A program made the position numbers and the translations under genes. From assembly GCF_001644705.1 (NCBI RefSeq), contig NZ_CP015137.1, positions 1,710,001 to 1,742,000 of the forward strand: DNA of 32,000 bases, written 5' to 3'. Source of the DNA: Dickeya solani IPO 2222 (GTDB lineage Bacteria; Pseudomonadota; Gammaproteobacteria; Enterobacterales; Enterobacteriaceae). Numbering within the stretch: position 1 is the first letter of the stretch; each line of letters begins with the position of its first letter. Below the pieces are notes generated by a model. The model worked only from the letters and a program-made list of their open reading frames with translations, had not been told where the DNA came from and did no database searches. Shown in pieces: positions 1 through 32,000 of the stretch.

Positions 1-105
1 GGAGTCGAAAAATTCCATATTGAGCTGCTGAGCTAACTGACGGCCAATAGTGCTTTTGCCGGCACCCATAGGCCCAACCAGAAAGATATTGCGTTTCTCT
101 GCCAT
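1..105 (-). CDS. aroK: Shikimate kinase I, N-terminal 35 codons (gene continues off the left edge)
   Basis: The reverse complement of 1..105 translates to [35 protein letters not shown]. This includes the Walker A motif GPMGAGKST and closely matches the E. coli AroK N-terminus as recalled. It sits downstream of hofQ as in E. coli. Confidence 0.9.
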
Positions 106-407
106 TTTTTTGGTATTACTAAGAAATTCGTTAATGATAACCCGCCCCGCCATGTAACCTGCGGCGGAACCTAAACTGAAACCTCATGAGCGATAGTGCG
201 AGAATCAGACAAAAAATTATCTCAATACTCTGGGTAGTTTGGCAACCGAATAAAATGCCACACGAATCAGGCAGCGATAAACCGTGCGTTTTATCTATAC
301 TCCGCTGATGTAACACCACTTCCGTGCTCAAGCCGCTATCCTTGTATGCTAAAACGAGGGTATCGTCAAACGATGAAGGGCACTATTTAACTAAAGCGGG
401 TTAACAA

Positions 408-430
408 AGCGGGCCCGCCCCGCTCGTTTT
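408..430 (-). terminator. Hairpin downstream of hofQ, a possible intrinsic terminator
   Basis: agcgggcccgccccgct (408..424) forms a 6-bp GC stem with a 5-nt loop. It is flanked by T/A runs on both strands and lies 18 nt past the hofQ stop. Confidence 0.4.
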
Positions 431-441
431 CCTGCCCACTT

Positions 442-1746
442 TCAGGCCGCCGGAGCGCGCCTGACCGACTGAATCAGCGTCGGGGTAATAAAGATCACCA
501 GCTCGCGGCGCGTGTGCTGCTGATTGTCGCTGCGGAACCATTGCCCTATACCCGGCAGCGCGCTCAGCCCCGGGACCTGCCGTTCCCCCTGATTCTTCTG
601 CTGCTGGAAAATACCGCCCAGCACAATGGTTTCACCATCCTGAACCGTCACCTGAGTCTGGATTTCCTGTTTATCGATCGCCAGTATCTCGGCCCCTTCT
701 CCCTGTTTGATGGCACGCCCCGGCATATTCTGACTAATCAACAGATTGAGCGTGATCTGCCCGCCATGCAGAATCCTGGGCGTGACTTCCATTCCCAACA
801 CCGCTTCCTTGAACTCAATCGACGTTGAACCACTGGCGCCGCTGGACACCTGATACGGGATTTCAGTGCCCTGCTTGATGCTGGCCGTCTGCTGATGCGC
901 GGTAAACAGGCGCGGACTGGCGATGATCTCGACTTCATTTTCCTGTTCCAGCGCCATCAATTCCAGATCCAGCAGTCGCCCGTTCAACTTCGCCAGATGA
1001 AACCCGGCATTGATAGCGGACGATTCCACCGGCAGGCTGACGCTGAAATTGTTCATTTGCAGCGCCTGGCCCGTCGTCGTGGCATCGCCCAGCCCCCAGT
1101 TAACGCCCAGCGCCTTAAGATGTTCGCTACTGATGGTCACGATATGCGCCGCCAGTTGCACCTGCGCCAGCGGTTTGTCCAGTTCCCCGACCCAGGGGCG
1201 AATTTGCTCCAGTGCGGCAGCGACATCCCTCACCAACAGCGTATTGGTGCGCTTGTCCACCGTTACGCTGCCACGCTCGGTCAGTAAAGTACCGCGCTGA
1301 CTCTGCAGGCTCGTTACCACATCGGCGGCTTCCGCATACTGCAGGGTAACGGACAAATTCTGCAACGGCAGTTGCTGACGCTGTTTGGCTGCCAGCTCCT
1401 CCTGCTGCCGCTGCCGATCTTTCAGATAGGTATCGGGGTAGACCATCATGACGCTGTCCTGCCGTTCAATCGTCAACTGTCCCATACGCAAAATAATATC
1501 GAGCGCCTGCTGCCAGGGAACCTGCTGCAAATTCAGGCTGACGTTGCCCGTCACGCCCGGCGCCACCACCAGATTAAGCTGCTGATGATCGGCCAACGCC
1601 TGCAAGACGCGCTGAACCGGTACATCGTCGAACGCCAGCGAAACCGGCTCGTCGCCTCGGGCTTCGGCCAGCATGCTGCTAAACAGCATCATCACCAGCC
1701 ATCCGTACCAACGTAGCCGTCTGCCGGGAAAACATCCTGTCTTCAT
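442..1746 (-). CDS. hofQ: Secretin-family outer-membrane DNA-uptake porin HofQ (ComE/PilQ-like)
   Basis: The 434-aa ORF has a secretin C-terminal region (VTVQDGETIVLGGIF..PGLSALPGIG..ELVIFITPTLI). It is the last gene of a five-gene hofMNOPQ-type cluster next to aroK. Confidence 0.85.
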   Translation of the reverse strand: MKTGCFPGRRLRWYGWLVMMLFSSMLAEARGDEPVSLAFDDVPVQRVLQALADHQQLNLVVAPGVTGNVSLNLQQVPWQQALDIILRMGQLTIERQDSVMMVYPDTYLKDRQRQQEELAAKQRQQLPLQNLSVTLQYAEAADVVTSLQSQRGTLLTERGSVTVDKRTNTLLVRDVAAALEQIRPWVGELDKPLAQVQLAAHIVTISSEHLKALGVNWGLGDATTTGQALQMNNFSVSLPVESSAINAGFHLAKLNGRLLDLELMALEQENEVEIIASPRLFTAHQQTASIKQGTEIPYQVSSGASGSTSIEFKEAVLGMEVTPRILHGGQITLNLLISQNMPGRAIKQGEGAEILAIDKQEIQTQVTVQDGETIVLGGIFQQQKNQGERQVPGLSALPGIGQWFRSDNQQHTRRELVIFITPTLIQSVRRAPAA

Positions 1747-1749
1747 GCG

Positions 1750-2106
1750 TTATTCCTTTTTGTGATGAAAGGGCGAACCAAGATGAAGTTCCGCTGCCCC
1801 ACAGCGCGCCTTCTCGTCTGCCGGGCGCAACGTGGCGCCAGTGCGATCCAGCCGCGTAATCCGCCAGTCGCCGGGCGGGATAACGTCGCCACCGCGGACG
1901 CGCAGCCAGCCGCTTTGCGTCTGCGCCAGCCATCCGACCCACTGCGATGACGAGCCCACCATCCCTTTCAACCGCCATTCACCCGGTAACGTTCGGCTCT
2001 CACACGAGACGTCCTGCCGTGGCTGAAACGGATCGCGCATCGTCTCCGCCCTCACCATTCCCGACAGCAAACCGAGCCACAGCGCGGCGCCTCGCCACCC
2101 GCTCAT
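1750..2106 (-). CDS. hofP: HofP-like (PilP-like) DNA-utilisation/pilus-assembly protein
   Basis: The 118-aa ORF has an N-terminal signal-like segment. Its start overlaps the hofO stop (ATGA at 2103..2106) and it ends 3 nt before the hofQ start. The call rests mainly on position in the hof cluster. Confidence 0.6.
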   Translation of the reverse strand: MSGWRGAALWLGLLSGMVRAETMRDPFQPRQDVSCESRTLPGEWRLKGMVGSSSQWVGWLAQTQSGWLRVRGGDVIPPGDWRITRLDRTGATLRPADEKARCGAAELHLGSPFHHKKE

Positions 2107-2657
2107 CGCGTCACCTCCACTGGCTGCGGCAGCGACAGCCGCAGTTCGATACGCAACCCGGCTGGCGCTTTTCGGATCGTCATATGATCAATGCGCAGCA
2201 CTACCGGGAGCGCCCTGAAACGCGTCAGAAAATTCAGGGTCGCAGCATACTCCGCGCTAAAAACCAGCAACCAAGCTGGCGATACCGTGTTCACGTCTTC
2301 CGTCTGCACCGGACGCCACGTCACCAGATGTACGCCGCTATCACGCAGCGGCGCTTCCAGCCACGATGCCACGCGATCCAACGGCCAGTCCGCCGCCGAT
2401 GGCGGCTGGTCAGCCAACCAGCGCTGAAGCGCGTGCAAGGCTGGCATGCGGGTAATTTTCTCCCGCCACTGCTCAATGGTCAGCACACTGTCCCGACGCT
2501 GCTGCTCAAGTTGCAACAGCACCTGCCGTTCTGCCGAAATCCATACCCCGCCGACGATGAGCGCCACGAGCATCACTAACGCCGATGGCGCCAGCAACAG
2601 CAGCCACAGCGGCGTCACCAGCCAGCGGGCAGTCATGGGGTAAAGCCATGTCATCAT
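2103..2657 (-). CDS. hofO: HofO-like (PilO-like) protein
   Basis: The ORF track gives 2103..2690. I prefer the ATG at 2657, which overlaps the hofN TGA by 1 nt (tgatg) and gives 184 aa with one N-terminal TM segment. The call rests on position. Confidence 0.55.
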   Translation of the reverse strand: MMTWLYPMTARWLVTPLWLLLLAPSALVMLVALIVGGVWISAERQVLLQLEQQRRDSVLTIEQWREKITRMPALHALQRWLADQPPSAADWPLDRVASWLEAPLRDSGVHLVTWRPVQTEDVNTVSPAWLLVFSAEYAATLNFLTRFRALPVVLRIDHMTIRKAPAGLRIELRLSLPQPVEVTR

Positions 2658-3214
2658 CACTTCGCTCCTGGCTCGGCCAATACCTGCCAATACAGGCGCA
2701 ATGAGAAACTCAATTTTGTACTATCCTGCGTGTCGCGCTGCGTCTGTTGTACGCTGGCGTGTTCTATCTGCGGTAACGTCGCCATCGCCTTCGCCAGAGC
2801 GACAATAGCTGAATAGTGATCACTCACTCCGGATATCTGGAGATGGGCACCGTTATCGCCGATTTCCGTCAGCCAGAGCGAATCGGGCACCAGCGTCGGC
2901 AACTGTTCAAGCAGCGCCTGATAGCGCAGATTCTGCCGTCGTCCCCGTTCCTGCGCCGCCTGCTGCGCCAACCGGTCTTCCCGCGCCTGCCAGGCATCCT
3001 GCGTCTGGCGGTAGAGCTGTTCATATCGCGACTGTTGCGACTGCGTTTGATCGAGACGCTGCCGCAGACCCGTAAGCTGTTGCTGCCAGTACCAGCCGAC
3101 CATAGCCGCCGCACAACCGATACCAAATAGCGACAAACCCAGCGTCAGCAGGCTCAGCCGCATACGCCGATATAACAGACGCTGGCGCCACGCCAGAAGA
3201 TTCACCGTCAGCAT
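2657..3214 (-). CDS. hofN: HofN-like (PilN-like) protein
   Basis: The 185-aa ORF starts MLTVNLLAWRQ, followed by a TM segment and a coiled-coil-like Q/R-rich region, as is typical of PilN/HofN. It overlaps the hofM stop. Confidence 0.65.
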   Translation of the reverse strand: MLTVNLLAWRQRLLYRRMRLSLLTLGLSLFGIGCAAAMVGWYWQQQLTGLRQRLDQTQSQQSRYEQLYRQTQDAWQAREDRLAQQAAQERGRRQNLRYQALLEQLPTLVPDSLWLTEIGDNGAHLQISGVSDHYSAIVALAKAMATLPQIEHASVQQTQRDTQDSTKLSFSLRLYWQVLAEPGAK

Positions 3215-4137
3215 GGCGTATCCTCCGGGCGCACCGCCAGACCACCGGCAATGGCAAAGGCGGCAGGAAACGCCGGTAGCGGAGGCTGCTGCCGATCAAA
3301 CGCGCTCAGGGGCGACCAGGTAATCAACGTAGCGGGAACCTGTTGCAGATACTCCGGCGCAGAGGCGCTGAGATAAGCCTGATGATCAGCGTTATTTTGA
3401 TAGCATGCACTTACATACTTCAGTACATCAGGCATCTCCGCTACGCCATCCGAACAGCTCGTCATGTCATCTGGGTGACTCACCTTGCCATCTGGATAAA
3501 TGCTATCTGGATAAAGGTCATCCTGATAAAAAGTACCGAATGCCAGCGGTGCCTCCAGCGGCGCAACCCACAGCCAATGATCGTCGAAACGATGCAATAA
3601 CAGGCGATCGGTGGCCAGCCCGGTCTGGGCGGCCATGCAACGCAAAGCGCAGGGAGTAATATCCACGGCGTCGGGTTGCAGGCCGGCATCGCGCAAGCAA
3701 TCTAGCCAGACATTCAATTCGGTTTGGCGCGCCGCGGTGACCAGCAGCGTATTCGGCGTTTGCGGGTCGGGGCGATAATCCAGCGCCAGATCGTCGCCGC
3801 TGACCGGCAACGCTTTTGCCGCCAGCTTTGCGATATATTCGCCGCGCCGCGGCTCACGCAAACGCTGGTCAGGCATCGCCAGCCGTTGTTGCAGTATCCG
3901 CGAGGCGGGAAATCCCAACCGTAATGAAACAAATCGTGGCAATTCCTGCCGCCATTGACGAAGAACCGTACAAAGCGCAGCGGGATGATGTAGACTACCG
4001 CCGCTTAATGTACCGCCCGGCAACGGCAACTGCCACCAGTGACGCAATTGCCAGCCATGCCTGCGGCGCTGTACGGCCAGAGCACGCATAAAGCCATTCT
4101 GGATATCCAGTCCAACCTGCCAGATGGGATAAGCCAT
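3208..4137 (-). CDS. hofM: HofM-like (PilM-like) protein, about 50 aa longer than the E. coli HofM I recall
   Basis: The 309-aa ORF is the first gene of the cluster and is divergent from mrcA as in E. coli. The N-terminus MAYPIWQVGLDIQ resembles E. coli MAFKIWQIGLHLQ. Confidence 0.7.
   Translation of the reverse strand: MAYPIWQVGLDIQNGFMRALAVQRRRHGWQLRHWWQLPLPGGTLSGGSLHHPAALCTVLRQWRQELPRFVSLRLGFPASRILQQRLAMPDQRLREPRRGEYIAKLAAKALPVSGDDLALDYRPDPQTPNTLLVTAARQTELNVWLDCLRDAGLQPDAVDITPCALRCMAAQTGLATDRLLLHRFDDHWLWVAPLEAPLAFGTFYQDDLYPDSIYPDGKVSHPDDMTSCSDGVAEMPDVLKYVSACYQNNADHQAYLSASAPEYLQQVPATLITWSPLSAFDRQQPPLPAFPAAFAIAGGLAVRPEDTPC
3490..3534. repeat. In-frame 15-nt x3 tandem repeat inside hofM
   Basis: The three units are atctggataaatgct / atctggataaaggtc / atcctgataaaaagt. 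On the coding strand they encode YQDDL-YPDSI-YPDGK within the lower-GC extra segment of HofM. Confidence 0.75.
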
Positions 4138-4453
4138 GAGTGTTCGATCTCCTTATCGTTTCATAACAGAACAGATACCCGATGGATGTCGAGGTGCAGA
4201 TAAGGCGGCCACCGACCAGGTGAATCACTGGGAACTGAACCCGGTAACGGCAGGGTGACCAATCTGCCGGGCTGATTCGCCCCAGTTTGCAGCGCTCCTG
4301 ACGGGGCGAGGTCCAGAGAAGGGCCGGGACAGAGGGCGGCCAACGCGTCTGTAACCTGAAAGATGACGGGTATATCCACCTTGCTGGCTTCCCTTTATAC
4401 TAGCGCCCGTCTGTTTATAAACTGTTCAATTGCTACTGAATGGAAAATCTCCG

Positions 4454-7012
4454 GTGAAGTTCGTAAAGTACCTATTCATCCTTGCAGTGAGTTGCATTCT
4501 GCTGGGAGCCGCTTCGCTCTATGGCCTCTATCGCTATATCGAGCCACAGTTACCCGATGTCGCCACGCTGAAGGACGTCCGCCTGCAGACTCCGATGCAG
4601 GTTTACAGCGCCGATGGCGAACTGATCGCCCAGTTTGGCGAAAAGCGTCGTATCCCGCTGAAGCTGGATCAGGTTCCCCCCACGATGGTGAACGCGTTTA
4701 TCGCCACGGAAGACAGTCGTTTCTTCGAACATCATGGCGTTGACCCGCAGGGGATTATCCGTGCGGCGGTGATCGCTCTGACGTCAGGCCACGCCACGCA
4801 GGGGGCGAGCACCATCACCCAGCAGCTGGCGCGAAACTTCTTTCTGAGCCCCGAGCGCACGCTGTTGCGTAAAATCAAGGAAGTGTTTCTGGCGATTCGC
4901 ATCGAGCAAACGCTGACCAAGGAAGAAATTCTTGAGCTGTACCTGAACAAGATCTACCTGGGTTACCGTGCCTATGGCGTCGGTGCGGCGGCGCAGGTCT
5001 ATTTCGGCCGCCCGGTGGACCAGTTGACGCTGGCGCAGATGGCGATGATCGCCGGTCTGCCGAAAGCGCCGTCCACCTTCAACCCGCTCTATTCCTACGA
5101 TCGCGCCGTCGCTCGCCGCAATGTGGTGTTGTCCCGCATGCTGGACGAAAACTACATTACGCAGGCGCAATACGATCAGGCCCGCAACGAAAAACTGGTG
5201 GCGGATTATCACGCGCCGGAAATCGCCTTCTCCGCACCTTATCTGGCCGAAATGGTTCGTCAGGAAATGGTGAAACGTTACGGCGAGGATGCTTATAACG
5301 ACGGTTATCAGGTCTACACCACCATCACCCGCAAGTTGCAGTTAGCGGCCGAAGACGCGGTACATAACAACGTCATCGCTTATGACATGCGCCACGGCTA
5401 CCGTGGGCCGGAGCAGGTGCTGTGGAAAGTGGGCACCCCGGCGTTGACCCAGGATAAAATTGTCGAGGCATTGAAAAAGCTGCCGGTCTACGGACCGCTG
5501 TTTCCGGCGGTGGTGACCGATGCCAGTGCGGACAAAGCCCACGCCATGATGGCCAACGGCGACAAAATCGAACTGCCGCTGGCGGGGGTGCGCTGGGCGC
5601 GCGCCTACCGTTCGGATGACCAGCAAGGCCCCACGCCGAAACGCGTGACGGACGTACTGGAAGCCGGCCAGCAAATCTGGGTGCGCAAAGTCGACAACGA
5701 CTGGTGGCTGGCGCAAGTGCCGGACGTCAACTCCTCGCTGGTGTCGCTCAATCCGAAAAACGGCGCCGTGCTGGCGCTGGTCGGGGGTTTTGACTTCAAC
5801 CAGAGCAAGTTCAACCGCGCCACGCAGGCGCTGCGTCAGGTTGGTTCGAACATCAAACCGTTCCTGTATACCGCGGCAATGGATAAAGGGCTGACACTGG
5901 CCACCATTCTCAACGACGCCCCGATTACGCGTTGGGATCCGGGCGCCGGTTCCGACTGGAGCCCGAAAAACTCGCCTCCGGTGTATGACGGTCCGATCCG
6001 TCTGCGTCAGGGACTGGGGCAGTCGAAAAACGTGGTGATGGTACGTGCGATGCGCGCCATGGGCGTAGATTACGCCGCCGATTATCTGGAGCGCTTCGGC
6101 TTCCCGGAACAGAACATCGTACATACCGAATCGTTGGCGCTGGGATCGGCGTCCTTTACGCCGCTACAGGTGGTGCGCGGTTACGCAGTGATGACCAACG
6201 GCGGTTATCTGGTCGACCCCTACTTCATCACCAAAATCGACAACGCCAGCGGCAACACCTTATTCACCGCCACCCCGAAAGTGGTGTGCGATACCTGCAA
6301 TCTGCCGGTGATTTACGGGGATACCCAACGTTCCGCTGTTTTGTCGGATGACAGCATGGAAAACGTGGCGACCTCGCAGGAAAACCCAATGCAGGCCGCC
6401 CCGCAGGCTGACCCGGCCACGCCGTCGGAAGTCGCCAGACAAGCAGCGACGCAACCTTATGCGCCGCATGTCATCAGCACGCCGCTGTCTTTCCTGATCA
6501 AAGATGCGCTGAACAGTAATGTGTTCGGCGAACCGGGCTGGATGGGAACCGGCTGGCGCGCGGGCAAAGTGCTGCAACGCCGCGATATCGGCGGTAAAAC
6601 CGGCACCACCAACAACTCAAAGGATGCCTGGTTCTCAGGTTATGGCCCCGATATCGTCGCCTCCGTGTGGATTGGTTTTGACGATCACCGCCGTGACCTT
6701 GGCCGGACATCGGCATCCGGCGTAATTCGCGACCAGATTTCCGGTTACGAAGGCGGCGCGAAGAGCGCCGAACCCGCCTGGGATGACTTCATGAAAGTGG
6801 CGCTGGCGGGCATACCGGAGCAGAAAACGCCGCCGCCGCAAGGCATCGTGACCGTAACCATCGATCGCAGCAGCGGCAAACTGTCGGATGGCGGCGCGAA
6901 CAGCCGTCAGGAATACTTCATCGATGGCACCCAGCCGACCGAACGGGCCGTGCATGACGCCGGTACCACGCTGTTCAATACCAGCAGCGGTCAGGCGGAA
7001 GAGCTGTTCTGA
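4454..7012 (+). CDS. mrcA: Penicillin-binding protein 1A (bifunctional glycosyltransferase/transpeptidase)
   Basis: The product is near-colinear with E. coli PBP1A (KFVKYLFILAVSCILLGAASLYGLYRYIEPQLPDVATLKDVRLQ..., EDSRFFEHHGVD, SNIKPF, KTGTTN). I place the start at GTG 4454 (MKFVKY...) rather than the TTG at 4430 in the track. Confidence 0.95.
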   Translation: MKFVKYLFILAVSCILLGAASLYGLYRYIEPQLPDVATLKDVRLQTPMQVYSADGELIAQFGEKRRIPLKLDQVPPTMVNAFIATEDSRFFEHHGVDPQGIIRAAVIALTSGHATQGASTITQQLARNFFLSPERTLLRKIKEVFLAIRIEQTLTKEEILELYLNKIYLGYRAYGVGAAAQVYFGRPVDQLTLAQMAMIAGLPKAPSTFNPLYSYDRAVARRNVVLSRMLDENYITQAQYDQARNEKLVADYHAPEIAFSAPYLAEMVRQEMVKRYGEDAYNDGYQVYTTITRKLQLAAEDAVHNNVIAYDMRHGYRGPEQVLWKVGTPALTQDKIVEALKKLPVYGPLFPAVVTDASADKAHAMMANGDKIELPLAGVRWARAYRSDDQQGPTPKRVTDVLEAGQQIWVRKVDNDWWLAQVPDVNSSLVSLNPKNGAVLALVGGFDFNQSKFNRATQALRQVGSNIKPFLYTAAMDKGLTLATILNDAPITRWDPGAGSDWSPKNSPPVYDGPIRLRQGLGQSKNVVMVRAMRAMGVDYAADYLERFGFPEQNIVHTESLALGSASFTPLQVVRGYAVMTNGGYLVDPYFITKIDNASGNTLFTATPKVVCDTCNLPVIYGDTQRSAVLSDDSMENVATSQENPMQAAPQADPATPSEVARQAATQPYAPHVISTPLSFLIKDALNSNVFGEPGWMGTGWRAGKVLQRRDIGGKTGTTNNSKDAWFSGYGPDIVASVWIGFDDHRRDLGRTSASGVIRDQISGYEGGAKSAEPAWDDFMKVALAGIPEQKTPPPQGIVTVTIDRSSGKLSDGGANSRQEYFIDGTQPTERAVHDAGTTLFNTSSGQAEELF

Positions 7013-7033
7013 TTTCGGCGGCGATAGGCTTTT

Positions 7034-7077
7034 GATCGAGATACGTTTTTAATTGAGATACGTTTTTGATTGAGATA
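7034..7077. repeat. 17-bp tandem repeat, about 2.6 copies, just after the mrcA stop
   Basis: The units are gatcgagatacgttttt / aattgagatacgttttt / gattgagata. Confidence 0.75.
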
Positions 7078-7080
7078 GCA

Positions 7081-7108
7081 AAAAGGCGCGAATATCGCGC
7101 CTTTTTCT
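7081..7108. terminator. Bidirectional intrinsic terminator between convergent mrcA and nudE
   Basis: The sequence is aaaaGGCGCGaatatCGCGCCttttt. It has a 6-bp GC stem and a 5-nt loop, with an A-run upstream and a T-run downstream. Confidence 0.8.
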
Positions 7109-7164
7109 TTGGTTACCCGTTTGGGTTATCAGTCGTCCTGACCAGGGGCGGACGTCGCTGTCGG

Positions 7165-7716
7165 TTATTGCCGGCCCAGCCACTGTTGCGCCAGAAACAG
7201 TGCGCTGACGTTGCGTGCTTCACGAAAATCCGGCTCTTTCAGCAACGACATCATGTCCGCCAGCGGCCAGCGCACCAGTTGCAGCGGTTCCGGTTCGTCG
7301 CCTTGCAGACGTTGCGGGTACAGTCCGTTCGCCACCACCACGTTCATGCGACTGGAAAAATAGGCCGGCGCCATAGTCAGGGTGGATAACAATTCAAACT
7401 GTTCCGCACCAAACCCGGCCTCTTCCATCAATTCACGGTTAGCCGCTTCAAACACCGTCTCACCCGGGTCTATCAGACCCTTGGGAAACCCCAGTTCGTA
7501 CTGCTCAATCCCTACCGCGTACTCACGAATCAACAGCAGCTCATCACCGCTCACCGGTACAATCATCACCGCTTCGCGGCCCGATGGACGCATACGTTCG
7601 TAAACGCGACGCTCGCCGTTGCTGAACTCCAGATCAACGGATTCCACATTGAACAGACGTGAACGGGCTACGGTCTCAACCTTGAGGATTTTGGGTTTTT
7701 GCAGGTTATTATTCAT
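7165..7716 (-). CDS. nudE: ADP compounds hydrolase NudE (Nudix family)
   Basis: The 183-aa product closely matches recalled E. coli NudE (LQKPKILKVETVARSRLFNVESVDLEFSNG.RRVYERMRP). The Nudix box GLIDPGETVFEAANRELMEEAGF is present. Confidence 0.9.
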   Translation of the reverse strand: MNNNLQKPKILKVETVARSRLFNVESVDLEFSNGERRVYERMRPSGREAVMIVPVSGDELLLIREYAVGIEQYELGFPKGLIDPGETVFEAANRELMEEAGFGAEQFELLSTLTMAPAYFSSRMNVVVANGLYPQRLQGDEPEPLQLVRWPLADMMSLLKEPDFREARNVSALFLAQQWLGRQ

Positions 7717-8138
7717 CGTGGCCTCTATAAGGAAACATCAACAGACCTTCCCTGTTCAGGCCAATGTCGGCACGGAACAAAAAACCGGTAGAGCCGCAGT
7801 TTCCTACAGAATATTCAGTGAGTCACATTGTGCGTTAACATTAACAGCAGCTGCAACTCTATCATGGTGACTTTACATATTGGCAACACCGTGTACACAT
7901 TAATTTTTTTAATACAAAAATCATAGCGTGCTTATGATCGGTTGTTGATGACTTATCAGAAAAAATTCAGACTTTCCTCATTTCCGCCGCCCTCCCCGCT
8001 TGCTAACATACAGTGTTAAACAACTAATAGTCGGTTAATTCAGTCATTAACCATGCGACACGGGTTAACATTGTTCGTGTAGTTTTGTTACTATCCGGAA
8101 ATAACAGAGGGAACCTTACGCTGTTGGCTGGAGATAAT

Positions 8139-10268
8139 ATGCGCACAATACTCATCATATTGGCTGTATTGTTTGCCTGTCTGATTGCGGTAGGTGGGAT
8201 CATTGGCTATCTAATGTATCGTCGTCTTCTATTCGCCAAACGTTTGCCAGTTACACCGTCGGGACATCGTCAGCTGACGGCGTCGGAACGTATTGCCATC
8301 GAACGCTATCTGGCCATGTCCCATCTGGACGGCCCGGTTTCGTCGTCCGTTTCGGCCGCGTCGCCGCGTCTGCCACGTCTGCTGCCGGGCAACCGGGTGT
8401 ATCCCATGACTCATAGCATCACCCGCTATGGGCTGAGTACCGATGCGCCCAACAAATGGCGTTACTACATCGACACTCAGGAAATTCACCTGCCTGCGCG
8501 TTGGGAGCAATACATTACCCAGAATAATGAGATCGAGCTGATCAAAACCCGCTCAATTCCTCTGGTGGTCTCACTGAACGGCCATTCGCTGACGGAATTC
8601 GTCAATGAGATGGATTCCAGCACCGGCGCCGACATCCCCGGCGAGCAGGCGTCGATTCGACCGGAAGTCCATGAGCACACCGAACTGGTGGCGATTCGCC
8701 GGGAAACCCTGGAAGAGCACGCCGTGCATCGCTCACGCGGCCTGCGCGAAACCGGAGTGCTGAGCCTGGCGTTTTTGCTGCTGGTATTCAGCCTGACCAG
8801 CCCGCTGGCAATGTTGCCCTGGCTGGCTGGCGCCGCCTGCCTCATGGCCGGCTGGGGATGCTGGCAACTGTTCCGCCCGCCCTCGCAGAGAGAACTCCGC
8901 GAAGTGCATTGCCTGCACGGCACGCCACAATGCATGGGGCTGTTCAGCGACGCCAGTCAAAGCCAGATTGGCAATGTCTCTCTTGGCAATATTGATCTCA
9001 TCTATCCCCCTCACTGGCAGCCTTATATCGGCTACGATCTCGGCAGAAAAACCGATGTGGATATCTACCTGACCCGTCAGGTCGTGCGCCAGGGCCATTA
9101 CCTGTCATTAAACAATGAAGTCAAATTTTTCCCGCTGCAGCAATGGGGCAAAAACGCCGTACTGGCGATTGGCGCGCTGCTAAGCCTGATCCTGCTGTTA
9201 ACCTCGGTGCCGCTTGATCTGCCGCTGAAGCTCAGTCTGGCTTGGGTGCAGGGCGCAAGCAGCGTCAAGGTGACTCAGGTAGAAGAGCTGGAACGCATGC
9301 CGCTGCACATCGGCGACAAATTGCAGGTACGCGGAACCGGCATGTGCTATGTACCGCCGATCAACCTTAACCCGACGTCTTCCCGCGCCTCCGCCTTTGC
9401 GCCGTTTGATTGTGCCGCCATTTACTGGAACAAGGCCGCGCCTCTGCCGTTGCCCGAGTCGGACACCATTGAGAAAACCGCCGCGCTGCAAAAGACGGTC
9501 AACGAGCAGTTGCACCCGGCCGCCAGCGACAATCAGGTCAGTTCGCAGCTGGCGGACGCCATCCAGAAATCCGGCATGATCCTGCTGAATAACTTCTCGG
9601 ATATCGTGCTGAAAACCGATGCACTGTGTGAAAAAGAAGAAGATTGCACCCGGCTCAAAAACGCGTTGATCAATCTGGGCAACGCCAAGAACTGGGATCT
9701 GCTGGTCAAACGGGCGCGTTCCGGCGCGTTGAAAGGCATGAGCGTGGTGCTGCGCCCGGTGAGCGCCGAGTCGCTGGATTCGCTGGTGAAAAACGCAACC
9801 GACGAGTTCTACAGCCGCGAAATCATCACCGCGTCCAATTCGCTGAACAGTCCGCCGCCGGGCGGTTTTCTGATTCGCAGCGACGAAGGCCGCCAGTTCG
9901 TCAATCATCAAATGCCCGCCACGCCGCTGCGCGATTTCCCGCCGCAGGAGCAATGGCAGGAACTGCAACGTCTGTCATCCCTGTTGCTGCATACGTCGTT
10001 CGAAGCCAATGGCGTGATTACTCAACTGAGCATCGATGCCAACGGCACCCGCCATATTTCACTGCACAGCGAACCTGATGCGGTCACCATGTGGCGCTCA
10101 CTGGGCGCCTGCCTGCTGTTACTGGCCTTCAGCGTCATTCTGATACTGAATCTGGTATTGCTGTTGGTGAAACGCCGCCGCAGTCAGCAGCGTATCGCCA
10201 ACATCCAGCAATACTACGCTCGTCATCTGGTGCCGGAAGCGCCCGCCGCCACCGCCATGTACGGATAA
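8139..10268 (+). CDS. igaA: Intracellular growth attenuator IgaA/YrfF (inner-membrane repressor of the Rcs phosphorelay)
   Basis: The product is colinear with E. coli YrfF (NKWRYYIDTQEIHLPARWEQYI, GTGMCYVP, SDIVLKTDALC, LRPVSAESLD). I place the start at ATG 8139, which is preceded by a GGAG, rather than at TTG 8085. Confidence 0.9.
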   Translation: MRTILIILAVLFACLIAVGGIIGYLMYRRLLFAKRLPVTPSGHRQLTASERIAIERYLAMSHLDGPVSSSVSAASPRLPRLLPGNRVYPMTHSITRYGLSTDAPNKWRYYIDTQEIHLPARWEQYITQNNEIELIKTRSIPLVVSLNGHSLTEFVNEMDSSTGADIPGEQASIRPEVHEHTELVAIRRETLEEHAVHRSRGLRETGVLSLAFLLLVFSLTSPLAMLPWLAGAACLMAGWGCWQLFRPPSQRELREVHCLHGTPQCMGLFSDASQSQIGNVSLGNIDLIYPPHWQPYIGYDLGRKTDVDIYLTRQVVRQGHYLSLNNEVKFFPLQQWGKNAVLAIGALLSLILLLTSVPLDLPLKLSLAWVQGASSVKVTQVEELERMPLHIGDKLQVRGTGMCYVPPINLNPTSSRASAFAPFDCAAIYWNKAAPLPLPESDTIEKTAALQKTVNEQLHPAASDNQVSSQLADAIQKSGMILLNNFSDIVLKTDALCEKEEDCTRLKNALINLGNAKNWDLLVKRARSGALKGMSVVLRPVSAESLDSLVKNATDEFYSREIITASNSLNSPPPGGFLIRSDEGRQFVNHQMPATPLRDFPPQEQWQELQRLSSLLLHTSFEANGVITQLSIDANGTRHISLHSEPDAVTMWRSLGACLLLLAFSVILILNLVLLLVKRRRSQQRIANIQQYYARHLVPEAPAATAMYG

Positions 10269-10298
10269 TATCCTTCGCTCTCAGGTCAGCGTCCTCCG

Positions 10299-10350
10299 CT
10301 CCCAGATAAAGTAACCGGCCGTATGACCGACCGGTTACTTTATCTGGGAG
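10299..10350. repeat. Perfect 20-bp inverted repeat (12-nt spacer) downstream of igaA
   Basis: ctcccagataaagtaaccgg (10299..10318) and ccggttactttatctgggag (10331..10350) are exact reverse complements. No T-run follows on the + strand. Confidence 0.85.
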
Positions 10351-10411
10351 TGCGATCGGTCGCGTTTAGCGGTTATGCTACGCTGATAACATCGACGTTC
10401 CCGGAGTATGC

Positions 10412-11116
10412 ATGAATCCCGAACTGAACTGGAATGAGATCGATACCGTCCTGCTGGATATGGACGGCACGCTGCTCGACCTGGCGTTTGACAGCTATTT
10501 TTGGCTGCAACTGGTGCCGGAATCCCTGAGCCGCCAGCGCAACATCAGCCTGGATCAGGCTCAGCAATTGATCATGGCGGAATATCAGGCGGTGCGCCAT
10601 ACCCTGAACTGGTATTGCTTTGATTACTGGAGCGACCGGCTGGGGCTGGATATCTACCAGATGACCAGCGATGTCGGCCACCGCGCCCGCCTGCGGGACG
10701 ATACTACGCCGTTTCTGCATGCGCTGCGCCAAAGCGGCCGCCGGACTATTTTGCTGACCAACGCCCACCCACACAGCCTGTCGGTCAAGGTAGCCCACAC
10801 CGGGCTCGACCGGCACCTTGATTTATTACTTTCCACCCATACTTATGGGTATCCCAAAGAGGATCAGCGGTTATGGCAGTCCGTTCAGGCGGAAATCGGG
10901 TTTAACCCGGCGCGTACGCTGTTTGTGGATGACAGCGAGCCCATACTGGATGCCGCCAGAACGTTTGGCATCCGTTATTGTCTGGGCGTCAGTAATCCTG
11001 ACTCGACCTGCCGGCAGGAAAACCGCTTCCGGCAGCACCCGTCGATGAACGATTATCTGGCGTTGCTCCCGGGCATCCACCAGTCGGTTCTCGTCGGCAA
11101 TCAGGAGTGTTCATGA
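10412..11116 (+). CDS. yrfG: HAD-family GMP/IMP nucleotidase YrfG
   Basis: The 234-aa product carries the HAD motif I VLLDMDGTLLDLAFD. It matches recalled E. coli YrfG over LLTNAHPH..LLLSTHT.GYPKEDQRLW..FGIRYCLGV.NPDS. Confidence 0.85.
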   Translation: MNPELNWNEIDTVLLDMDGTLLDLAFDSYFWLQLVPESLSRQRNISLDQAQQLIMAEYQAVRHTLNWYCFDYWSDRLGLDIYQMTSDVGHRARLRDDTTPFLHALRQSGRRTILLTNAHPHSLSVKVAHTGLDRHLDLLLSTHTYGYPKEDQRLWQSVQAEIGFNPARTLFVDDSEPILDAARTFGIRYCLGVSNPDSTCRQENRFRQHPSMNDYLALLPGIHQSVLVGNQECS

Positions 11117-11526
11117 GCAAAGGCAGCCAGCATGACGATGACAATGCGGTCCGGTTGGACAAGTGGTTGTGGGCGGCGCGTTTTTACAAAACCCGCGCAC
11201 TGGCACGCGAGATGATCGACGGCGGCAAAGTGCACTATAACGGCCAGCGCAGCAAACCCGGCAAGCTGGTGGAGCTGGATGCCGAAATCACGCTGCGTCA
11301 GGGCAATGACGCGCGCACGGTGATTGTCCGCGCCCTCAGCGTTCAACGGCGCCCGGCGGCGCAAGCGCAGGCGCTGTATGAAGAAACGCAGCAGAGCATT
11401 GAAAAGCGCGAAAAACTGGCGCAAGCCCGAAAACTGAACGCCCTGTCGATGCCGCACCCGGACCGGCGGCCGGATAAAAAAGAGCGCCGGGATTTAATCA
11501 AATTCAAATACAGTGACGCGGAATAA
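11113..11526 (+). CDS. hslR: Ribosome-associated heat shock protein Hsp15 (S4-like RNA-binding)
   Basis: The product contains [36 protein letters not shown] and [15 protein letters not shown], as in E. coli HslR. ATG 11113 follows AGGAG and overlaps the yrfG stop (ATGA). The track start at 11107 is probably 2 codons too long. Confidence 0.9.
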
Positions 11527-11551
11527 GCCGTCGTCACCACGAGAGAAAATT

Positions 11552-12424
11552 ATGGCCAATCATGACCAATTGCACCGTTATCTGTTCGAAAATCATGCCG
11601 TTCGCGGCGAACTGGTAACGGTAAGCGACACTTTCCAGCAGATGCTGGCCAATCACGACTACCCCGCGCCGGTAAAAAAACTGCTGGGTGAAATGCTGGT
11701 CGCCACCAGCCTGCTGACCGCCACGCTGAAATTCAGCGGTGATATCGCCGTACAGTTGCAGGGCGACGGCCCGCTGAAACTGGCGGTGATCAACGGCAAC
11801 CATCAACAGCAGATGCGCGGCGTCGCACGCTTGCAGGGCGACATCGCCGCCGACAGTTCGCTGCACGACATGGTAGGCAACGGCTATCTGGTGATCACCA
11901 TTACTCCGACCGAGGGCGAACGCTATCAGGGCGTGGTCGGGCTGGACGGCGACAATGTGGCCGCCTGTCTGGAAAACTATTTCCAGCAGTCCGAGCAGTT
12001 GCCGACGCGCCTGTTTATCTGCACCGGCGAACATGATGGGCACCAGTGCGCCGCCGGGATGCTGCTGCAGGTGCTGCCCGCGCAGCACGGCAACCGCGAG
12101 GACTTCGACCACCTGACCCAATTGACCGCCACCGTCAAGGGCGAAGAGCTGTTTGGCCTGCCGGCCGACGAGGTGCTTTATCGTCTTTACCATCAGGAAA
12201 ACGTCACGCTGTATGAACCGCAGCCGGTATCGTTCCACTGCCACTGCTCGCGGGAACGCTGCGCCGACGCGCTGATGACCCTGTCGGCGGACGAGGTCAG
12301 CGATATTCTGGAGCAGGACGGACAGATCGATATGCATTGCGACTATTGCGGCAGCCATTACCTGTTCAGCGCGCAGGATATTGCCGATCTCCGCCAGCCA
12401 GACGCCGACCCGACCCTGCACTGA
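11552..12424 (+). CDS. hslO: Redox-regulated chaperone Hsp33
   Basis: From ATG 11552 the product reads [22 protein letters not shown], against E. coli [22 protein letters not shown]. The C-terminal zinc centre CHCSRERC...CDYCG is present. The track start at 11513 is an upstream extension. Confidence 0.92.
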
Positions 12425-12437
12425 TTCCCCATTTCAG

Positions 12438-12460
12438 CGGCCCGCCTGTGGGCCGTTTCT
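12438..12460 (+). terminator. hslO intrinsic terminator
   Basis: The sequence is CGGCCCgcctgtGGGCCGtttct, 14 nt after the hslO stop. It is flanked by a direct repeat ccccatttca (12427..12436 and 12461..12470). Confidence 0.6.
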
Positions 12461-12672
12461 CCCCATTTCAAAACAGATCAAATATCAAGAAACGGCCAGT
12501 CCCTTCACCCGGTTATTTCGCTTAAACAACAACCATTTGCTTACTTCTTATTCACATGTATAAGCAAAGTTATTAATGAATTTATTTAATTTTTTGATTG
12601 TTATCGCGGTTAAAATAAGCTCACCTTCTAGACTTACTAACAGTACGACTATAACGATCTAGGAGTAGCAAC

Positions 12673-14292
12673 ATGCAGATAAAAGGCATTACGCCAGAAG
12701 CACTGACGGCTTATGGCATTCATGATGTCCGCGAAATTGTCTACAACCCAAGCTACGATTTACTTTTTACTGAAGAAACATCCCCTACCCTACAAGGCTA
12801 TGAACGCGGTATCGACACCCAGTTGGGCGCCGTTGCCGTTGATACCGGCATTTTCACCGGTCGCTCCCCGAAGGATAAGTACATCGTCCGCGACGATGTG
12901 ACCCGCAACACCGTCTGGTGGTCCGATCAGGGCAAAGGCAAAAACGACAACCATCCGCTCAGCCAGGAAACCTGGCAACACCTGAAACAGCTGGTCACCA
13001 GCCAGTTGTCAGGCAAACGCGTGTTTGTCGTTGATGCTTTCTGCGGCGCCAACGCCGACACGCGCCTGAAGGTTCGTTTCATCACCGAAGTCGCCTGGCA
13101 GGCTCACTTCGTGAAAAACATGTTTATCCGCCCCAGCGATGAGGAGTTGCAGGGTTTCGAGCCGGATTTCATCGTGATGAACGGCGCGAAATGCACCAAC
13201 CCGCAGTGGCAGGAACAGGGGTTGAATTCGGAAAACTTCGTGGCCTTCAACCTGACTGAGCGCATCCAGCTCATCGGCGGCACCTGGTACGGCGGCGAGA
13301 TGAAGAAGGGTCTGTTCTCCATCATGAACTACCTGTTGCCGCTCAAAGGCATCGCGTCCATGCACTGTTCGGCCAACGTGGGCGAAAAAGGTGATGTGGC
13401 AGTGTTCTTCGGCCTGTCCGGCACCGGCAAAACCACGCTGTCCACCGACCCGAAACGGCAGTTGATCGGCGATGACGAACACGGCTGGGACGACGATGGC
13501 GTGTTCAACTTTGAAGGCGGCTGCTACGCGAAAACCATCAATCTGTCTGCTGAGGCAGAGCCGGATATTTACCACGCCATCCGCCGCGATGCGCTGCTGG
13601 AAAACGTGACCGTGTTGGCGGATGGCCGTGTGGATTTCAGCGACGGCTCCAAAACCGAAAACACCCGCGTGTCCTACCCGATCTATCACATCGATAACAT
13701 CGTGAAGCCGGTTTCCAAAGCCGGGCACGCCACCAAGGTGATTTTCCTGACCGCCGATGCCTTCGGCGTGTTGCCGCCGGTGTCCCGCCTGACCGCGGAC
13801 CAGACCCAGTACCACTTCCTGTCCGGCTTTACCGCCAAACTGGCGGGCACCGAACGCGGCGTGACTGAACCGACGCCAACCTTCTCCGCCTGCTTCGGCG
13901 CAGCGTTCCTGTCGCTGCACCCGACGCAGTACGCCGAAGTGCTGGTGAAGCGCATGCAGGCGGCGGGCGCCAAAGCCTACCTGGTCAACACCGGCTGGAA
14001 CGGCACCGGCAAGCGTATCTCCATCAAGGACACACGCGGCATTATCGACGCGATCCTCAATGGCAGCATTGACGACGCCGAAACCCAAACGCTGCCGATC
14101 TTCGATCTGTCGATCCCGACCGCGCTGCCGGGCGTGGATCCGGCAATTCTGGATCCGCGCGACACCTACGCCGATCCGGCGCAGTGGCAAGAGAAAGCGC
14201 ACGATCTGGCGCAGCGCTTTATCACCAATTTCGACAAATACACCGACACCCCTGCCGGTGCGGCGCTGGTTTCCGCCGGTCCGAAACCATAA
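12673..14292 (+). CDS. pckA: Phosphoenolpyruvate carboxykinase (ATP)
   Basis: The 539-aa product is nearly colinear with E. coli Pck ([17 protein letters not shown], kinase-1a [27 protein letters not shown]). Confidence 0.97.
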
Positions 14293-14340
14293 CGACGGCA
14301 CGGCGCTGCGGTTCCCCCGGCAGCGCCTGACCGACAGCAA

Positions 14341-14366
14341 AAAGGCGCGATGAACGCGCCTTTTTC
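14341..14366. terminator. Bidirectional intrinsic terminator between convergent pckA and envZ
   Basis: The sequence is aaaGGCGCGatgaaCGCGCCttttt, with an A-run upstream. Confidence 0.8.
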
Positions 14367-14403
14367 TTTGTTGTTTTTGCCGTTTTTCTGGCGGGGTACG
14401 CCG

Positions 14404-16526
<2,123 letters not shown>

Positions 16527-16796
16527 CTCTCTTCTCCAAAGACGTGATAGCCGCCAGCGCTTGGCTTTATTACGAAACACAATCTGATATTGTTCAGAAA
16601 CCGGCAATGAACTGACAGTCGTTTCTGGTATATATTCTAGGCAAAATTGTTACAAAGGATATAAAAATACGGTGTAATCAAACCGTTCCCATCACTGAGT
16701 ACTGCAAATCACGCCACAAATGACGATTTATCCGCTATGTTATCTCACAGCCAACGATTATAACGATTTTATGATACTTACATTTCAGAAAAGCGT

Positions 16797-17297
16797 ATGA
16801 AAACCGATCTGATCACGCGCGAAGGCTATGAAGCCCTGCATCAGGAACTTAACTATCTGTGGAAGGAACGCCGTCCGGAAATCACGGAGAAGGTGGCCTG
16901 GGCCGCCAGCCTGGGCGATCGCAGCGAAAACGCCGATTATATCTACAACAAACGCCTGCTACGTGAAATTGACCGCCGGGTGCGGTATCTGCGTAAACGC
17001 CTGCAGGTGGTGCGAGTGGTGGATTACTCTCCCCAGCAAGACGGCAAGGTGTTTTTCGGTGCCTGGGTTGAAGTGGAAAACGAAGACGGCGACGTGAAAC
17101 ACTTTCGTATCGTCGGGCCGGATGAAATTTACGGCCGCAAGGATTACATCTCGATTGACGCCCCGATGGCGCGAGCGCTGCTAAAAAAAGCAGTGGATGA
17201 AGAAGCGGTGGTCAATACGCCAACCGGCCCAAAGGTCTGGTACATCAATAAAATCGACTATCGCAACCCTATCGGCTATCGCAACCCTATCGACTGA
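16797..17297 (+). CDS. greB: Transcript cleavage factor GreB, with a repeat-encoded C-terminal tail
   Basis: The product contains REGYE.L.QELNYLW.E.RPE...KV.WAASLGDRSENADY.YNK and GKVFFGAWVE, as in E. coli GreB (158 aa). Here it is 166 aa and ends ...IDYRNPIGYRNPID. Confidence 0.9.
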   Translation: MKTDLITREGYEALHQELNYLWKERRPEITEKVAWAASLGDRSENADYIYNKRLLREIDRRVRYLRKRLQVVRVVDYSPQQDGKVFFGAWVEVENEDGDVKHFRIVGPDEIYGRKDYISIDAPMARALLKKAVDEEAVVNTPTGPKVWYINKIDYRNPIGYRNPID

Positions 17298-17334
17298 AGC
17301 AACCGATCGACTGAAGCAACCCTATCGACTGACC
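17253..17334. repeat. 17/18-bp tandem repeat, about 4.6 copies, spanning the greB stop codon
   Basis: The units are atcgactatcgcaaccct / atcggctatcgcaaccct / atcgactgaagcaaccg / atcgactgaagcaaccct / atcgactgacc. The first two units are translated as (D)YRNPIGYRNPI. The TGA stop lies in unit 3. Confidence 0.9.
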
Positions 17335-17340
17335 TCTCCG

Positions 17341-17363
17341 ACACCCACCATACCGGTGGGTGT
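17341..17363 (+). terminator. Hairpin after greB, a possible terminator that lacks a U-tract
   Basis: acacccacc-atacc-ggtgggtgt forms a perfect 9-bp stem. It is followed by actcccgg, with no T-run. Confidence 0.35.
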
Positions 17364-17547
17364 ACTCCCGGCAGCGTCTGCTGCATTCGCCTTTCCCGGA
17401 TGCCATATATCAAATCGTGTTGCGATTGGTAATATTTATTCTTTTTAGGATATATCAATTTTCGATTTCACATATTTGTTCTCGCGTTGACATAAAGATG
17501 TCATTTCCCTCCCTTACCGTGGCCTCGATGATTATGGAGGGCCGTTT

Positions 17548-19257
17548 ATGTTTAGCCTGGATAACCTATTACAAGAACTTGCTCCACATCGTTCCACGCC
17601 GACCTGGCAGCGTTCATTGCTGCGTAGCTTGTTATTCGAGAATGAATTCCAGCAATTCGCCCAGCGTTACCCTCATCTCAAAGGACTGGACTTGGTGGAA
17701 CAGGTTCTGGATCACTTCAGCCTTAACTGTGAAATGGTGGAAGGCGATCTGGAAAACATTCCCAGCCGGGGGCCGGTGGTGCTGGTCGCCAACCATCCGA
17801 TCGGTTCGCTGGATGGACTGGCGCTACTGCGCACCGTCGCCAGCGTGCGTCCGGATGTGCGTGTCGTCGCCAGCCAGCTGCTTTCTCGTATTGAACCCCT
17901 GAAAAACCTGTTTTTTTCGGTGGATAATTTCAGCAATCGAACCCGACGCCACCAGCTCGCCGCCATTCAGGAACATCTGGCCGGCGATGGCGCGATCATC
18001 ATGTTCCCCGCCGGCGAAGTCTCCCGCATGAGCCTGAAAGGCATCCGGGACGGCCACTGGCATAGCGGTTTTATCCGCATGGCGGCCAAGGCGCGCGCAC
18101 CGATTGTGCCGATTCACATCAGCGGACGTAACAGCAGCCTGTTCTACCTGTCGTCGCTGATCTATCGCCCGCTGTCCACCCTGTTGCTGGTGCGGGAAAT
18201 GTTCCGTCAACACGGCAACCGGCTGCGTTTTCGCATCGGCGCGCAGATCCCCTACCCGACCTGGAGTCAGGGCGAGTGGCAACCCAACGATCTGGCCGCC
18301 CGTTTTCGCCGCCATGTCTACCGTTTAGGCCAAGGCAAACCCGGTTGTTTTAACGGCGACAAGCCGATTGCGTTGCCGGAAGAGCGCACGTTACTGAAAC
18401 GGGCATTGGAAACATGCGAAGCACTCGGTACCACACCGGACGGCAAGAAAATTTATCTCTATCGCCGTGGCAGCGAAGATTATGTTCCTATCTTGCGTGA
18501 ACTGGGGCGCCTGCGGGAAATCGCGTTTCGCGCCGTCGGCGAAGGCTCCGGCAAACGCCGCGACCTCGACAGCTTCGACGACGATTACCTGCATCTGGTG
18601 CTATGGGACGACCGCGAACTGGAAATCGTCGGCGCCTATCGGTTTGCGCCGACGGCGCGCCTGCTGGCGGAAAAAGACATCAGCGGTCTGTACAGCCATA
18701 GTCTGTTTCAGTACGGCGAAGAGATGGCCCCGGTGCTGGCCAGCGGAATCGAGCTGGGCCGCAGCTTTATCCAGCCCAAATACTGGGGAAAACGTGGCCT
18801 GGACTACCTGTGGCTGGGCATCGGCGCCTATCTGGCGCGTTATCCGGAATACCGCTATCTGTTCGGCCCGGTATCCTTGTCCGGCTCATTGCCCTCACCG
18901 GCGCGGGACTTGCTGATTGCCTTCTACCGGCTGCACTTCGCGCCCAGTCAGGCGCTGGCCCATTCACGTCGCCCTTACCCGGCCTCGCTGCCGGAAGTAC
19001 TGAGACAATTCGAAGGCGACGACTATCAACAGGATTTGACGCGCCTCAAAAGTATGCTCAGCAACATGGGATGCTCCATTCCTACGCTGTATAAACAGTA
19101 CTCGGAGCTGTGTGAACCGGGTGGCGTGCAGTTTATCGACTTCGGCGTCGATCCGGACTTCAACAACTGCGTCGATGGTCTGGTGCTGGTGGATTTACAG
19201 CAACTGAAAGCCTCTCGTCATCAGCGCTACATCGCGCCGTTCTGCAACGAGGCATAG
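17548..19257 (+). CDS. Two-domain acyltransferase: N-terminal PlsC/LPLAT-like O-acyltransferase fused to a C-terminal OlsB-like GNAT N-acyltransferase (OlsF-like, candidate ornithine or other amino-lipid synthase)
   Basis: The 569-aa ORF has a GGAGGG Shine-Dalgarno 7 nt upstream. The N-terminal half has LPLAT-type motifs VLVANHPIGSLDG (NHx..D) and IIMFPAGEVSR (FPxGE). The C-terminal half has the hemolysin-like/OlsB pattern LRELGRLREIAFRAVGEGSG..RDLDSFDDDYLHLVLWD....EIVGAYRF. There is no counterpart at this position in E. coli. Confidence 0.6.
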   Translation: MFSLDNLLQELAPHRSTPTWQRSLLRSLLFENEFQQFAQRYPHLKGLDLVEQVLDHFSLNCEMVEGDLENIPSRGPVVLVANHPIGSLDGLALLRTVASVRPDVRVVASQLLSRIEPLKNLFFSVDNFSNRTRRHQLAAIQEHLAGDGAIIMFPAGEVSRMSLKGIRDGHWHSGFIRMAAKARAPIVPIHISGRNSSLFYLSSLIYRPLSTLLLVREMFRQHGNRLRFRIGAQIPYPTWSQGEWQPNDLAARFRRHVYRLGQGKPGCFNGDKPIALPEERTLLKRALETCEALGTTPDGKKIYLYRRGSEDYVPILRELGRLREIAFRAVGEGSGKRRDLDSFDDDYLHLVLWDDRELEIVGAYRFAPTARLLAEKDISGLYSHSLFQYGEEMAPVLASGIELGRSFIQPKYWGKRGLDYLWLGIGAYLARYPEYRYLFGPVSLSGSLPSPARDLLIAFYRLHFAPSQALAHSRRPYPASLPEVLRQFEGDDYQQDLTRLKSMLSNMGCSIPTLYKQYSELCEPGGVQFIDFGVDPDFNNCVDGLVLVDLQQLKASRHQRYIAPFCNEA

Positions 19258-19297
19258 TGTTTAGTAACGAGGTATAGTGTTTAGTAACGAGGTATAG
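19246..19297. repeat. 20-bp tandem repeat, about 2.6 copies, that begins with the last three codons and stop of the acyltransferase gene
   Basis: The units are aacgaggcatagtgtttagt / aacgaggtatagtgtttagt / aacgaggtatag. Unit 1 encodes N-E-A-stop. Confidence 0.85.
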
Positions 19298-19432
19298 CGC
19301 TCCGGCGGCACCGGCGCCAGCCGGGCCGCCTCAAACCTTCCGTTTGTCTGACTGGCATTTTTCGCCGTCAATCCGTATAACTGTCCCCCAGTCATTTATC
19401 CTTTCAACGTTCATTATCTCGCTAATAAAACT

Positions 19433-21781
19433 ATGAAGAACGCATTAAGCCAGATTATTGCCAGCGAACTGCAGGCGCGTACCGAACAGGTCAGTGCGGC
19501 CATTCAACTGCTGGATGAAGGCAACACGGTTCCTTTTATCGCCCGTTACCGTAAAGAAGTCACCGGCGGGCTGGATGATACCCAACTGCGTCAGCTGGAA
19601 ACCCGCTTGTCTTACCTGCGCGAGCTGGAAGAGCGCCGCCAGACCATCCTCAAATCGATTGAGGAACAGGGCAAGCTGACCGACGCGCTGGCGACGTCGA
19701 TTAACACCACCCTCAGCAAGACCGAGCTGGAAGACCTCTACCTGCCTTACAAACCCAAACGCCGTACGCGCGGGCAAATCGCCATCGAAGCCGGTCTGGA
19801 GCCGCTGGCGGACAGCCTGTGGAACGACCCAAGCCAGACGCCGGAACACGTAGCCGACGGCTACGTCAATGCCGATAACGGCGTGGCCGACGTCAAAGCC
19901 GCGCTGGACGGCGCACGCTATATTCTGATGGAGCGTTTCGCCGAAGATGCCGCGCTGCTGGCCAAAGTGCGTGACTACCTGTGGAAAAACGCCCATCTGG
20001 TGTCCCGCGTGGTGGAAGGCAAAGAGGAAGACGGCGCGAAATTCCGCGACTACTTCGACCATCACGAACCGCTGTCGCAGGTGCCGTCGCACCGGGCGCT
20101 GGCGATGTTCCGCGGCCGTAACGAAGGCGTATTGCAACTCTCGCTTAACGCCGATCCGCAGTTTGACGAACCGCCGAAAGAGAGCCACGGCGAGCACATC
20201 ATCATCGGCCATCTGGAACTGCGTCTCGGCAACGCGCCGGCGGACGGCTGGCGGCGCGCAGTGGTGAACTGGACCTGGCGCATCAAGGTGCTGCTGCATC
20301 TGGAAACCGAGCTGATGGGCAGCGTGCGTGAAAAAGCCGAAGACGAAGCCATCAACGTGTTTGCGCGTAACATGCACGACCTGCTGATGGCGGCGCCCGC
20401 CGGCATGCGCGCCACCATGGGGCTGGACCCAGGCCTGCGCACCGGAGTGAAAGTGGCGGTGGTGGACGCCACCGGCAAACTGGTGGCGACCGATACTATT
20501 TATCCGCACACCGGTCAGGCCGCCAAAGCGGCCACCGTGGTCGCGGCGCTGTGCATCAAGCATCAGGTGGAGCTGGTCGCCATCGGCAACGGCACCGCAT
20601 CCCGCGAAACCGAGCGTTTCTTCCTTGATACCCAGAAACAGTTCCCGGACGTGAAAGCGCAGAAAGTCATCGTCAGCGAAGCGGGCGCGTCGGTGTATTC
20701 CGCTTCCGAACTGGCGGCGCTGGAATTCCCAAATCTGGACGTGTCACTGCGCGGTGCGGTGTCCATCGCCCGCCGCTTACAGGATCCGCTGTCCGAACTG
20801 GTCAAGATCGACCCGAAGTCCATCGGCGTCGGCCAATACCAGCATGACGTCAGCCAAACCCTACTGGCGAAAAAACTGGATGCGGTGGTGGAAGACTGCG
20901 TGAACGGCGTCGGCGTCGACCTCAATACCGCCTCGGTGCCGCTGCTGACCCGCGTAGCCGGCCTCACCCGGTTGATGGCGCAGAACATCGTGAGCTGGCG
21001 TGACGAAAACGGGCGCTTCAACAACCGCGACCAACTGCTGAAAGTCAGCCGCCTCGGCCCGAAAGCCTTTGAGCAGTGCGCCGGCTTCCTGCGCATCAAC
21101 CATGGCGACAACCCGCTCGATGCCTCCACCGTCCACCCGGAAGCCTACCCGGTGGTGGAACGCATTCTGGCCGCCACCGAACAGAAACTGCAGGACCTGA
21201 TGGGCAATTCCAGCGCGCTGCGCACCCTAAAACCGGCCAGCTTTACCGACGAGCGTTTCGGGGTGCCTACCATCACCGACATCATCAAAGAGCTGGAAAA
21301 ACCGGGGCGCGACCCGCGGCCGGAATTCAAGACCGCCAGCTTTGCCGACGGGGTGGAAACCCTCAACGACCTGCTGCCGGGCATGATTCTGGAAGGCGCC
21401 GTCACCAACGTCACCAACTTCGGCGCGTTCGTGGATATCGGCGTACATCAGGACGGGCTGGTGCACATCTCCTCACTGTCGGATCGCTTCGTGGAAGACC
21501 CGCATCAGGTGGTGAAAGCCGGCGACATCGTCAAGGTGAAAGTGCTGGAAGTGGACCTACAGCGTAAGCGCATCGCGCTGACCATGCGGCTGGACGAACA
21601 ACCGGGCGAGGGCAATAGCCGTCGCGGCAGCGGCGGTGGTGGACGCGAGCGCGACAACGGCAATAATGCGTCGCGCCCATCACAAGCAGGAAACAAGGCT
21701 CGTCCGCGCCAAAGCAGCACGTCGGCAGGCGGCAACAGCGCCATGAGCGACGCGCTGGCAGCGGCGTTTAAAAAGCGGTAA
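19433..21781 (+). CDS. tex: Tex/YhgF transcription-accessory protein (S1 domain RNA-binding)
   Basis: The 782-aa product begins with an N-terminal Tex HTH region ([26 protein letters not shown]). It also has a YqgF-like region ([17 protein letters not shown]), HhH motifs, and a C-terminal S1 domain ([26 protein letters not shown]). Confidence 0.93.
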
Positions 21782-21840
21782 GACACGTTCGTTTCCCCCT
21801 AAAAAGCTCTTCGGTAAATGTGAGAGAAACTCCATAAGAT

Positions 21841-21868
21841 AAAACCGCTGAATCATCAGCGGTTTTAT
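21841..21868. terminator. Bidirectional intrinsic terminator between convergent tex and the orphan gene
   Basis: The sequence is aaaaCCGCTGAatcaTCAGCGGtttta. It has a 7-bp stem and a 4-nt loop, flanked by A and T runs. Confidence 0.75.
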
Positions 21869-21885
21869 CAATTTTCAGCGAGATA

Positions 21886-22368
21886 TCACAACTGACCTAA
21901 CGCTGCGCATACAGCACGAATCTGGGTTCTTGTTGATGAATATAGATTGGCAATAACGCCATTCCCACCATAGGTTTGCTGTGCTGGATGCCTTGCTTTC
22001 CAGACACGTGCAATATGCCCTTGTACCCCTGAGAAACAACACATGAATAATACTCTTGCCGTATTATTAACACCAATATTTTCGAGCAGGCCTATCGTGT
22101 TATTCATGGTAATAGTTTGCCCCTGATTATTAGCAAGAACTGTGTTGTTATCTCCACCATGTGCAAATACGATTACATAATCTCCATTGGCACAGTTATA
22201 AACTGTATTTCTATAGACAATGTCGATTTGATTTATCTGCGTGCCAATATTTTCTCCCACGTTGTGGTTGGCAATACTATTAAAAAAATTCCGCATATCT
22301 GTCGCACCTCTATCGAGATCGCAGTTCACATCAGCAGTAAATGGGATAACAATGACAAGATTAGGCAT
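21886..22368 (-). CDS. Orphan hypothetical protein (160 aa) in an AT-rich islet; possible minimal clan CD-like cysteine peptidase (hypothesis only)
   Basis: ATG 22368 is preceded by AAGGAG with a 7-nt spacer. The track start at 22425 is an upstream extension with no Shine-Dalgarno. The protein is Asn/Ile-rich with AT-rich codon usage unlike its neighbours, and has no signal peptide or TM segment. Its hydrophobic strand-like segments are LVIVIPF, DYVIVFAHGG and ARVLFMCCFSG. Confidence 0.6.
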   Translation of the reverse strand: MPNLVIVIPFTADVNCDLDRGATDMRNFFNSIANHNVGENIGTQINQIDIVYRNTVYNCANGDYVIVFAHGGDNNTVLANNQGQTITMNNTIGLLENIGVNNTARVLFMCCFSGVQGHIARVWKARHPAQQTYGGNGVIANLYSSTRTQIRAVCAALGQL

Positions 22369-22626
22369 AGCATAACTCCTTATCAAGGATTTTATTGTCA
22401 TTAAGTATAGATATATACCCTTCACCGATTAAGTGGTGAGTATATTAGTCTTACTATAACTCACATTATTTACGTCATATACTGATTAGATTCATTTAAA
22501 AAATACCACTATAAAAGAAAGTATTAATCGGAAAAATCGGGTTATATTATTGACGTTTGTTGATTATTAGCAGGCATGAATGAATCAATACATTCATTTT
22601 CAATAATAAAGCAAGGAATTCAGACT

Positions 22627-22686
22627 CAATAATAAAACGCAGGAGAAAGCTCCCGGCGGGACGCCTCATCATTGCGATCGTCCCGC
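22627..22686 (-). terminator. Compound hairpin plus U-tract, a likely bioH terminator
   Basis: The minus-strand RNA reads GCGGGACG-(15 nt)-CGUCCCGC, then GGGAG-CUUU-CUCCU, then GCGUUUUAUUAUU. It lies about 120 nt downstream of the bioH stop, at the edge of the AT-rich islet. Confidence 0.4.
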
Positions 22687-22784
22687 TTACGCTGGTGCTT
22701 AACTGACAAACATTAATTACCTTGATGGGATAGGTTCTTTTTGTATAAGCCGGTCAGGCCGCCTCCTTACAACCAGACTATCAA

Positions 22785-22797
22785 CCCCCCCCCCCCC
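22785..22797. repeat. Homopolymeric C13 tract (G13 on the bioH strand)
   Basis: 13 consecutive C residues were counted directly, 8 nt downstream of the bioH stop codon. Confidence 0.95.
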
Positions 22798-22805
22798 TCC
22801 CTGTC

Positions 22806-23579
22806 TCATACACGCGCTTTCACAAACCCCACCACATGTTCCACAAACGCGTCCGGATGGGAAATAAACGGCGCGTGGGCGGCTTTCGGTATCACCACGG
22901 AGGTGGAGTGTGGGAACTGTTCGTCCATCAGTGCGGCGACTTTGCGCGGCACCAGCCCGTCCAATGCGCCGTACACGCGCAGGAACGGCATCGTCAGCGT
23001 ACTCAGCGGTTCACGCAGGTCGGTATCGCGCAACATCCCCAGCCCAGCGTTCAGCACCTCGGAGGTGGGCGCCGGTTGGCCGAACAACGCCACCTTCAGC
23101 GTGCGGGCGTCTTTTCTGGCGTTTTCGGTACCCAGCGTCTGCAACGCCAAAAAGCGCTCAATGGTGCCGAGGAAATCGTCGCTCAACATTTGCTGAAAAC
23201 CGGATAGCACCTGCGGGCGGATGCCCGGCCAGTCGCCACGCGCTTCAAAGCACGGGGACGACGCCAGCGTGATCAGCGCATTGACCCGTTCCGGCGCGCT
23301 CAGCGCCGCCTGACTGGCCACCAGCCCGCCCAGCGACCAGCCCAACCACACTGCGCGCTCCGGCGCCTGCGCCAGCACCTGCTGCGCCATATCGGCAAGC
23401 GACATCACCCCGAATCCCTGACTCTGACCATAACCCGGCAGATCCACCCGGTGCAGCCTGAAATGCGGGGCCAGTCGCATGACGATGCTGTTCCACACCT
23501 GCGAATTCATTCCCCAGCCATGCAGCATCACAAGTTCGCATGTTCCTTCCCCTTCCGTTTGCCAGTGCAGTGATCCCAT
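22806..23579 (-). CDS. bioH: Pimeloyl-ACP methyl ester esterase BioH (alpha/beta hydrolase)
   Basis: The 257-aa product is colinear with E. coli BioH ([10 protein letters not shown], nucleophile elbow GWSLGG, ...[10 protein letters not shown]). Confidence 0.9.
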
Positions 23580-23657
23580 CGGTTATGTTGTCCTCCGTCA
23601 GAAATGGAATGATTCAGGCCACGCCGCCCGGCATGCCTGATTAATCAGGGAAATGCG

Positions 23658-24362
23658 ATGTTGACGATCATGGCACAGTGCTGGCTCTGCCAGCAGCCGC
23701 TCTATCATAGTCATCACGGGATTTGCAGTCACTGCCGCCGTCACCTACCGTTGCCGGTCACCTGCTGTCCGCGCTGCGGCCTGCCTTCGGCGTCCGACAC
23801 TCTGCCGTGCGGCCGGTGCCTGCAACAGCCGCCGCCGTGGCAGTCGTTGCTGTTTGTCAGCGACTACCGACCGCCACTGAGCACGCTGCTCAAACGCGTC
23901 AAATTTCAGGGACGCACCGAACTGGCGCCAACGCTGGCGCGGCTGATGCTGCTGCAATGGCTGGCGCGCCGCCGGGATACCGCACTGAGCCTGCCCGCCG
24001 CGTATCCGCGGCCTGACGCCATCGTCACCGTTCCTCTGCACCGACGGCGCCACTGGCGGCGCGGCTTCAACCAGACCGACCTGCTCGCGCGTCTGCTGGC
24101 GCGCTGGCTGGGCTGCGACTATCACCCCGCCGCGCTGATCCGCGTGCGTCCTACCGTTCCCCAGCAGACGCTGGGCGCCCGTTCCCGTCGCCGCAACCTG
24201 CGCGGCGCGTTCGCGTGTCGACATAACGTCGACGGCAAACGGTTAGTGTTGTTGGACGATGTAGTGACCACCGGCAGCACGGCGGCGGAAGTCAGCCGGG
24301 TATTACGTCGCGCCGGTGCGCAGCAGGTTCAGGTGTGGTGTCTATGCCGCACCTTGTCGTAA
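23658..24362 (+). CDS. gntX: GntX/ComF-family DNA utilisation protein (phosphoribosyltransferase-like)
   Basis: The 234-aa product has an N-terminal Cys-rich zinc-ribbon (CWLC..C..C..CPRCG..CGRC) and a C-terminal PRTase motif LLDDVVTTGST. The tail QVWCLCRTL matches E. coli GntX. Confidence 0.85.
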   Translation: MLTIMAQCWLCQQPLYHSHHGICSHCRRHLPLPVTCCPRCGLPSASDTLPCGRCLQQPPPWQSLLFVSDYRPPLSTLLKRVKFQGRTELAPTLARLMLLQWLARRRDTALSLPAAYPRPDAIVTVPLHRRRHWRRGFNQTDLLARLLARWLGCDYHPAALIRVRPTVPQQTLGARSRRRNLRGAFACRHNVDGKRLVLLDDVVTTGSTAAEVSRVLRRAGAQQVQVWCLCRTLS

Positions 24363-24418
24363 CCGCCGGGATGGGCGTATTATAACCAACTGGCGTAGTC
24401 AACTATTGAGTTAACATT

Positions 24419-24994
24419 ATGATTCGTATTACCGACGCTGCTCAGGAGCACTTTGCCAAGCTGCTGACAAAACAGGAAGAAGGCACCCAGATCCGTGTCT
24501 TCGTCATCAATCCCGGAACACCGAACGCCGAGTGCGGGGTGTCCTATTGCCCGCCCGATGCCATCGAGCCGAACGATACCGAGCTGAAGTTTGAGAAACT
24601 GTCCGCCTACGTGGACGAACTCAGCACACCGTATCTGGAAGACGCCGAGATCGACTTCGTGACCGATCAGTTGGGCTCCCAGCTGACGTTAAAAGCGCCG
24701 AACGCCAAGATGCGCAAAGTCGGCGACAACGCTCCGCTGATGGAACGCGTGGAGTATGTGCTGCAATCCCAGATCAACCCGCAGCTGGCCGGCCACGGCG
24801 GCCGCGTAACGCTGATGGAAATCACTGAGGAAGGTTACGCCATTCTGCAGTTCGGCGGCGGCTGCAACGGCTGTTCCATGGTGGATTACACCCTGAAGGA
24901 AGGCATCGAAAAAGAGCTGTTGCAGAAATTCCCGGAATTGACAGGGGTGCGTGACCTCACCGAGCATCAGCGTGGCGAACACTCCTACTATTAA
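24419..24994 (+). CDS. nfuA: Fe-S cluster carrier protein NfuA
   Basis: The 191-aa product is almost identical to recalled E. coli NfuA ([63 protein letters not shown]). Confidence 0.96.
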
Positions 24995-25026
24995 CCATTA
25001 ATAGGGTTAAATAGGGTGCTGCTCTT

Positions 25027-25120
25027 ATGGGGTGTCATTCTAAGGAATTGCCATTCTGATGGGATGTCATTCCGATCGGATGCCATGATGAGATGTGGTG
25101 CTGATCTGATGCGGTGCTGA
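25027..25120. repeat. Degenerate short direct repeats in the nfuA-malQ spacer
   Basis: atggggtgtcattc (25027..25040) repeats as atgggatgtcattc (25059..25072). gatgtggtgctga (25092..25104) repeats as gatgcggtgctga (25108..25120). There is no coding potential. Confidence 0.55.
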
Positions 25121-25151
25121 CGATCGGCGCCGTCGAGTCGGTTTTGATTAT

Positions 25152-25187
25152 CACGGGCGGCCAGTCATCTGACCGCCCGTGGTTTTT
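25152..25187 (+). terminator. nfuA intrinsic terminator
   Basis: The sequence is CACGGGCGG-ccagtcatctga-CCGCCCGTG followed by gttttt. Confidence 0.75.
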
Positions 25188-25209
25188 CCCGGTGCCGCTT
25201 ACTCGCCAC

Positions 25210-27360
25210 TCAGGCTTTTTTTGTCCCTTTTTTCGTCTCTTCCTGCTTCTCGTCACCTGCTGGCTTCGCCGTCTTTTTGGTCCGTGACGGCACCGGTCCG
25301 CCACGACGCAAGTCGATATCCCGAATCAACCGTTCCAGATAGCGGTCGGTAAAAATGGAATCCAGCGAACGACTCAGCTTGCGCCGCCAGTTGGGATATT
25401 CCTGATGGGTGCCCGGCACATTCACCGGCGTCGCCATATCCAGCCAATCTTCAAGCTGTAATCCCAGCAGCGCGCTGGCGCTGTCGGCCAGATAGCGTTG
25501 CACCCCACGGTTAAGCTGGGCGCTCATGGTCGTGAGCGATGCATTGCGCCCAACCCGCTGCGGCAGCAACCCCTGCTCATGCAGGGCGTCAAGCAGCCCT
25601 TGCTTGGCGCTCTCGCGCGCGTCGTGCTGCTGTTGCAACAAGGCGTCGGTAGGATACAACCCGAGATCCTTGCCCAGCGTCAGATCGACGCCCTGCCAAT
25701 AGCCGCGCAGCGTCGCCAGATCATGGGTGGTGATGGTCGCCATTGAGCGGGGCGGATACGCGTCCGGCGCGCGAAAACGATCGTGCTGATCCTTTTCAAA
25801 AAACAGCACCTTGTAGGAATAGACGCTGTTATCGCGCAGTTTGTTGACGATCTCCTCCGGCACCGTTCCCAAATCCTCGCCGATCACCAGACAACGATGA
25901 CGATGGCTTTCCAGCGCCAGGATCCCCAGCAGGTCATCCACCGGATAAAGCACATAAGCGCCTCGGGTAGCGGTGTTGCCGTTCAGTATCCACCACAGCC
26001 GCAGCAGCCCCATCACATGGTCGATACGCAACGCACCGCTGTGCGCCATATTGCTGCGTAGCAAGTCGATAAACGGCTGATAGTCGCGCTGGCGCAGTAG
26101 AACCGGGTGCATCGGCGTCAGGTTCCAGTTCTGACCGCCCGGCCCCAGCGGGTCCGGCGGCGCGCCAAGCGTCACCGACATGCAATGCAATTGCTGATCG
26201 CCCCAGGTATCCACGCCGCCCTGCGCCACCCCCACCGCCAGATCGCGATACAGGCCGATCGGCATGCCCAGTTGTTTACTATGGGAAAAACAGCTCGCCA
26301 GCTGTTCATGCGCCAGCCACTGCAACCAACAATAAAACTGCACATCGTCGACGTGTTCCTGCCGGAATCGCAGCGAGGCATCGCTGCGCGCGTCGTGGTA
26401 TTCCCGCGGCCACTGCAACCAATCGGCGGCCGTTTGGCCCTGCGTCTTCAGCCACGCTTGCAACGCGTCATAAGTCGCCTGCTGCAACAGGCTTTCATCG
26501 TGGGTTTTCAGGAATTGCTGAAAGGCGGTCTTGCGCGGGTCCAGCGCGTTGCGGCGATTGAAATGATTAAACGCCAGCCGCAGCGCCGTCAGCTTCAGGC
26601 TGGTGACCGTGGCGTAATCCACCCAGCGGCTGGCGCGAGCGGCCGTCAGCCGTCGCTGAACGTCGTCCTGTTTCCACCACTCGCCGGCGGCATCGCTCTG
26701 ATGAAAATCATCCACCTGATTCACATCGATATAGATGATATTCAGCCAGTTGCGCGATGACGGGCTGTACGGGCTGGCGGCTTCCGGCTCTGCCGGATAA
26801 AGCGCGTGCAACGGGTTAAGGCCGACAAACGCACCGCCCCGGCGCGCCACCTGCTCCACCAGCGTTTTCAGGTCGCCGAAATCGCCGCTCCCCCAGTTAT
26901 CCGACGAACGCAGGGTATAGAGCTGCACCATGACGCCCCACCAGCGTTTGCCCTGCGTCAGCGGGTCCGGTTCGTAACACCGCGCCGGCGCCACAATCAC
27001 CCGGCATGGCCACTGCTGTTCGCCCTGCATCAGTATCAGTTGGTGATAGCCGAGCGGCAGGTTGTCCGGCAACGCCAGCGCCGCCTGCCCGGCCGATCGC
27101 CCTTCGATAATGCCGCCTTTTTCATAGGTGAGCGTCCAGCCATACTCGCCTTCGTCGCGCAGGGGCAACCGATTCTGTTGCCCCTGACGGAACACGTATA
27201 CCGAAGGCAACGGCGCCACCGTCGGCTCCGCCACATCAAGCAGTTGCAGCAGTTTATCGCGGGTTTCCTGGTCTATCGCCTGTTCATTACCGTAAGCATC
27301 TTTATAGGTATCAGCGATCCCCGGATGTTGGGGTACAGATTTTTTTGCTTTCAACGCCAT
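25210..27360 (-). CDS. malQ: 4-alpha-glucanotransferase (amylomaltase) MalQ, with a Lys-rich C-terminal tail
   Basis: The 716-aa product is colinear with E. coli MalQ (WG.GDFGDLK, SPYSPSSR.WLN.IYIDV, GALRIDHVMGLLRLWWI, VIGEDLGTVPEEIV). The final 30 or so residues (..GGPVPSRTKKTAKPAGDEKQEETKKGTKKA) extend beyond the E. coli end. Confidence 0.93.
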   Translation of the reverse strand: MALKAKKSVPQHPGIADTYKDAYGNEQAIDQETRDKLLQLLDVAEPTVAPLPSVYVFRQGQQNRLPLRDEGEYGWTLTYEKGGIIEGRSAGQAALALPDNLPLGYHQLILMQGEQQWPCRVIVAPARCYEPDPLTQGKRWWGVMVQLYTLRSSDNWGSGDFGDLKTLVEQVARRGGAFVGLNPLHALYPAEPEAASPYSPSSRNWLNIIYIDVNQVDDFHQSDAAGEWWKQDDVQRRLTAARASRWVDYATVTSLKLTALRLAFNHFNRRNALDPRKTAFQQFLKTHDESLLQQATYDALQAWLKTQGQTAADWLQWPREYHDARSDASLRFRQEHVDDVQFYCWLQWLAHEQLASCFSHSKQLGMPIGLYRDLAVGVAQGGVDTWGDQQLHCMSVTLGAPPDPLGPGGQNWNLTPMHPVLLRQRDYQPFIDLLRSNMAHSGALRIDHVMGLLRLWWILNGNTATRGAYVLYPVDDLLGILALESHRHRCLVIGEDLGTVPEEIVNKLRDNSVYSYKVLFFEKDQHDRFRAPDAYPPRSMATITTHDLATLRGYWQGVDLTLGKDLGLYPTDALLQQQHDARESAKQGLLDALHEQGLLPQRVGRNASLTTMSAQLNRGVQRYLADSASALLGLQLEDWLDMATPVNVPGTHQEYPNWRRKLSRSLDSIFTDRYLERLIRDIDLRRGGPVPSRTKKTAKPAGDEKQEETKKGTKKA

Positions 27361-27372
27361 GGTATTGATTCC

Positions 27373-29790
27373 TTAATCACGCATCGTCCAGATACGTTTC
27401 TGATAATCATGAATTGCCCGATCGGCACTGAACATCCCCATACGGGCGGTATTCAGAATGCAGCGACGCGTCCATTCATCAGGTTCACGATACAGCTCAT
27501 CCACACGCTGTTGAGCCTGGCAGTAAGGTGCGAAATCGGCCAGCACCAGGTAGGGATCCCCCAGTTTCAGCAGGCTATCCAGCAGAGGGGCGAACGCCGT
27601 TTTATCCCCATGGCTGAATGTTCCGTCGGCCAGCTCGTCGAGGATTTCCTTTAGCAATGGATTCGCGGCAATGTAGCGAGTGGGTTTATAGCCGCCGGCG
27701 GTCAACGTTTTCACCTGTTCGACGGTATGCCCGAAGATAAACAGATTCTCCTCGCCCACTTCCTGCGCCATCTCCACATTGGCGCCGTCCAGGGTGCCCA
27801 CCGTCAGCGCGCCGTTCAACGCCAGCTTCATGTTGCCGGTACCGGACGCCTCCTTGCCCGCCGTGGAAATCTGCTCCGACACGTCAGCGGCCGGAATAAT
27901 CCGCTCCGCCAGCGAAACACGGTAATCCGGCAAAAAGACCACTTTCAGGCGATCATTCACCCGCTTGTCCCGGTTAATGTGCTCTGCCACGCAGTTGATG
28001 GCGTAAATAATGTTCTTTGCCAGTACGTACCCCGGCGCCGCCTTGGCGCCAAACAGAAAAAGGCGCGGCACGATATCCAATCCAGGGTCGGCAAGCAATC
28101 GCTTATACAGCGATAAAATGTGCAGCAAATTCAGATGCTGCCGCTTGTATTCATGCAACCGTTTGATTTGCACATCAAACAGCGAGGTAGGATCGATACG
28201 GATGCCGTATTCGCGCTGTAAAAATTGCGTCAGCTGCGTTTTGTTGTTCTGCTTGATGTCCCGGTAGCGGGCCCGGAACGCGCTGTCCTGCGCGTAGGGC
28301 GCCAGCCCGTCCAGCAGCGTCAGCCGGTTACCCCATTCGGTACGCAGGGTATCGTCAATCAGCGAAGAGAGCGCCGGATTGCACTGTTTCAGCCAGCGGC
28401 GCGGCGTAATGCCGTTGGTGACATTGTGAAACTTCGTCGGCCACAGTTGGTGATATTCCGGAAACAGGTCACGCACCACCAGATCAGAGTGCATCTGCGC
28501 CACCCCATTGACCGCAAAACAGGCCACCACGCACAGGTTCGCCATTCTGACCTGACGGCGATGCACCACCGCCAGCCGCGCCCAAACGTGCCTATCGCCC
28601 GGCCAGCGCGCGTCCACCTGCTGGTGCAGGCGCTCATTGATGGTTTTGATAATCGACAGATGACGCGGCAGCAGCCGGCCGAACAGCCGTTCGTCCCAGC
28701 ACTCCAGCGCCTCCGGCATCAGGGTATGATTGGTGTAAGCGAACAGGCGCCCGGTGAGCTTCCAGGCCTGTTCCCACGTCATTTGATGCTCGTCCACCAA
28801 CAGACGCAGGGTTTCGGGGATCGCCAGCGTCGGATGGGTATCGTTCAACTGCACCACTTCATAGTCGGGCAACGTCTCCAGAGGCCTTCCTGCGCGCTCA
28901 TGCCGCCGGAAGATGTCCGCTACGGCGCAGGCGCACTGAAAATACTGCTGCATCAGGCGCAGTTTTTTACCTGCCGCGTGATTGTCGTTCGGGTAAAGCA
29001 CCTTGGTCAGACTGGCGGCGGCGATGCCCTGTTGCTCGGCTTTCAGGTAATGGCCGGCGTTGAACTGCTCAAGATCAAACGGGTCGCTATGGGTGGCCTG
29101 CCACAACCGCAGCGGTTGCACCCTGCCATTGCGATAGCCGATAACCGGGATATCGGTGGCTTCGCCGACGATCATCTGTTCCGGTATCCAGCGCTCGCTG
29201 CCGTCCGCCTGTTTCACCAGTTCGCCGCCAAAGCCGACCTCCACTGCCAGCTCCGGACGCGGACGCGCCCAGGGGTAGCTGTCGCGCAGCCAGTCGTCCG
29301 GCGTTTCCCGCTGAAAGCCGGCGTCAAAATGCTGGCGGAACAAACCGTACTGATAATGCAGACCATAGCCGATCGCCGGCTGGCCGACCGTCGCCATTGC
29401 ATCCAGATAACAGGACGCCAGCCGTCCCAGCCCGCCGTTACCGAGCGCCGGGTCGGTTTCCTGCTCCAGCACATCGCTCAGCACCAGCCCCTGTTGCGCC
29501 AGTACCTCCGCCACCGCGTCATACCAACCCAGATTGAGCAGGTTGTTGCCGGTCAGGCGGCCGGGCAGGAACTCCATCGACAGGTAATTGACATGCCGCG
29601 GCGCCGCGGACGCGGCGTCGGGCGGGATCAGGTCGGCAGACGTCAACACATCCAGTTGCTCCGTCAGCGCGGCGCTCACCAGTTGCCAGCACTGACGCAA
29701 CGACAGCGCCTGCAAGGACGGTTGAGCGCACGCCTGCAACTGACGCTGCAGGGCGGCGGTGAACCGGGAAGGATTGAATGATGGTGACAT
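27373..29790 (-). CDS. malP: Maltodextrin phosphorylase (glycogen phosphorylase family)
   Basis: The product is colinear with E. coli MalP, including [22 protein letters not shown] and the PLP-Lys region [36 protein letters not shown] place the start at ATG 29790 ([10 protein letters not shown]..), preceded by GGAGAGAGG. The track start at 29841 would overlap glpR. Confidence 0.93.
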
Positions 29791-29834
29791 CGTGCCTCTC
29801 TCCTCTGTCAATGATGGAAAAAGGCACGTCGGGA

Positions 29835-30593
29835 TTAGCACAACTCCAACTGTACCTTATGTTGTTCAATGATTTTCAGCACACTGGGCGGTGGTAACTG
29901 ATCGGTAAAAAGATAGTCGATCAAATCCATGTTACCCAAATTGACCATAGCGTTACGGCCGAACTTCGAATGGTCCGTCACCAGCATCACACAGCGGGAA
30001 TTTTCGATAATCGCCCGCTTGGTGCGTACTTCGTGGTAATCAAACTCCAGCAATGAGCCGTCCATATCAATACCGCTGATTCCCAAAATGCCGAAATCGA
30101 GCCTGAACTGAGAAATGAAATCCAGCGTGGCCTCGCCGATGATGCCGCCATCCCGGCTGCGCACCTCGCCTCCCGCCAGAATCAGGCGAAAATCTTCTTT
30201 GGCGGTCAGCAACGTTGCCACATTCAGGTTGTTGGTGACCACCCGCAAATCTTTATGGTTCATCAACGCGTGGGCCACCGCTTCCGGCGTGGTACCGATA
30301 TCAATAAAAAGCGTAGCACCATCCGGAATCTGGCTGGCGACCTGCCTCGCAATCCTGGCTTTTTCATCCGACCACATCATCTTGCGATCGTGATAGGCGG
30401 TATTGACTGAACTGGAGGGCAACGCCGCTCCGCCATGATGACGATGGATCTTGTTCTGTTCCGCCAGATCGTTCAGATCACGGCGAATGGTCTGCGGGCT
30501 GACCGCAAAATGCTCCACCAGCTCCTCGGTACTGACGTATCCCTGCCGACGCACCAGGTCGATAATGGCGTCATGCCGCTGTGTTTGCTTCAC
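29835..30593 (-). CDS. glpR: DeoR-family glycerol-3-phosphate regulon repressor GlpR
   Basis: The 252-aa product reads (M)[38 protein letters not shown], matching E. coli GlpR. It has a GTG start with a GAGGGG Shine-Dalgarno. Confidence 0.93.
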
Positions 30594-30596
30594 ATT

Positions 30597-30624
30597 GATC
30601 CCCTCAAACCGATCCCCTCAAATA
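30597..30624. repeat. 14-bp tandem duplication containing the glpR Shine-Dalgarno
   Basis: The units are gatcccctcaaacc / gatcccctcaaata. On the glpR strand each copy carries GAGGGG, and the proximal copy is 6 nt from the GTG start. Confidence 0.75.
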
Positions 30625-30750
30625 CCGACATGCCGTCATGCCGGCCAATTAAGAAACCACGCCGCGCAGGCAAAACAACGCACGGCGATGCAGTAGCCAC
30701 TGCGCGCCCTTCTGCCACTCATTCGGATTTCGGTAAACGGTATGATGGCA

Positions 30751-31575
30751 TTAGCGGTGTCTGTTGCGTGTATCCCACCAGGCCATCAGCAAACCGACGA
30801 CCAGCCCCGCAACATGCGCCGCATTGGCGATCGACATGCCCAAAATATCGAAATAGCCCGCCACCAGCCACACCAGCGCGAACGCCATCAAACCACGCTG
30901 AAGATGCAGCGAGCCATCCGGCTCACGCTCGCCGCGCAGCCAGACGTACCCCATCAGGGCATACACCACGCCGGACAGACCGCCGAAATAGACACCGCTG
31001 AACCAGGACTGCACCCAACCGCTGAGCGCAGATGACAATAACAGAATCACGCACAAGCGCCGGGTGCCGAGCACTCGCTCCACCGGGCCGCCGAGATACC
31101 ACCACCACATCAGGTTGAACAGCAGATGCAACAGCGAGAAATGCAGCAGCGCGTGGCTGAACCAGCGCCAGAGCTGCAGGGTCTGCACGTTGTCCGGAAA
31201 GGCTAACAGCACCATCATGCGCTCTACGCCGTAGACCTGCATCAACAGGTAGACGGCGATGGCGACCACCAGCACGCCCAGCGTCAGCGGCCCCGCGCGC
31301 TGGCGCAGCGTCTGCAAATAAGAAAACGACGGGTAGCGCAGCCCGCTGTTGGTAGTGCCGTTCTGCCAGCTGGCCGCCTGATAGCGCTCATGCCAGGGCT
31401 CCTGCAGAAAGCGCGCCAGTTCCTGCTTCACCCGCTCCTGCTGGCTTTCATCCGGCAGCCAGATATCCACTTCGCTCCCGTTGATGCGGACAACCAGTCG
31501 CACCTGATGCGTGTGCATATAGTCGACAAACGCCTGCGCCAGACGCGGATTGGATAACGCAACAATTCGGATCAT
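30751..31575 (-). CDS. glpG: Rhomboid intramembrane serine protease GlpG
   Basis: The product is colinear with E. coli GlpG ([30 protein letters not shown], catalytic [18 protein letters not shown] and AHVAGL). I prefer ATG 31575 ([11 protein letters not shown]). The GTG at 31596 from the track is an alternative start. Confidence 0.85.
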
Positions 31576-31852
31576 GACAATAGCCCAACGCTTCACACCA
31601 ATGAATTTATGTCTTCGATTCTAAAACATTTACCGCCCGGAGCGCAGCGCAATAACCGTGCATAACCCCTGCTATTTCCGTTTGGATGTGATGGCTTTCA
31701 CATCTCTCAGGCATTAGTCATGACAGGCTCCCTGACGACCGGCGGGTACGCTGCGGATTTTTGTTTACTTCCGTTTTGTCCGACATCCTATGATCGCGGT
31801 CACTTTTCAACCAGGGCGGCTCCATTACTCTCATTCAAGAGGTGTTAAGGGT

Positions 31853-32000
31853 ATGTTTCTTGAAGAACGCAGAAACAAGATTCTGGAATATTTGGATCAA
31901 TACGATCGTGCCAGCGTGGAATATCTGGCCGCTATTTTCTCTGTCACCAGGGAAACCATACGCAGTGATCTGAATGCCCTGGCCCGGCAACGGTTGGTTC
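31853..32000 (+). CDS. DeoR-family transcriptional regulator, N-terminal HTH part (runs off the right edge)
   Basis: MFLEERRNKILEYLDQYDRASVEYLAAIFSVTRETIRSDLNALARQRLV is a typical DeoR N-terminal wHTH. An AAGAGGTG Shine-Dalgarno lies 8 nt upstream. Confidence 0.8.
   Translation, partial: MFLEERRNKILEYLDQYDRASVEYLAAIFSVTRETIRSDLNALARQRLV

Follow-up and report, generated by a model that had tools for sequence, protein, structure and literature searches.

The tex-bioH interval of Dickeya solani holds an AT-rich islet with one orphan gene, which is real and under purifying selection. In our judgement the chances are about even that its product represents a new minimal family of clan-CD-like cysteine hydrolases, acquired horizontally as a single accessory gene. 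All positions refer to the window, which is the whole 32-kb stretch of DNA that was analyzed.

The islet and its orphan gene

The spacer between tex and bioH (21782..22805, 1024 bp) is a lineage-specific islet and the most AT-rich part of the window. Calculated in 300-bp windows, the GC content is 0.31-0.42 from about 21,800 to 22,700, and the five lowest values of the 32-kb stretch are all those of the islet; elsewhere, in the 300-bp windows without the islet, the mean is 0.581 (sd 0.054, minimum 0.377). These values bear out the sharp break in composition that a previous sequence-only reading of this DNA had described. The flanking genes encode Tex (Pfam Tex_N...S1) and BioH. The same reading had regarded the locus as variable and had placed feoABC-yhgA in this interval in E. 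coli. Indeed, feoABC-rpnA(yhgA) occupies the interval in E. coli, and the 1024-bp spacer found here is far longer than those of Dickeya sp. CFBP 2040 (78 bp) and D. lacustris (148 bp), neither of which can be aligned with it.

On the tex side of the islet, a two-way intrinsic terminator (21838..21869) is common to the convergent tex and orphan genes, in agreement with what had been supposed. It is a perfect 14-bp inverted repeat with a 4-nt loop, which folds with a dG of -21.6 kcal/mol on the + strand and -23.1 kcal/mol on the - strand (z about -7 on both), and 0 of 200 shuffled sequences fold as well. On the other side, downstream of bioH, a terminator-like double hairpin is followed by a T-run (22640..22686, - strand). 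It delimits the AT-rich DNA towards bioH and corresponds to the bioH terminator that had been put forward; its z is only -1.6 and it is kept in D. zeae. The AT-rich 5' region of the orphan gene (22369..22639, - strand) measures 271 bp with a GC content of 0.28, close to the ~260 bp estimated earlier, and is alike in D. solani and D. zeae. The promoter scan gave no sigma-70 match of at least 9/12 positions within this region, and no Rfam family was found for it. A search in and around 21,700-22,900 gave no integrase or transposase, no terminal repeats and no target-site duplication.

The orphan gene itself (21886..22368, - strand) encodes 160 aa followed by a stop codon. Its Shine-Dalgarno sequence, AAGGAG (22376..22381, - strand), is located 7 nt upstream of the ATG (22368-22366) and is invariant in D. 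solani, the close relative L012 and D. zeae. An alternative ORF that starts with GTG would be 179 aa long. However, all 17 close homologues (17/17) begin with M-P-N-L, and ATG 22368 is therefore the start. The claim of a single convincing ORF of 160 aa preceded by AAGGAG was thus correct, and so was the description of its codon usage as foreign-looking: the ORF has a GC content of 0.41 and a GC3 of 0.34, against a GC3 of 0.73-0.77 in tex, bioH, gntX and nfuA. The protein has a pI of 6.9 and one Lys, and is an exact match to the entry 'MULTISPECIES hypothetical protein [Dickeya]'. In comparison with D. zeae, dN/dS is 0.16 over 51 substitutions, similar to that of bioH (0.18), and the comparison with L012 shows 6 synonymous and 0 non-synonymous changes.

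Distribution and mobility

The gene is present at tex-bioH in D. solani, L012 and D. zeae, and copies that are at least 90% identical are also found in D. dadantii and D. oryzae. Searching 5.8 billion clusters gave 18 homologues, and the size of the family is about 60 representatives among 1.84 billion. Nearly every member stands alone and is about 160-175 aa long, and the hosts are found among Gammaproteobacteria, Actinomycetota and Bacteroidota. A homologue in high-GC hosts has a GC3 of 0.87 and has therefore been ameliorated there. In one actinobacterial genome, a homologue is enclosed by two inverted IS copies of identical sequence, in a unit that resembles a composite transposon and has no other convincing cargo ORF. 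The gene is hence seen both as the cargo of a transposon and, in several plant-pathogenic Dickeya, as a fixed AT-rich islet. This behavior as single-gene cargo suggests a function that is self-sufficient and selectable.

No conserved neighbor genes were found across the homologue loci examined. Small ORFs upstream of the gene in two metagenomic contigs were considered as a possible partner and were rejected, as they are mutually unrelated and have no Pfam match. In some contigs, the homologue is located in a variable region beside defence-type genes (Shedu SduA_C, RHS, restriction-modification and NERD). No copies were found by tblastn against phages and plasmids, and the locus scan with closer alignment returned two species genomes only and no viral contig. 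In the literature, searched by accession and by topic, no description of the family was found.

Family assignment and conserved residues

The orphan protein has no match in Pfam, NCBIfam, PHROG or PADLOC. The protein query and both profiles gave no meaningful match to PDB sequences, and the PDB profile search gave 0 matches at E <= 10. The earlier statement that no named family fits is in line with all of these searches. When 50 family members were compared with Pfam, NCBIfam and PADLOC, only scattered sub-threshold matches appeared, including weak single-member Pfam matches to Peptidase_C13 (E 0.024) and CHAT (E 0.17). The NCBIfam model NF052258 ('SGM_3592 family') was set aside as uninformative, being matched by one member only (P0031) over 41 aa with 23.5 bits versus a cutoff of 70; the name SGM_3592 occurs in no paper found. 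The matches to PADLOC-DB 2.0 are at chance level only, without a conserved defence operon.

Conservation was counted in the alignment of 50 family sequences. The near-invariant positions are P9-F10, D63, H70-G71, F108, C111, S113 and H118. His70-Gly71 is encoded at 22156..22161 (- strand), with the His found in 49/50 sequences and the Gly, the only fully invariant residue, in 50/50. The segment Cys111-Phe-Ser113-Gly-Val-Gln-Gly-His118 is encoded at 22015..22038 (- strand; C111 48/50, S113 47/50, H118 48/50). The codons of residues 142-147, which include Thr146-Arg147, are at 21926..21943 (- strand; T146 39/50, R147 37/50). The sequence-only reading had proposed a dyad of His70 (VIVFAHGG) with Cys110 or Cys111 (RVLFMCCFSG), and these residues are found in the protein as it stated. 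H70 and C111 are supported by these counts, but C110 is variable (C/V/I/A/L/N/F/M). Rare variants exist, with His replaced by Tyr (P0069) and Cys by Ser or Gly (P0072, P0035). S113 and H118, which that reading did not mention, are conserved as strongly as H70 and C111. With their equal conservation, S113, H118 and D63 would be compatible with a metal or ligand site as well.

Predicted structure and possible relation to clan CD

The AlphaFold model of the protein has a pLDDT of 97.9 and a pTM of 0.92. In this model, the first core strand comprises residues 4-8 (pLDDT 98) and H70-G71 are located two residues after strand 64-68 (core strand 3), followed by the short strands 77-79 and 85-87 and then by helix 88-97. 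C111 follows strand 105-109 (core strand 4), and helix 119-126 comes after the Cys111-His118 segment. Thr146-Arg147 are carried by a C-terminal β-hairpin (strands 143-145 and 150-153). Strands 48-52 and 64-68 are not separated by a helix, and the model therefore lacks α2 of the minimal caspase core. The marks of a type III effector of Dickeya were looked for and not found: no Hrp box (GGAACY-N15-16-CCACNNA) is present within the window, and in place of a disordered N-terminal secretion signal, residues 4-8 form a strand.

In clan CD enzymes, which cleave peptide bonds by means of a cysteine and with strict P1 specificity, a hydrophobic block precedes His-Gly and a second hydrophobic block precedes the Cys; the corresponding stretches of the orphan protein are YVIVFA-HG and RVLFM-x-C. 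The clan CD dyad consists of His and then Cys at the C-terminal ends of β3 and β4, and a small β section is found on the loop between β3 and α3 (PMC4357240). By sequence and predicted secondary structure, the order and position of the dyad are matched by H70 after strand 64-68 and C111 after strand 105-109, and the β section is matched by strands 77-79 and 85-87 before helix 88-97. The caspase fold is described as a helix-flanked sheet with the strand order 2-1-3-4-5-6, in which strand 6 is antiparallel, and the minimal caspase/haemoglobinase core as strands 2-1-3-4 with α1-α3 (PMC4357240). The spacing between His and Cys is 42 in caspase-7, 46 in PmC11 and 49 in MARTX-CPD (PMC4357240). In the orphan protein it is 41, the same as in human legumain (H148/C189), and in an ungapped overlay with human legumain both H-G and C-x-S-G coincide.

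No significant sequence or profile link to a named clan CD family (C11, C13, C14, C25, C50, C80, C84; Pfam CHAT) was found with Pfam, NCBIfam, the PDB profile search, or hhalign and HMM comparisons with legumain. The hhalign comparison gave a probability of < 1% and an alignment that is out of register; C13 was the only family compared profile versus profile, and the homologues in the legumain profile are all vertebrate (Neff 1.3). Family members scored no better than, or below, shuffled controls with the legumain HMM.

The best Foldseek match in the PDB is SAVED-CHAT (8tl0; E 9e-3, prob 0.98, TM 0.44), and no match has E < 1e-3 or TM >= 0.5. About 36 of the best 50 PDB matches belong to clan CD, among them caspase-2/3/8/11, legumain, PIGK, C11 and the TcdA/TcdB/MARTX CPDs. 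Their TM values are 0.3-0.48, with the highest query-normalised value, 0.48, for the toxin CPD 3eeb. An earlier, weaker model gave the same picture, and the best BFVD matches are clostripain and caspase-domain proteins. NrdI/flavodoxin-like proteins reach scores equal to those of clan CD (prob up to 0.93). The clan CD topology that had been read from the sequence thus stands in part: clan CD dominates three independent lists, but none of the matches is significant and NrdI scores equally.

Alternative explanations

One other explanation, which we consider possible but rather unlikely, is that the protein is a small NrdI-like, flavodoxin-like α/β protein and not a hydrolase, whose conserved loops bind a metal, cofactor or ligand in a redox, sensor or carrier role. 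NrdI is among the best Foldseek matches (target-normalised TM 0.41-0.56), the conserved residues (P9-F10, H70-G71, C111-x-S113 and H118) are located on the loops after strands 1, 3 and 4, which are the FMN-binding loops of flavodoxins, and the model contains five strand-helix units of the parallel type while α2 of the caspase core is missing. In addition, His/Cys/His(/Asp) is a typical ligand set for zinc or iron. Yet flavodoxin-like proteins such as NrdI have a Ser/Thr-rich phosphate-binding loop after strand 1, whereas this loop is I-P-F-x-x-D in the orphan protein and is not of that type. None of the 50 members matches a flavodoxin or NrdI Pfam family, and the C-terminus is a β-hairpin, not a terminal helix. 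Flavodoxin-like matches are also outnumbered ~3:1 by those of clan CD, although theirs is by far the commoner fold in the PDB, and proteases are typically the proteins in which the His is followed by a Gly that never varies. Should the protein be such a ligand- or metal-binding flavodoxin-like one, it would simply be another uncharacterised accessory gene.

We find it unlikely that the protein is a catalytically inert scaffold, for example an immunity or anti-defence protein or a regulatory binding protein, whose conserved residues support the structure or make up a binding surface. Such a role would fit a small, partnerless and sporadic protein that in some contigs is found beside defence-type genes, and it would fit the natural variants in which the His or the Cys is replaced. 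However, the near-invariant His, Gly, Cys, Ser and His are located at the C-terminal ends of core strands. This is the usual active-site edge of α/β proteins, so that their near-invariance points to chemistry over surface binding. There are also no phage copies and no PADLOC or PHROG match.

A minimal α/β-hydrolase-like esterase or thioesterase, with H-G as the oxyanion motif and Ser113 of C-x-S-G as the nucleophile, appears improbable. In the orphan protein, a hydrophobic strand followed by HGG, and then small-x-Ser-x ~40 residues on, recalls lipase and esterase motifs, and a few low-probability BFVD matches (ranks 12, 15 and 36) are of this type. Against it, no conserved acid and His come after the Ser in triad order (H118 is just 5 residues on), and the model has no nucleophile elbow, because the helix begins at 119 and not directly after the nucleophile. 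No Abhydrolase Pfam match was obtained, while the neighboring BioH has several, and no such protein is among the best 50 PDB Foldseek matches.

Lastly, a decaying remnant or a spurious ORF within the AT-rich spacer would fit the foreign base composition, the lack of a consensus sigma-70 promoter and the lack of a known function, but it is hardly credible, since the selection analysis effectively refutes it (dN/dS 0.16; genomes differ by 6 synonymous and 0 non-synonymous changes), the Shine-Dalgarno and start are conserved, full-length homologues with host-adapted codon usage exist in three phyla, and the model, with its pLDDT of 98, points to a domain that folds well.

Proposed mechanism and significance

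In the clan-CD-like explanation, an ancestor of the D. solani/D. zeae group would have gained the gene by horizontal transfer, and its descendants would have inherited it at tex-bioH. The product, a cytoplasmic single-domain α/β protein of a rare unnamed family, may be a minimal cysteine hydrolase, either a peptidase or an amidase, on the caspase/legumain plan. His70, on the loop after core strand 3, would serve as the general base and Cys111, on the loop after core strand 4, as the nucleophile. Gly71 together with the backbone at Cys111 would form the oxyanion hole, and Ser113 and His118 may shape the same pocket. The Thr146-Arg147 hairpin possibly lines the substrate (S1) site, comparable to the L5 arginine of caspases. 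We infer these catalytic roles, as well as the substrate type and the biological role. What the analysis shows directly is a real, selected and mobile gene that has no conserved partner, together with the conservation of the residues and a confident fold model. The gene would work without a dedicated partner and move between phyla as single-gene cargo.

We put forward only tentatively, and with some doubt, the further proposal that the family is a hitherto unrecognised and the smallest-known free-standing member of the caspase/legumain clan, a single chain of about 160 aa that has neither prodomain nor sensor nor partner, and a single-gene interphylum cargo that confers a selectable trait alone. 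Proteolytic defence by one gene, toxicity or the dedicated processing of a substrate could be examples of such a trait. If this is true, the family would found a new MEROPS family and would be a minimal caspase-fold catalytic unit. Should the protein prove to be an active clan CD enzyme, no natural caspase catalytic unit would be more reduced, as it would be without helix α2, prodomain, linker or regulatory domains. Such a reduction would help in defining what caspase-type catalysis requires at the least. An active enzyme would also offer a way to ask how cytoplasmic proteases that have neither sensor nor partner stay harmless.

Comparison with known systems

NrdI and other flavodoxin-like proteins are of similar size, have the same three-layer α/β/α arrangement and give comparable Foldseek scores. 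However, NrdI does not have the conserved His-Gly/Cys set, and the orphan protein has neither FMN-binding motifs nor a ribonucleotide-reductase context.

To our knowledge, the C80 toxin CPDs are the smallest known clan CD domains, with about 200-250 aa. The C-terminal β-hairpin of the orphan protein may recall the β-flap of these domains. Yet the CPDs occur inside giant toxins and depend for their activation on InsP6, which acts via a large basic pocket, whereas the orphan protein is free-standing and near-neutral (pI 6.9). The dyad spacing in MARTX-CPD is 49, versus 41 here.

In comparison with the caspases and CHAT proteins (C14 and relatives), the orphan protein has no QACxG motif, no inter-subunit linker and no processing site. 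It has no Pfam C14 match, and only 1/50 members gives a weak match to CHAT (E 0.17). In bacteria, CHAT and caspase-like proteases usually come with sensors and substrates, either as fusions or encoded together with them, while the orphan gene stands alone and its product has no sensor or partner domain. Shared with this group are the predicted dyad on the loops after β3 and β4 and the β section that follows. R147, on the hairpin after strand 5, may correspond to Arg233 on L5 of caspase-7 (PMC4357240).

Legumain and GPI transamidase (MEROPS C13, PF01650) have a catalytic domain of about 260 aa, compared with 160 aa for the whole orphan protein, which is without signal peptide, prodomain, detectable profile similarity or a helix between strands 2 and 3. 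Asn42 and the S1 residues of legumain have no evident counterpart in it. The likeness is in the order of His and then Cys, in the motifs strand-H-G and strand-C-x-S-G, and in the short strand and N-rich turn between the His and the next helix. It can also be seen in the many weak Foldseek matches to this group and in the sub-threshold C13 match of one family member (E 0.024).

Islet Between tex and bioH

The genes tex (19433-21781, plus strand) and bioH (22806-23579, minus strand) are convergent and enclose a spacer of 1024 bp, in which the GC content, taken in 300-bp windows, falls to 0.31-0.42 against a mean of 0.581 +/- 0.054 (minimum 0.377) in the rest of the window. Only one convincing ORF is found in this spacer, at 21886-22368 on the minus strand, preceded by a Shine-Dalgarno site (AAGGAG) 7 nt upstream of its ATG; it encodes the orphan, a 160 amino acid protein, and its codon usage looks foreign, with a GC3 of 0.34 vs. 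0.73-0.77 in the neighboring genes. A perfect 14-bp hairpin at 21838-21869, strong on both strands (dG -21.6/-23.1, z about -7), serves both tex and the orphan as terminator. A weaker, terminator-like double hairpin with a T-run lies 3' of bioH at 22640-22686, and the 271 bp from there to the orphan start codon have a GC content of 0.28. The sequence-only reading of this DNA had described the AT-rich islet, its single ORF and both terminators in the same way, and its factual points are all confirmed. No Rfam family, consensus sigma-70 site or Hrp box was found in the 271-bp stretch, and neither an integrase nor terminal repeats nor a target duplication was found at the islet flanks. The window is D. 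solani chromosomal DNA, and CP051457.1 is identical to it across the compared region.

Three further low-GC stretches (GC 0.38-0.40) at about 7,720-8,080, 12,430-12,670 and 16,610-16,800 are all intergenic and far smaller than the islet. A 13-nt poly-C tract at 22785-22797, 8 nt 3' of the bioH stop and thus poly-G on the bioH strand (minus), is only 7 nt long at the same site in two other D. solani-like genomes; either the tract varies in length or the site is prone to sequencing error. Between greB and tex, at 17548-19257, a 569 amino acid two-domain acyltransferase is encoded (Pfam Acyltransf_2/Acyltransferase and Acetyltransf_5). This position is empty in E. coli and holds a sulfatase in Dickeya sp. 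CFBP 2040, and the interval is a further variable slot adjoining tex.

Distribution and Selection in Dickeya

The exact orphan protein is annotated as ‘MULTISPECIES: hypothetical protein [Dickeya]’, and D. zeae, D. oryzae and D. dadantii have variants at least 90% identical to it. The gene occupies this spacer between bioH and tex in D. solani, a close relative (about 94-96% flank identity) and D. zeae. The spacer is only 148 bp long in D. lacustris and 78 bp in Dickeya sp. CFBP 2040, with nothing alignable, bioH adjoins a different gene in Pectobacterium atrosepticum, and in E. coli the interval holds feoABC-rpnA(yhgA). The E. coli gene content and the variability of the locus are as the sequence-only reading had stated. 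In two D. zeae loci (L026 and L027, about 4460-4660), ~180 additional GC-rich bases separate bioH from the conserved terminator-like hairpin; this stretch, which D. solani lacks, may represent a small repeat or an insertion element.

The comparison of the D. solani and D. zeae orphans gives a dN/dS of 0.16 (Sd 30.5, Nd 20.5), with 0.18 for bioH and 0.11 for gntX in the same comparison, and all six changes between the orphan and the close relative's copy are synonymous. Conservation extends to the start codon, the Shine-Dalgarno site and a large part of the upstream DNA. The orphan gene is real and acquired; that it is a decaying remnant is excluded by the selection data.

Family and Genomic Neighborhoods

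Among 5.8 billion clusters, a word-indexed search picked up 18 homologues; searching 1.84 billion representatives exhaustively with an HMM gave 60 (52 with E < 1e-10), nearly all of them stand-alone proteins of 154-180 amino acids. When 185,579 species genomes were scanned with two motif patterns, a Solirubrobacterales MAG and Taibaiella koreensis were the only ones to match, and no homologue was found in the viral contigs, phage genomes and plasmids searched. In high-GC hosts the homologue has a GC3 of 0.87, in line with those genomes, so the AT-richness belongs to the Dickeya copy and not to the family.

No gene is common to the neighborhoods compared, no partner gene was found among them, and the orphan matches none of the known defence models. 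Integrases, transposases, Shedu, RHS, or restriction-modification and NERD genes are found close to some of the copies. On a metagenome contig (k127_4144260; L002, 1570-13320) the homologue is surrounded by genes for a MACPF-domain protein, a GT4 glycosyltransferase, an IS256-type transposase, a Shedu SduA_C protein and a large RHS/YD-repeat toxin, a conflict- or defence-island-like setting. In the Solirubrobacterales MAG (OY969118.1; L001, 6667-10053) the homologue is the only convincing cargo ORF of a 1227-bp segment bracketed by two inverted, 100% identical 1080-bp IS copies, each with a 325 amino acid rve transposase and its own 31-bp terminal inverted repeats; the unit is composite-transposon-like. 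Such transposon carriage, together with the fixation in several Dickeya species, leads us to argue that the orphan is useful on its own.

Conserved Residues and Sequence Comparisons

It was suggested from the sequence that His70 and Cys110/Cys111 form the dyad of a protease like those of clan CD, the caspase/haemoglobinase-fold cysteine peptidases. In a 50-sequence family alignment (mean column identity 18%) H70 is found in 49/50 members and C111 in 48/50, whereas C110 is variable, which leaves C111 as the cysteine of the proposed pair. The exceptions are P0069, with H to Y, and P0072 and P0035, with C to S or G. G71 (50/50) is the sole invariant residue; P9, F10, D63 and H118 (48/50 each), F108 and S113 (47/50 each) are near-invariant, followed by G134 (44/50), W123 (41/50), T146 (39/50) and R147 (37/50).

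Pfam gave no match for the orphan, which indeed belongs to no named family, and among the 50 members it gave only sub-threshold matches to Peptidase_C13 (E 0.024) and CHAT (E 0.17), in one member each. Residues 116-156 of the divergent member P0031 match NF052258, the 93-position NCBIfam model ‘SGM_3592 family protein’, below threshold (23.5 bits, cutoff 70). A PDB profile search found no match at E <= 10, human legumain compared by hhalign, either by itself or aligned with 120 vertebrate homologues, yielded a probability < 1% and a shifted alignment, and the family did not score above shuffled sequences with a legumain HMM. The His-to-Cys spacing is 41 both in the orphan and in legumain (H148/C189), and in an ungapped overlay H-G and C-x-S-G coincide. 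The sequence-level agreement with clan CD is confined to these motifs.

Predicted Structure and Possible Function

The AlphaFold model, with a pLDDT of 82 from an 18-sequence alignment, reached a pLDDT of 97.9 and a pTM of 0.92 with 50 sequences. It begins with strand 4-8, helix 17-31 and strands 36-39 and 48-52; since the N-terminus is the first core strand, the protein is taken as cytoplasmic. Strand 64-68 leads into H70-G71, followed by short strands near 78 and 85 and helix 88-97. Strand 105-109 leads into C111-F-S113 and a helix (119-126) opening with H118, and the model ends with strand 131-134 and a C-terminal hairpin (143-145 and 150-153) bearing T146-R147.

In all Foldseek lists no match reached E < 1e-3 and every TM was below 0.5, so that none counts as significant on the customary criteria. 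With the weaker model, the PDB list is headed by NrdI, followed by legumain, C11, PIGK, caspase-2/3, CED-3 and MARTX-CPD. With the confident model SAVED-CHAT is at the top (E 9e-3, prob 0.98), and among the best 50 matches about 36 are clan CD peptidases and the remainder mostly flavodoxin-like NrdI or azoreductase. The top matches in the BFVD structure set are clostripain and caspase-domain proteins from giant viruses. The three lists agree, although the matches are weak. Caspase and flavodoxin-like folds have the order 2-1-3-4-5 of their first five strands in common, so the two classes of match are not contradictory, and the orphan may have either fold. The main rival, a flavodoxin-like protein that binds a ligand or metal with the same three loops, is in our view rather unlikely; an inert binding protein and an alpha/beta-hydrolase-like esterase each take a smaller share.

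On the most economical reading, to which we give about an even chance, the orphan would be a minimal cysteine hydrolase, free-standing and built on the plan of clan CD. In its dyad order, its motifs and its L3 beta section it agrees with clan CD; the Foldseek lists gave no significant fold match, and no profile similarity was obtained. The suggestion made from the sequence is partly supported, and the orphan is best filed as a sequence-orphan, putative clan-CD-like protein. The clan CD fold has a 2-1-3-4-5-6 sheet and its minimal core is counted with α2 (PMC4357240), whereas the orphan model lacks this helix between strands 2 and 3. The His/Cys dyad of clan CD sits at the C-terminal ends of β3 and β4, with a small beta section between β3 and α3 (PMC4357240), and the orphan is predicted to have the same dyad placement and such a section. 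Caspase-7 binds the P1 residue through an arginine located on a short strand within the post-β5 loop (PMC4357240), and in our model the conserved arginine of the orphan would occupy an analogous place.
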